A DNA stretch of 47,766 nucleotides. Origin: a virus. Taxonomy: Duplodnaviria; Heunggongvirae; Uroviricota; Caudoviricetes. Where the stretch lies: positions 1 to 47,766 of IMG/VR virus record IMGVR_UViG_2541047895_000008; one strand, given 5' to 3'. The position numbers were made by a program, and so were the translations under genes. Positions within the stretch are counted from its first letter, which is position 1. Every line of letters begins with the position of its first letter. The notes under the pieces are model-generated. The model ran no database searches. It was not told the origin of the DNA and was given only the letters and a program-made list of their open reading frames with translations. Below are positions 1-47,766 of this stretch, piece after piece.

Positions 1-10575: not shown

Positions 10576-11274
10576 TTACTGCGAAAGTTTGTTAATGGAA
10601 AGGAAACCGCCAAAATTAGCCACCATGCCGCGCATCTCACACCCGCGCATGCACTTGCTGCATCTGTCCTTACGGATATCCGTGGTGGGGTTGTCGAACT
10701 CATCCGCCACCGCAGGACCGTTATACCCGCATTCATCTCCCCGGTAATCCCACATACAGGTGTTCGCCAGCATGATGCGACCGGGAAACAGCGCTCCGTC
10801 CGTCTCCGTCGGTGTTGCCAGCACAAACGAGGCTGTCATGGCCGTCAGCTCTGACATCTGCTCCACCACCCAGCGGTCGCTCAGCTCCTGCTCCGGGTCC
10901 GCTTCCGGATTGCCCGCCACAAAATTCACCGCATCCAGAAAACGGGCATACACCCGGCGGCGGACCACCGTGGCCCCCACCAGGCTCTGCAGGTCCTCCG
11001 CCATTCCGGTGACCAGACCGAACAGATTCGACACCGTCAGCGACGGGCGGGCACTGCTGCCCTTCCCGTTCATCTCAAAGCCACTGCCGTCAATCGGGTA
11101 TGCCTGATATTGCCGCCCCTGCCAGGTAACCGCCTCCCCTTTTTCATTCAGCTCATTGCAGAAAAAATACCGCTCACCACCCTGTACCGTCAGGTCGATT
11201 TCCCAGAGTACCACCCGCGGTGACTGCTCTGATTTAACCGACTCGTTCAGACTTTCTTCGTGAATATCCTGCAT
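10576..11274 (-). CDS. L: Minor tail protein L
   Basis: Lambda gpL-like sequence and gene order. Confidence 0.85.
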   Translation of the reverse strand: MQDIHEESLNESVKSEQSPRVVLWEIDLTVQGGERYFFCNELNEKGEAVTWQGRQYQAYPIDGSGFEMNGKGSSARPSLTVSNLFGLVTGMAEDLQSLVGATVVRRRVYARFLDAVNFVAGNPEADPEQELSDRWVVEQMSELTAMTASFVLATPTETDGALFPGRIMLANTCMWDYRGDECGYNGPAVADEFDNPTTDIRKDRCSKCMRGCEMRGMVANFGGFLSINKLSQ

Positions 11275-11603
11275 CAGTTCACCACCTGCTTAAACTCCGC
11301 GCTGAATTCAACCCGCAGCATGCGAACCCGTGATGACCAGGCGGCACAGGTCACCTTTATCTGCCGCCAGGCATAAGGCGGTGTCCACAGAAACGCCTTC
11401 CAGCCACCGTGCTCTGCCAGGAATGCCTCCAGATGTCGGGCCTCCTCCCGGGTCACGGAAAGCGTCACACGGTATGTTTTCAGGTCAGCATTCAGCCCCG
11501 CCGCCATACGCTGCGAATACCCGTCACCAAAACGCACTTCACGCACCGATGGCTGCGAGTTCACCTCCATATCCGGCTTCACTTTCCAGCGAAATGTTTT
11601 CAT
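11274..11603 (-). CDS. M: Minor tail protein M
   Basis: MKTFRWKVKP...RVEFSAEFKQVVN close to lambda gpM. Confidence 0.85.
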   Translation of the reverse strand: MKTFRWKVKPDMEVNSQPSVREVRFGDGYSQRMAAGLNADLKTYRVTLSVTREEARHLEAFLAEHGGWKAFLWTPPYAWRQIKVTCAAWSSRVRMLRVEFSAEFKQVVN

Positions 11604-14179
11604 CGCCTGCCTCCGGAAAAGACGCCGCCATCACGCATCTGCGCCTGAATCTCATCCTGCGCCCCCTTGCGGGCCATGTCATACACCGCTTTCATCAGCT
11701 GCGGCCCTGCCTGTCCGTTGATACCGTCGTTCTGAATCACCACGTGATTGTTCTGATTAAAACTAATGCCTTCCGCCCGCCGCATCTGCGCCGGACTTCC
11801 GGCACCGCCCACATAACCACCTTCCGCATACCCGCGCATCAGACGATACAGGTTGCCGACGCCAATCCGGCTGGTTGCCTCCTTCGTGAAGACAAACTCC
11901 CCGCGGTGGACAATACCGGCAGGTTCGTATTTGCCCCCCGTTCCCGTAAATCCCCCGGTCGCGAAATGGAAGTTCGCCGCCGCAGCCTGAATGGCCGTCC
12001 CCGTGGAGGCAGACGCCCCACCACCGAAAGCACCACCCATGGCGCTGCCAATACTCCCGACAATCCCCACCATGGCCTGCTTCAGAAAAATCTCTGTCAG
12101 CATGGAGAGCACAGAACGGGTGAAACCACGCCAGTTCTGTTCGCTGCCGGTCAGCATCGCTGCCATATTCTGTGCAATACCGTCAAAGGTCTGCGTGGCC
12201 ACGCTTTTAACCTGCGAAAAACTGTCCGTCGCACTTTCTGCCCACTCGCCCCAGCCGGACTTCAGACCGGCCATCCAGCTTCCACGAAGCTGCTCCTCCG
12301 CAGACCAGGTGTTCTTCAGTGCAGATGTGGCCTTCGCCAGCGCATCCGGATTATCACCGTACACGTCACGAAGGCGCTGCTCTTCCGACTCCCGCTGCGC
12401 CTGACGGTCGGTGAGTCCGCGGGCTTTTGCGCTGATTGCCGCCTGCTTCGCACTCTGCTGCTGTTCAAACCGCGCAGCCTGCTGTGCCAGCTCATTCAGC
12501 CGTTTCTGGTGTTCAACTTTGTCTCCCAGCTCAGCCAGCTGGCGTTTGTACTCCAGCGTCTCTTTCTCATGGGTCAGCAGGGATTTTTCCTGCTCAGATA
12601 ACTGCCGTTTCGTGGCTGCCTCTTTCAGGACCGCATACTGATTTTCCGCTTTCCATAAATCGCGACGCTGCTGGCTGATTTTCTCATTCGCACCGCTGTG
12701 TTTTTCCAGCGTCCGGAGCTCGGTTTCAAGCGCCAGCAGGGCAGCATGCGCCTGGTCTTCCTGACGCTCACCGGCTGACACTTTGACTCCTGACGACTTC
12801 GGCTTTTTCAGCGTCGATTCATAATCCTTTTTCGCCGCCGCCATCAGCGTGTTGTAATCCGCCTGCAGGATTTTCCCGTCTTTCAGGGCCTTATTCAGTT
12901 CTTCCTGACGGGCGGTATATTTCTCCAGCGGCGTCAGCAGACGCTCATACGCCTTCTGCGCCTCTCCGGTATACTTCAGCTGTGATGCGTCCCGTTCGGC
13001 CCGGTCCCTGGCGGCCAGTTCACCGGCTTTTTCCATATCCGACTGCAGCGTGGCCGCTGCCAGCCCCAGACGGGCATTTTCCCGGTCATTCCATGCGCCC
13101 TGAAGGTTGGCCCGGAAAGAGGCGGTTTTTCCCCGGCGCTGGCTCCGGCTCTGGTACCACTGCCATTTTTTATCCGCCTCATCAAATGCCTTCTGTGCAC
13201 TGGCGAGCATATCCGCTGAGGACTCAGGACGACCGATATCCAGAATGGCATCCCACATCGATTTGAATGCCTTCCCTGTTTTATCCGCCCAGGTCTCCAG
13301 TGTTCCCATGTTTTCTTTCAGGCGACGGGTCTGCTCATCAAAGCCTTTCGTGGCGATATCGTTCGCCGCCTGCAATGCCCCGGCCTCGTCTCCGGAACGC
13401 TGCAGCTGTGCAACATACGCAATCTGCTCTGCCGTCACGTTACGGAACTGGCGCGCCATCGCCATCAGTCCCGACGTCGGGTCGGTGGTCAGTTTTCCGA
13501 AAGCCTCTGCAACCTTGTCCACCTCCACACCGGATGCAGAAGCAAAACGCGCGACACTCTGGTTGATGGCATCAAACTGTTCACCACCACGCACACCGGC
13601 ATTCACCAGGGCTGCCAGTGACTCACTCGCCTGGTTAAACGTCAGCCCTGCGGCCTGTCCGGCTCTGGAGAGCGTCAGCATGCGATCGGCAGTCAGTCCG
13701 GACTGATTACCGGAAAGAACCAGGGTTTTATTAAACGCTGAAAGCGTGGAATCCCCCTGGTACCAGGCGTACGCCAGCGCACCTGTCGCCACCGCCAGCG
13801 AGGTGACCCCGACCATCGGCAGGGTGATCGCACCGGCAAGTCCCCTGAACATGGGGATCATCCCGCCGAAGGAGTCCTTCACCTGACCGCCCTGTTGCAG
13901 CAGGATCAGCCAGGGATTCTGACCACCGGCAAGCTGCGTGGCGATATCCGTAAACTGTGCGGGCAGGGTTCGCATGGCCGCTTTATACTGCCCGACGGAA
14001 ATCCCGGCTTTTTGTGCAGCCAGCGCCTGGCGGCTCAGGCCCTGTTCAACAGCACTGGCGGTTTTTCTGGCGTCGGTATCCAGACCTGAAAAATGACGCC
14101 TTACCCGGCTCATCTGCTCATCGAAACGGACCGCATCCAGACTCAGGTCAATAACAAGATCACCAACCGGCTGGGACAT
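11600..14179 (-). CDS. H: Tail tape measure protein H
   Basis: 859 aa, MSQPVGDLVIDLSLDAVRFDEQMSRVRRHF... collinear with lambda gpH. Confidence 0.9.
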   Translation of the reverse strand: MSQPVGDLVIDLSLDAVRFDEQMSRVRRHFSGLDTDARKTASAVEQGLSRQALAAQKAGISVGQYKAAMRTLPAQFTDIATQLAGGQNPWLILLQQGGQVKDSFGGMIPMFRGLAGAITLPMVGVTSLAVATGALAYAWYQGDSTLSAFNKTLVLSGNQSGLTADRMLTLSRAGQAAGLTFNQASESLAALVNAGVRGGEQFDAINQSVARFASASGVEVDKVAEAFGKLTTDPTSGLMAMARQFRNVTAEQIAYVAQLQRSGDEAGALQAANDIATKGFDEQTRRLKENMGTLETWADKTGKAFKSMWDAILDIGRPESSADMLASAQKAFDEADKKWQWYQSRSQRRGKTASFRANLQGAWNDRENARLGLAAATLQSDMEKAGELAARDRAERDASQLKYTGEAQKAYERLLTPLEKYTARQEELNKALKDGKILQADYNTLMAAAKKDYESTLKKPKSSGVKVSAGERQEDQAHAALLALETELRTLEKHSGANEKISQQRRDLWKAENQYAVLKEAATKRQLSEQEKSLLTHEKETLEYKRQLAELGDKVEHQKRLNELAQQAARFEQQQSAKQAAISAKARGLTDRQAQRESEEQRLRDVYGDNPDALAKATSALKNTWSAEEQLRGSWMAGLKSGWGEWAESATDSFSQVKSVATQTFDGIAQNMAAMLTGSEQNWRGFTRSVLSMLTEIFLKQAMVGIVGSIGSAMGGAFGGGASASTGTAIQAAAANFHFATGGFTGTGGKYEPAGIVHRGEFVFTKEATSRIGVGNLYRLMRGYAEGGYVGGAGSPAQMRRAEGISFNQNNHVVIQNDGINGQAGPQLMKAVYDMARKGAQDEIQAQMRDGGVFSGGRR

Positions 14180-15031
14180 ATCTCACACCTCCCGGAATCC
14201 CCGCTGAAGCCATCATTAATGCGGCATCATCCACCATGACATCCGCCACATCCGCAGACGATAAAATATCGCGCCCTCCGTCCCCACCGAACCGGACGCC
14301 TCCGGCAAGTCCTGCCGCTTTCTGCATCAGCATTTTGTCCTCATCCGGCCTCTCCACCTGCTCTTCCTCATGCCGGGGGACAAGCAGACTGAAATCAGAG
14401 GGATGCATATTCGGATCGCAAAAAAACAGGCTGAGTACAGCGTACGTCAGCCCGGAAAAATGCATATCCAGTTGGGTATCGAGAAAATAATGCGTACGGT
14501 AAAAATGTCGCCAGTCGGCATATTCGGTGGATGTCATCCCGGCAAGCATGGCGCGCCAGTCAGGCCTCCCCATCTCACGCGCCAGTCTGAGGGCAAAATT
14601 CAGCTCGCCGTCGAAGACTTTCCCGCAGAAAAATCATCATCAGTCAGCGCGTTATTTTTCGCCACTTCGGTGCTGTCAGTATCCGCATGAACAGCCCCGC
14701 TCATCCCGGACAGACGCAACACCACATCTTCCGCCCGGGCAATGGCATCCGCAGGCCAGGTGGTGAGCACCTCCTGTTCGATCTGCATCACAGCCTCATT
14801 CATTGACGGTGATGCCGTTTTCTGCGGATGGTTATGCCACAGGGACATCGCCACCAGAAACGCGCCGGTTCTGACGAGATCTTCCACGCTTACCTGCAGG
14901 TTGCCGCTGGATTCTGCCTGTTCTGCACGCCGTTTCAGGAGGGCAAGATGCTCAATACGCTGCAGCGCAGACAATTCGGAAAGCGTGACGGACACACCGT
15001 TATATTCAAATTGTTCTGTTTTCAGAAACAT
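14160..15031 (-). CDS. G-T: Tail assembly chaperone G-T fusion made by programmed -1 frameshift
   Basis: T-frame ORF 14160..14573 (lambda gpT-like) overlaps the end of G; slippery heptamer GGGAAAG lies 26 nt before the G stop. Confidence 0.75.
14600..15031 (-). CDS. G: Tail assembly chaperone G
   Basis: MFLKTEQFEYNGVSVTLSELSALQRIEHLAL... close to lambda gpG. Confidence 0.85.
   Translation of the reverse strand: MFLKTEQFEYNGVSVTLSELSALQRIEHLALLKRRAEQAESSGNLQVSVEDLVRTGAFLVAMSLWHNHPQKTASPSMNEAVMQIEQEVLTTWPADAIARAEDVVLRLSGMSGAVHADTDSTEVAKNNALTDDDFSAGKSSTAS
14628..14634 (-). other. -1 ribosomal frameshift slippery site (GGGAAAG) for the G-T fusion
   Basis: Read directly; after a -1 slip the frame continues into MGRPDWRAMLAG... 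(gpT-like). Confidence 0.7.
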
Positions 15032-15044
15032 GTATTACCTCCGT

Positions 15045-15797
15045 TTACCCTGCAGCGCCCGCTTCAGTAACGGTGACTTCAGCCACTGCGGCGAACTGAC
15101 CATTTCCGCTCACCACAGGGATCTGCACCTTACCTGTCGCCACGCCGTTTACCGTAATTGTCATATCTTTCACACTAATGGTGGCTTTCGACGGATCGGC
15201 GGAAACCGCTCTGAACGTCTTGTCGGTTGCACTTTCCGGCTCAAAAGAAACCGTCAGGGTGGTTGTTTTCCCTTTTGCCACCGTACCGGATGTCGGCGTC
15301 ACCTTAATCGCAGTGACCGGCGTAATTTTGCTGCGTTCTTCCGCTACAGAAGGTTTGCCCACGTTGGTCACTTTCACCGTGCGGGTGATCACTTCTTTCG
15401 CCGTCACGGCCTTACCGATACTGCTGACCCAGCCACGAAACACATCCACCGTGCCGTTCGGAAAACGGATTTTATAGGCCCGCACATCCCCGCTTTCAAA
15501 CCAGCCTATAAGCCCTTTCTGACCTTCTTCTCCCGGTTTCCAGGCCAGCGTAAAACTGGTATCTCCTGCAGACTTCTGCCCCTGCCCGGTCGCGGTCCAG
15601 TCCGCGTCTTCATCATCCAGGTAGTTATCATCGTAGGGTTCTGCCGTCATCTCGCCCGGCGTCAGATCCTTCACCTTAGCCAGTCGCAGCCAGTCATCGT
15701 CTGACAACGGGTTTGCATAGGCGTCACCCTGACCGTTATAAACCCACAGGGTGGTACCGGCACCTTTTACCGGCTCAAGGGGATTTGGTGTTGACAT
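15045..15797 (-). CDS. V: Major tail protein V
   Basis: Close to lambda gpV including the C-terminal Ig-like region. Confidence 0.9.
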
Positions 15798-15804
15798 ATC
15801 GTCC

Positions 15805-16200
15805 TCACATCTCGTATGTAATGGAATAAGTCAGATCCGCAGAACTCCATAACGCCATATCGTCATCACGACGATACTCATAGCCCTGCGTAACCATCGT
15901 GGTAATCAGGTCTGCCAGTGCCGGGATCGCAGTCATCGCCGGATAAATCCGGCTTTCCATCCACGAATCCAGCTCCGAATCCGGTACCTGTGCTGGTAAA
16001 AACACCTCAATATGCAGTGTGGCCCGCCAGGTATCTGCATCCAGCTCTTCACCGGTATACTCTGCATCCGTCAGATAAACCGCGACCGCGGGAAAATCCT
16101 CTTCGTCAAAAACAACGGGGCGACCATCAAACAGCGTCGCCCCGTGTTCATGCAGCTCCAGTGCATCCAGCACTGCAGCACGGATATCAGTATGTTTCAT
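15805..16200 (-). CDS. U: Tail terminator protein U
   Basis: [15 protein letters not shown]...ITYEM close to lambda gpU. Confidence 0.85.
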
Positions 16201-16730
16201 CGTTTTATCGCAATCCTCAGTTGTTGTTTCAGCGCGTATGCCAGTTCTCCGGGCAGACGTTCACGCCGGATACGGTCAACATTCTCATCAAACGCCTGTT
16301 TCAGTGGGGCCGCCATCGGGATTTTCACCACATCAATGGGGTAACGGTTTTTCCCGACCACACGCTGCATGACATGCCAGCGACCATTTTTTAATCGCTG
16401 AATAAATGCCCGCTGATAACGATGCTGACCGGCTTTGAGTATGCTGTCCGGACGACGCCCCGGCATCCTGATCCCCAGCTTAATCACCGGGAGATCACCG
16501 CGGTTAACGATAATTCTGGCATTCGGATTTCTGACCGTGGCCCGTTTCAGTCTGGACCGTTCCTTAACCAGTTTCCGTCTCACCCTGGTTTCCCGGGCAA
16601 CCTGTGATGAAGACTGATTAATCGCCGTTGTGGCCACGCGGTTAATGGTCATTGCAGAAGCCGCCGGAATGGCGTTTTTACGAACCCGGCTCAGATTATC
16701 AATCGCCTGCTCAAGCCCTTTTATCGCCAT
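16197..16730 (-). CDS. Z: Tail completion protein Z
   Basis: MAIKGLEQAIDNLSR... close to lambda gpZ. Confidence 0.85.
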   Translation of the reverse strand: MAIKGLEQAIDNLSRVRKNAIPAASAMTINRVATTAINQSSSQVARETRVRRKLVKERSRLKRATVRNPNARIIVNRGDLPVIKLGIRMPGRRPDSILKAGQHRYQRAFIQRLKNGRWHVMQRVVGKNRYPIDVVKIPMAAPLKQAFDENVDRIRRERLPGELAYALKQQLRIAIKR

Positions 16731-16745
16731 AATTTCACCCTGCGT

Positions 16746-17099
16746 TTATCGTCGCCGGTTAACGGCGGGTGGTTGCCCACGGTTGAGCCAGAGATAACAG
16801 CTGCCCCCGTCATCCGGAGAAACACGATCCACCCAGAACGTCTCACCATTAATGGTCAGCGTGTCACCACGCCGCACAGCACGAACCGTATCCGTCCGCA
16901 CAAATAATGACGGGCTGCTTCCTTCAATACGGACCCCGCTACCGGCAAATCCCAGCGACTCCGGATCGTCAAAAACCCCCTGAACTTCTCCGCCACACTG
17001 TGCCCCCGAGGTGAACTGTGCACAGAGCCCCATCACTTCAACAATCGTACTGTCCACCCCGGCAAGGGCAGCATCAAAGGCATTCTGAAAATCACGCAT
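16746..17099 (-). CDS. FII: Head-tail joining protein FII
   Basis: ...GVFDDPE..VRIEGSSPSLFVRTD..VDRVSPDDGGSCYLWL..PPAVNRRR matches lambda gpFII; start set at the internal Met. Confidence 0.8.
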   Translation of the reverse strand: MRDFQNAFDAALAGVDSTIVEVMGLCAQFTSGAQCGGEVQGVFDDPESLGFAGSGVRIEGSSPSLFVRTDTVRAVRRGDTLTINGETFWVDRVSPDDGGSCYLWLNRGQPPAVNRRR

Positions 17100-17466
17100 A
17101 AACAGCCATTCCGCCATCAACGTGTGTTTTTGCATCTGAGGACATAATCAGAATCACCCGACCAACATCCGCAATCTCAACGGATTCCCCTGTTTCACCA
17201 TCAATGCCACAGAGATGGAGGCAGGTCAGAACTCTGATGCGCGTTAACGCACCGGATGTATCCTCACGAACATCATGAGCCGCGGTTTCCCGCTCCCGGA
17301 TCACCGTATCCCCAACCTGAACATCCTCGCCGGATGACTGTATTTCCTCTTCCCATTCCGCCACCCGCTGCGCTATCTCTGCGGCACTCCCGGATATATC
17401 CGGCTCACGCCCCAGAATCAGGGCCAGTTCATCAAGCCGTTTCAGATTTTGCTCTTTCGTTGCCAT
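17092..17466 (-). CDS. FI: DNA packaging protein FI-like (by position)
   Basis: Acidic ORF between E and FII starting MATKEQNLKRLDEL...; sequence similarity to lambda FI is weak. Confidence 0.5.
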   Translation of the reverse strand: MATKEQNLKRLDELALILGREPDISGSAAEIAQRVAEWEEEIQSSGEDVQVGDTVIRERETAAHDVREDTSGALTRIRVLTCLHLCGIDGETGESVEIADVGRVILIMSSDAKTHVDGGMAVYA

Positions 17467-17517
17467 ATCAGCCCCCTGTGAAAAAAGACACGGGGGCATT
17501 TCGCCCCCGCTCACGGA

Positions 17518-18546
17518 TTATTTCACCTGTACCACCACAAACTCATCCGGGTCCGGCAACACCATCAGCGGCGCGGACTGCGTCATGGTAAATTCACGGG
17601 CGGGATCCCCCACCGTCAGCCAGTGTTTCGGATAACGGGAAGAGGCCACCACACCTTCGGACAACGCCTGCGCATCCTGAATGGCACCGTAACAACGGAT
17701 CCCATCTGCAGCAGTATTCCCCAGAACCAGCATGCCCTCCGGCAGATAACGTTTTTCGATACCGTCTTCTGCTATATAAGACGTTTTCGCCACCACAATG
17801 GCCAGATCGCCGTAATACCCCTTGAAGGACACCACTGCGCCCAGATCTTTCACTGCCGTTTCGAGTTGAGAATTTGAACCGCGACGGGTATCCAGTTTTT
17901 CGCGGAACAGCTTAAAACCATTCAGAAGACGCCAGACGGTACCGTCCATAATGGCAATATTCACAAGACCGCTGGCCTGGTCGCAGTAGAGGTCAAGATC
18001 ATGTGTAGGATCGAACGTGTCACGATCCTGTTTTGACCACTCCTTACCACTACCCTGAGTGATGTTATTCTTCGTCGACCTGCCAAAATCGACCTCAATT
18101 TTCTCGAACTGGTCTCCTTCCATCGTATATTTGCCATACAACACAGCATTTACCGCCTGTATTTCTTCCACCTGGACAATCGCGTGCTCTTCCTGTTTGA
18201 GGTTATCGGTAATGATACGCAGACGGCGGTAAGCCGGATCGTTCAGTTGAGCCGGATCTTCACCAGGAAGGCGCTCAACCGCCTGCTGGTAATTAAATTC
18301 GTGTTTCGGCTTGACGTAGCCCGGACGTAACACGCGGGTTTCACCACCACGATGACGCAGCACTTTTCCTTCAACAACCGGGGAGACATAGGCCGCCACC
18401 GGCGTTTTTCCGGTAATTTTGTCCAGCATCACCTCTTCGGTATGGAAATTCACCGTACGGCGGAAAAACAGCTCCAGAAACAGCGCACGAAATTTCACTT
18501 TTTGTTCGGTATAACCGAGTAACTGGCGGGTCGTAAACAATCCCAT
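17518..18546 (-). CDS. E: Major capsid protein E
   Basis: 342 aa, close to lambda gpE over its length. Confidence 0.9.
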   Translation of the reverse strand: MGLFTTRQLLGYTEQKVKFRALFLELFFRRTVNFHTEEVMLDKITGKTPVAAYVSPVVEGKVLRHRGGETRVLRPGYVKPKHEFNYQQAVERLPGEDPAQLNDPAYRRLRIITDNLKQEEHAIVQVEEIQAVNAVLYGKYTMEGDQFEKIEVDFGRSTKNNITQGSGKEWSKQDRDTFDPTHDLDLYCDQASGLVNIAIMDGTVWRLLNGFKLFREKLDTRRGSNSQLETAVKDLGAVVSFKGYYGDLAIVVAKTSYIAEDGIEKRYLPEGMLVLGNTAADGIRCYGAIQDAQALSEGVVASSRYPKHWLTVGDPAREFTMTQSAPLMVLPDPDEFVVVQVK

Positions 18547-18603
18547 AAATCAGTTCCTTTCATTCAGAAATCAGTCAGGCCACCGCGGTGGCCTGATAAC
18601 GTG

Positions 18604-18951
18604 TTACGGCAGCGCCGCGTGACTCAGGGCACTGCCGGCAAAGGCATTTGCCTTTTTGTGTTCATCCACACTTTCAGGCCAGCGGATTGCCTCCGTCGCA
18701 AAGGTCCCCGACTTGTAATAGGTCAGTACCGTCTCTGTGCCTTCAAGCGGCAGTACCAGTATGCCAACTGCACTACCGGCTTTCTGTCCGTCCCAGACCA
18801 CCAGTTTCCCGCTGGCTTCATCCAGCATCAGGGGCGTCAGTGCCGGTGTTGCCGAGGAAATCCCGCTGCTGCCTGTGGCGGTATGAGCCGGATCATTACC
18901 GGCAAAAATACGTACTTCCGCACGCTGTTCAGTGATGGTTTTCGTTACCAT
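18604..18951 (-). CDS. D: Head decoration protein D
   Basis: ...NDPAHTATG...TPLMLD...YKSGTF... lambda gpD-like. Confidence 0.85.
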   Translation of the reverse strand: MVTKTITEQRAEVRIFAGNDPAHTATGSSGISSATPALTPLMLDEASGKLVVWDGQKAGSAVGILVLPLEGTETVLTYYKSGTFATEAIRWPESVDEHKKANAFAGSALSHAALP

Positions 18952-18987
18952 ATTGTAAAAACCTCCTGTTGATGATCAGCACTGACT

Positions 18988-20493
18988 TCATGGCATGGCC
19001 ATGAGCATTTTCACGTCCGCATCACCGTCTGCTGACGTCTGTGGCACGCCACCCTGTACCGCTGCCGGTGAATGGTTCGCCATGATGCGTTCAAACAGGG
19101 CGGTTGTGGATGCAGAGACCGGTTCTGCCTTACCTGATCCCGCAGCCAGCACAGCCCGGGCGCTCTCCACAGTCATTCCCGGGCAGGCAGCCAGTTGTTC
19201 AGCCTGCGCCTCAGCCCCTTTTGCCTCATCCAGTGCCATGATCTGATCACGGAGTGAGGGTCCGGCATCCGCCTGCGGTGAAGCAGCCAGGATCGGGCGG
19301 GCTTTTTCCACCGTCATCTCCGGCATCGCCGCCAGCGTTGCCGCCAGTTGTTCACGACCGTTCGCTTCTTCACACGCCATAATGCGATCGGCTTCACTCT
19401 GCGTGGATGCCACCGGCTGCTGCGGTGCCGCCGCGGCCAGAATCGCCCGGGCCTGTGCAACGCTCATGCCCTGTTGTCCTGCCAGCATCGTGGCAAGCTG
19501 TTCACGTCCTTTCGCTTCCTGGCATGTCAGGATCCCCATCACTCGCTGGTTCTCCTGCGCGGCGGCTTCCGTTGCAGTTAATTGCGGCATAGTGCCTCCT
19601 CTGACATTACTGTTCAGCGCCGTGGCCATCACACTGATGGCATCCGACGCATTGACTAATTCATCCGCCAGCCCGGCCTCAATGCCGGACTGACCTTCAA
19701 AAACGGCGGCCTCTGTTCCCGTGACGGCATCAACAGACAGACCGGTAAACATCGCCACTTTTTCGGCAAACATCCGGCGCGCCGCATCAATGCGCTGCTG
19801 CATGTCCTGGCGAACCTCTGCCGGTAAGGTTTCAAACTGATTGCCATCCACCTTGTGCGCCCCTGAGTAAATCAGCGTGATATCCACACCGGCCTGCGCC
19901 AGATGACCGGCATAGCTGACATGGCTCATCATCACGCCAATGGAGCCGATACGGGATGTCTGGGTAACCAGCCGTCGGGAGCAGGCCGACGCCAGCAGCA
20001 TGGCTGCAGAACAGGCCGTGTCATTGCACAGTGCCCAGACCGGCTTCTGCTGACGGAGGCGGTAAATCATGTCAGCGCAGTCAAACGCGCCGGCGGCCTG
20101 CCCGCCCGGACTGTCAATGTCCAGCAGTATGCCCCGCACCTGGCTATCTGCCATTGCCTGCTGAAGACAGGCGACAATGCCGTCATAGCCAGTCATTCCG
20201 GAAAATGGCCGCATCCCCCCCAGCCGGTGCACCAGCGTGCCGGTCACCGGCAGTACCGCAATACCGTTCACCACCCGGTAAACACGGGCCGGTCGTTTAC
20301 CTCCGGCCATGTACTCGTCCGTTTCAGCCAGCATTCCGGGAGCATCAAGCTGTACCTGCTGTTGTGGTACCGAAAGACTTGCTGCCCCCATCTCGCGCCC
20401 GAGCGCGCAAAAGAAAACCCGCGCATAGGCGGGCTCCAGAAGCAGCGGTTCATTGAATGCTGCGGCAATAATGTGTGAAAGATTACGTCTCAC
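18988..20493 (-). CDS. C: Prohead protease / scaffold protein C (Nu3 nested), with a triplicated C-terminal module
   Basis: S49/ClpP-like N-terminal domain as in lambda gpC; C-terminus has three ~38-aa repeats (..GREQLA..L..MTVE.AR..LAA..). Confidence 0.8.
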   Translation of the reverse strand: MRRNLSHIIAAAFNEPLLLEPAYARVFFCALGREMGAASLSVPQQQVQLDAPGMLAETDEYMAGGKRPARVYRVVNGIAVLPVTGTLVHRLGGMRPFSGMTGYDGIVACLQQAMADSQVRGILLDIDSPGGQAAGAFDCADMIYRLRQQKPVWALCNDTACSAAMLLASACSRRLVTQTSRIGSIGVMMSHVSYAGHLAQAGVDITLIYSGAHKVDGNQFETLPAEVRQDMQQRIDAARRMFAEKVAMFTGLSVDAVTGTEAAVFEGQSGIEAGLADELVNASDAISVMATALNSNVRGGTMPQLTATEAAAQENQRVMGILTCQEAKGREQLATMLAGQQGMSVAQARAILAAAAPQQPVASTQSEADRIMACEEANGREQLAATLAAMPEMTVEKARPILAASPQADAGPSLRDQIMALDEAKGAEAQAEQLAACPGMTVESARAVLAAGSGKAEPVSASTTALFERIMANHSPAAVQGGVPQTSADGDADVKMLMAMP

Positions 20494-22075
20494 GTGGTGT
20501 TGTCTCCTCTTCCGGCCTGCGACTCTCCGCTATCTGCTGCTGATACGCCTGCGCTATCCACACCGGACGTGAGAGTCCGGCTTTTTCCCGCTCTGCAGAT
20601 TCCCTGACCTGCTGGCGGAAAATGTCCTGATAATCCTCGCCCATCAGCGCCAGCTCTTTCTCATACGTGCTCAGTCCGGCCTCAATGCGCATCACTGATT
20701 CCTGAACCTCCTTGAGCCCGTCAATGGCCATTCTTCCGGCTCCAATCCACTCAGCCCGTGACCAGGCTGATCGCGCCTGATAAAAATCAAAACGTGCCCG
20801 TGGCGGACGAATAATCCCCCGAAGAAGTGCCTCTTCCAGCCAGCAGGAAAACATCTGCGTGGCCAGCCGGGACGCAATAAATTTTCGCCGCCCCATAAAA
20901 TAGCGCCACGACTCATTGGCGGATGCGCGGGCACTTGAATAACTGACCTTCGAGTAATCACGGGACAACTGTTCGTAGGAAACGCCAAGACCGGCGGCGA
21001 TATACCGCAGCAGCGCCTGTTCAAGCGCCGAAAATCCATTGTCTGAATCCTGCGCGGTCTGAAGTTTCAGATCATCACCGGGGAAAAGGTGCGGAATTTT
21101 GACACCGCCCAGCGTCACGCTATTCGTGTCATACCAGGTGGAGAACTTATCCAGAATATTAATAAGCGGATTATCCTTCTGCCCCTGCGGCGCACCGGCG
21201 ATATATTCAAAGGCCTTTTCGGTATCAAGGTCACTTTCAATCGTCGCTGCATACATCGCCTTCACTATGGCCGACTGAAGCTGTGTTGCCTGCAGGGAAT
21301 CGAGCATCTTCAGCCGTTCCATTACGCTGTAAAACTGATTGGCCCCACGGGTCTGCCCGTCCTCCACCGGCTCGAAAATATGCAGCATGGCCGGACGCCC
21401 GGTGGGAAGTTCACGCGGGATCCGTTCCCATCGTCCACTCCCAGAGAACGGAAAATCATCCTCACAGATATGGTACGCAACGGCACGACCATATCGATCG
21501 ACCTCCACACCGGCCCGCAGAAAACGGTTCCCCATACCGTGTCCTGGCGTGTCCACCCGTTTCGGACTCACGGCTTTAAAACGCGTACGAAACAGTTGCG
21601 TGCTCTCCGTATCCCAGACCGGCTGCACAAAGATTTCGCCGTTAAACGCATGAACGCCCACACCTTCACGAATAAATTCCGTAAACGTGCGTTTCTCTTC
21701 CACGTCGATCTCGCCAGACATCCCTTCGGCGTATTCCGACCAGGCCGCCTCCACCTCATCGACAAAACTTTTTGCCGCAGTCTCCCGCATCCCCAGCCAG
21801 CGCCAGTTCGGACGGTAGCTGATCAGAAACATATGCCCGACAATATGATCCTTATGCAGGGCCACCGCATTGGCCGCTATCCCGTTATTGCGCACCAGAT
21901 CATCTGCCCGGGCATTCCCCAGACGCAACGCAGGCAGCAGGGCTGCATCGGCACTCTGCGCCGGTGGCAACCACTCCGCCATTTGCCCGCCAAATCCTGC
22001 GCCGCCCCCGTTGTAGCTGAGACTCTCACGAAGCGGAACGCCGTTCACATCAATCAGGACAGGCGTTCGTTTCAT
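20483..22075 (-). CDS. B: Portal protein B
   Basis: 530 aa, lambda gpB-like. Confidence 0.9.
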   Translation of the reverse strand: MKRTPVLIDVNGVPLRESLSYNGGGAGFGGQMAEWLPPAQSADAALLPALRLGNARADDLVRNNGIAANAVALHKDHIVGHMFLISYRPNWRWLGMRETAAKSFVDEVEAAWSEYAEGMSGEIDVEEKRTFTEFIREGVGVHAFNGEIFVQPVWDTESTQLFRTRFKAVSPKRVDTPGHGMGNRFLRAGVEVDRYGRAVAYHICEDDFPFSGSGRWERIPRELPTGRPAMLHIFEPVEDGQTRGANQFYSVMERLKMLDSLQATQLQSAIVKAMYAATIESDLDTEKAFEYIAGAPQGQKDNPLINILDKFSTWYDTNSVTLGGVKIPHLFPGDDLKLQTAQDSDNGFSALEQALLRYIAAGLGVSYEQLSRDYSKVSYSSARASANESWRYFMGRRKFIASRLATQMFSCWLEEALLRGIIRPPRARFDFYQARSAWSRAEWIGAGRMAIDGLKEVQESVMRIEAGLSTYEKELALMGEDYQDIFRQQVRESAEREKAGLSRPVWIAQAYQQQIAESRRPEEETTPRET

Positions 22076-22278
22076 AACCTCACTCCCAGCGGACGACGGC
22101 GACGTCGGGTTGTCCCCAGTACCGACTCCGCATCATTGATCGCCCGGTTAAGCTCATCCAGAGAAGCCGCCGTATATTCAATTCTGCGACCATCTTTCTG
22201 GACAGACACCACCCGTTTACCGGTTAATAAATCAAGGCGCGCCTGACGTAGCGCCTGTAGTTCAGCGACTGTAACCAT
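22072..22278 (-). CDS. W: Head-tail connector protein W
   Basis: ..LTGKRVVSVQKDGRRIEYTAASL.. close to lambda gpW. Confidence 0.85.
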   Translation of the reverse strand: MVTVAELQALRQARLDLLTGKRVVSVQKDGRRIEYTAASLDELNRAINDAESVLGTTRRRRRPLGVRL

Positions 22279-24190
22279 TCACTCCTCCGGACAGCTTCGC
22301 TGCCAGTTCTTTCAGGGTTGGCCGGGTCGTCTCTTCTTCCCGGGATTTTGCCAGTACAGCCAGATCAAGCTGCCAGCGTTGCACGGACACACGTAATGCC
22401 GCGTAGGCATACACCAGGCAGTCCAGCGCTTCGTTACGCCGCTTTTTGTTATCCCACAGCAGACGCATCTTTCCTTTTTCCCACTTCTCCACAAGCTCTT
22501 CCGCCACCAGTTGCTGCGCCTCTGTCTGCGAAAAAATCTCCGGATCATCAGGAAAACGGATGGCATACGACGTGGCTTCATCCGCAGGAGTGGGATCGGC
22601 TTTCATACGGGCATAGAGAATTTCTTTTGCGGTGTCCGTCCCCACTTCACACAGATACACGCCCCGCTGATTGCGGGTTTTCGGCATGGTGATCACCGGC
22701 TTGCCATAGACAGATGCGCCTTTTACCGGCAGCACCCGGAAAACACCGTGTTTTTTTGACCTCTGATAGACAATTTCACCATCGATCCCCCCGGTGTCCC
22801 AGCAGACACGGGAAATGGTCATTTCGGTTCCGTCTGCATGGCAGTATTTTTTGTTGATCGCCGCATCCACACGTAACAGCGTCTCTTCCTCATCGGGACG
22901 GCCCATAATGATGATTTTATCCACCAGAAAGGCTTCCTCTCCCGGTGCCCATCCCCAGACATACATCTCAAAACGGTTTCGCTGCGAGTCAATGCCCGCC
23001 GTCAGATAAACCACCCGGGCAGGCACCGCCGCCGTGTAACGCACCACCTTATCCATCAGTACCTGGTGATCGAGTTTTTCGCCCACGGCCTCTTCCCAGG
23101 TCTCGCCCAGCGTGGTGTTCACAAAGGTTTTCAGGCCGTTGGGATCTTTCAGTGCATCCAGCCAGTCATAGACTATCTGTATCCAGGTGGTGAACGGACT
23201 GTACGCCGTCCAGATATGGAACGTGATGGAGCGCGGCGGCGGAATTTCATCCCCCCGGGCGCTGAAAAACATCAGGCCGTCACGGGTCCACATACCCGTG
23301 TTTTCACAGATCCAGCGCCCGTTACTCTGGTCAAGCTCAGACTGATGGATCACGCAGCCATGATGTTCACAGAGGTAGAAAACGCTTTCGGGGCTGTCCT
23401 TCTCCCATTTAAGGCCAAAAGGCGTGGATTCATCGCCAAATTTCAGATACTGCGCCTCCTCACAGTGCGGGCAGGGCACATAGAAACGCATGAAATGCGC
23501 CGACTCGTTGGCCGCTTTTTCGATCTGGCAGGTACCTTTGATTTTAGGCGTCGAGCCGCGAATGGATTTTGGCCATACAGAGCCCTCAATACGCTTATCC
23601 CCCAGCAGGGTTGGCGAGCCCTCTTTTTCGACATCCGGCTCGAACGAGGAAAGCTCGTCATAGCAGACCACGTCCACGGATTTTTCACGGTAGTTTTTGG
23701 CGGCTGCACCGCCCAGGCACCAGAAACCGACGCCCGATGAAAAGCGTTTCAGCGTGAGAGTATTGTCACGATGTTTACGACCCAGCCATGGGGAAAGGTC
23801 TTTCAGGCATGGCACGTTCCGAATCGTCGCCTCCACGTGAGACTTCATAAAATCTTCAGCGGCAGAATCCGTGGGCTGAAAAAGCAGACTGTTTCGGGAT
23901 TTATGCTCAATAAAATACCCGACCACCCCCAGCAACATCTTTGTATAGCCAACACGGGCAGATTTAATCAGGTTAACCGTGCGAACCTGGTCGTTACCCA
24001 TACAGTTCATAATGGCGATCTGGAATGGCAGCGTTTTCCATTCTCCCTCACCATATGAAGATTCTTTAGGCAGATAATAATTTTGATCAGCCCATTCAAC
24101 TGCCGTCATTGGTACAACCCTGACCAGAGGCTGCAGCGCAACCGAAACGGCAGCCATCATATTATTCAGTTGTTGCTCTGATATATTCAT
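22262..24190 (-). CDS. A: Terminase large subunit A
   Basis: MNISEQQLN...TAVEWADQNYYLPKES... close to lambda gpA; start set at the internal Met, not the ORF-track start at 24247. Confidence 0.9.
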   Translation of the reverse strand: MNISEQQLNNMMAAVSVALQPLVRVVPMTAVEWADQNYYLPKESSYGEGEWKTLPFQIAIMNCMGNDQVRTVNLIKSARVGYTKMLLGVVGYFIEHKSRNSLLFQPTDSAAEDFMKSHVEATIRNVPCLKDLSPWLGRKHRDNTLTLKRFSSGVGFWCLGGAAAKNYREKSVDVVCYDELSSFEPDVEKEGSPTLLGDKRIEGSVWPKSIRGSTPKIKGTCQIEKAANESAHFMRFYVPCPHCEEAQYLKFGDESTPFGLKWEKDSPESVFYLCEHHGCVIHQSELDQSNGRWICENTGMWTRDGLMFFSARGDEIPPPRSITFHIWTAYSPFTTWIQIVYDWLDALKDPNGLKTFVNTTLGETWEEAVGEKLDHQVLMDKVVRYTAAVPARVVYLTAGIDSQRNRFEMYVWGWAPGEEAFLVDKIIIMGRPDEEETLLRVDAAINKKYCHADGTEMTISRVCWDTGGIDGEIVYQRSKKHGVFRVLPVKGASVYGKPVITMPKTRNQRGVYLCEVGTDTAKEILYARMKADPTPADEATSYAIRFPDDPEIFSQTEAQQLVAEELVEKWEKGKMRLLWDNKKRRNEALDCLVYAYAALRVSVQRWQLDLAVLAKSREEETTRPTLKELAAKLSGGVNGYSR

Positions 24191-24671
24191 CGAGTAAATC
24201 CGGTAATTTATCCCCTGCCCGCGCACACTGATTTGCCCCCTTAGCAATAAGGGTTTTCAGATGGTCAAGATGGCGCGGTGTTAAATCAGGAAACTGTCGC
24301 TGCATGGATAAAGGGATGGAATCAAGCGTACTGGATAACGCCATTGCCAGCTTACTGAGGGCAAAAATACAGAACCCGGTGTCAATAAGTTTTCCTTTTG
24401 ACACCTCATTTTTTAACTGCTGTGTAACAGCCTGTTCTGCTGTCAGTTCCCATCTGGCAATAAGCAATTTCTCCTCATAGTCGTCTTCGCTATCGCCATC
24501 AGGCACATCGTTTTTACTTCTCCTCAGATACGATATGTAAAAATCGCGCCAGGCATCCAGATCCAGTTGCCCTCGCTTATTCGATATCGGGGCACCCGGC
24601 AATTTCTGCAATCTGCGAAGCTGGCGATCGGTCAGACTTAAATGCCTGGCAACTTCAGTCTGCGTAGCCAC
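24162..24671 (-). CDS. nu1: Terminase small subunit (Nu1-like C-terminus, divergent N-terminus)
   Basis: C-terminal ..GFCIFALSKLAMALSSTLDSIPLSMQRQFPDL..HLDHLK.. resembles lambda Nu1; located just downstream of cos. Confidence 0.7.
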   Translation of the reverse strand: MATQTEVARHLSLTDRQLRRLQKLPGAPISNKRGQLDLDAWRDFYISYLRRSKNDVPDGDSEDDYEEKLLIARWELTAEQAVTQQLKNEVSKGKLIDTGFCIFALSKLAMALSSTLDSIPLSMQRQFPDLTPRHLDHLKTLIAKGANQCARAGDKLPDLLDEYIRATTE

Positions 24672-24689
24672 TCCTCACCTCGCAAAAAC

Positions 24690-24880
24690 TCTCACCTCAC
24701 AATCACAACAAAACCGGTCATGTCCGGTTTACATGTCTGTTTTTTGTTCATGTCCGGTTCACAGAAGACCTGTTTTTATATTTTTCATATAGTTAACTTG
24801 AAGAGAAACCGGACATGGATCCCGGAAAATTTTCATAAATAGCGAAAACCCGCGAGGTCGCCGCCCCGTAACCTGTCGGA
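24690..24880 (-). other. cos site (cosN plus cosB-like terminase-binding repeats)
   Basis: - strand reads GGGGCGGCGACCTCGCGGGTTTTCGCTATTTATGAAAATTTTCCGG, matching the lambda left cohesive end (12-nt overhang at 24855..24866); repeated ccggacatg motifs lie between cosN and the small terminase gene. Confidence 0.85.
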
Positions 24881-25073
24881 TCGCCGGAAAGGACCCACGA
24901 AAATGATAATAATTATCATCTACATGAGGTTTATCACGACATGTGTGTACGCCATCAAACCACGAGAAATAATCAATTATTACGCAGGTATCGTATTAAT
25001 TGATCTGCATCAAATTAGCGTAAAAGCAACTTCAGATAATACAAATCAGCAACACTGAATACGGGGCAACATT

Positions 25074-25298
25074 ATGTCATCAAAGAACAGAACCCGCAGA
25101 ACAACAACCCGCAACATCCGATTTCCAAACCAGATAATTGAACAAATTAACATCGCTCTTGACCTGAAAGGTTCAGGTAATTTTTCAGCGTGGGTTATTG
25201 AAGCCTGCAGAAGAAGATTAATTAATGAAAAATATTCTCAATTTGTACCCAACAAAGACAAACACGACCAGAGCACCTGTTCAGACAGGTTTACTTAA
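25074..25298 (+). CDS. Small hypothetical protein, possibly YlcI/DUF3950-like
   Basis: MSSKNRTRRTTTRNIRFPNQIIEQINIALDLKGSG... ; + strand inside the late region; family assignment from memory only. Confidence 0.45.
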   Translation: MSSKNRTRRTTTRNIRFPNQIIEQINIALDLKGSGNFSAWVIEACRRRLINEKYSQFVPNKDKHDQSTCSDRFT

Positions 25299-25379
25299 AC
25301 GACTTATATATGACACAAAAAGCGACCACTAAAGTCGCTTTTTCTTATGGTAACAGGCAATAACTCTCTCAGATATTTT

Positions 25380-25694
25380 TTAGCATTTTTTTGACCGCGC
25401 GTTTCCGGACGTATTCTGTTCTCCTGTCCCTTTATATCGTCGGAATACCCGCCGCTCTTCAAATCCCATTCCCAACTCAGAATGTAGTCTGTTGACCGCT
25501 TGTTTTATTTCGGTCAGGTTCACCGGTGAAACCGGAGTCCGGCGCGCCTTACGCAAACACTCTGCTCGTTTCTGTGCCGCCACTTTTCTTTTCTGGTCAT
25601 CACTTAGCTGTACCATCACTTTTGCCCATCGTTCAGCTGCTCTCCGGTACAGTCCTTTTTTCTCCAGACATTCTGCCACGTGATCATGTAGCAT
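25380..25694 (-). CDS. PerC-family transcriptional activator homolog (Pch-like)
   Basis: MLHDHVAECLEKKGLYRRAAERWAKVMVQ... fits the PerC/Pch pattern; preceded by a long A-rich low-complexity tract. Confidence 0.6.
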   Translation of the reverse strand: MLHDHVAECLEKKGLYRRAAERWAKVMVQLSDDQKRKVAAQKRAECLRKARRTPVSPVNLTEIKQAVNRLHSELGMGFEERRVFRRYKGTGEQNTSGNARSKKC

Positions 25695-26159
25695 AAGTGA
25701 CCTCCGATTATCTACAGACTGCCATCCTGAATTTACCTTCCCTTAATGAAATAACAATAAAAAACAAACCACGCAAAAACAATAAAACAACACACAAAAA
25801 AAACTAAATAATAAACAAAAATAATCACCTTATTTTATTATTTTTTGAGGGAGCAATTACTGAACAAAAAACGCTGACTATATACTCAAAACCAAACAAC
25901 TATTCTGCCAATCAGGTATCATGGCAACACACGGAATTACCGTGTTTTTGCCTTCTCTGCCCATACAATACGGGCATATACTTCATTCTCTATTGTAATA
26001 TTTCTATCCATGTGCCCCACTCCATTTACCTGTAAATAATATTCAAAATATTTATCACAGAAATCGTTTTTGGCCATGAACTGAGCACACTATAAAGTCC
26101 GGAACTGACTCTTTGTTAAATTACCTTAACGTTACCAGTAACACCTTCATAACAAAACA

Positions 26160-26627
26160 TCACGGTATACACTGGGTACGGATATATTCCTGTGCTCCTT
26201 CCAGTTGCTTCTGCATTGCCATCAGCCGTTCTCTGAGGATGAAATAATCCCGTTCAGCGGTGTCTGCCAGTCGGGGGCCGGTTGCATTATCCACGCCGGA
26301 GGTGCCGGTGGCTTCACGCACGGTACCGGAGCAGGTGGCGTTGATCCGCAGGCGCTTACGACCAGCGGCAACATCAGCACGCAGAGTTTCATTTTCAGCT
26401 CTCGCATCGGCTAATTCCCTCGAGTATCTGGCATCAAGTGCAGCGACATCACGCTGGCGTATCTGCATATCAGTAATTGTCGCGTTCGCCAGCTCCAGCT
26501 CACTGGCTTTTTTATCGCGCTGCTCTTTGTAGATGATGGCGTGATCACGGTAATGATTCAGCCCCAGACTAAGCGCACCACAGGCCACCAGCAGGACAAT
26601 GATAACCACGCACAGAACACGGTTCAT
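26160..26627 (-). CDS. Rz: Spanin inner-membrane subunit Rz
   Basis: N-terminal TM segment (MNRVLCVVIIVLLVACGAL) then coiled-coil periplasmic domain; contains the embedded Rz1 frame. Confidence 0.8.
   Translation of the reverse strand: MNRVLCVVIIVLLVACGALSLGLNHYRDHAIIYKEQRDKKASELELANATITDMQIRQRDVAALDARYSRELADARAENETLRADVAAGRKRLRINATCSGTVREATGTSGVDNATGPRLADTAERDYFILRERLMAMQKQLEGAQEYIRTQCIP
26222..26392 (-). CDS. Rz1: Spanin outer-membrane lipoprotein Rz1 (embedded in Rz, +1 frame)
   Basis: MKLCVLMLPLVVSAC lipobox then Pro-rich ..PPAPVPCVKPPAPPAWIMQP.. Confidence 0.75.
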   Translation of the reverse strand: MKLCVLMLPLVVSACGSTPPAPVPCVKPPAPPAWIMQPAPDWQTPLNGIISSSENG

Positions 26628-26962
26628 ATCACCACCAACGGATTGCCCAGACCAGAACAGCAATGGCCACAATACGAATGGCAAAAGCTGCCGCTCTTGT
26701 TAAATCCAGACTGGCTGGCGTCTCCACTTCAATGCCTTTCATAATGGACAACCTCAGAAAGAATCTTTTATACTTCCTCACAGGGAAAGTACCTCCCTAC
26801 CCATAATTTCTCCCTTGCCTTACTCAAGGTCAGAAAACACAAAACCCCGCTTGCTGCCAACAAACGGGGTTTTTACTTTTATTCACTTAGGTTTTACCAG
26901 TTTTCAGGATTTCGTGTTATCCACCCGCGTTGGCCAACGTCATTTTTCAGGAAAATATTCTG

Positions 26963-27496
26963 CTATCTGTCGATGTCCCAGCACGCCAGCGCGCTCTCCT
27001 GGTCACGCCGTGAGACCTGACCGTAGCAATTATTTGAACGGATACGGCAGTCTCTGCCACCGTCCTTAATCCACCAGCGAATCGCCTCACAGGCACCTTT
27101 TCGATCGCCTGCATTAATTCGTTTATAAAACGTCGACGGGAAGCACTTACCGGGGCCAATGTTGTACGGACAGAATGACGCGATCCCCGCTTTCTGGGGT
27201 TCGGTCAGCGGCACCCGGATGTTTTTCTCCACCCATGCCAGCGCCTTGTCACGTTCGATGGCATTAACCCGGTCGCATTTTTCCTTTGACAGCTTCATGC
27301 CAGGAATAACAGGCTTACCATCCACCAGAATGGCACCACGGCAGATGGTCCAGATCCCCGCACCATCACGGTATGCCGTGGTGTGGTTACCTTCCTTTTC
27401 ATCCAGAAACTGGTCGAGGATTTCAGGCGCAGAAGCACCTGCACCAATCAGCGCCAGAACGGCAGCCGACAGGCCGTATTTTATTTTTTCGTTCAT
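26963..27496 (-). CDS. R: SAR-type endolysin (phage lysozyme)
   Basis: Gly/Ala-rich weakly hydrophobic N-terminus (YGLSAAVLALIGAGASA) followed by a lysozyme-like domain; paired with the pinholin. Confidence 0.75.
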   Translation of the reverse strand: MNEKIKYGLSAAVLALIGAGASAPEILDQFLDEKEGNHTTAYRDGAGIWTICRGAILVDGKPVIPGMKLSKEKCDRVNAIERDKALAWVEKNIRVPLTEPQKAGIASFCPYNIGPGKCFPSTFYKRINAGDRKGACEAIRWWIKDGGRDCRIRSNNCYGQVSRRDQESALACWDIDR

Positions 27497-27613
27497 GGGG
27501 ATTTATCGATTTCTAATCCCTTGATATGTTAGGTATATAATCCAACACTCATGGTCGCTCTCATAAACATATCCCTTGAGACGCAGCAGATTACAACAAA
27601 TGAAGCCATATAA

Positions 27614-27928
27614 ATGAACAGTAAAGAAAGTTTGCGCAGAAGATTTTTACAACTAATGACAGAAAACGTTAAATCAGAGTTACTTCTTCTGATGGCAGAT
27701 AATAACGAAGCAACAAGCAGCATTCTTGCAGACCCTTACGGTAAGATCTCACATAAAACGCTGGATATTATTACCACAACATTAACACCGCTGATGCTTC
27801 AACGGCTGAAACATAATATCAACGCATGGGTTAATGAAGAATTAAGTCCTCCCTGCTTATGGGATTCTCGTTACGCATGTCAGCAAAAAATGCGAATTTT
27901 CAACTTACTATCACCAAAGCTCAGGTAG
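27614..27928 (+). CDS. Hypothetical 104-aa protein in an AT-rich insert between holin and endolysin (moron candidate)
   Basis: Only sizeable ORF in the ~690-bp S-R spacer; opposite strand to the late operon; noticeably AT-rich. No family recognised. Confidence 0.4.
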   Translation: MNSKESLRRRFLQLMTENVKSELLLLMADNNEATSSILADPYGKISHKTLDIITTTLTPLMLQRLKHNINAWVNEELSPPCLWDSRYACQQKMRIFNLLSPKLR

Positions 27929-28183
27929 CCATAAAATCCTGCCCTTCATGGCATACAGGATTTCAATGGAATCACAATGACCAACTCTTGCACAGCTGTA
28001 TCCCTGACTCCCCGACAACTCAGATTTTCAGTATCTGCTGCTATCTAAAGAGAAAGCGCACAAATGCAAGGGTCTTTCATCACGTCCTGTTATTGATTGC
28101 CTGTGACCTTTTCTTACCTCATGGAACGTTTTTTCAGTTAGAAATATTCATTTTACAACCAGTTCGTATTGTTTATTCATCGA

Positions 28184-28390
28184 CTACTCTCCCCGCGCCA
28201 CCTTACGCTTATCTTCTTTAATCTTGAAATAAAGGTTAGTCAGATACGTCAGCAGGCCAAACAGCAGACTCCCCAGCACACCGATTGCCACCCACTGGGA
28301 CGGAGAGACTTTGTCCAGCAGCTGCAGTAACCAGTATCCCGTCCCCACCGCTGACGTGGTGTATGACACACCCGTTGTGATTTTTTCCAT
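28184..28390 (-). CDS. S: Holin, phage 21 S-type pinholin
   Basis: [63 protein letters not shown].. matches the S21-like pinholin. Confidence 0.85.
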
Positions 28391-28837
28391 CTGATGTATG
28401 TCTCCGTCACCGCCGACAGAAAATGAAAGTAAAGAAAAACAAAAAAACCGCCAGTGTCACCCACTGACGGCCAACTCCGGGAGCCGTGATTATGGCATTC
28501 AGGCTCTGCTAAAAATGCCAGATAACATTCCGGCCTCCCCTGATTCAGGTTATAAATGACACAATATCTTGACAACACCCGTCACTGTCTGTCAGAAAAT
28601 ATACCGCCAGGCATAAGTATCATGTGAAATCCAACTATCCTTCTGAGCCAGCACCTCTCCACCGAAAGTCAGTGCTGGCTGTTTTTTTCCTTAATAAAGC
28701 ATCTGTAACTGAAACAATCCGCATATTGATAATATATTGACAGGCATCATTGCTGTCTGTGAAAAATAAGTCTCTACAAACATATAAGGCCTTTTAGCCA
28801 GCGTCTTCTTTTTGGTGTCTCTCGCGGGCTTTTTTTA

Positions 28838-30688
28838 TTATGCTGCCGGTGCATTTATCTCCAGCACCAGACTTTCTATCTCAACGCCATACGCTGCATT
28901 TTTTGTAACATCCGTCAGCGTCAGCGCATTCAGTCCCAGTGTCAGACCGTCTTTTATAACCTGGAATGCCGGGCCAGCCACTCCATTCAGTTTCGGAGTA
29001 ACCGTGGCACTGCCGGCGGTGAACACCAGCTCCAGCGTCTGCCAGTCGTTACCGTAATCGCCGAACTCCCCCAGCTTCGTGTTTCCGGCTTTCCTGTGAT
29101 GCATCAGATTCACTCTGCCGTCAGTGGTCTGAGTGAAGTACGACATCAGGAACGGATTACCGGTACCCGTCATCGCCACACCATCAGGAACGGGAGCATC
29201 CGTATACAGATAAATCCCCAGCCCGAACTGATTGTTGGTCAGTGCGCCTGACAGGCGGAACTTACAGGTCAGTCTGCCGCCCTGTGTCAGCAGGGTAATT
29301 GCGTCATCCACCGGATGCGTCAGGGACCAGGTTTTATTGCTCTGCTTGGTGATCTTAAATACACCATCTGACAACTGAATTCCGCCATCCTTAATGCTCC
29401 AGCCCTGCGCAGCAGCCTCTCCGGCTGCCGGCAGCAGGGAGATTGTGCGAACGGACGTATCTGCAGACGGACCCGATGGCGTGTTGCCGCCGGGCGAGGG
29501 TTTGATTTCCGGTGCCTTACCACTGATGAAGGCTGAGGTGCGCCCGGCTGCGTTCAGAATAGCGGTTGCCAGACGATCCGGAATAATGCTCCTGCGCGCC
29601 CATGAACTGAAATGTGTCGGGCGGTTTGATGATACCTGGTTTCCATTCGTTCTCGATGCCGCACCGTAATATCCTGATGCCGGAATATCCGGATCTTCTG
29701 CCGGCGCGTTAGTGGCGGTATTGACGCCGTTACCGTCTGTCATGAAGGGCACAAAATAAACGCCCTCACTCTCCCTGTTTTTATACCCGCCGTACACGGT
29801 GTCGTATTGGGTAGCGTATGTATTTTTCCAGTAATACGTCGTGTCACCACAAATCCACGGCACATCTGCAGCGCTGCCACCATGGCACTGCGCGTTAAAC
29901 ACGGAGAGGTCAGCACGAAACTGTGTCAGCATGGCTGTAAACAGCGCAGGTTGCTGTGCGTGGGTGGCGGCGCTCATGTCAAACTCACCCTGCATCCAGC
30001 AGACGGCCAGCAGAACGTTTTTGGGATTTTTCTGCAATGCCGCTTTTGTGCGGGAAATCAGATCCTGATATAACGGCTTGCCCCCCCCCCAGCGTGCCGA
30101 ATCCTGACTGGCCCCCGTGGACTCGCTGAATGTCCCCTCCGCGCCCTGGGTAAATGCCGAACCACCACGACAGCATGGTACCAGCAGGATCCCCGCGTTA
30201 TTCGGGATATACGGGAGCAGTTTTTTGGCAATATGTAAACCCTGGCCGACACAGCCGTACTGCCCTTTGCTCAGGTCAGCCCTCGGATGATTCAGCGTAC
30301 TCATATCCTGCACATCATGCAGACAGTGGTCAGCCGGAATAATATCGTTATATCTGCAGGCAGCCCCGCCCGGCGTCACTGTACTGCGGCGCGCCAGCTG
30401 TTTAATGCGCGGATCCGGAGCATCGTATGAATCCGGCAGCGGAAGCCCTTCACCGTAAGCCATGGCATTGGACTGCCCGGCCAGTACGATGACGTAGTAC
30501 CAATCCGGCTCAGATGAAGGGCCGACCTGTGGCTCTCCTTCAATAGCCACCGCCTGCATCAGTGTGTACGGCGTAATGGCAACCGGTCCGCCGTATGGCT
30601 GCCAGCCCTCTTTCAGTTTGTGTGTCAGCTTTTCCGCAAGGTCTGACGGCGACGCCGCCCTGACAACATCATAATGTTTAATCGACAT
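28838..30688 (-). CDS. nanS-p: NanS-p-like sialate O-acetylesterase (DUF1737 plus SASA domain)
   Basis: MSIKHYDVVRAASPSDLAEKLTHKLKEGWQPYGG.. (DUF1737) then esterase domain; sits between the stx-equivalent position and the holin as in Stx phages. Contains a G10 tract. Confidence 0.8.
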   Translation of the reverse strand: MSIKHYDVVRAASPSDLAEKLTHKLKEGWQPYGGPVAITPYTLMQAVAIEGEPQVGPSSEPDWYYVIVLAGQSNAMAYGEGLPLPDSYDAPDPRIKQLARRSTVTPGGAACRYNDIIPADHCLHDVQDMSTLNHPRADLSKGQYGCVGQGLHIAKKLLPYIPNNAGILLVPCCRGGSAFTQGAEGTFSESTGASQDSARWGGGKPLYQDLISRTKAALQKNPKNVLLAVCWMQGEFDMSAATHAQQPALFTAMLTQFRADLSVFNAQCHGGSAADVPWICGDTTYYWKNTYATQYDTVYGGYKNRESEGVYFVPFMTDGNGVNTATNAPAEDPDIPASGYYGAASRTNGNQVSSNRPTHFSSWARRSIIPDRLATAILNAAGRTSAFISGKAPEIKPSPGGNTPSGPSADTSVRTISLLPAAGEAAAQGWSIKDGGIQLSDGVFKITKQSNKTWSLTHPVDDAITLLTQGGRLTCKFRLSGALTNNQFGLGIYLYTDAPVPDGVAMTGTGNPFLMSYFTQTTDGRVNLMHHRKAGNTKLGEFGDYGNDWQTLELVFTAGSATVTPKLNGVAGPAFQVIKDGLTLGLNALTLTDVTKNAAYGVEIESLVLEINAPAA

Positions 30689-31166
30689 CGAATTTCTCCC
30701 GTGTAGAGGAACAGAGTTAAAAAGCCGGAAGCGGAATCAAATCACAGGATGACCATCTGCCAGTGGCTGGTCGTAAAAAAAAGGCCGCGCCATGCGCAGC
30801 CGAAAATAAAGGGATAACGATGATAGTTTGAGAAAAACAGAAATAACACTTTTGTGGCAAAGCATGGTGCCGGGTGCCTCCCGGTGAATTCAGTATCAGC
30901 ACCTGAATCCGCGATTACCCCATATTCCTTCTTGCTGATTGCCCCACCGCACAGGGGGATTCACCATGCAGAAGTGTTTTTAATAAACAGCAAACAAAAA
31001 AATCAAGCATTATGCAGGCTGTTTCTTTTTATCACCGGCCACAGCAATACCATAATGCCGCAGACCAGCACCCCATCCGCCAGCACCGACATGATTCTGC
31101 TGGTGAAATCCACCATCACCACCAGAAACAGCAGGAGTGCAGCCACAGTCAGGCGCAGTTTTACCG

Positions 31167-31599
31167 TCACAGGTAATTCTCCAGACGAAGACCCAGAACA
31201 CCGGCAATCTCTTCCAGCACCTTGCGCTCTTCCGGCTCAATTTCGCCGTCTGCCTCCGCAATGGCCACCGCCACATCCAGCACATCTTCCGCTTCACGCG
31301 TATCGTGTTTCACATCCTCGATCTCACGTAACGCCGCACGACGACCAGTTTTAAAGTTCGTATCCAGCTGACCGATAATGGTTGCGCTAATCGCATTAAT
31401 TTCTGACGTAAACGCGTACAGCGCAGGCTGATTACGCAGTACCTGTTCGATCTTCGCTTTCTAGGAAGCCTCACATTCACCATCTGCACAGGCCACCAGG
31501 TATGCGGCGTTAATCACCACCTGTGCCAGATCGCGTTTTTCAAACTTTTTAATTTCCGTTGCCGCTCTGCGGGCTTTTTTTACCAAAAATACCAAACAT
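31167..31599 (-). pseudogene. TerB-like (tellurite-resistance-domain) ORF disrupted by a frameshift and an in-frame TAG
   Basis: ATG at 31599 then an A7 run shifts frame after 16 codons. The other frame reads ..AAYLVACADGECEAS-TAG-KAKIEQ...VAIAEADGEIEPEERKVLEEIAGVLGLRLENYL with paired ADG-type motifs; TAG at 31461..31463. Confidence 0.5.
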
Positions 31600-31768
31600 C
31601 GTGACGTTCCTTTGGGTGGGTGAGCCAACGCCCGGGAGCGATCTGCCCACAGAGAAAGTCACACTGACCACTCCATAAGCTCCCCCCGAAAGGCTCTGTG
31701 GTTGGTATGCGCCGGGCGTGGTGCGGATACAAAAAAGGTCCGCAAAAGCGAGCGAGGGAAAATAAGTG

Positions 31769-31845
31769 TGGTGCGTTGTACTGGGTTCGAACCAGTGACC
31801 GATTGCTTAGAAGGCAATTGCTCTGTCCGGCTGAGCTAAAAACGC
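31769..31845 (-). tRNA. argO: tRNA-Arg (anticodon UCU)
   Basis: Cloverleaf GCGUUUUUAGCUCAG...CCUUCUAAGCA...GGUUCGAACC...ACGCACCA; third of the phage tRNA trio. Confidence 0.8.
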
Positions 31846-31858
31846 AGAATACCGATAA

Positions 31859-31935
31859 TGGACCGCCATCGGAGACTCGAACCCCGCGAAACCAGCTTCG
31901 AAGGCTGGCGTTCTATCCCGATGAGCTAATGGCGG
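31859..31935 (-). tRNA. argN: tRNA-Arg (anticodon UCG)
   Basis: Acceptor stem CCGCCAU/AUGGCGG, anticodon loop CUUCGAA, T-arm GGGGUUCGAGUCUCCG, 3' UCCA. Confidence 0.7.
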
Positions 31936-31942
31936 TATGTGA

Positions 31943-32018
31943 TGGTGGCCCTTGCTGGATTTGAACCAGCGGCCTGGCGATTATGAGTCGCTCGCTCTCA
32001 CCACTGAGCTAAAGGGCC
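31943..32018 (-). tRNA. ileZ: tRNA-Ile2/Met-like (anticodon CAU)
   Basis: GGCCCUUUAGCUCAGUGGU..GACUCAUAAUCGC..GGUUCAAAUCC..GGGCCACCA, close to the ileX-type tRNA. Confidence 0.8.
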
Positions 32019-32143
32019 GGGCGCAGGATAATAACGTTACGAAATCAATGTTGCAAGCATTCAAGAATCACCTGGTTAAAAATTACCCTTGCTTCCTCCA
32101 CCAGCGCATTCACCATGTCTATCCGAGATAAGTGGCACAAAAA

Positions 32144-32165
32144 AACCCGCTTGTGGGCGGGTTTT
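32144..32165 (-). terminator. tR'-like terminator of the short late leader transcript
   Basis: cccgc-ccacaa-gcggg hairpin followed by U7 on the - strand, ~65 nt after the Q-like stop. Confidence 0.65.
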
Positions 32166-32228
32166 GTTTGCTTTTGCCATCACGTACAAAATCGGCAAAA
32201 TATCAGATTTGCATGAAATATATGCCTT

Positions 32229-32924
32229 TCAATCTACTTTTGCAACACTTTGCTTTGAAAATGCCGCCTTTTGTTTTGAACGCGTTCTCATTACAAACAA
32301 TAAAGCCTCACTATCCAGTCGGTGAAAAATGTGTTTCATTGCAACCCAGTGACGAGTAAATGTTTTGGACCAGTTTTTAGTTGTCACTCCCACCAGTAAT
32401 GCCAGCTCCTTGTATTCATAACCTTCCCCACCAAAAAGTTCTGCTTTTACTGCCTGCGCCGCCAGCCAGATTAATTTTTTCAGGCGTTCCTGCGTTTTCC
32501 CTGCAATTTTTCTGGTACCGGATTGAGTATTAAATTCATTCCACGCCCACTGTGTTATCGCGATCTGATATTCCCAACAAATACTCCCGCTGTAACACCA
32601 CAACAACCAGGCTTTATGATGTTCTTCAAGAGACAGAACAGCCCGCCGCCACGATGATGTCGAAAACTCAATCGGACTGACCAGAGGAATTGACGTCCCC
32701 TTCGCCAGCGATTGCTTTCCCGGGATTGGTGGATTATCCCGCGTTATCATTTTTCCAGTCACTTCATCGCGGTACCGGATTTTTTTTCGCCTGTAACGCC
32801 CTGTATCGAACATGGCATTCTCCTGCCAGGCTTCAAGCTGACCTTTTGTTGCCCCACTCAAATCAGCGGTGGCGATAATGAGCTGCTCACGCACAAACTG
32901 TAAATACTGGTTATTCATGCGCAC
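32229..32924 (-). CDS. Putative late-gene antiterminator (Q-like, by position)
   Basis: 231-aa ORF immediately upstream of the tR'-like terminator and tRNAs and downstream of rusA; family not confirmed from sequence. Confidence 0.5.
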   Translation of the reverse strand: MRMNNQYLQFVREQLIIATADLSGATKGQLEAWQENAMFDTGRYRRKKIRYRDEVTGKMITRDNPPIPGKQSLAKGTSIPLVSPIEFSTSSWRRAVLSLEEHHKAWLLWCYSGSICWEYQIAITQWAWNEFNTQSGTRKIAGKTQERLKKLIWLAAQAVKAELFGGEGYEYKELALLVGVTTKNWSKTFTRHWVAMKHIFHRLDSEALLFVMRTRSKQKAAFSKQSVAKVD

Positions 32925-33280
32925 TCCAGTTCTGTGATTTTTATCCCCAGCCGCCCACCGGGAACAGTCTGACCGCGCACAATATTGATTTCATCAAACT
33001 GCTCGTCGTCTATGAGTAGTCCGGCATGCGTCAGCGCATCCAGTGGTGCTTTCAGGATATTGTCCAGGTCGCGGTGGCGCTTATCTGGTGGCTCTGCGGT
33101 GATTCTGATTGCCAGCCTTCCGGACAGGTTCAGTTTCAGCCGCTGCTGGCGAACAATTAGCGCCACATCACGGCGATAACGCTCACCGACTTTTGACACA
33201 AAATAGGTACTGCCGCGGCGGCGCCAGTAGGTATTCACCGTCGGCGGGTAAGGCAAAACAAATTCTATGCGTTCAGTCAT
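32915..33280 (-). CDS. rusA: Holliday junction resolvase RusA
   Basis: ..LPYPPTVNTYWRRRG...DKRHRDLDNILKAPLDALTHAG.. matches the RusA family. Confidence 0.85.
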   Translation of the reverse strand: MTERIEFVLPYPPTVNTYWRRRGSTYFVSKVGERYRRDVALIVRQQRLKLNLSGRLAIRITAEPPDKRHRDLDNILKAPLDALTHAGLLIDDEQFDEINIVRGQTVPGGRLGIKITELECA

Positions 33281-34339
33281 TTATGCTTTCCACGTCAGAA
33301 CACCCGAATTTCTCGCGTGCATTAAAAAACGAATCAGCAACAACAGCTGGCTGCCGTGTTTTTCTTCAAAATCTTTTACCCCGGCGTGCAGTTCGTTATG
33401 GCATTTACGGCACAGCGGAATAACAAACAAATCGTCAGCCTTTGTTCCCGTCCCTCCCAGTCCATGACCAATGATGTGATGCGGATCATCTGCCTGGTTG
33501 CCACACGTCATGCATTTCTGCGTTTTTACCCAGCGTGTGTATACCGGCATCTCTTCCCGTTGTGGTTTCTGGCGCTGGAGATACTGAGCAGGAGACTCCG
33601 GATCAACGGTGATGCTGACCACCGCCTTTTCCTGTGGTGGGATTTGTTGCTGGTGGACGTGAGGTGGCAGCGCAATATTTTTTGTGCGCTGCTTCAGTAT
33701 GCTGGTGGCTGTCTGCTCTCCCGGTACAATATCGCTCTCGCGGTGTACTGAGCGGATTTTTTCCGCACGTAACCCCAGAGAACGACGTAATACCGCCTCC
33801 GGTAGCGCGTCCGCCACCTGATTGCAGACCGCCCACCAGGATAATTCAGCCAGCGATAATTCCCGCGCCTGCGTGCCATTCATTGCATGGCGTATGACGT
33901 CAATCATCCAGGCTGTCAGATTTTGTTGAGCAAGTTGCCCGAGTGATTCGGATGTCTGGTCACGCAACTGGTTGTCGCAGTGCCAGCACAACACCATCGC
34001 GCCAGCACCGTAACGGTGAATGACGGTTTCACTATGGTGATAATCGCCGTGTGGCCACTGGCAGGATTTAACATGGCGTAACAGCCAGTCAGACAGCGCA
34101 CCAACACCACCAGCAGCGCGAATCACCCGTTCGTTGCTGAAAAATGGCAGTAATGAGTCATCTTCCGCCAGCGGCTGGCGGACGGCAGGAACGACACCGG
34201 ACGGCAGATTGCGCATGCTTTTCGGTTCCGGCTCCACGAGCACTCGAGGATTGTGAAATACCTGCATGGATTCACGACCTGGCTTAAGGACCACCAGCCC
34301 GAGTTCCGGCACCAGAACAGGTCTAAGTAATACCCGCAC
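33281..34339 (-). CDS. DUF968-family protein (YdfU-like, HNH-like C-terminal motif)
   Basis: C-terminal ..CMTCGNQADDPHHIIGHGLGGTGTKADD..IPLCRKCHNELH.. ; GTG start with GGAGG SD, stop-start coupled to the upstream gene. Confidence 0.7.
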   Translation of the reverse strand: MRVLLRPVLVPELGLVVLKPGRESMQVFHNPRVLVEPEPKSMRNLPSGVVPAVRQPLAEDDSLLPFFSNERVIRAAGGVGALSDWLLRHVKSCQWPHGDYHHSETVIHRYGAGAMVLCWHCDNQLRDQTSESLGQLAQQNLTAWMIDVIRHAMNGTQARELSLAELSWWAVCNQVADALPEAVLRRSLGLRAEKIRSVHRESDIVPGEQTATSILKQRTKNIALPPHVHQQQIPPQEKAVVSITVDPESPAQYLQRQKPQREEMPVYTRWVKTQKCMTCGNQADDPHHIIGHGLGGTGTKADDLFVIPLCRKCHNELHAGVKDFEEKHGSQLLLLIRFLMHARNSGVLTWKA

Positions 34340-34340
34340 G

Positions 34341-34619
34341 TTACCTCCAGATCCGTTGCTGGTATGTGCGGGATGAACGCGGTGGGCGTTCGGAGTAAGG
34401 GAGTCTGACTGAGATTATCCAGTGACGGTAGTCGAGGCTAAGAGCTTTCTTAACCTCGTATCCGCGCCTGCGGTAACACTGAATTATCCATTCCGCCTGC
34501 TCTTCAGTGCATGGAGGATGCTGGAACCAGTCTGATTTGAATGCGTGAAAACGCCGTCCGCACCTACTGGCAAAGACGGCAGAATCATTAGAATTGTGTA
34601 ATTTGGTATCGTGCGCCAT
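34341..34619 (-). CDS. Hypothetical 92-aa protein (between hok and DUF968)
   Basis: Start moved to the internal Met because the ORF-track extension overlaps the hok terminator hairpin. Confidence 0.45.
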   Translation of the reverse strand: MAHDTKLHNSNDSAVFASRCGRRFHAFKSDWFQHPPCTEEQAEWIIQCYRRRGYEVKKALSLDYRHWIISVRLPYSERPPRSSRTYQQRIWR

Positions 34620-34681
34620 CGGTTGTCTCTGCTGGCGCAGCAGGTGCCAGTTGTTCAGGCTGGCGTGCGAATTGTAAACCA

Positions 34682-34708
34682 GAATGCCAGGAAAAAACAA
34701 AACCCGCC
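34682..34708 (-). terminator. Rho-independent terminator downstream of hok
   Basis: aacccgc-ttcg-gcgggtt followed by ttgtttttt on the - strand. Confidence 0.65.
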
Positions 34709-34786
34709 GAAGCGGGTTACGTGCGGGTGCGTTGAGGATGCCTGACACATCAGAGGTGGCGAGGGATTTCTCCCTCGCCTGGTCTC

Positions 34787-34942
34787 TTACTCCTCAGGTT
34801 CGTAAGCAGTGAAGACAGCGACCTCCGTCTGGCCGGTTCGGATTCGTACCTCGCAGAGGTCTTTCCTCGTTACCAGTGCCGTCACAATGACGGTTAAACA
34901 GATGACGATCAGGGCGATTAACATCGCCTTTTGCTGCTTCAT
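34787..34942 (-). CDS. hokD: Hok/Gef-family type I toxin (HokD/RelF-like)
   Basis: MKQQKAMLIALIVICLTVIVTALVTRKDLCEVRIRTGQTEVAVFTAYEPEE (51 aa); AGGAG SD; structured leader upstream. Confidence 0.85.
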   Translation of the reverse strand: MKQQKAMLIALIVICLTVIVTALVTRKDLCEVRIRTGQTEVAVFTAYEPEE

Positions 34943-35641
34943 AGCCTGCTTCTCCTTGCCTTTCGGCACGTAAGAGGCTAACCTACATGTGTTCAGCATG
35001 GATTGAGCCTCAGATTAATGTTAAGCGTCTTGCAGGACGCGTAATGTTAACTGGGGCTTTTCTCTATCTGCCGTTGGTGTTCATGCCCGAGGCAGATAGC
35101 CTCAAGCACCCACAGCCATTCTACTTAACTACCGTTACCTCGCCAATATGAAATCAGTCAGAAAGGCGATCCATAAGAACAACAGCAAGGCAATAAATTG
35201 CCATTACAGCAGCAATAGCCAGCGCACATTTGAGAACAAGCACCACAACCTCCTGTATTGGACGTACACCAGTCCTGATAAATATGAGGCTGTCTCGTCA
35301 GTGATTCAATACAACTATTGGGTATAGTTTCTGTGATTTTGTTCTGTAGAAATGGAACACGACAACCAGTCACCACCAGCACTTCTTTAAATACGCCAAG
35401 TCCGACGCAAGCTAACCTTCTAGTCCGCTTTGAGCGAGAAGCGGACGTTCAATGTGATAAAGCTCAGGAACATTGTCGTTGATGATGATAAAGAGGATCA
35501 GACTAACTTAGCACTTCTCATCACGTTGATAAGGCATAGAAATTACAAACACTATTGTGAATATCGTTTTACTATAGTAAATTCAAGTAAGTTCTTTTCG
35601 TTCGTTATTACACAAAATAAAGTTCACTCTAAGGTTGAAAA

Positions 35642-36085
35642 ATGTTAGATATCAGAATGTCACGACCATCTGAAGCAGATGAGATCATACAAATCTGGAA
35701 GAGTTCAGTGGATGCTACCCACGACTTTCTTACAGGTCATGACCGACAAGAAATCGAAAAAGAAGTTGTCGGCTTTTTCTCAGAAACTCCTGTATGGGTT
35801 GCAACAAATCAGGATGACCAACCGCTAGGATTTATGTTTTTGCATAAGGGCCATCTGGAGGCACTTTTTGTAGCAGGCTCTGCTCGCGGACTTGGCGTCG
35901 GAAAACGTTTGATCTCTCATGCACTGGCACTGCATCCAGAGCTAAGCGTTGATGTAAATGAACAAAACCAGCAGGCTGTAGGGTTTTATCAGCATATGGG
36001 TTTTAAGGTATCAGGGCGTTCCGATCTGGATAATCAGGGAAGGCCATACCCCTTGTTGCATCTGAGAATGGCCAATAACATGTAA
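35642..36085 (+). CDS. GNAT N-acetyltransferase, YjaB-like
   Basis: ..WKSSVDATHDFL..PVWVA..FMFLHKGHLEALFV..RGLGVGKRLISHAL..VDVNEQNQQAVGFYQHMGFKV..GRPYPLL.. parallels E. coli YjaB as remembered. Confidence 0.7.
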   Translation: MLDIRMSRPSEADEIIQIWKSSVDATHDFLTGHDRQEIEKEVVGFFSETPVWVATNQDDQPLGFMFLHKGHLEALFVAGSARGLGVGKRLISHALALHPELSVDVNEQNQQAVGFYQHMGFKVSGRSDLDNQGRPYPLLHLRMANNM

Positions 36086-36105
36086 CCAATGTGGCAGAGA
36101 AGATA

Positions 36106-36690
36106 TCATTGATTTTTTTGGCTAAAAGCCACGATGTAAGAACAGCTCTGCTCACTATCTGGATTGCTCATTTGGTACTCGCTTGCAAAGGTAAGGGCAA
36201 GACAGTCACCGGCACGTAAATGATGGGTCTGATTTTTGACTCGAAAATCAAGGCTACCACTCATCACCCAAAGCGTTTGCCCGGAAAGATGCTCATTTGC
36301 GGAGGCGGGTATCGTCAACTCACCCATTGCAGGAATTTCAACTTTGATCAGTTCCGGGCATGCCCCCGCAGGAGACAAAGACCAACGAGTGATGCCTGAT
36401 TGCTCATCCGTCCAGTGCTGTTGCTGATGAGCAAAACGAACCAGGGAATTCTGATGTTGCTCAAGCTCTGCAAAGAGTTTAGATAGCGTTACATTCATGG
36501 CGTTGGCCAGGCGGCTAAGGATAGTTGCACTAGGGCTGGAGATGCCTCGTTCAATCTTACTAATCATGGCCTGACTGACGCCCGATCGTTGAGCAAGCTC
36601 TGTTACAGTCAAATTGCGAGCCTTCCTGTGTTTAAGCAATAAACGTGCAATATCGCTATCTACTATCTGATTTTTAGATTTTTTATCCAT
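36106..36690 (-). CDS. XRE-family HTH regulator with C-terminal cupin domain
   Basis: ..NLTVTELAQRSGVSQAMISKIERG.. HTH then cupin-like half; start set at the internal Met with SD gaggg. Confidence 0.65.
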   Translation of the reverse strand: MDKKSKNQIVDSDIARLLLKHRKARNLTVTELAQRSGVSQAMISKIERGISSPSATILSRLANAMNVTLSKLFAELEQHQNSLVRFAHQQQHWTDEQSGITRWSLSPAGACPELIKVEIPAMGELTIPASANEHLSGQTLWVMSGSLDFRVKNQTHHLRAGDCLALTFASEYQMSNPDSEQSCSYIVAFSQKNQ

Positions 36691-36699
36691 TTCAGCCCT

Positions 36700-45708: not shown

Positions 45709-46733
45709 TGGGAAGACGAAGGAAAAATCCTGAACACGAAAAATTACCTCCAAATGTATACCCAAATAAATATAGTTATGTATGGAAACCAACATCCAGA
45801 GAATCTGTAACACTAACCGCCATCAAGGATGGTTTAGCTGCTTTATGGAAAAAGTATGAGGAAACTGTAAATAATCGCGATCGTGCAATGACATTCGGTC
45901 GCTTGTGGGAAAAATTCCTCGCCAGCGCCTATTACAGTGACCTCAGTCCAAGAACACAAAAAGATTATCTGCAACATCAAAAAAAGTTGCTTGCCGTATT
46001 CGGTAAGGTGCCGGCAGATTCCATAAAACCAGAACACATCCGTCGATACATGGACAAGAGAGGGGAGCAGAGTAAAACGCAAGCCAACCATGAAAAAAGC
46101 AGTATGTCCCGCGTTTACAGTTGGGGGTATGAGCGAGGGTACGTGAAGGGTAACCCATGTGCAGGTGTAAGTAAATTCAAGGCCAAAAACCGCGAACGAT
46201 ATGTAACCGACAAAGAATACCAGGCAGTATTAAGCGTTGCACCTCTTCCTGTTTTTATCGCAATGGAAATTGCCTATCTGTGTGCAGCGAGGGTTTCCGA
46301 TGTGTTATCGCTGAAATGGGAGCAGATTGGAAACGACGGGATCTTTATCCAGCAAGGGAAAACAGGAAAAAAACAGATAAAAGCATGGAGTCCACGATTA
46401 CAGGCGGCGATCGAAAAAGCAAAACAGTTACCAACATCCGCCTATGTAATCAGCAATCAATACGGCAACCGATATATGTACAAAGGCTTTAACGAAATGT
46501 GGGTAGAAGCAAGAAATCGCGCAGGCAAAATTTCAGGTATTTTAACCGACTTCACCTTTCATGATCTGAAGGCGAAAGGAATTTCAGACTATGAAGGAAG
46601 CAGTCGGGATAAGCAACTTTTCTCTGGTCACAAAACCGAGGGGCAAGTGCTAATCTATGACAGGAAGGTTAAAGTTTCACCGACACTTGATGTCCCGTTA
46701 CCTGAAAATATTCCAAGAAAATATTCCAAGTAA
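45708..46733 (+). CDS. int: Tyrosine integrase (lambda Int family)
   Basis: 341 aa; C-terminal catalytic region ..FTFHDLKAKG..SGHKTEGQVLIYDR..; adjacent to the tRNA-Ser attachment target. Confidence 0.85.
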   Translation: MGRRRKNPEHEKLPPNVYPNKYSYVWKPTSRESVTLTAIKDGLAALWKKYEETVNNRDRAMTFGRLWEKFLASAYYSDLSPRTQKDYLQHQKKLLAVFGKVPADSIKPEHIRRYMDKRGEQSKTQANHEKSSMSRVYSWGYERGYVKGNPCAGVSKFKAKNRERYVTDKEYQAVLSVAPLPVFIAMEIAYLCAARVSDVLSLKWEQIGNDGIFIQQGKTGKKQIKAWSPRLQAAIEKAKQLPTSAYVISNQYGNRYMYKGFNEMWVEARNRAGKISGILTDFTFHDLKAKGISDYEGSSRDKQLFSGHKTEGQVLIYDRKVKVSPTLDVPLPENIPRKYSK

Positions 46734-46785
46734 TTCCAAGTGTGATTTTTGTCACTGACTTAATGATGTATAAGTGATTGAATTT

Positions 46786-46875
46786 TGGCGGAGAGAGGGG
46801 GATTTGAACCCCCGGTGGAGTTGCCCCCACTCCGGTTTTCGAGACCGGTCCGTTCAACCGCTCCGGCATCTCTCC
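46786..46875 (-). tRNA. serU: tRNA-Ser (anticodon CGA), serU-like; prophage attachment target
   Basis: GGAGAGAUGCCGGAGCGG...GGUCUCGAAAACC...long variable arm...GGUUCAAAUCCCCCUCUCUCCGCCA, 90 nt. Confidence 0.85.
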
Positions 46876-46967
46876 GTTCAGATGGTTGCCATGATGCCAG
46901 GAAATTTGGCATTTTAACAGTCCCTGTCCGTGCAATTTTGTTCAAGTGACGAGTTTGCGAGCAAAAC

Positions 46968-47766
46968 GATGATTAAGTGGCCCTGGAAAGTACAAGAATC
47001 AGCACATCAAACTGCCCTTCCCTGGCAGGAAGCACTATCGATCCCCCTTTTAACGTGTCTGACAGAACAGGAACAAAGCAAATTAGTCGCTCTTGCCGAA
47101 CGTTTTTTACAACAAAAACGGCTTGTTCCTTTACAGGGCTTTGAGCTGAATTCATTAAGAAGCTGCCGGATAGCACTTCTATTTTGCCTGCCCGTTCTGG
47201 AGTTAGGACTGGAATGGCTGGATGGTTTTCATGAAGTCTTAATTTATCCTGCGCCATTTGTGGTCGATGATGAATGGGAAGACGATGTCGGTCTGGTGCA
47301 TAACCAACGTATTGTTCAGTCAGGTCAGAGCTGGCAGCAAGGGCCTATCGTTTTGAACTGGTTGGATATACAAGATTCTTTTGATGCTTCTGGTTTTAAC
47401 CTGATTATTCATGAAGTCGCTCATAAGCTGGACACCCGTAACGGCGATCGCGCCAGCGGAGTTCCCTTTATTTCGTTGCGTGAGGTTGCTGGCTGGGAAC
47501 ACGATCTTCATGCTGCAATGAACAACATTCAGGAAGAAATCGAATTAGTTGGTGAGAATGCGGCGAGCATTGATGCTTATGCTGCCAGTGATCCTGCTGA
47601 ATGTTTTGCCGTACTTTCTGAATATTTCTTTAGCGCCCCAGAACTTTTTGCTCCTCGTTTCCCTTCATTGTGGCAACGTTTCTGTCAATTTTATCAACAA
47701 GATCCTTTGCAGAGACTGCATCACGCTAATGATACAGACTCGTTTTCGGCGACGAATGTTCATTAA
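46968..47766 (+). CDS. mtfA: MtfA (Mlc titration factor A) zinc peptidase, chromosomal flank
   Basis: [31 protein letters not shown]...HEVAHKLD... matches E. coli MtfA; the ORF-track start at 46930 is an upstream extension. Confidence 0.85.

Follow-up and report, generated by a model that had tools for sequence, protein, structure and literature searches.

The pch locus and its prophage setting

The window, by which we mean the whole stretch of 47,766 nucleotides of caudoviral DNA analyzed here (IMG/VR record IMGVR_UViG_2541047895_000008), carries its phage late genes on the minus strand. On this strand they follow the order: lysozyme (R), Rz/Rz1, a 46-aa ORF, a 242-bp spacer (25695..25936) containing a T-rich tract, a PerC family gene, a terminator hairpin, cos and terminase. 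The components of this segment are:

26160..26684: Rz, of the lysis cassette, upstream of pchA
25937..26077, minus strand: 46-aa phage ORF of the late operon, directly upstream of the pchA spacer (phrog_2157 over its full length, E 2.7e-37)
25380..25694, minus strand: coding sequence assigned to pchA, ATG start, 104 aa, PerC family, group 1 Pch
25317..25343: bidirectional terminator hairpin, an A5/U5-flanked GC stem with a U run on each strand, common to pchA (minus) and the convergent ylcI-like gene (plus)
25074..25298, plus strand: small gene of the YlcI/YnfO family between pchA and cos (DUF3950, E 1.3e-17; NCBIfam NF041551; annotation)
24855..24866, minus strand: cosN, the lambda cohesive-end site, an exact match to the 12-mer GGGCGGCGACCT within lambda-like cos flanks
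24162..24671, minus strand: Nu1-type small terminase beyond cos (profile match)

The predicted stability of the terminator hairpin is -14.7 kcal/mol on the minus strand (z -4.46) and -11.9 kcal/mol on the plus strand (z -3.85). A second stable hairpin is seen further upstream at 25923..25952 (dG -16.7, z -4.4) and encloses the stop codon of the 46-aa ORF, which itself is without annotation in the RefSeq records.

The prophage annotation was read from the genome of E. coli 2015C-4136CT1 (NZ_CP027550.1), to which the first 24 kb of the window are essentially identical. In this record a complete-looking lambdoid prophage occupies the tRNA-Ser gene serU; it is probably defective, because its integrase is frameshifted and an IS110 element has inserted into it. 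At the tail-fibre end the same prophage carries the type III effector genes nleF, nleH (frameshifted), nleC (a fragment) and nleB2. The original prediction, namely that activators of this type are prophage-borne, is borne out by the position of pchA, which a lambdoid prophage carries between its lysis genes and cos. Its further description of the gene as lying next to cos is a fair one, the exact cosN site being 514 bp past the pchA stop codon with one small, oppositely oriented gene intervening. All four nle genes belong to the LEE-dependent effectors, which may hint indirectly at the presence of LEE, the target of PchA, in the host.

Identity and published function of the gene product

As far as sequence comparison can establish it, the ORF at 25380..25694 is almost certainly pchA, a member of the PerC/Pch family. 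Its product matches the Pfam PerC profile PF06069 over positions 1-89 of 90 (E 3.8e-44; bit score 149.3, cut-off 22.6), is likewise recovered by phrog_994 (E 1.4e-45), and is identical at 104 of 104 residues to PchA (ECs_1091) of E. coli O157:H7 Sakai. The gene had at first been called PerC-like, with a comparison of its product to PchA proposed as a check; given the full-length family match and the residue-for-residue counterpart in Sakai, that call was right but understated. At the DNA level, the Sakai pchA locus and the window agree at 899 of 901 nt, from the end of Rz through the spacer, the tract and the coding sequence to the terminator.

The gene is widely distributed in E. coli: a 651-bp pch segment is present in 673 of 5426 complete genomes (at least 80% coverage; 663 records are at least 99% identical), with a median of three copies per genome, and the genome copies listed are all annotated as 'PerC family transcriptional regulator'. 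The same label is attached to the product in RefSeq (WP_001303878.1), while in a large protein collection the exact PchA protein occurs on at least 1000 contigs and bears the UniRef name 'PchABC family transcriptional regulator'. A single-protein scan of genome contigs recovered two relatives outside E. coli, which limits the cross-species comparisons made below to these two. A search of the PDB with the PchA sequence returned no solved relative of the family.

PchA is an established activator of ler/LEE1 (Iyoda & Watanabe 2004; Porter et al. 2005, both as cited in PMC6265319 and PMC4332760; also Fukui et al. 2016, PMC4764244), and according to the same two earlier studies, ler/LEE expression and adherence reach their full extent only with the group 1 Pch proteins. 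Activation of LEE1 by PchA takes place only with H-NS/StpA present, the binding of which is reduced and remodelled (PMC4764244). By extension from this published work on the identical protein, the product of the present locus would bind the LEE1 (ler) regulatory region and displace or remodel the silencing complex formed there by H-NS/StpA; the relief of silencing would then turn on Ler and, through it, the LEE type III secretion system and the co-regulated effectors. PchA is one of the main switches for attaching-and-effacing virulence in EHEC and related E. coli, and the presence of its gene marks this prophage as a virulence-regulatory element besides its being an effector carrier.

Several inputs into the transcription of pchA itself have been reported. 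LrhA directly activates both pchA and pchB, with differential effects (Honda et al. 2009, as cited in PMC4456613 and PMC13012123), butyrate/Lrp and NtrC/sigma-S are further reported inputs, and SOS induction raises the group 1 pch transcripts (PMC6265319). The gene is already known, as are its function, location and annotation. The small additions made here are that polymorphism is concentrated in the tract upstream of the gene, that this tract contains a conserved -10-like block and that pchA is linked to dicF on one prophage; we did not find these stated in the accessible literature, and they may well be covered elsewhere.

Composition and shape of the tract upstream of pchA

The spacer upstream of pchA contains one further feature:

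25745..25850, minus strand: T-rich, C-poor tract (A-rich on the plus strand), from -51 to about -156 relative to the ATG

On the plus strand the segment 25745..25840 (-51 to -146 on the sense strand) is composed of 63.5% A, 17.7% T, 16.7% C and 2.1% G, and the proportion of A reaches 68.7% in the core at 25746..25828. Among all 83-nt and 96-nt windows of the 47.8 kb, the tract ranks first both in richness for a single base and in A+T content (82%), the runners-up having 53-55% A and 76-78% A+T; in view of this top rank we take its unusual composition to be genuine and not due to chance. Read on the sense strand of pchA it is T/G-rich, with 58-62% T and 4-6% C, and this strand asymmetry is kept in all alleles.

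The A-rich, low-complexity tract of about 100 bp that had been pointed out at this position is thus real and was accurately placed, being upstream only in relation to a minus-strand gene. It had also been likened to curved AT-rich DNA: its AT-richness is confirmed, as the A+T content is the maximum of the window, whereas its curvature is moderately supported at best. In a rough wedge model, local peaks of 22-30 degrees are seen at 25780, 25800 and 25844, placing these positions at the 96th to 99.5th percentile for the window; the end-to-end ratio over 100 bp is in the most curved 5%. The longer A-tracts are irregularly spaced (15.5, 8.5, 14 and 19.5 bp) and not cleanly phased. Tandem Repeats Finder reports weak periodicities of 21 bp and 25 bp with scores of 56-63, and a search for direct repeats within the tract yielded no families. 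The targeting of the tract by nucleoid proteins such as H-NS, which its composition suggests, is plausible. We found neither a mapped pchA transcription start nor H-NS binding at the tract in the accessible literature, and the text of the Sakai H-NS ChIP-chip study (PMC4764244) contains no report on the pch upstream regions.

Polymorphism of the tract across pch loci

The comparison of 81 pch loci, 80 from viral contigs plus that of the window, identifies the tract as the most variable part of the locus. Its mean pairwise diversity is 0.135, as against 0.002 in the coding sequence and 0.02-0.04 in the rest of the spacer and the small ORF; counted per segment of about 106 nt, there are 29 alleles in the tract, 1-5 in the coding sequence and 12-16 in the rest of the spacer and the small ORF. 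The composition is nevertheless constant, with the T fraction remaining between 0.54 and 0.65 throughout, and the length is 93-96 nt in 27 of the 29 alleles. These alleles fall into three main types, i.e. the pchA, pchB and pchC types, of which the window has the first. In addition, one allele looks recombinant, and another has naturally lost about 40 bp. Homopolymer variants are also seen, namely T6/T7/T8 at about 25797..25804 and T5/T6 beside a conserved TATTGT.

The same concentration of differences is apparent when the window is aligned with Sakai pchB and pchC: pchA and pchB differ at 34 of 107 positions in the tract, at one of 315 in the coding sequence and at 1-4 in each flanking segment, such that 34 of the 46 differences over the roughly 790 bp compared are located in the tract. 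Between pchA and pchC, 10 of 107 tract positions differ. As the pchA, pchB and pchC loci diverge mostly in the tract, which accounts for nearly all the variation among their upstream regions, it is the likeliest candidate for what underlies their reported differential regulation, of which that by LrhA is an example. These 100 or so T-rich base pairs would accordingly be a precise place in which to seek its basis.

Within this variable region a single block, comprising a T run followed by ATTRTT (25754..25763), is invariant in all 81 loci. It is also found at the same distance from the ATG in the homologues from E. albertii (91% amino acid identity) and Escherichia sp. (77%), the upstream regions of which are otherwise different and devoid of a strong T skew. 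In its versions TATTGT, CATTAT or TATTAT, the block could plausibly serve as a -10 hexamer.

Candidate promoters and the extent of the transcript

The conserved block, together with scans for sigma-70 promoters, provides the following candidates:

25754..25763, minus strand: conserved block TTTT-TATTGT, with the candidate -10 hexamer TATTGT at 25754..25759 (conservation)
25777..25782, minus strand: possible -35 element TTGTTT, 17-bp spacer to TATTGT (PWM 7.8; predicted start about 25747, leader about 53 nt)
25899..25927, minus strand: promoter-like TTGCCA-17-AATAGT (consensus scan, PWM 9.4; predicted start about 25892, leader about 198 nt)
25757..25730, minus strand: third promoter candidate (PWM scan; predicted start about 25723)

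The best PWM score on the sense strand is 9.6, as compared to a best score of 10.2 +/- 1.5 in block-shuffled controls, and the three candidates score 7.8-9.4; the consensus scan returned two sites against 3.8 expected, fewer than by chance. As the candidates are no better than those in shuffled sequence, no promoter is claimed from the sequence alone. A weak promoter would be expected for a gene that is reportedly activator-dependent, although this is an argument from absence. The conserved block in the tract nevertheless offers a testable -10 candidate shared across Escherichia, and we tentatively propose TATTGT at 25754..25759 as the specific -10 element of pchA.

Two or three start sites fit the sequence equally, and the tract could hence be either promoter DNA or transcribed leader. 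The latter possibility is the main rival to a role as promoter-associated DNA, though we rate it as rather unlikely. It would have transcription start at about 25892 from TTGCCA-17-AATAGT. This site is the only minus-strand match of the consensus scan, ranks second by PWM score and is preserved among pchA, pchB and pchC. The tract would then make up about 100 nt of the leader, rich in U, poor in C and mostly without structure, and would act post-transcriptionally, either by offering a binding platform to Hfq, ribosomal protein S1 or RNase E, or by attenuation through a weak AU hairpin together with U8. The strand asymmetry of the tract would be more readily accounted for in an RNA than in duplex DNA to which proteins bind, control of pchA by an Hfq-dependent sRNA is already known, and two A/U inverted repeats in the tract (I4 and I6) precede the T8 run. 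However, stems made of A and U only are very weak, the proposed promoter does not rise above the shuffled controls, and an Rfam 15 covariance-model scan of 24600..26300 produced no match even at E <= 1, so that no known family of cis-regulatory RNAs or sRNAs is represented there. Further, the tract is poorly conserved in sequence but contains a -10-like block retained from species to species, which favours a start downstream of the tract.

One other candidate on the opposite strand was considered and rejected: a divergent plus-strand small RNA defined by the promoter-like TAAACA-18-TATTAT (25812..25841) and a hairpin at 25929..25945. Its promoter reaches a low score of 6.5, the predicted fold of the 111-nt RNA is no more stable than those of shuffled sequences (z -1.5), and its U run is situated in the stem and not in the tail.

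A model for the expression of pchA from the prophage

We consider it highly probable that pchA is a moron, i.e. cargo in the late operon of a lambdoid prophage, with two routes of expression. The lambdoid morons bor and lom are comparable to it: each is a gene of benefit to the host, which has its own control region and terminator, is located in the late region by the lysis or tail genes and is expressed in the lysogen. bor is encoded on the opposite strand in lambda, whereas pchA is co-oriented with the late operon, making read-through on induction possible.

In the lysogen, pchA would be transcribed from its own promoter in the spacer at 25695..25936, weak and dependent on activators, with TATTGT at 25754..25759 as the likeliest core. 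The T-rich tract would supply the spacer of this promoter, its -35 region and, upstream of these, an AT-rich UP-element or DNA bound by nucleoid proteins; this upstream zone is where alpha-CTD, activators of the LrhA type and silencers of the H-NS type might act. Upon induction, read-through from the phage late promoter would provide the second route. For the tract by itself, we propose with moderate confidence that it functions as regulatory DNA for pchA.

The variability of the tract is also open to a simpler explanation, since it can equally mean weak constraint: the tract might be a slippage-prone spacer at the junction of the moron and the late region, which drifts freely, has no specific function and owes its composition to mutational bias. 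The highest diversity and largest number of alleles of the locus, the homopolymer changes and the deletion of about 40 bp are in keeping with this proposal, as are the weak 21/25-bp tandem structure, suggestive of replication slippage, and the lack of a strong T skew in front of the homologues from E. albertii and Escherichia sp. Nevertheless, we regard it as improbable, given that T fraction and length are maintained despite a divergence of about 30% between the pchA and pchB types, that a conserved block is embedded in the tract, and that pchA and pchB, to be differentially regulated as published, must differ in sequence, which in the compared segment they do mostly here.

A more speculative version of the regulatory role, to which we attach still less probability, is that the T-rich tract serves as a slippage-driven tuning element for the LEE master activator, akin to the rheostats of contingency loci. 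Promoter spacing, the shape of the upstream DNA or the two together would change as the T runs vary in length and as prophages exchange alleles, and each pch copy or strain might in this manner set its own level or signal dependence of virulence activation. No rheostat of the contingency type is known to have been described for pch.

Least probable is that pchA has no promoter of its own and is expressed only within the Q-antiterminated late transcript running from S-R-Rz to the head genes, thereby reporting spontaneous induction: its location between, and in the orientation of, the lysis and terminase genes, the rise of group 1 pch transcripts upon SOS induction (PMC6265319) and the lack of an above-chance sigma-70 promoter would agree with this, but regulated transcription of pchA by LrhA, Lrp/butyrate and NtrC/sigma-S is reported in uninduced lysogens, the most studied functional copy, that of Sakai Sp4, lies in an IS-flanked segment inverted with respect to the head genes, and the prophage at hand is probably defective. 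As with the neutral spacer, we thus place this below the transcribed leader, and retain the moron with its own lysogenic promoter and late read-through as the preferred interpretation.

Predicted structure of the pchA mRNA and its linkage to DicF

A further layer of control acts on translation. According to Melson & Kendall (2019), as reported in PMC7769764, PMC7873438 and PMC9438474, the pchA mRNA hides its own ribosome binding site by means of an anti-SD element in the coding sequence, and the sRNA DicF pairs within the coding sequence and frees the SD under low oxygen; post-transcriptional control of pchA by an Hfq-dependent sRNA is likewise described in PMC7769764. The features relevant to this mechanism are:

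25701..25705, minus strand: Shine-Dalgarno sequence GGAGG, 7-11 nt before the ATG (read from the sequence)
25590..25597, minus strand: ACCAGAAA in the pchA coding sequence at +98..+105, the perfect complement of the DicF 5' end UUUCUGGU
42396..42447, plus strand: gene for the small RNA DicF, within the prophage's own early region (E 2.7e-15 for Rfam RF00039, with 76.7 bits where the gathering score is 48)

The GGAGG sequence is invariant in the homologues from E. coli, E. albertii and Escherichia sp. When the RNA from -50 to +130 is folded computationally, four of its five bases are predicted to be paired with probabilities of 0.83-0.93, the exception being the G at -8 (0.09). The predicted partner is mainly +24..+31, with an alternative at about +92..+102 in a longer construct. 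The predicted pairing is in line with the published self-inhibition of the pchA mRNA (PMC7769764).

The 8-nt match at 25590..25597 is the longest perfect complement between DicF and the pchA mRNA. A duplex of DicF nucleotides 1-26 with +79..+106 has a predicted energy of -25.6 kcal/mol, equalled or bettered by 9 of 1000 shuffled sRNAs and by 63 of 1000 random targets, i.e. modestly better than the controls. Duplex prediction over the whole pchA mRNA gave a long, loop-filled and uninformative structure, with 22 of 500 shuffles doing as well, and was set aside. The complementary site and the presence of dicF on the same prophage fit the published pairing, without proving the site. In terms of the above model, translation of pchA would be limited by the SD/anti-SD pairing and relieved by DicF, as published, with the relieving RNA being encoded by the same prophage. 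A single prophage therefore carries both pchA and dicF, the gene of the sRNA reported to unlock pchA translation.

Relationship to other PerC family systems

The founding member of the PF06069 family, PerC of typical EPEC, is encoded by perABC on the pEAF plasmid and, compared by description, resembles PchA in activating LEE1/ler; indeed, PchABC (PerC1) can substitute for PerC (PMC4332760). Unlike pchA, it is plasmid-borne, the third gene of an operon without a promoter region of its own, and conditionally needed (PMC4764244). Within O157, PchD and PchE of groups 2 and 3 share the PerC family assignment and a prophage or prophage-like location, again by description (PMC6265319), but are reportedly not needed for LEE expression; PchE represses curli and flagella (PMC6265319, PMC7369912).

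The closest counterparts are the group 1 loci of Sakai. PchB (ECs_2182, Sp11) and PchC (ECs_2737, Sp14) share with the window the family, the protein length and the slot between Rz and cos/terminase; their coding sequences differ from that of the window by 1 and 3 nt, respectively, and the flanks are about 97-99% identical. It is in the tracts that they diverge from the window, as enumerated above, including T7 in place of T8. The Sakai pchA prophage Sp4, with its identical protein and nearly identical locus DNA, also resembles the window in having DicF on the same prophage. It differs in backbone and integration site, and its lysis-pchA segment, in which pchA follows Rz, is inverted and flanked by IS629 and ISEc8, whereas the prophage of the window is located at serU with pchA in the normal late-operon orientation. 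In Sakai, this same serU site is occupied by Sp14, the carrier of pchC; the occurrence of pchA in a serU prophage thus implies that pch alleles move between prophage backbones.

Co-occurrence of DicF and pchA

The early region of the window prophage encodes the small RNA DicF, so that it shares a prophage with pchA, the gene for a PerC-family LEE activator:
42396..42447, plus strand: DicF sRNA gene (Rfam, 76.7 bits)

DicF is a published activator of pchA translation. As in the window prophage, DicF is also present in the Sakai prophages Sp4 and Sp11, which carry pchA and pchB respectively (copies at L002:5732-5783 and L003:41581-41632); Sp14, which carries pchC, returned no match for DicF. Thus, the mRNA of a pch regulator and its sRNA activator are often physically linked on a single prophage.

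The region upstream of pchA

Two overlapping elements lie between Rz and the T-rich tract that precedes pchA:
25937..26077, minus strand: 46-aa ORF between Rz and pchA (phrog_2157, full length, E 2.7e-37)
25923..25952: stable hairpin with a near-palindromic sequence (dG -16.7 kcal/mol, z -4.4)

The ORF is unannotated in all three RefSeq records examined. At the pchC locus its changes are mostly non-synonymous, yet the reading frame is still open. The hairpin covers the stop codon of this ORF and lies directly before the TTGCCA promoter-like hexamer. Lacking a sense-strand U tail, it is not a canonical terminator, and it could instead be an RNA processing or stabilizing element.

On the plus strand, a promoter-like site (25812..25841; PWM 6.5) and a hairpin (25929..25945) could delimit a transcript of about 100 nt that runs antisense to the upstream region of pchA. 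Given the low scores of both the site and the predicted fold (z -1.5), this candidate is probably nothing.

Two of the 81 pch loci present natural variants of the tract. L065 (IMGVR_UViG_2728369393_000011) has a pchB-type allele with a mid-tract deletion of about 40 bp, while in L069 (IMGVR_UViG_2634166457_000006) the tract sequence is largely different and its T skew weaker. Both keep the block made up of the T-run plus ATTATT, and could be used as ready-made test alleles.

Other contents of the prophage

The remaining features are as follows:
~1..2400: nleF, a frameshifted nleH, a fragment of nleC, and nleB2 (annotation via L005:230-3386)
30826..30998, minus strand: STnc100 sRNA, upstream of the late region
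31772..32018, minus strand: three clustered tRNA genes (one Ile, two Arg), downstream of Q
34937..35111, minus strand: sok antitoxin of the hok/sok (hokD) module
~36870..38110: IS110-family transposase, inserted in the early region (annotation)
~45700..46760: frameshifted integrase gene, adjoining tRNA-Ser (46789..46875) (annotation)

Given the IS110-family insertion and the frameshifted integrase, the prophage is probably defective and fixed in place. The type III effector genes nleF, nleH, nleC and nleB2 lie at its tail-fibre end, and this cargo indicates that the host belongs, or formerly belonged, to the attaching-effacing type of E. coli. Additionally, sodC is annotated amid the tail genes.

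Follow-up and report, generated by a model that had tools for sequence, protein, structure and literature searches.

Organization of the interval between the holin and lysozyme genes

The window, i.e. the whole stretch of 47,766 nucleotides analysed here, contains an E. coli lambdoid prophage with its late genes on the minus strand. Its lysis region comprises an S21-type class II holin gene (S), an rrrQ-type lysozyme gene (R, named rrrQ by RefSeq in identical copies) and the genes for Rz and Rz1, and a SASA/NanS-p-type esterase gene precedes the holin gene (Table 1). The preliminary description of this DNA had pointed to an AT-rich block of about 690 bp which splits S and R and carries a plus-strand ORF of 104 codons, antisense to the late operon. 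Both statements hold: the block measures 687 bp with a GC content of 0.39, against 0.52-0.54 in the flanking genes (R 0.543, S 0.522; whole window 0.512), and the ORF, here called gene B, is present. Within the gap the GC content is low throughout (leader of B 0.376, B ORF 0.384, remainder 0.404). The AT skew likewise agrees, as it is positive (+0.12 to +0.21) across 27500-27900 and negative in the flanking minus-strand genes, a change of sign that fits a switch of the coding strand at the gap.

Two further ORFs in the gap (120 aa on the plus and 64 aa on the minus strand) gave no family match in Pfam, NCBIfam and PADLOC scans, and scanning the interval with the Rfam covariance models returned no matches at E <= 1.

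Table 1. Features of the lysis region and its surroundings (coordinates of the window).
Feature	Position	Strand	Remarks and evidence
PerC-family transcriptional regulator (Pch-like)	25380-25694	-	104 aa
Rz	26160-26684	-	
Rz1	26222-26407	-	
Lysozyme R, rrrQ-type	26963-27496	-	177 aa; Pfam PF00959 Phage_lysozyme, E 7.6e-24
S-R interval	27497-28183		687 bp; GC 0.39; holin stop to lysozyme start
Leader of B (divergent B-R intergenic region)	27497-27613	+	117 bp; sequence and alignment of homologous loci
Candidate sigma-70 promoter for B	27502-27530	+	TTTATC 27502-27507, 17-nt spacer, TATGTT 27525-27530
Candidate alternative -10 for B	27536-27541	+	TATAAT; no good -35 upstream
Weak Shine-Dalgarno-like sequence	27601-27605	+	TGAAG
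Gene B	27614-27928	+	104 aa; PHROG 1853; profile match, conserved length, dN/dS
Remnant of A C-domain (probable)	27976-28107	-	in-frame stops; tblastn
Remnant of A start	28148-28180	-	MNKQYELVVK, then stop; begins 3 nt past holin stop
Holin S, S21-type class II	28184-28390	-	68 aa; Pfam PF04971 Phage_holin_2_1, E 1.9e-32
Terminator-like hairpin	28446-28472	-	GGCCGTCAGTGGGTGACACTGGCGG, then seven T; 56 nt upstream of holin start
Esterase, SASA/NanS-p-type	28838-30688	-	
STnc100 sRNA (RF02076)	30826-30998	-	100.8 bits, gathering score 47
tRNA genes (at least three)	31772-32000+	-	

Some further features of the window deserve mention. Upstream of the esterase gene a match to the STnc100 sRNA scores well above the gathering threshold, and judging from its position it probably represents a short late leader transcript proximal to pR'. 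The tRNA genes lie upstream of the esterase gene as well and are annotated by RefSeq as Ile, Arg and Arg in an identical prophage. Stx-like late regions typically have such tRNA clusters; the window itself lacks an stx gene. Between Rz and the terminase genes a Pch-like regulator of the PerC family is encoded; in EHEC, PerC homologues from prophages control the LEE island.

Gene B and its predicted product

Because an ORF of at least 104 codons arises by chance in 96 of 5,000 shuffled versions of the block (1.9%), the length of B is in itself suggestive at most, and we count B as a real gene on account of its conservation and its dN/dS. The homology search which had been recommended for the 104-aa protein led to a family and to no Pfam or NCBIfam domain: B matches the PHROG 1853 HMM with an E-value of 3.5e-47 and 161 bits, residues 1-102 corresponding to positions 57-158 of the 159 in the profile. 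B is thus a member of this family, the function of which is unknown. The family is small: a word-indexed search of 5.8 billion proteins gave 16 clusters, and an exhaustive profile search of 1.84 billion proteins gave 20 representatives at 50% identity. Its divergent members P0033, P0023 and P0019 found no matches when used as queries against genome and viral contig collections. Full-length homologues comprise 104-107 aa, a length which stays constant down to 21% identity, and truncated variants (P0026, P0032) occur in the clade of phage 86. Codon comparisons with homologues of 64-78% protein identity gave dN/dS values of 0.14-0.19 at dS 0.6-1.7. Judged by these measures of conservation, B is a real, conserved and selectively maintained protein-coding gene.

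B is already annotated as hypothetical in RefSeq, in EDL933 and in PHROGs. RefSeq places the start later, which results in a protein of 90 aa (27656-27928, WP_000138558.1), while the original annotation of EDL933 has the 104-aa form, identical to B, as "unknown protein encoded within prophage CP-933O". The 14 additional N-terminal residues are kept in all full-length homologues, those from Salmonella included, and this common N-terminus favours the start at 27614 over that of RefSeq at 27656.

The AlphaFold2 model of B is a five-helix bundle (pLDDT 84.7, pTM 0.74), and B is predicted to be a soluble protein of this fold without recognised relative. No transmembrane segment was found, the highest 19-residue Kyte-Doolittle mean being 0.66, and the lack of a hydrophobic segment argues against a role in the membrane. 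The isoelectric points of the homologues range from 4.6 to 9.3, which argues against a conserved nucleic-acid-binding surface. B has no match in Pfam, NCBIfam or PADLOC, and at E <= 0.1 none of the defence models of PADLOC-DB 2.0 matches B or four A proteins (see below). With respect to lysis proteins, B shows neither a transmembrane segment nor a SAR domain nor a lipoprotein signal. Nor does it conform to a type II toxin-antitoxin system, as A and B are convergent and match no known toxin-antitoxin family, and A also occurs without B.

Gene A and its remnant in the window

The usual neighbour of B homologues is a late-strand gene, here called A, which encodes proteins of 184-321 aa (PHROG 1085). 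In full-length A proteins a coiled-coil linker joins a DUF1327-like N-domain to a conserved C-domain, which spans about 105 aa and has the motifs LGRCMGLLQVAAEIE, DFDNPPFK and W.SPGV.YLK. The structure model of A is of low confidence (pLDDT 60) and gave no informative fold match, and Pfam, NCBIfam and PADLOC scans of the A proteins found nothing except DUF1327 in gp05 of phage 86.

Two pieces of such a gene can be recognized in the window. The start remnant next to S shares 75-92% identity with residues 1-12 of phage 86 gp05, the DUF1327 protein of PhiR12 and YdfR of WGPS2, and on the DNA level 28145-28183 match the same three loci by 87-95%. As its frame ends after 10 codons it cannot be assigned to the DUF1327/YdfR family as a member and has to be seen as a pseudogene remnant. 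The second piece aligns with residues 143-186 of 12E129_290 (36% identity, 59% positives over 44 aa), with a tblastn E-value of 5e-5 that refers to a small target of 901 nt. Because the DNA of 27937-28144 does not match intact A genes, this piece is graded only as probable: 27976-28107 is probably a degenerate part of the A C-domain. On the basis of these alignments we regard 27929-28183 as the decayed remnant of a late-strand gene A of the DUF1327/YdfR family. Since this part is a decayed A, and B is the usual neighbour of A, the S-R block reads as a dead late-strand gene A together with an intact opposite-strand gene B, and not as a single foreign insert.

The same site in related lysis cassettes

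It had been assumed at the outset that S and R are normally adjacent, and that the block was one insert, an assumption to be given up if related phages had a conserved late-strand gene at this site. Adjacency is true for DLP12 of K-12, where essD and rrrD are neighbours, but fails for cassettes of the essQ/rrrQ type: the order in the K-12 prophage Qin is essQ-ydfR-rrrQ, and ydfR also lies there in Stx phages. Among the 30 phage records that match the S and R ends of the window best (Stx and lambdoid phages), all 30 have a late-strand YdfR/DUF1327 gene between S and R, sometimes with further genes. A conserved late-strand gene thus does occupy the site, and the view of a single insert had to be dropped. 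Two of the properties of a moron are found as well, namely extra DNA (687 bp in the window compared with the adjacent essD and rrrD of DLP12) and a deviating base composition (GC 0.39 against 0.52-0.54). The S-R interval is therefore the occupied state of a known variable accessory-gene ("moron") slot, not an unusual disruption.

A second opposite-strand ORF, of 86 aa, was found at the same site in PhiR12_1 (L002, 3209-3469, plus strand) and also in phage 2H10 and in PhiR63_1. In PhiR12_1 it adjoins R and is convergent with the DUF1327 gene, which it overlaps by 53 nt. A remote relationship of this ORF to B was considered and rejected (hhalign probability 0.2%), and its label as 'DUF1823' is below threshold. 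The slot next to R may thus be a recurrent host of small antisense genes. In the Stx2a phage Stx2_95 (L025, 1865-2854) an intact A of 329 aa lies between S and R without a B; it has the DUF1327 domain, the coiled coil and the C-domain, and ends up 36 bp from R.

Pairing and distribution of A and B

Every B homologue with a readable context is arranged tail-to-tail with a late-strand A, nearly always an intact one and in the lysis region; the 3' ends of the two genes range from an overlap of 33 nt to a distance of 21 nt. Two orders can be distinguished. In E. coli it is S-A-B-R (phage 86, Stx2_12E129, L007, L010, L011, L012), and in Salmonella and some metagenomic contigs Q...A-B-S-R (L017, L019, L021-L023, L013-L015). 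In the Salmonella prophages L019, L020, L022 and L017 a HicA/HicB toxin-antitoxin pair lies directly upstream, between Q and A, so that the Q-S interval of Salmonella stacks several accessory modules.

All four combinations of the two genes exist: both in phage 86, Stx2_12E129 and the Salmonella loci, B without an intact A in the window type, in L006 (frameshifted A) and in L009 (a fragment), A alone in Stx2_95, and neither in DLP12. Of 5,426 complete E. coli genomes, about 626 (about 11.5%) carry the window-type block with dead A and intact B, in up to three copies each, and 623 of 632 records of the block are at least 99% identical. Carriers include O157:H7, O55:H7, O145, O111, O103 and commensal strains, and no deposited phage genome has the block. 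Intact A and B together were found in about 95 genomes as the phage-86 type and in about 15 as the L010 type. Searching 50,697 phage records, we found the A C-domain in five and B in four, all of which are among these five. The phage-86-type module (B and the A C-domain) is also present, 100% identical, in O104:H4 strain FDAARGOS_349 (NZ_CP027394.1, 865569-866301).

Two copies lie in altered surroundings. L009 (3447-4323) is a prophage fragment with a partial lysozyme gene and an intact B, the dN/dS of which is 0.14 in comparison to L010. About 600 bp downstream of it a SPATE-type serine-protease autotransporter is encoded (4916-7024) on a contig rich in IS66 and IS110; a link of B to virulence genes was considered for this neighbourhood and rejected, as there is only a prophage fragment in an IS-rich region. 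In O157:H7 SS52 (L018, around 8000-16000) the lysis segment with the block has the reverse orientation to the remainder of the prophage and is bracketed by IS1203 and ISEc8, and this copy sits in a rearranged, probably defective prophage.

In the literature on ydfR/essQ/rrrQ, DUF1327, WP_000138558, CP-933O and P13374 we found no study of B. The conserved arrangement of A and B and the selection on B in lineages that lost A appear to be undescribed in the searchable literature.

Selection on B in the lineage without A

All 687 bp recur colinearly in E. coli M18, at 94.2% identity and with the same remnant architecture of A, which allows the parts of the block to be compared after the loss of A. 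The leader differs at 12 of 117 positions (10.3%), the remnant of A at 19 of 255 (7.5%), and B at 9 of 315 (2.9%). Six of the changes in B are synonymous and three nonsynonymous (pS 0.091, pN 0.012, ratio 0.13). Relative to the non-coding sites, changes at nonsynonymous sites of B are depleted (p = 9e-5) and those at synonymous sites are alike (p = 0.81). By this comparison B is under purifying selection in the lineage with a dead A. A pN/pS of 0.13 after the death of A argues that B retained a function on the protein level, which would be either independent of A or exerted on A-type proteins supplied in trans.

Expression signals around B

The 117-bp leader of B, which separates it from the divergent R, contains two promoter candidates. 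The TTTATC/TATGTT pair is conserved in both E. coli clades, and its counterpart in L010, TTTACA-17-TATGTT, passes the promoter scan; the candidates of the window itself stay below the threshold of the consensus scan. L009 and L007 share the TATAAT, for which L010 has TACAAT. The window and M18 differ at 12 positions of the leader, all of them outside the promoter hexamers, though this is not statistically significant. Downstream of B no plus-strand terminator was found in the window.

No consensus RNA structure was found in the B leader of the window clade. A GC hairpin is conserved in the B leader of phage 86, 12E129 and the Salmonella loci and absent from the window; it has one covarying pair (CG to UG to UA). 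A terminator-like hairpin upstream of the holin gene of the window has the same stem, CGYCAGTG/CACTGGCG, as this leader hairpin (L004 3893-3922, L017 3928-3955, L015 918-946).

A model for B and alternative explanations

We propose that the S-R interval of the window holds a dead A and an autonomously transcribed moron gene B which would be expressed in the lysogen, silenced late and act by binding a protein, possibly A; as a whole we give this model a slightly better than even chance. B would have a sigma-70-type promoter of its own between B and R and be read against the direction of the late operon; it would accordingly be made in the lysogen, while the late transcripts from pR' stop upstream. 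After induction, Q-antiterminated late transcription would switch B off, both through collision and through antisense pairing. The promoter, the expression in the lysogen and the switch-off by late transcription are, in our opinion, reasonably likely. The product, a protein of about 12 kDa with the predicted five-helix bundle, would bind a protein rather than DNA or the membrane. Its likeliest target would be the C-domain of A-type late proteins, originally encoded in cis and, in the version with a dead A, supplied in trans by co-resident or incoming lambdoid phages.

This choice of target is speculative, and we consider it doubtful. Stx2_95 has an intact A without B, B is far more common alone (about 626 genomes) than together with A (about 95 and 15), and in three pairs A and B carry net charges of like sign, not complementary ones. 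The identities of A and B are correlated (r = 0.80), as is expected from linkage alone, and the association of the genes could be a simple co-inheritance of neighbours.

If A were harmful when expressed leakily and B neutralised it in the lysogen, the two would form a pair of late effector and antidote, and the B of the window would be an orphan antidote, retained because of the A of other prophages or incoming phages and acting in late-stage exclusion or protection. The pairing of A and B over a deep divergence and in two insertion contexts would agree with this, as would at least three independent losses of A with B kept (the window type, the frameshift in L006, the fragment in L009), the purifying selection on B in the orphan lineage, and at least one genome (SJ3) which has an orphan B and an A C-domain elsewhere. 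Such a pair is nevertheless unlikely, as the genes are convergent and form no operon, neither of them matches a toxin-antitoxin, defence or toxin family, A persists without B in Stx2_95, B is truncated in P0026 and P0032 of the phage-86 clade, and the model of A is of low confidence (pLDDT 60) and yields no informative fold match. A broader version, in which A and B make up a hitherto unknown two-gene module in the lysis region of enterobacterial lambdoid prophages, with a convergent, lysogen-expressed B that binds the late protein A and an orphan B that neutralises the A of rival phages, finds equally little credence with us; if it were true, the orphan B in about 11.5% of E. coli genomes, O157:H7 included, would be a factor of late-stage exclusion or immunity.

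A different explanation is that transcription and not the protein matters, the plus-strand promoter tuning A, R and the downstream late operon by interference or by duplexes sensitive to RNase III. At all loci B is indeed head-on to the late operon, A and B meet or overlap at their 3' ends so that no terminator fits between them, and the window has no plus-strand terminator behind B. What makes this explanation very unlikely is the strong purifying selection on the amino-acid sequence: the synonymous sites change at the rate of the non-coding flanks, which identifies the protein as the selected product of B. In addition, neither the leader nor the downstream remnant is conserved in the orphan lineage, and the interval is devoid of Rfam matches.

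The constant location of B in the lysis region, divergent from R in E. coli or from S in Salmonella, could also point to a regulator of lysis in the lytic phase, for example of holin or endolysin timing, expressed lytically in spite of its orientation. We hold this to be improbable, because B lies on the strand opposite to that served by the sole known late promoter, differs from holins, antiholins and spanins in having no transmembrane segment, signal peptide or lipobox, and is missing from most related cassettes, which work without it. Finally, a chance open frame or a decaying relic without function, which the frequency of such ORFs in the shuffles, the lack of a recognised domain and the death of the neighbouring A might suggest, is effectively excluded by the selection evidence, with dN/dS of 0.13-0.19 in several comparisons including the A-dead lineage, besides a length and N-terminus conserved between E. 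coli and Salmonella and a confident structure prediction.

Significance and comparison with known systems

An identical B is present in about one ninth of the complete E. coli genomes, among them O157:H7, O55:H7, O145, O111 and O103, and the Stx2a prophage type of the O104:H4 outbreak lineage has both A and B intact. If B is expressed in lysogens as our model has it, it could affect spontaneous induction, the timing of lysis and toxin release, or the interference between co-resident lambdoid prophages, and such effects would matter for the release of Shiga toxin and for competition among prophages in EHEC. On the present evidence B is one more uncharacterised moron in a slot known to vary.

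Orphan antitoxin and immunity genes resemble B in being small proteins kept under selection after the decay of their partner. They differ in that B has no operon and no kinship to toxin-antitoxin systems in sequence or fold, and in that its partner A can exist without it.

The lambdoid moron is the concept nearest to B, and lambda bor and lom are reportedly typical examples. Like B, they are extra DNA of lower GC content between genes that are adjacent in relatives, within the lysis cassette or beside it, and bor shares with B the orientation opposite to the late operon. Bor is expressed from the prophage; B has a candidate promoter of its own. The products of bor and lom are exported envelope proteins with phenotypes, whereas B is predicted to be cytoplasmic and takes part in a conserved two-gene arrangement.

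The ydfR gene of Qin and the YdfR genes of Stx phages occupy the same slot, and 10 codons from the start of such a gene are left in the window. YdfR, a late-strand product, comprises no more than the N-domain; the B of the window is encoded on the other strand and has no sequence relationship to it.

The nearest known counterpart of B itself is gp06 of phage 86, also found in Stx2_12E129 and in O104:H4, which has 104 aa as well, is 53% identical and lies at the same site and in the same orientation beside R. Both genes of phage 86 are annotated as hypothetical. Phage 86 differs from the window in its B leader, which has the GC hairpin, and in its late-strand partner: gp05 is intact, with 268 aa, the DUF1327 N-domain and the C-domain, whereas in the window a remnant of such a gene survives.

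Follow-up and report, generated by a model that had tools for sequence, protein, structure and literature searches.

The stretch of DNA between the late-leader tRNA genes and an STnc100-family sRNA is best read as a variable slot for cargo ('moron') genes in the late-operon leader of a Stx-phage-like lambdoid prophage beside tRNA-Ser, here holding the cassette tciA-tciB in the place of stxAB. We give this reading a probability of about 0.85. The window, by which we mean the whole stretch of 47,766 nucleotides analysed here, is a non-Stx lambdoid prophage. Its tciA is a recently inactivated cargo gene of the late operon, interrupted by an additional A in a homopolymer run and by an in-frame amber codon, and its partner tciB is kept. 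The finding is real and the first interpretation of it correct, but it is ordinary. The cargo history of the locus is less unusual than the sequence-only reading implied, because the locus is common and already annotated.

The cargo slot and its flanks

As summarized in Table 1, the minus strand carries, in order, Q, pR'/tR', tRNA-Ile2/Arg/Arg, the TerB-family frame, and a 55-aa membrane protein. In identical genomes, PGAP labels the Q gene 'bacteriophage antitermination protein Q'; its profile family, PF06323, is the type found in Qin and phage 82. The tR'-like hairpin folds at -21.2 kcal/mol (z -4.06), with none of 200 shuffles equally good, and the terminator at 30801..30783 folds at -15.4 kcal/mol (z -3.4). 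The tRNA cluster is the equivalent of ileZ-argN-argO. The Q-like gene, tR'-like terminator, and three tRNAs that had been taken for a Stx-phage late leader were thus all recovered, and their flanks are homologous to those of phage 933W.

Table 1. Features of the late leader and cargo region, given as positions in the window.
Feature	Position	Strand	Evidence or detail
Q late antiterminator	32918..32229	minus	PF06323, 310 bits, profile positions 1-217 of 220
pR'-like promoter	32245..32217	minus	Promoter scan, 9/12 matches; overlaps Q end
tR'-like intrinsic terminator	~32165..32135 (stem 32165..32142, then U7)	minus	Hairpin ACCCGC...GCGGGU
pT-like promoter	32056..32028	minus	Promoter scan
tRNA-Ile2(CAT)/Arg(TCG)/Arg(TCT) cluster	32018..31769	minus	ARAGORN and Rfam; CAT = Ile2 per PGAP
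tciA pseudogene, TerB family, 143 codons	31599..31167	minus	ATG 31599, TGA 31169..31167
tciB, intact, 55 aa	31170..31003	minus	GTG start; PF13064, PHROG 1470
STnc100-family sRNA	30998..30826	minus	Rfam RF02076, 100.8 bits against a gathering score of 47
Intrinsic terminator between cargo/sRNA and nanS-p	30801..30775 (stem 30801..30783)	minus	8-bp GC-rich stem, then U8
nanS-p-type esterase, 616 aa	30688..28838	minus	Pfam DUF1737, SASA and DUF6645

The position of the cassette was established by comparison with 933W, whose annotated order is Q, pR', qut, terminators, pT, ileZ, argN, argO, a terminator, stxA2, stxB2, a SASA esterase, and the holin; its pR' and terminator features are arranged as in the window. 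By BLAST, window 32056..31720 matches 933W 21082..21419 at 90.6% identity, a match that runs from pT through ileZ, argN, argO, and the terminator to 43 nt before the stxA2 ATG. Homology returns at window 30987 (933W 22789), 87 nt past stxB2, and again at the start of the esterase. Because homology to 933W ends and resumes at these points, the slot is bounded by the argO-type tRNA region and STnc100. Its content is 1.36 kb of stxA2B2 in 933W versus 0.72 kb of tciAB in the window, and no stx sequence was found in the window, where the 0.72-kb segment encodes tciA and tciB only. The proposal that a TerB-like ORF lies where stxAB sits in Stx phages is therefore upheld, since the flanks align with 933W on both sides of stxA2B2.

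The two loci thus share pR'/tR', pT, ileZ-argN-argO, cargo, STnc100, nanS-p, and holin, with homologous flanks. In 933W, STnc100 (207.7 bits) starts 75 nt after stxB2; it also follows tciB in JLK-2012 and NE122. The nanS-p esterase and holin lie downstream of the cargo in both 933W and the window, and nanS-p homologues follow stxB2 in 933W and, in both JLK-2012 and phage 434, tciB. Unlike the window, 933W carries an unrelated cargo (an AB5 toxin operon), a different Q family, and the antisense AsxR sRNA beside STnc100; Rfam searches detected no AsxR in the window. The window counterpart of the 933W post-argO 'terminator' is a weak fold (-8.4 kcal/mol, z -1.7). A promoter scan returned no minus-strand promoter-like site between the last tRNA and the ATG that could serve as a promoter of tciA's own.

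Several further features of the prophage were recorded. The STnc100-family sRNA directly 3' of tciB is without the terminal hairpin of the Rfam model, and a separate terminator follows it (Table 1). The coding strand of nanS-p contains a G10 homopolymer at window 30081..30090, produced by a synonymous GGT to GGG change that joins G6 and G3; apart from this change, strain AMSHJX01 has an identical gene. At this site 2015C-4136CT1 carries G9, and the esterase gene of that strain is frameshifted according to RefSeq. The G10 run is a newly formed slippage-prone tract. The early region is Qin/Sp10-like, marked by a sok antitoxin RNA (113.5 bits; 34937..35111, minus strand) adjoining hokD and by the DicF sRNA (76.7 bits; 42396..42447, plus strand). 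The prophage adjoins tRNA-Ser(CGA) at 46786..46875, with mtfA alongside in matching genomes.

Identity of the tciA-tciB cassette

The first gene of the cassette encodes a single-domain protein of the TerB fold of about 143 aa, as judged from profile and homology searches. For these searches, one A was deleted and the TAG was masked to give a translation of 143 aa. The claim of a TerB-like frame was borne out by an HMM search on this frame-corrected translation, which passed the cut-off of Pfam TerB PF05099 (39.9 against 24.4 bits, E 5.9e-10, profile positions 7-109 of 118). The translation also matches PHROG 632 over positions 1-143 of 143 (E 2.1e-68). By tblastn, the identity of the repaired frame is 95.8% with TciA of JLK-2012 (E 1e-82), 64-74% with homologues from jumbo phages of Salmonella and Erwinia, and 50.7% with the TciA proteins of P1, P7, and D6. 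The solved TerB structure PDB 2JXU is matched by phmmer (E 4e-7, 33 bits). An NCBIfam search of TciA gave sub-threshold similarity to DjlA only. A chance ORF in place of a TerB gene is ruled out by the Pfam, PHROG, tblastn, and PDB matches.

Repaired TciA contains two acidic A-D-G-x5-E motifs, ADGECEAS[E] at residues 38-46 and ADGEIEPEE at residues 116-124. Four residues (D39, G40, G118, E124) are invariant in an alignment of eight sequences. Two PHROG families with short profiles align only to its C-terminal part, phrog_3920 (48 positions) to residues 96-143 and phrog_9865 (74 positions) to residues 74-143. Both probably arose from gene prediction on damaged tciA genes in other phages.

The second gene, tciB, matches DUF3927 (PF13064, 60.4 bits) and PHROG 1470 ('TciB-like', E 1.8e-29). 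Its product, WP_000216649.1 in RefSeq, has two hydrophobic segments by hydropathy. This agrees with the membrane peptide suggested from the letters of the sequence, although that peptide had been put at 53 aa and the protein is 55 aa long. The GTG start overlaps the stop codon of tciA in the sequence GTGA, and the gene has its own GGAG 8 nt upstream. We define the cassette as tciA-tciB because the frame matches the TciA family and the downstream peptide matches DUF3927/PHROG 1470.

The same adjacency of tciA and tciB is present in P1, JLK-2012, LMessi, and pSal-SNUABM-04. The cassette follows Q in JLK-2012 and LMessi, and phage 434 has tciB only at this position. All ten contexts compared have an intact tciB. 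In addition, tciA-tciB adjoins tRNA genes in unrelated phages: Asn/Thr and Met-or-Ile in P1, Asn/Thr/Gly in JLK-2012, Trp/Cys in the Salmonella jumbo phage pSal-SNUABM-04, and Ile2/Arg/Arg in the window (31769..32018). This recurrent neighbourhood may reflect only shared hot spots for cargo.

The lesions in tciA and their spread

From ATG 31599, tciA opens MFGIFGKK and enters an A7 run at 31575..31581, which is A6 in the alleles that start at ATG. Read from this ATG, the frame gives MFGIFGKKSPQSGNGN and ends after 16 codons, at the TAA at 31551..31549. With one A deleted from the tract, the frame instead reads MFGIFGKKARRAATEIKK and onward. The neighbouring frame comprises ARRAATEIKKFEKRDLAQVVINAAYLVACADGECEAS, the TAG at 31463..31461, and 97 more codons to the TGA at 31169..31167. 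The amber codon is codon 46, which is GAG (Glu46) in all intact homologues compared. In the eight-sequence protein alignment, Glu46 closes the first of the two ADGxxxxxE motifs in the TerB domain, and it is retained even in the homologues of Pseudomonas phage AF and LMessi, at 43-44% identity. Alignment with intact homologues thus supports both lesions described by the sequence-only reading, the frameshift as one A more than in the A6 alleles and the stop as a GAG to TAG change at exactly the place proposed.

An alignment of four alleles shows the following states. Those of JLK-2012 and E. coli 95-3192 have A6, an ATG start, and GAG at codon 46. The O157:H7 TR01 allele, which is widespread, has A7, a TTG start in the RefSeq model, and GAG; the window allele has A7, the same modelled TTG start, and TAG. 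The window and TR01 genes differ by the GAG to TAG change and one synonymous change, with no other difference. The change from A6 to A7 at codon 8/9 cuts off the conserved ATG and the MFGIFGKK N-terminus, and the amber codon at Glu46 deletes two thirds of the TerB domain. The N-terminus MFG(I/L)F.KK is found in all homologues aligned, including those of P1, Salmonella, Pseudomonas phage AF, and LMessi. Since every one begins in this way, we take the A6/ATG form to be ancestral and A7 to be a genuine +1 insertion. The pN/pS of tciA against JLK-2012 is 0.09, a mark of past purifying selection; this long-term value indicates a gene that still worked until recently. The intact translatable ORF expected of a working TerB member is not present in the window, and its tciA is a pseudogene of the TerB family rather than a working member.

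Both lesions are widespread. In a collection of 5,426 complete E. coli genomes, which contain about 2,800 copies of tciA, the 71-mer centred on the TAG occurs exactly in 521 records (about 10% of complete E. coli genomes) and that centred on A7 in 554. Approximately 122 records have both lesions on the window background, as counted with a 161-nt synthetic A6+TAG query whose best matches were 99.4% identical, a one-base gap being the sole difference. No A6+TAG allele on the window background was found in the collection, those A7+TAG sequences being the nearest; A7 is therefore not younger than TAG on this background. However, TAG also occurs where the 5' end of tciA, including the A run, has been replaced, so that any ordering of the two lesions is tentative. 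At least 19 complete genomes share a 1,541-bp segment from Q to the esterase at 100% identity; among their sources are seawater, fish, chicken, pig, cattle, panda, and humans.

The second prophage context of the TAG was seen in O157:H7 NE122 (its second copy) and O145:H28 RM13516, in each at 3232..3850 of the locus extract. Here tRNAs are absent, a different antiterminator of 273 aa precedes the gene, and unrelated sequence takes the place of the first ~17 codons of tciA. The flanking SNP backgrounds differ as well. Altogether, the amber allele has at least three local SNP backgrounds, all of them known with GAG too, and its carriers are mostly EHEC/STEC and relatives. The occurrence of the same TAG in a second prophage context indicates that the allele is old enough to have been shuffled among prophages. 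EHEC genomes typically hold 3-5 copies of tciA, with intact alleles coexisting in the same genomes, and gene conversion or recombination among these copies is the simplest account of the spread. Recurrent mutation may be an alternative origin of the amber codon on several backgrounds.

How far each lesion contributes depends on the start codon. On an allele identical to that of the window, RefSeq/PGAP annotates a 'tellurite resistance TerB family protein, internal stop' pseudogene. For A7 alleles, RefSeq starts translation at TTG 31595, 4 nt past the ATG, and so avoids a frameshift call; for the same reason the internal stop is its sole flag on the window allele. It is possible, though doubtful in our judgement, that A7 alleles do work from this TTG and that the amber is the only lesion of a single-hit pseudogene. 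PGAP treats the A7/GAG protein of TR01 (WP_001303558.1, 142 aa) as intact, no further lesions separate that allele from the window, and the TTG is close enough to the ATG that the two could share the AAGGAA Shine-Dalgarno sequence. However, the product would begin MVFLVKK, whereas MFG(I/L)F.KK opens every homologue from those of E. coli phages to that of Pseudomonas phage AF, and the stronger ATG is still present and would draw most ribosomes into a 16-codon dead end. A second lesion on an A7 background also fits relaxed constraint, and no A6+TAG allele was found on the window background. We prefer the frameshift reading of A7 to the TTG model because all distant homologues start MFGxF.KK. We take the RefSeq model to be a rescue call of doubtful reality, although A7 alone is possibly not fully inactivating, since RefSeq accepts the A7 allele without the amber from TTG.

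Homopolymer runs such as A7 are typical sites of error, so that tciA might be intact in the organism and both interruptions products of sequencing or assembly; this we regard as negligible. The TAG is a substitution and not a homopolymer error, the exact 71-mers recur in hundreds of records of independent complete genomes, and the identical 1,541-bp segments come from different laboratories and hosts. Sequencing error is ruled out as the cause by these population counts. It is very improbable that the interruptions are regulatory, with TciA tuned by slippage at A7 (transcriptional or +1 ribosomal), by read-through of the amber, or by both, and with A6/A7 as a phase-variable switch. Contingency tracts typically lie where this run does, at codons 7-9, both lengths circulate, and the amber allele is surprisingly frequent. 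Yet A7 is short for efficient slippage and is limited to alleles of at least ~97.7% identity, with A6 in the more divergent ones, which fits a single event rather than repeated switching. Likewise, there is no suppressor among the three phage tRNAs (Ile2, Arg, Arg), and the second context pairs the same TAG with a replaced 5' end in a decay-like manner. We also think it improbable, if less so, that loss of TciA is adaptive in EHEC-type hosts and the amber favoured, either through conflict with the chromosomal ter island or the cost of late expression, or with TciB alone as the selected cargo, as in phage 434. The frequency of the amber in mainly EHEC/STEC genomes and its several backgrounds agree with this, as do the intact tciB genes in all contexts and the presence of tciB without tciA in phage 434. 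However, hitch-hiking on successful prophage modules together with gene conversion predicts a high frequency equally well, and intact alleles persist beside the amber in the same genomes. We infer instead that the lesions are young decay, spreading among co-resident prophages by recombination. Neutral decay with recombination explains a frequent amber allele on at least three backgrounds, but does not prove that this was its course.

Predicted expression, related systems, and significance

Q-modified RNA polymerase resists termination. By extension from lambda and Stx-phage biology, the cassette would be transcribed mainly from pR' by such polymerase on induction, as for stx. Strong expression would be confined to induction, because the pR' transcript needs Q to pass tR' and the later terminators; read-through from pT, the tRNA promoter, may give some expression in lysogens. 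Since terminators do not stop Q-modified polymerase, the amber should have no polar effect on the downstream esterase and lysis genes. TciA is probably not made in the source strain; initiation at the ATG would yield no more than a peptide of 16 aa, and initiation at TTG 31595 no more than a fragment of ~44 aa. TciB should still be translatable from its own GGAG.

In its intact form, the pair would most likely act at the inner membrane as an amphitropic TerB protein with a small membrane partner; our best guess, by analogy with TerB proteins of the ter operon and of defence systems, is a role in membrane surveillance, exclusion, or stress protection. TerB proteins have been described as membrane-associated or amphitropic and occur in the Bunzi, Shango, and Dionysus anti-phage systems, for which membrane surveillance has been proposed (bioRxiv 10.1101/2022.05.11.491447; 10.1101/2025.09.30.679545). 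TciA resembles the TerB proteins of these systems and TerB of terZABCDE (PDB 2JXU) in fold family, in its two acidic 'DGxxxxxE' motifs, and in its pairing with a membrane protein. Unlike the ter and defence systems, the window has no other ter genes, and the similarity is distant (33 bits to 2JXU). PADLOC models gave no convincing match to tciAB, the best being a purely local one to PDC-S48 (E 0.006, 13.7 bits), and none of the neighbouring genes encodes an ATPase, a helicase, or a pore-forming protein. Membership in the known TerB defence systems (Bunzi, Shango, Dionysus) was rejected for want of a convincing PADLOC match and of partner genes. A role in defence or exclusion is an analogy because no PADLOC defence model matches convincingly. 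The sole functional datum found is that tciA, tciB, and tciC of P1, from which the name tci is derived by homology, were scored nonessential (PMC10695390); tciAB of the window would likewise be dispensable for phage growth.

The closest relatives are the cassettes of JLK-2012 and P1. JLK-2012 (O55:H7 DEC5E; GenBank JQ347801) has the same order of Q, three tRNAs, tciA, tciB, STnc100, yjhS/nanS-p, S, R, and Rz, with DNA 91-94% identical and TciA as given above. Unlike the window, it has an intact tciA (A6, GAG), a different Q, and tRNAs Asn/Thr/Gly. In P1, as in P7 and D6, a TerB-family TciA (50.7%) is followed directly by a DUF3927 TciB beside tRNA genes. P1 differs in having a third small gene, tciC, in its context of a phage-plasmid rather than a Q-dependent late leader, and in that its genes are intact. 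The RefSeq pseudogenes DTO54_RS16800 and E3172_RS09885 are 100% identical to the window in sequence and context. A dead tciA in the stx slot is thus already known, as a RefSeq pseudogene in hundreds of genomes, and tciA/tciB of JLK-2012 are annotated at the same position. The literature located on tciA at the stx position consists of annotation-level mentions only (P1 gene lists and a 2026 preprint by Zhu, Shabalina, and Storz). In that preprint TerB is one of the conserved neighbours of the prophage sRNAs PasA/PasC, close to RusA and the esterase gene (bioRxiv 10.64898/2026.05.13.724894). The one aspect that is mildly unusual is the high frequency of the amber allele, together with its presence on several backgrounds.

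No other cargo slot of Stx-type phages is induced as strongly as the one between the late-leader tRNAs and STnc100. The cargo carried there by non-toxigenic relatives helps to reconstruct how stx was acquired and exchanged, and the present comparison locates the exchange boundaries with a precision of a few tens of bases. As cargo alternative to stx, tciAB has a wide distribution, and its TerB family is now turning up in anti-phage defence.

Follow-up and report, generated by a model that had tools for sequence, protein, structure and literature searches.

A 29-codon open reading frame just upstream of a hok toxin locus is, on comparative sequence grounds, very probably a real coding gene. The explanation that we favour, and consider reasonably likely, is that this small ORF (sORF) represents an unannotated small inner-membrane peptide gene of Escherichia/Shigella lambdoid prophages, expressed at a low level and acting at the protein level in the membrane. 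It was examined in a window of 47,766 nucleotides (the whole stretch of DNA that was analysed), which is a lambdoid prophage 100% identical to E. coli 2015C-4136CT1. The genes of this region follow one another as replication module, DUF977, IS110, HTH protein, GNAT acetyltransferase (on the opposite strand), sORF region, hokD, a 92-aa ORF, DUF968, RusA and Q, with both the sORF and the hok locus on the minus strand.

The sORF coding sequence spans positions 35154..35243 (minus) and consists of 29 sense codons followed by TGA, giving the peptide MLVLKCALAIAAVMAIYCLAVVLMDRLSD. Its GTG start codon is at 35243..35241, the last sense codon ends at 35157 and the stop codon is at 35156..35154. A Shine-Dalgarno sequence (SD), AGGAGG, can be read at 35249..35254 (minus), 5 nt before the GTG. 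The initial annotation had recognised the SD, its 5-nt spacing, the GTG and the 29 codons, all of which stand, but the coordinates it gave (35155..35244) are shifted by one base. It had also placed the ORF about 210 nt upstream of hok, which agrees with the 215 nt that separate the last sORF codon from the hok ATG, and the TTGAAT-17-CATATT motif that it noted further upstream is present as described. In this predicted promoter, the -35 element TTGAAT (35304..35309, minus) has the same position in 9/9 divergent copies, and the -10 element CATATT (35281..35286, minus) is nearly invariant across 37 distinct upstream haplotypes. The pattern TTGA[AG][TG]-17 nt-CATATT is thus fixed in place in the nine divergent copies, with a spacer of variable sequence. 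Transcription would start at ~35274, 7 nt after the -10, giving a predicted 5' UTR of ~31 nt (35244..35274, minus) that carries a mostly conserved GT(A/G)TACGTC motif. A LexA box and an IHF site were also considered in this leader and dismissed on inspection by eye, as the spacing is wrong. The SD reads AGGAGG, GGGAGG or AGGAGA, at the fixed 5-nt spacing, in almost all copies, and the start codon is GTG in every copy except on pINV, where it is ATG. A second possible GTG, at 35246, would give 30 aa and was rejected: it lies 2 nt from the SD and is missing in other alleles. Since this GTG codon preceding the start occurs in the window-type allele only, the 29-codon form is the conserved one.

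Is this promoter what drives the sORF? TTGAA is kept in most of the 139 copies compared, and TCTCAT replaces the -35 in 17 of the 139, where the ORF is still intact. Because these copies with a mutated -35 keep the ORF, the predicted promoter may be weak or not needed at all, and phage early read-through may drive expression instead. For the pINV allele, no transcription start site (TSS) is called at the sORF promoter in the dRNA-seq map of S. flexneri M90T (pWR100, Table S3; searched by coordinate and by sequence; PMC7132871). The nearest minus-strand TSSs on pWR100 are 91318, upstream, and 90726/90709, assigned to icsP (PMC7132871).

But why should so short a frame be taken for a gene? A 29-codon ORF on its own means nothing; it is conservation and frame-specific bias that provide evidence beyond chance. 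The 139 copies come from E. coli chromosomes, the phages Tritos, Evi, mEp460_ev081 and HannyBb, the Shigella plasmid pWR100, E. albertii and IMG/VR contigs. The ORF is intact in every one of them, and they comprise 30 nucleotide alleles and 18 peptide alleles; the length is 29 codons throughout, save for one allele of 35 codons in which an 11-nt deletion has removed the stop. When the alleles are joined in a minimum spanning tree, 46 synonymous changes face 41 nonsynonymous ones, an N/S of 0.89 vs a neutral value of 2.84 (binomial P = 8.5e-8), where the changes are not fully independent events owing to recombination. By codon position the changes are distributed 26/16/45, second positions varying least. 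The other five frames have N/S values of 1.6-4.6 and stops in at least some alleles, which leaves the sORF frame as the sole frame of the six that is open in all 30 alleles. Between diverged alleles, pairwise pN/pS is 0.13-0.4, and the replacements are conservative V/I/A/L/M/T swaps around an almost invariant I16-Y17-C18-L19. At the level of allele comparison, these patterns show purifying selection on the peptide sequence. Two neighbouring frames were discarded as genes: an overlapping 74-codon frame (35382..35158), which has stops in all alleles across the ORF region, and the frame on the opposite strand, with a near-neutral N/S of 2.78.

Could the sORF nevertheless be an ORF that arose by chance in conserved non-coding DNA (promoter-proximal, at a recombination junction or within an unrecognised RNA) that hitchhikes with hok? 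Such a reading would fit the lack of any RefSeq annotation of the sORF, the M90T map with no TSS at its predicted promoter and its narrow taxonomic range. It would also fit the third positions of codons 16, 17 and 19, which are invariant as well (ATT TAT ... CTT over codons 16-19), a hint of constraint at the nucleic-acid level on this stretch. It does not sit well, however, with a synonymous excess that is specific to the one frame that is always open, nor with second codon positions being the least variable. Both the SD and the start codon have been maintained, the latter changing only from GTG to ATG (on pINV), and no RNA-structure signal was found. Moreover, conservation rises sharply from the flank into the ORF, with a mean pairwise identity of 72% over the 75 nt upstream and of 93% over the ORF itself (for comparison, 93% in the hok promoter and leader and 98% in the hok CDS). 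The ORF is also intact in contexts devoid of hok. On all these counts, hitchhiking of a non-gene appears very unlikely.

How widespread is the sORF? It is present in 1730 of 5426 complete E. coli genomes (~32%), in 143 plasmid records (124 of them labelled Shigella) and in 228 IMG/VR stretches; among species representatives it occurs only in Escherichia and Shigella. Functional temperate phages carry it (Tritos, Evi, mEp460 and HannyBb), and on the Shigella/EIEC invasion plasmid it is located just upstream of icsP. RefSeq annotates nothing at this position, and some GenBank submitters have entered a 'membrane protein' or a 'hypothetical protein'. The opposite-strand ORFs annotated over it by RAST (pWR100) and in the HannyBb record are probably wrong. 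In the searchable literature we found no paper that prints the peptide sequence.

The initial annotation had described the 29-aa product as hydrophobic, in accord with a GRAVY of 1.81 and a favourable membrane insertion score over 19 residues. AlphaFold2 models one continuous helix over residues 2-29 (pLDDT 91.8), and the product is predicted to be a single α-helical transmembrane peptide. K5 on the N-terminal side and the acidic D25-R-L-S-D29 tail on the C-terminal side suggest that it would adopt an N-in/C-out orientation in the inner membrane. Does it belong to a known family? Searches of Pfam, NCBIfam, PHROGs and PADLOC gave no meaningful match, with no Pfam hit at E <= 10; there were only sub-threshold matches to ATP synthase c and CoxIIa, which come from hydrophobic composition. 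An exhaustive phmmer search of 1.8 billion representatives returned only nine close relatives, most of them with spurious N-terminal extensions, and no distant family. A degenerate Hok paralog was considered too and rejected, as BLASTP against Hok gave no alignment at E <= 100. The peptide is in no described family, and its kind is that of the small single-pass membrane proteins and prophage morons.

The locus next to it was already clear in the initial annotation as far as the Hok peptide and its structured leader are concerned, and both are borne out. The hok CDS (HokD-type, 51 aa) is at 34787..34942 (minus), matches the Pfam family PF01848 (HOK_GEF) with 82.9 bits (cut-off 22) and corresponds to RefSeq WP_000813254.1 (HokD). 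The leader, at 34937..35111 (minus), scores 113.5 bits with Rfam RF01794 vs a gathering score of 59; this 'sok' model covers the hok leader. No mok or sok had been delimited at that stage, and candidates for both can now be given. The mok frame, taken from the ORF listing, has 70 codons at 34787..34999 (minus) and overlaps hok, its product holding the whole HOK_GEF match in frame. On the plus strand, a predicted Sok promoter, TTGCCT-17-TAACCT, at 34956..34984 has the position and orientation seen in known hok/sok loci, and would give an antisense RNA of ~70 nt with predicted ends at 34991..35062. This Sok candidate is fully complementary to the hok leader around the mok ATG (34999..34997), and it has a terminator-type hairpin followed by CUUUUCU (-31.6 kcal/mol, z = -5.2). 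The hok promoter, TTGGCG-17-TAGAAT at 35118..35146 (minus), was located by a consensus scan (9/12 matches) and is conserved in all hok-linked copies. The hok mRNA would be ~419 nt long (34693..35111, minus), running from the tac 5' end to an intrinsic terminator made of a hairpin and a T run (34701..34718, minus). The tac element GGGUGCUUGAGGC (35099..35111, minus) forms the 5' end of this mRNA, and the complementary fbi element CCUCAACGCACCC (34725..34737, minus) lies near its 3' end. When the mRNA (35111..34693) is folded, the first ~12 nt are paired with 34737..34725 in both the MFE and the centroid structures (z = -7.45). The hok/mok/sok locus is complete. Homologous phage loci are annotated with mok or mokW, and the Hok encoded here is 92% identical to HokW of VT2-Sakai/933W (prophage Sp5). 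HokW is experimentally characterized, as part of hokW-sokW of the Stx2 prophage Sp5 (PMC8621323).

How does the sORF relate to this locus? It stops 7 nt short of the hok -35 and is thus outside the hok mRNA, whose 5' end is at ~35111, in line with the earlier description of the two as separate; we hold with high confidence that the sORF is independent of the hok mRNA. The possibility had been raised that it might fall inside the hok leader without conservation; it is found outside the leader and is conserved. Nor does it qualify as a mok-like leader ORF, as its stop (35154) is upstream of both the hok -35 (35146) and the hok +1 (~35111). The sORF instead forms a cassette of ~190 bp, with a σ70-like predicted promoter, the ~31-nt leader, a strong SD, the GTG and the ORF, whose recombination borders are near -45 and just past the sORF stop. 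Upstream of ~-45 there are at least four unrelated sequence classes. Downstream there are three contexts, namely hok, a DUF1971 gene and, on pINV, a truncated hok leader with icsP. In 121 of 129 assessable copies hok follows 192-216 nt downstream, and the remaining 8 copies have no hok. The DUF1971 gene is on the other strand and joins the cassette ~10 nt after the sORF stop, a junction shared by two distinct sORF alleles. On pINV there remain the hok promoter and ~75 nt of leader, followed by AT-rich DNA and icsP. Many hokD loci tell the converse: cargo (QueH, an HNH endonuclease or an alpha/beta hydrolase) extends up to the last 6-9 sORF codons and the hok promoter is intact. These loci with a 3' remnant of the sORF, together with the sORF copies lacking hok, indicate that the sORF is probably ancestral at this junction, that hok is independent of it and that it survives without hok.

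Is the sORF then a regulatory element of hok, as had been proposed earlier? Its transcription or translation could modulate hok, for instance if the hok promoter were occluded, if a 5'-extended hok mRNA with a different fold were made, or if the encoded peptide bound Hok. The linkage is indeed tight and fixed at the distances given above, and the 3' remnant has been retained in hok loci that lost the rest of the sORF. Only 7 nt lie between the stop and the hok -35, and no terminator was found between the sORF and hok; transcription of the sORF therefore probably continues across the hok promoter as far as the hok terminator, and a 5'-extended hok transcript arising by read-through from the sORF promoter is plausible. 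The linkage can, however, be explained by adjacency alone, and the natural variants, from which the necessity of the sORF for hok was judged, speak against such a role. In hokD-type loci where cargo has taken the place of the sORF, the hok promoter, leader and CDS are all intact, and the sORF is absent from 74 of the 78 phage records with this Hok, occurring in only four. It is kept in the 8 copies without hok, and nearly all sORF alleles occur together with one and the same Hok allele, so that the two do not co-vary. A device working purely through transcription or translation would not require a particular peptide, yet it is the amino-acid sequence that is under selection. In addition, the characterized hokW-sokW locus has been described without such an ORF, the paper mentioning none upstream (PMC8621323). 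A part in hok regulation therefore seems improbable.

The other proposal made for the sORF was that of a second type I toxin, that is, a peptide whose membrane damage would be lethal or would stop growth unless countered by a dedicated small antisense or partly complementary RNA. In size, hydrophobicity and single helix the peptide does resemble TisB, ZorO, DinQ and the transmembrane half of Hok. It adjoins a type I locus in a prophage, and translation might be restrained, given the GTG start and an invariant 7-bp pairing of the SD with CCUUUCUG, that is, of the leader with the 3' end of the ORF. But where would the antitoxin be? A cis-antisense RNA was sought in silico and discarded, as no reverse-strand promoter is conserved in the nine divergent copies. 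Nor does the cassette bring along a divergent sRNA gene, given that the sequences past -45 are unrelated from one context to the next. A trans-encoded RNA was likewise rejected: no complementary stretch of at least 11 nt exists elsewhere in the 47.8-kb window, where 2.9 would be expected by chance. The neighbouring Sok has no support as a shared antitoxin, its predicted pairing being no better than that of shuffled controls (71% of shuffles score as well), and there are intact sORF copies where both hok and sok are absent. Most type I toxin mRNAs have long structured leaders, whereas the leader here is only ~31 nt. The mRNA fold scores a z of -1.42, its covariation term is -0.99 kcal/mol, and the SD:CCUUUCUG pairing contains two A-C mismatches and shows no compensatory changes. 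No Rfam family covers the ORF region, and the search through type I toxin families that had been recommended gave no Rfam, Pfam, NCBIfam or PHROG match and no similarity to Hok. On these in silico grounds a second type I toxin is unlikely.

How might the peptide work instead? Under the reading that we favour, a small inner-membrane peptide gene of prophages, the sORF promoter would be active, and the peptide would be made at a low level, consistent with the GTG start and the imperfect -10. The product would insert into the inner membrane with its N-terminus in and its C-terminus out, and the transcript would continue into hok. By analogy with small single-pass proteins and prophage morons, the peptide may modulate a membrane component or mildly perturb the membrane, rather than be a killer under the control of an RNA antitoxin. 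A different reading at the protein level, which we consider rather doubtful, makes the peptide a partner of Hok or a prophage membrane toxin without an antitoxin. It would then be made from the transcript that continues into hok, or by phage early read-through on induction or superinfection, and it would potentiate or antagonise pore formation by Hok in a holin/antiholin-like manner, or act alone as an effector of abortive infection or lysis timing. If this were true, the sORF and hok would be a two-peptide membrane module, of a kind described for no hok locus.

Comparison with known systems helps to place the sORF. Like the type I toxins (Hok/Gef, TisB, ZorO, DinQ, ShoB and Ibs), its peptide is very small and hydrophobic, with one predicted helix and a short charged tail, and the gene likewise has its own SD and resides on a mobile element beside a bona fide type I locus. 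It differs from them in having no sequence similarity, no complementary RNA that could be found and a leader that is neither long nor structured. With small single-pass proteins such as AcrZ, MgtS, MgrB, PmrR, KdpF and CydX it has in common a length of ~30 aa, a single helix, an SD-driven 'intergenic' ORF missed by annotation pipelines and conservation at the amino-acid level. These proteins are a class and not a homologous family; the sORF is not homologous to them, and it is found on prophages and pINV rather than in the core genome. Prophage morons and small membrane proteins serving superinfection exclusion or host modulation share with it the layout of a promoter-plus-gene cassette between phage modules, near defence-like cargo, whereas the sORF has no dedicated terminator and matches no PADLOC model.

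What about short frames and loci of the hok systems themselves? The mok frame is part of the hok mRNA and overlaps hok, and it is the act of translating it that counts. Like the sORF, it is a short frame upstream of hok on the same strand; in contrast to mok, the sORF is outside the hok mRNA, does not overlap hok and has a peptide sequence under selection. To our knowledge, the hokD of K-12 is without its own promoter and sok region. The hok gene beside the sORF is of the type found in hokW-sokW (Sp5) and hokD/relF (Qin), and has mok, a Sok candidate and tac/fbi pairing. No small ORF upstream figures in the descriptions of those two loci; the sORF is missing from 933W and VT2-Sakai, and HokW is elsewhere in the phage genome. 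A 2025 survey of Hok proteins makes no mention of an upstream ORF. As a separate observation, a preprint on the Pas sRNA only notes Sok near PasA. The sORF adjoins a toxin locus that is among the best studied, and an extra membrane peptide, along with a possible 5'-extended hok transcript, may have been overlooked in work on hokD- and hokW-type systems. It is also a well-supported addition to the under-counted small membrane proteins of prophages.

The site of the sORF cassette is the border between a variable cargo slot and hok/mok/sok, in the early-right (nin-like) region of Escherichia/Shigella lambdoid prophages. In different prophages, the adjoining slot holds defence-like cargo: SIR2, KwaB-like, QueH, AAA+HNH or GNAT. 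The cassette borders described above now give precise mosaic boundaries for this cargo hotspot of lambdoid prophages.

On the Shigella invasion plasmid, the region upstream of icsP is, judging by its sequence, a fossil of the prophage module that carries the 29-codon membrane-peptide ORF (sORF) and hok. In pWR100 the remnant (NZ_CP037924.1 90750..91030; locus L003 of our collection) begins ~130 bp and ends ~420 bp before the start codon of icsP. The sORF survives there intact and starts with ATG; of the hok locus, the promoter and the leader's first ~75 nt remain, and hok, mok and sok themselves are deleted. Is this relic still transcribed? The M90T dRNA-seq data contain a 'novel' minus-strand TSS at 91318, and transcription from it could read through the sORF.

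Two kinds of change alter the sORF's own control region or its end. In 17 of the 139 copies, all IMG/VR loci among L015-L142 and recognised by upstream haplotypes beginning 'ATAGTTGTATCTCATCAATGATGAGA' (equivalent window interval 35309..35290), the -35 region TTGAATCA is replaced by TCTCATCA; this sequence and TGATGAGA, which lies downstream, together make up a perfect 8+8 palindrome. The variant looks like a quasi-palindrome (template-switch) mutation and should abolish the predicted sORF -35; the sORF is intact in the copies that carry it. The other change is an 11-nt deletion in a single allele (five copies: L006, L099-L102), by which the stop is lost and the peptide is lengthened by WRGRGS to 35 aa. 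The hok -35 then falls within the coding region of the longer sORF, and hok lies 204 nt downstream in four of the five copies.

The sORF also appears to form the right-hand boundary of a defence and moron hotspot, a slot running from the replication module (DUF977) to the sORF/hok junction (window ~35430..38300) whose contents vary among prophages (L005-L007, L095-L098). In the window it holds a GNAT acetyltransferase, an HTH protein and IS110, in phage Tritos a 1.3-kb ORF, and in other prophages SIR2, QueH, a KwaB-like protein, an AAA ATPase with an HNH endonuclease, and an alpha/beta hydrolase. Contigs of 2.6-3.3 kb bearing the sORF occur in MAGs labelled Collinsella, 'Candidatus Scatousia' and Haemophilus (L010, L012, L013), and these almost certainly represent E. 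coli prophage DNA that was assigned to the wrong bin.

How has the sORF been annotated? The frame antisense to it (window 35154..35246, +) is stop-free in 27 of 30 alleles, and it is called as a CDS in the HannyBb record (L004 2911..3096) and in the RAST annotation of pWR100 (90749..91021). Both calls are probably spurious, since the N/S of this frame is 2.78, near neutral. In NZ_CP027550.1 (L001) the RefSeq locus-tag series lacks RS07895 exactly at the sORF, between C6950_RS07900 and C6950_RS07890; something called in an earlier annotation round may later have been removed.

The hok mRNA has a weak Rfam match to isrK (window 34697..34778, -; 27.8 bits against a gathering score of 50, E = 0.0025), an sRNA of the Salmonella Gifsy-1 prophage. 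The matching stretch takes in both hairpins at the 3' end of the message together with its terminator, and the match is probably a mere hairpin-plus-terminator likeness. Within the coding region, the Hok Tyr46 codon TAC (window 34804..34802, -) sits inside UUACGAA (34799..34805), a context similar to the anticodon loop of tRNA-Arg(ACG), a TadA recognition site. Since A-to-I editing of hokD-type mRNAs has been reported to yield Cys46 (10.1101/2025.08.07.668861, a 2025 Hok preprint), full toxicity of the window's prophage hok probably requires editing.

What the first reader, a model, noticed from the sequence alone, without database searches (positions are those of the whole stretch)
35642..36690. 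Convergent YjaB-like GNAT and XRE-cupin regulator pair wedged between hok and the IS110 element
Neither gene is typical of a lambdoid nin region. The GNAT matches a housekeeping-type acetyltransferase, not the larger tRNA-acetylating toxins, and the genes are convergent, so a toxin-antitoxin role is unlikely. The cargo may have arrived with, or been fixed next to, the IS.
Basis: partly seen in the sequence, partly recalled or inferred. Interest (0 to 1): 0.4.

Follow-up and report, generated by a model that had tools for sequence, protein, structure and literature searches.

The report
Mobile acetyltransferase-plus-sensor cassette in prophage
The two genes are a self-contained, widely travelled cassette (a YjaB-type acetyltransferase and its probable small-molecule-sensing repressor) sitting in a hairpin-bounded cargo slot of the prophage; the neighbouring insertion sequence did not bring it, but was guided by its own RNA into one of the cassette's boundary hairpins.

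Summary
A 147-aa YjaB-family GNAT (35642-36085, +) and a 194-aa XRE-HTH/cupin regulator (36106-36690, -) lie tail to tail, 20 bp apart, between hok/sok and an IS110-family element.

The "not a toxin-antitoxin pair" reading is supported. Phage Evi, two IMG/VR contigs and every other high-identity E. coli copy inspected carry the pair without the IS.

The pair is a discrete ~1.44-kb cassette bounded by two REP-like hairpins (stem GTCCGCTT/AAGCGGAC). The same cassette (≥97.5% identity) sits in P2-like prophages in the fun(Z) slot and in two kinds of E. coli island. Copies at 84-88% identity sit on Pantoea plasmids, where it is the published "OVR-C".

In phage Tritos the same two hairpins hold a defence candidate (PDC-S15) instead.

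The GNAT-regulator pairing is conserved out to Acinetobacter, together with a two-site operator-like block in the GNAT promoter.

The most likely mechanism is a ligand-released local repressor controlling an acetyl-CoA-dependent N-acetyltransferase of unknown substrate.

The ISEsa2-like IS carries a bridge-RNA-like fold whose guides match the hairpin it split.

The parts
35642..36085 (+). YjaB-family GNAT N-acetyltransferase, 147 aa. It has the acetyl-CoA motif RGLGVG at residues 82-87, and Tyr116 aligns with the catalytic Tyr117 of YjaB.
   Evidence: NCBIfam PRK10514 230.5 bits, cutoff 134. Pfam Acetyltransf_10/_7/_1. PDB 2KCW E=7.7e-50. 55% identity, motif and Tyr positions. Role of Y117 from PMC6199490.
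36106..36690 (-). XRE-type HTH plus cupin transcriptional regulator, 194 aa. The start is the ATG at 36690, which is preceded by a conserved GAGGG ribosome-binding site.
   Evidence: HTH_3 E=7e-17; Cupin_2 21.3 bits, below the 27.2 cutoff. AF2 pLDDT 82.5, with helices at 11-78 and a beta domain at 92-191. Foldseek best match 1Y9Q, TM 0.71/0.77. Start codon and RBS invariant in 15 sequences.
35550..35583 (+). Candidate operator/promoter block of the GNAT gene. It holds two CACTATwGTrAAT sites 20 bp apart, and the second lies in the palindrome TTACTATAGTAA. It sits 60-92 nt upstream of the ATG.
   Evidence: It is the only near-invariant non-coding block upstream of the GNAT across 15 sequences from 10 or more genera. 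It is retained with the same 20-bp spacing in Acinetobacter. Binding by the regulator is inferred, not shown.
36712..36728 (-). Invariant block GTAATGGCATAATCAGG in the regulator's own promoter region, with an extended -10-like TGgCATAAT.
   Evidence: Footprint over 15 sequences. The consensus sigma-70 scan found nothing in this region, so the promoter assignment is inference.
35423..35446 (.). Left boundary hairpin ('type B'): GTCCGCTT-TGAGCGAG-AAGCGGAC, followed by GTT.
   Evidence: Homology with the P2-like, Pantoea and island copies starts here. Homology with Tritos, which has a different cargo, ends here. It is the only intact copy of the motif in the 47.8-kb window.
36841..36848 (.). Left arm (GTCCGCTT) of the right boundary hairpin ('type A'). 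The IS separates it from the rest of the hairpin.
   Evidence: Evi, P2-like, island and Tritos copies have the intact hairpin AAC-GTCCGCTT-TTGGCACA-AAGCGGAC.
38345..38361 (.). Loop and right arm, (T)TTGGCACAAAGCGGAC, of the type A hairpin. This is the true right end of the cassette.
   Evidence: Evi alignment resumes at 38345. P2-like homology extends through this hairpin once the IS is removed in silico.
36849..38344 (-). ISEsa2-like IS110-family insertion sequence, 1496 bp, with the transposase at 36876..38114. It is a secondary insertion into the type A hairpin.
   Evidence: Empty site in Evi. Full-length 86% match to ISEsa2 copies. Five independent insertions all lie after GTC(C/T)GCTT of such hairpins. 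NCBIfam 'IS110 family RNA-guided transposase' 171 bits.
38150..38320 (-). Bridge-RNA-like non-coding region of the IS, folding into two stem-loops with internal loops. Target guides are TTGTGCCA (38268-38275) and CCGCTTTG (38238-38245). Donor guides are CTCAGGGC (38191-38198) and TGACTATA (38169-38176).
   Evidence: The guides match the target flanks and the IS ends. 0 of 20,000 shuffles reproduce all four matches. Fold z = -3.8 with the guides in internal loops. The guide covaries with the target loop type among IS variants.

Best explanation
The two genes form one self-contained regulatory-enzymatic module that moves as a unit.

The XRE-cupin protein is a local repressor. As a dimer or tetramer it binds the conserved two-site block in the GNAT promoter (35550-35583). 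It is released when a small molecule binds its metal-free cupin domain. It is made from its own promoter (an extended -10-like element).

Once derepressed, the YjaB-family GNAT uses acetyl-CoA to N-acetylate its substrate. That substrate is either the inducing or a related amine-containing compound (modification or detoxification), or protein lysines as shown for E. coli YjaB.

No terminator separates the convergent genes, so GNAT transcription probably reads antisense into the regulator gene. That could sharpen the switch.

The module is phage cargo (a moron), not a phage function. It sits in a cargo slot delimited by two REP-like hairpins. It has been exchanged between lambdoid prophages, P2-like prophages (fun(Z) slot), E. 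coli islands and Pantoea plasmids, most simply by short-homology recombination at the hairpins.

The adjacent IS arrived later, guided by its bridge RNA into the right-hand hairpin.

Shown: domain identities, pair conservation, cassette boundaries, the IS-free state, the conserved promoter blocks, and the guide/target matches. Inferred: repression, ligand control, the acetylation substrate, and the recombination mechanism.
For: (1) Identities. The GNAT is a YjaB equivalog with the acetyl-CoA motif and catalytic Tyr intact. The regulator is HTH plus cupin by sequence and fold. The cupin has no conserved His cluster among the invariant columns, which fits a sensor rather than an enzyme.

(2) Coupling. 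The convergent pair with a ~20-bp gap is kept in Raoultella, Serratia (two species), Mixta, Cedecea, Kluyvera, Edwardsiella, Pantoea and E. coli, with unrelated neighbours. It is also kept in Acinetobacter (regulator 60% identical, GNAT 74%). Two of three ~40%-identical regulators sit next to other GNATs.

(3) Conserved DNA is limited to ~35550-36770, that is the genes plus their promoters. The invariant two-site block upstream of the GNAT persists in Acinetobacter.

(4) XRE-cupin factors are experimentally local repressors of adjacent enzyme genes and are exchanged with them by HGT (PMC7901475).

(5) Cargo status. The identical cassette is IS-free in Evi, L050 and L051. At >=97.5% identity it occurs in the P2-like G-FI slot and in two island types, always bracketed by hairpins B and A. 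Tritos and P2 itself have other genes between the same hairpins. The Pantoea copy is the published OVR-C.

(6) IS.
Against: - No experiment links this regulator to this promoter. The conserved block could be a promoter or a site for another factor.
- The simple sigma-70 scan found no consensus promoter.
- Variants with a broken regulator and an intact GNAT show that tight repression is not essential.
- One regulator paralogue (L017, 75% identity) has no GNAT nearby.
- The substrate is unknown. YjaB's demonstrated activity is protein-lysine acetylation on overexpression, which needs no small-molecule inducer.
- The slot's other occupants are mostly defence genes, which favours the defence rival.
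Confidence: 0.6

Rival explanations
1. The pair is an uncharacterised anti-phage or inter-phage competition system. The regulator keeps the GNAT low or senses infection, and the GNAT acetylates a phage or host target to block superinfecting phages.
For: The cassette occupies slots that otherwise hold defence genes.
- In Tritos the same two hairpins hold the FRG-domain PDC-S15 candidate.
- P2's T5-excluding fun(Z) lies in the equivalent P2 slot.
- Cargo next to the same hairpin in other viral contigs is a type IV retron (RT_IV + 2TM_IV), NsnA, PDC-M38A/B or PDC-S50.
- One E. coli copy lies beside a type I RM subunit and an integrase remnant.
- It sits next to hok/sok.
Against: - The GNAT has no hit in PADLOC at E<=1, and the regulator hits only generic HTH models.
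- The pair is common in ordinary chromosomal and plasmid contexts with metabolic neighbours in many genera.
- It is 55% identical to a housekeeping enzyme.
- In other phages it travels with fitness or virulence morons (sitABCD, an omptin) rather than defence genes.
- Two of seven alternative cargoes also lack defence hits.
Confidence: 0.17
2. The pair is a type II toxin-antitoxin system. The GNAT would be a tRNA-acetylating toxin and the XRE protein its antitoxin.
For: GNAT toxins with DNA-binding antitoxins exist (AtaT/TacT/KacT families; own knowledge). The pair is on mobile DNA next to another addiction module, hok/sok. NCBIfam gives weak HipB/Y4mF-type HTH hits for the regulator.
Against: - No AtaT/TacT/KacT/ItaT chain appears among the PDB sequence hits even at E<=10, while YjaB scores 7.7e-50.
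- The genes are convergent with separate conserved promoters, not an operon.
- The partner carries a cupin sensor domain rather than an RHH/DUF1778 antitoxin.
- An intact GNAT persists where the regulator is deleted or fragmented (P. vagans L007, E. hoshinae L018).
Confidence: 0.03
3. One reading: the pair is cargo brought in by, or stabilised next to, the IS110-family element.
For: Physical adjacency in this window: the IS end lies 158 bp from the regulator start.
Against: - The same prophage type has the pair with an intact, empty target site (Evi; L050, L051).
- The cassette occurs in four or more other contexts without the IS.
- IS110-family elements carry no passenger genes here. The IS ends are defined by full-length matches to ISEsa2 copies.
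- The insertion point is predicted by the IS's own guide sequences.
Confidence: 0.02

Closest known systems
E. coli YjaB (PDB 2KCW), a GNAT protein-lysine acetyltransferase (Christensen et al. 2018, PMC6199490)
   Same: Same length (147 aa) and 55% identity over 141 residues. It passes the NCBIfam equivalog cutoff. The acetyl-CoA motif and the catalytic Tyr (Y117 in YjaB, Y116 here) are conserved.
   Different: It is an accessory, mobile paralogue. It is always paired with a convergent XRE-cupin regulator and has its own conserved operator-like promoter block. Housekeeping yjaB has neither feature as far as is known (own knowledge for the K-12 locus). Substrate untested.
XRE-cupin local repressors (PuuR of E. 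coli; PauR, PsdR, ErfA, PA0535 of P. aeruginosa; Trouillon et al. 2021, PMC7901475)
   Same: N-terminal XRE HTH plus C-terminal cupin. The fold matches 1Y9Q. It is tightly conserved next to a single enzyme gene and is transferred with it, as described for the family.
   Different: It is not a PuuR orthologue (44.5 bits against a cutoff of 211). The partner is a GNAT in convergent rather than divergent or operonic orientation. It is carried on phages. Ligand and operator are not determined.
[quoted passage not shown] 2018, PMC5817063)
   Same: The same two genes (yjaB 444 bp, 'puuR' 585 bp) with the same geometry, 84% DNA identity and the same flanking hairpins, on the PNA 97-1R plasmid.
   Different: The host and replicon differ (plant-associated Pantoea plasmid against an E. 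coli prophage). OVR-C was only correlated with onion pathogenicity, and no function was shown.
GNAT toxins of type II TA systems (AtaT, TacT, KacT, ItaT)
   Same: GNAT fold, small size, and location on mobile DNA.
   Different: No detectable sequence relationship beyond the superfamily. There is no upstream RHH antitoxin gene. The genes are convergent. The GNAT is tolerated without its partner.
Phage P2 fun(Z) and other lysogenic-conversion or defence cargo at phage hotspots (Rousset et al. 2022, PMC9122126)
   Same: Non-essential cargo in the same G-FI slot of P2-like phages. It is bracketed by recognisable copies of the same hairpins. Cargo is swapped between elements.
   Different: No defence phenotype or defence-family membership is known for the pair. 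Rousset's P2 hotspot is the cos-proximal old/tin locus, not this one.
IS621/IS110-family bridge-RNA-guided insertion sequences
   Same: A DEDD transposase plus a 5' non-coding RNA with two internal loops. The loop guides match the target flanks and the IS ends. The target is a REP-like palindrome. How IS621 works is from my own knowledge.
   Different: It is an ISEsa2-like element at 86% identity. The targets are GTCCGCTT-N8-AAGCGGAC hairpins, not the E. coli REP. Natural guide variants (TGTGCCA against TGAGCGA) match two loop types. It is not part of the GNAT module.

Membership tests
GNAT superfamily / YjaB family (NCBIfam PRK10514 equivalog) | Whole-protein score above the curated cutoff | tested here: met
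   230.5 bits against 134. Pfam Acetyltransf_10/_7/_1 all above gathering scores.
GNAT superfamily / YjaB family | Acetyl-CoA binding motif (R/Q-x-x-G-x-G/A) and the general-acid Tyr equivalent to YjaB Y117 | tested here: met
   RGLGVG at 82-87; Y116 aligns with Y117. Y117A/F abolishes YjaB activity (PMC6199490).
GNAT superfamily / YjaB family | Acetyl-CoA-dependent (lysine) N-acetyltransferase activity | not testable with these tools
   Needs an enzyme assay or acetyl-proteomics.
XRE-cupin transcription factors | N-terminal XRE/Cro-C1 HTH domain | tested here: met
   HTH_3 61.7 bits against 23. Five-helix bundle at residues 11-78 in the model.
XRE-cupin transcription factors | C-terminal cupin beta-barrel | tested here: met
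   By sequence alone it is sub-threshold (Cupin_2 21.3 against 27.2). By fold, 1Y9Q aligns over 186 columns at TM 0.71/0.77, and isolated cupins match at TM 0.7-0.77 normalised to the target. Cupin_2 is precomputed for several homologues.
XRE-cupin transcription factors | Represses an adjacent enzyme gene; conserved regulator/target neighbourhood | tested here: inconclusive
   The neighbourhood is conserved from E. coli to Acinetobacter, and a conserved operator-like block is present. Repression itself is untested.
PuuR (NCBIfam PRK09943 equivalog) | Score above the equivalog cutoff | tested here: not met
   44.5 bits against 211. The 'PuuR' labels in some annotations are architecture-level only.
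GNAT-type type II toxin-antitoxin systems (AtaRT/TacAT/KacAT) | Toxin related to AtaT/TacT/KacT | tested here: not met
   None of these solved toxins appears among 35 PDB hits at E<=10. No such NCBIfam hit at E<=0.01.
GNAT-type type II toxin-antitoxin systems | Antitoxin gene upstream in the same operon; toxin not tolerated without the antitoxin | tested here: not met
   The genes are convergent with separate promoters. An intact GNAT sits beside a deleted or fragmented regulator in L007 and L018.
Known or candidate anti-phage defence systems (PADLOC-DB v2) | Match to a defence-system protein model | tested here: not met
   GNAT: 0 hits at E<=1. Regulator: generic HTH components only (HTH_VI, RmrA N-terminus, CapH).
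IS-borne passenger gene / composite transposon | Cargo lies inside the IS ends or is always linked to the IS | tested here: not met
   The IS ends are at 36849 and 38344, outside both genes. IS-free identical copies exist.
Integron gene cassette (attC-bounded) | An attC site recognised by an attC covariance model, with an integron integrase nearby | not testable with these tools
   The composite A-18 nt-B sites (~66 bp, AAC...GTT ends) on island flanks resemble attC in outline. But phage copies are cut between A and B, not at G|TT. No intI was seen and no attC model was available.

The most novel reading that the evidence does not exclude
This reading has two parts.

First, the GNAT plus XRE-cupin pair would be a new regulated-acetyltransferase anti-phage or phage-competition system.

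Second, the GTCCGCTT-N8-AAGCGGAC hairpins (types A and B, with heterospecific loops) would be the junction sites of a cassette-exchange system. That system would shuttle defence and fitness cargo between otherwise unrelated mobile elements: lambdoid phages, P2-like phages, P4/integrase islands and Pantoea plasmids. ISEsa2-type bridge-RNA elements would have evolved guide variants for each hairpin type.
Probability: 0.15. Interest if true: 0.75.

Novelty: new member of a known kind. Interest (0 to 1): 0.45.

Why it matters
On their own, the two genes are an uncharacterised but unexceptional accessory module: a sensor-repressor with an acetyltransferase. Three things raise their value.

1. The identical cassette is shared by lambdoid phages, P2-like phages, E. 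coli islands and Pantoea plasmids. It equals the published onion-virulence-associated OVR-C, so one functional assay would inform several fields.

2. Its boundaries expose a hairpin-delimited cargo slot that also holds defence systems, including P2's classical fun(Z). This gives a concrete, testable handle on how phage hotspots swap cargo, a process recent work on P2/P4 hotspots says still needs to be elucidated (PMC13586616).

3. The neighbouring IS offers a natural example of bridge-RNA guide reprogramming between two target variants.

Tried and rejected
- A PADLOC scan of both proteins gave no defence-family assignment.
- PHROGs gave only generic 'acetyltransferase' and 'transcriptional regulator'.
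- The consensus promoter/terminator scan of 35300-36900 found nothing. Promoter assignments therefore rest on conservation only.
- Rfam found only sok in 34000-39500. It has no family for the IS non-coding RNA or the hairpins.
- I looked for a shared operator between the GNAT and regulator promoters. None was convincing. An ATAGTGAAT match upstream of the regulator in E. coli is not conserved in other genera.
- Literature searches for 'YjaB + prophage', for P2-like hotspot + acetyltransferase, and for ISEsa2 target specificity gave nothing on function. Rousset 2022 and the 2026 NAR P2/P4 paper mention no acetyltransferase or GNAT cargo.
- Nilsson et al. 2004 (Mol Biol Evol 21:1) may already describe repeats flanking the P2 Z/fun cargo. 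It is not held in the library, so prior description of the hairpins could not be checked.
- I considered an integron-cassette reading of the hairpins. I set it aside because phage copies are bounded between hairpins A and B, not at a G|TT crossover, and no integrase was seen.
- I considered CRP-site identity for TGTGA-N8-TCAC in the conserved block. The spacing is atypical and it was not pursued.
- The 30-aa hydrophobic ORF at 35154..35246 (-) has no Pfam hit.
Full report
**1. The observation**

The window is a Rac-like lambdoid prophage of E. coli 2015C-4136CT1. At the stated coordinates there is a 147-aa ORF on the + strand (35642-36085). A convergent ORF on the - strand has a conserved start at the ATG at 36690 (194 aa; stop at 36106). 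The stop codons are 20 bp apart.

The + ORF is a GNAT.
- It hits Pfam Acetyltransf_10/_7/_1.
- It passes the NCBIfam YjaB equivalog PRK10514 at 230.5 bits against a cutoff of 134.
- It matches the E. coli YjaB structure 2KCW at E = 7.7e-50, with 77/141 identical residues.
- The acetyl-CoA motif RGLGVG is present. The Tyr equivalent to YjaB Y117 is present as Y116. Mutation of Y117 abolishes YjaB-dependent lysine acetylation (PMC6199490).

The - ORF has an XRE HTH (HTH_3, E = 7e-17) and a sub-threshold Cupin_2 hit. An AlphaFold model built on 45 homologues (pLDDT 82.5) shows a five-helix N-domain and a beta-rich C-domain. Its best structural match is the V. cholerae HTH+cupin regulator 1Y9Q (TM 0.71/0.77), followed by HTH-cupin enzymes and isolated cupins.

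The neighbours are as described. hokD/sok lie to the left (sok Rfam 113.5 bits). An IS110-family transposase lies to the right.

**2. The IS did not bring the pair**

Escherichia phage Evi has the same backbone and the pair at 100% identity. The regulator is followed directly by the DUF977 gene. Alignment places the insertion at window 36849-38344 (1496 bp), with a 1-nt ambiguity.
- Two IMG/VR contigs (L050, L051) also have the pair with an empty site. A third (L039) equals the window.
- Of 13 complete E. coli genomes with the cassette at >=95% identity, only the source shows the IS under the match. The five others I inspected have none beside the pair.

**3. What the pair sits in**

Comparing contexts shows a discrete cassette. 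Homology with unrelated backbones starts at 35422/35423 and, once the IS is removed, ends at 38361.
- The left end is the hairpin GTCCGCTT-TGAGCGAG-AAGCGGAC, followed by GTT ('type B').
- The right end is AAC followed by GTCCGCTT-TTGGCACA-AAGCGGAC ('type A').
- The two are inverted copies of one element that differ in the loop.
- They are the only copies in the 47.8-kb window.
- Six to eight copies occur per 13 kb on two of the three Pantoea plasmid segments fetched (L005, L007). The strict pattern found none on the third, L006.

The same cassette, bracketed by B on the left and A on the right, occurs at >=97.5% identity in several places:
- P2-like prophages between the tail-fibre-assembly and sheath genes (SCU-115, 300444).
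- An island next to a dynamin-family gene (M19, BCE049).
- Next to a type I RM subunit and an integrase remnant (Z247).

More diverged copies:
- At 84-88% identity it lies on Pantoea plasmids. On the P. ananatis plasmid it is the published 'Onion Virulence Region C' (PMC5817063).
- An ~80% variant lies beside sitABCD at a truncated icd in ExPEC strains.
- The same variant lies beside an omptin at the end of phages PhiR29_1 and PhiR29_2.

The hairpins mark a cargo slot rather than just this cassette.
- Phage Tritos shares the hokD...DUF977 backbone and both hairpins. Between them it carries a 444-aa FRG-domain protein that matches the PADLOC candidate PDC-S15 at E = 1e-98.
- In phage P2 itself the lysogenic-conversion gene fun(Z) is bracketed by degenerate copies of the same hairpins. 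P2/SCU-115 backbone homology breaks exactly there.
- An exact-pattern scan of IMG/VR for hairpin B found 16 contigs. In the unrelated ones I examined, the adjacent cargo is a type IV retron (RT_IV + 2TM_IV), NsnA, PDC-M38A/B or PDC-S50, and in two cases nothing recognisable.
- On island flanks the hairpins occur as composite A-18 nt-B units.

The simplest mechanism for the swaps is short-homology recombination at the hairpins, for example by phage Red/RecET-type functions. This is inference. A dedicated site-specific system cannot be excluded. Nilsson et al. 2004 may already have discussed repeats at the P2 Z/fun position, but I could not read it.

**4. Why the IS is there**

The element is 86% identical to ISEsa2 over its full length and is a single copy. 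Five independent insertions of this IS group all lie immediately after GTC(C/T)GCTT of such a hairpin.

The 5' non-coding region folds into two stem-loops with internal loops (z = -3.8).
- The first loop carries TTGTGCCA, identical to the left target flank. It also carries CCGCTTTG, whose CCGCTT matches the complement of the right flank.
- The second loop carries CTCAGGGC, which matches the right IS end, and TGACTATA, the complement of the left IS end.
- None of 20,000 shuffles reproduces all four matches.
- ISEsa2 proper has TGAGCGA in place of TGTGCCA and sits in TGAGCGA-loop hairpins. The window's IS and a third variant have TGTGCCA and sit in TGTGCCA-loop hairpins.

This is the architecture described for IS110-family bridge RNAs (own knowledge; NCBIfam names the protein 'IS110 family RNA-guided transposase'). 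So the cassette attracted the IS, not the reverse.

The insertion lies 158 bp upstream of the regulator start. That is outside the conserved promoter block, so the module is probably still functional. Read-through from the co-oriented transposase gene is possible.

**5. How the pair most likely works**

The pairing is not accidental.
- Every close homologue of the regulator found in one-genome-per-species contigs has the GNAT in the same convergent geometry, but with unrelated neighbours. These are Raoultella, two Serratia species, Mixta, Cedecea, Kluyvera, two unnamed Enterobacteriaceae (an isolate genome and a MAG) and two Edwardsiella species.
- In one of the Edwardsiella species (E. hoshinae) the regulator is fragmented.
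- The exception is a 75%-identical paralogue with no GNAT nearby.
- In Acinetobacter haemolyticus the regulator is 60% identical and the GNAT 74% identical, and they are again convergent.
- Two of three ~40%-identical regulators sit beside unrelated GNATs.

Conserved DNA is confined to ~35550-36770. Within the non-coding parts, two blocks are essentially invariant over 15 sequences.
- One is CACTATTGTGAAt-N7-cACTATAGTAAAT (35550-35583), 60-92 nt upstream of the GNAT start. It holds two similar sites 20 bp apart, and the second lies within a 12-bp palindrome.
- The other is GTAATGGCATAATCAGG, just upstream of the regulator's ribosome-binding site.
- The first block survives, with its spacing, in Acinetobacter, where the flanking DNA is unrelated.

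XRE-cupin factors studied experimentally are local repressors of adjacent enzyme genes, respond to metabolites, and travel with their targets (PMC7901475). I therefore propose the following model.
- The regulator represses the GNAT promoter through the two-site block.
- A small molecule bound by the cupin relieves repression. The invariant columns of that domain contain no His cluster.
- The GNAT then N-acetylates either that class of compound or protein lysines.

There is no terminator-like structure between the genes. Antisense read-through may therefore add feedback. Repression, the ligand and the substrate are all inferred.

**6. Rivals**

- A TA system is very unlikely. There is no similarity to AtaT/TacT/KacT. 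The genes have separate convergent promoters. The partner has a sensor domain. In P. vagans and E. hoshinae an intact GNAT sits beside a deleted or fragmented regulator.
- A defence function is the serious rival, because of the company the cassette keeps in these slots. Against it: PADLOC has no model for the GNAT. The pair is frequent in ordinary chromosomal and plasmid settings. Elsewhere it travels with fitness or virulence morons. I put this at about 0.17.

**7. Comparison, novelty and verdict**

The GNAT is a member of the YjaB family. The regulator is a member of the XRE-cupin class but is not PuuR (44.5 bits against 211). The pair equals Pantoea OVR-C. It is a new, mobile member of a known kind of module, with unknown substrate.

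The finding as written deserves modest interest. The hairpin-bounded, cross-family cargo slot and the guide-matched IS raise it somewhat. Overall interest is 0.45. The most novel unexcluded reading (a new defence system riding a hairpin-based cassette-exchange system) has a probability of about 0.15.

Noticed in passing
window 35423-35446 and 36841-36848 + 38345-38361; also L035 2594/4395, L052 (P2) ~2338-2361 and ~4431-4454, L053-L056: A family of 24-bp hairpins (GTCCGCTT-N8-AAGCGGAC; loops TTGGCACA or TGAGCGAG) brackets exchangeable cargo. It occurs in lambdoid phages (Evi, Tritos), P2-like phages (including fun(Z) of P2 itself), E. coli islands and Pantoea plasmids. On island flanks the hairpins occur as composite A-18 nt-B units. 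I could not check whether they are already described (for example by Nilsson et al. 2004).
   Followed up: partly
window 36849-38344 (IS), bridge-RNA-like region 38150-38320 (-): The IS is ISEsa2-like (86% identity) and a single copy. Its predicted bridge RNA has target guides that match the split hairpin and donor guides that match its own ends. Natural variants carry TGTGCCA or TGAGCGA guides and sit in the matching hairpin type. No literature on ISEsa2 target choice was found.
   Followed up: yes
L035 2915-4249 (phage Tritos); L037, L044, L045, L047 (IMG/VR): Alternative cargo beside the same hairpin is mostly defence-related. Examples are FRG-domain PDC-S15, a type IV retron (RT + 2TM), NsnA with a partner, PDC-M38A/B and PDC-S50. 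Two cargoes (L041, L043) match nothing in PADLOC and could be untested candidates.
   Followed up: partly
window 34787-35111 (-): A complete hok/sok type I toxin-antitoxin locus (hokD-type toxin; sok RNA Rfam 113.5 bits) lies immediately left of the cargo slot. The hok-to-hairpin-B flank (35330-35449) matches roughly 1,600 complete E. coli genomes, so this slot is widespread.
   Followed up: partly
window 35154-35246 (-): An unannotated 30-aa strongly hydrophobic ORF (MVLVLKCALAIAAVMAIYCLAVVLMDRLSD, GTG start) lies between sok and the cassette. It has no Pfam hit. It could be a chance ORF or a small membrane peptide.
   Followed up: partly
L003 10414-10866 (E. coli F11) and L025 (phage PhiR29_1): The ~80% variant of the pair lies at lambdoid prophage ends. 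In F11 it sits beside a second, unrelated GNAT and sitABCD at a truncated icd. In PhiR29 it sits beside an omptin. In these cases it travels with classical fitness or virulence morons.
   Followed up: partly
L006 7387-12814 (P. agglomerans plasmid P1): In P. agglomerans the pair abuts a cluster with glutathione peroxidase, several oxidoreductases, an alkene reductase and a TetR regulator. From memory this resembles the Pantoea allicin-tolerance (alt) cluster. Whether the adjacency is meaningful is unknown.
   Followed up: no
window 36691-36870 (-): Phage Evi's record annotates the regulator as a 254-aa protein starting at a TTG (window 36870). Conservation of the RBS and ATG in 15 genomes supports the 194-aa form. 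The extension is non-coding promoter DNA and runs into the hairpin.
   Followed up: yes
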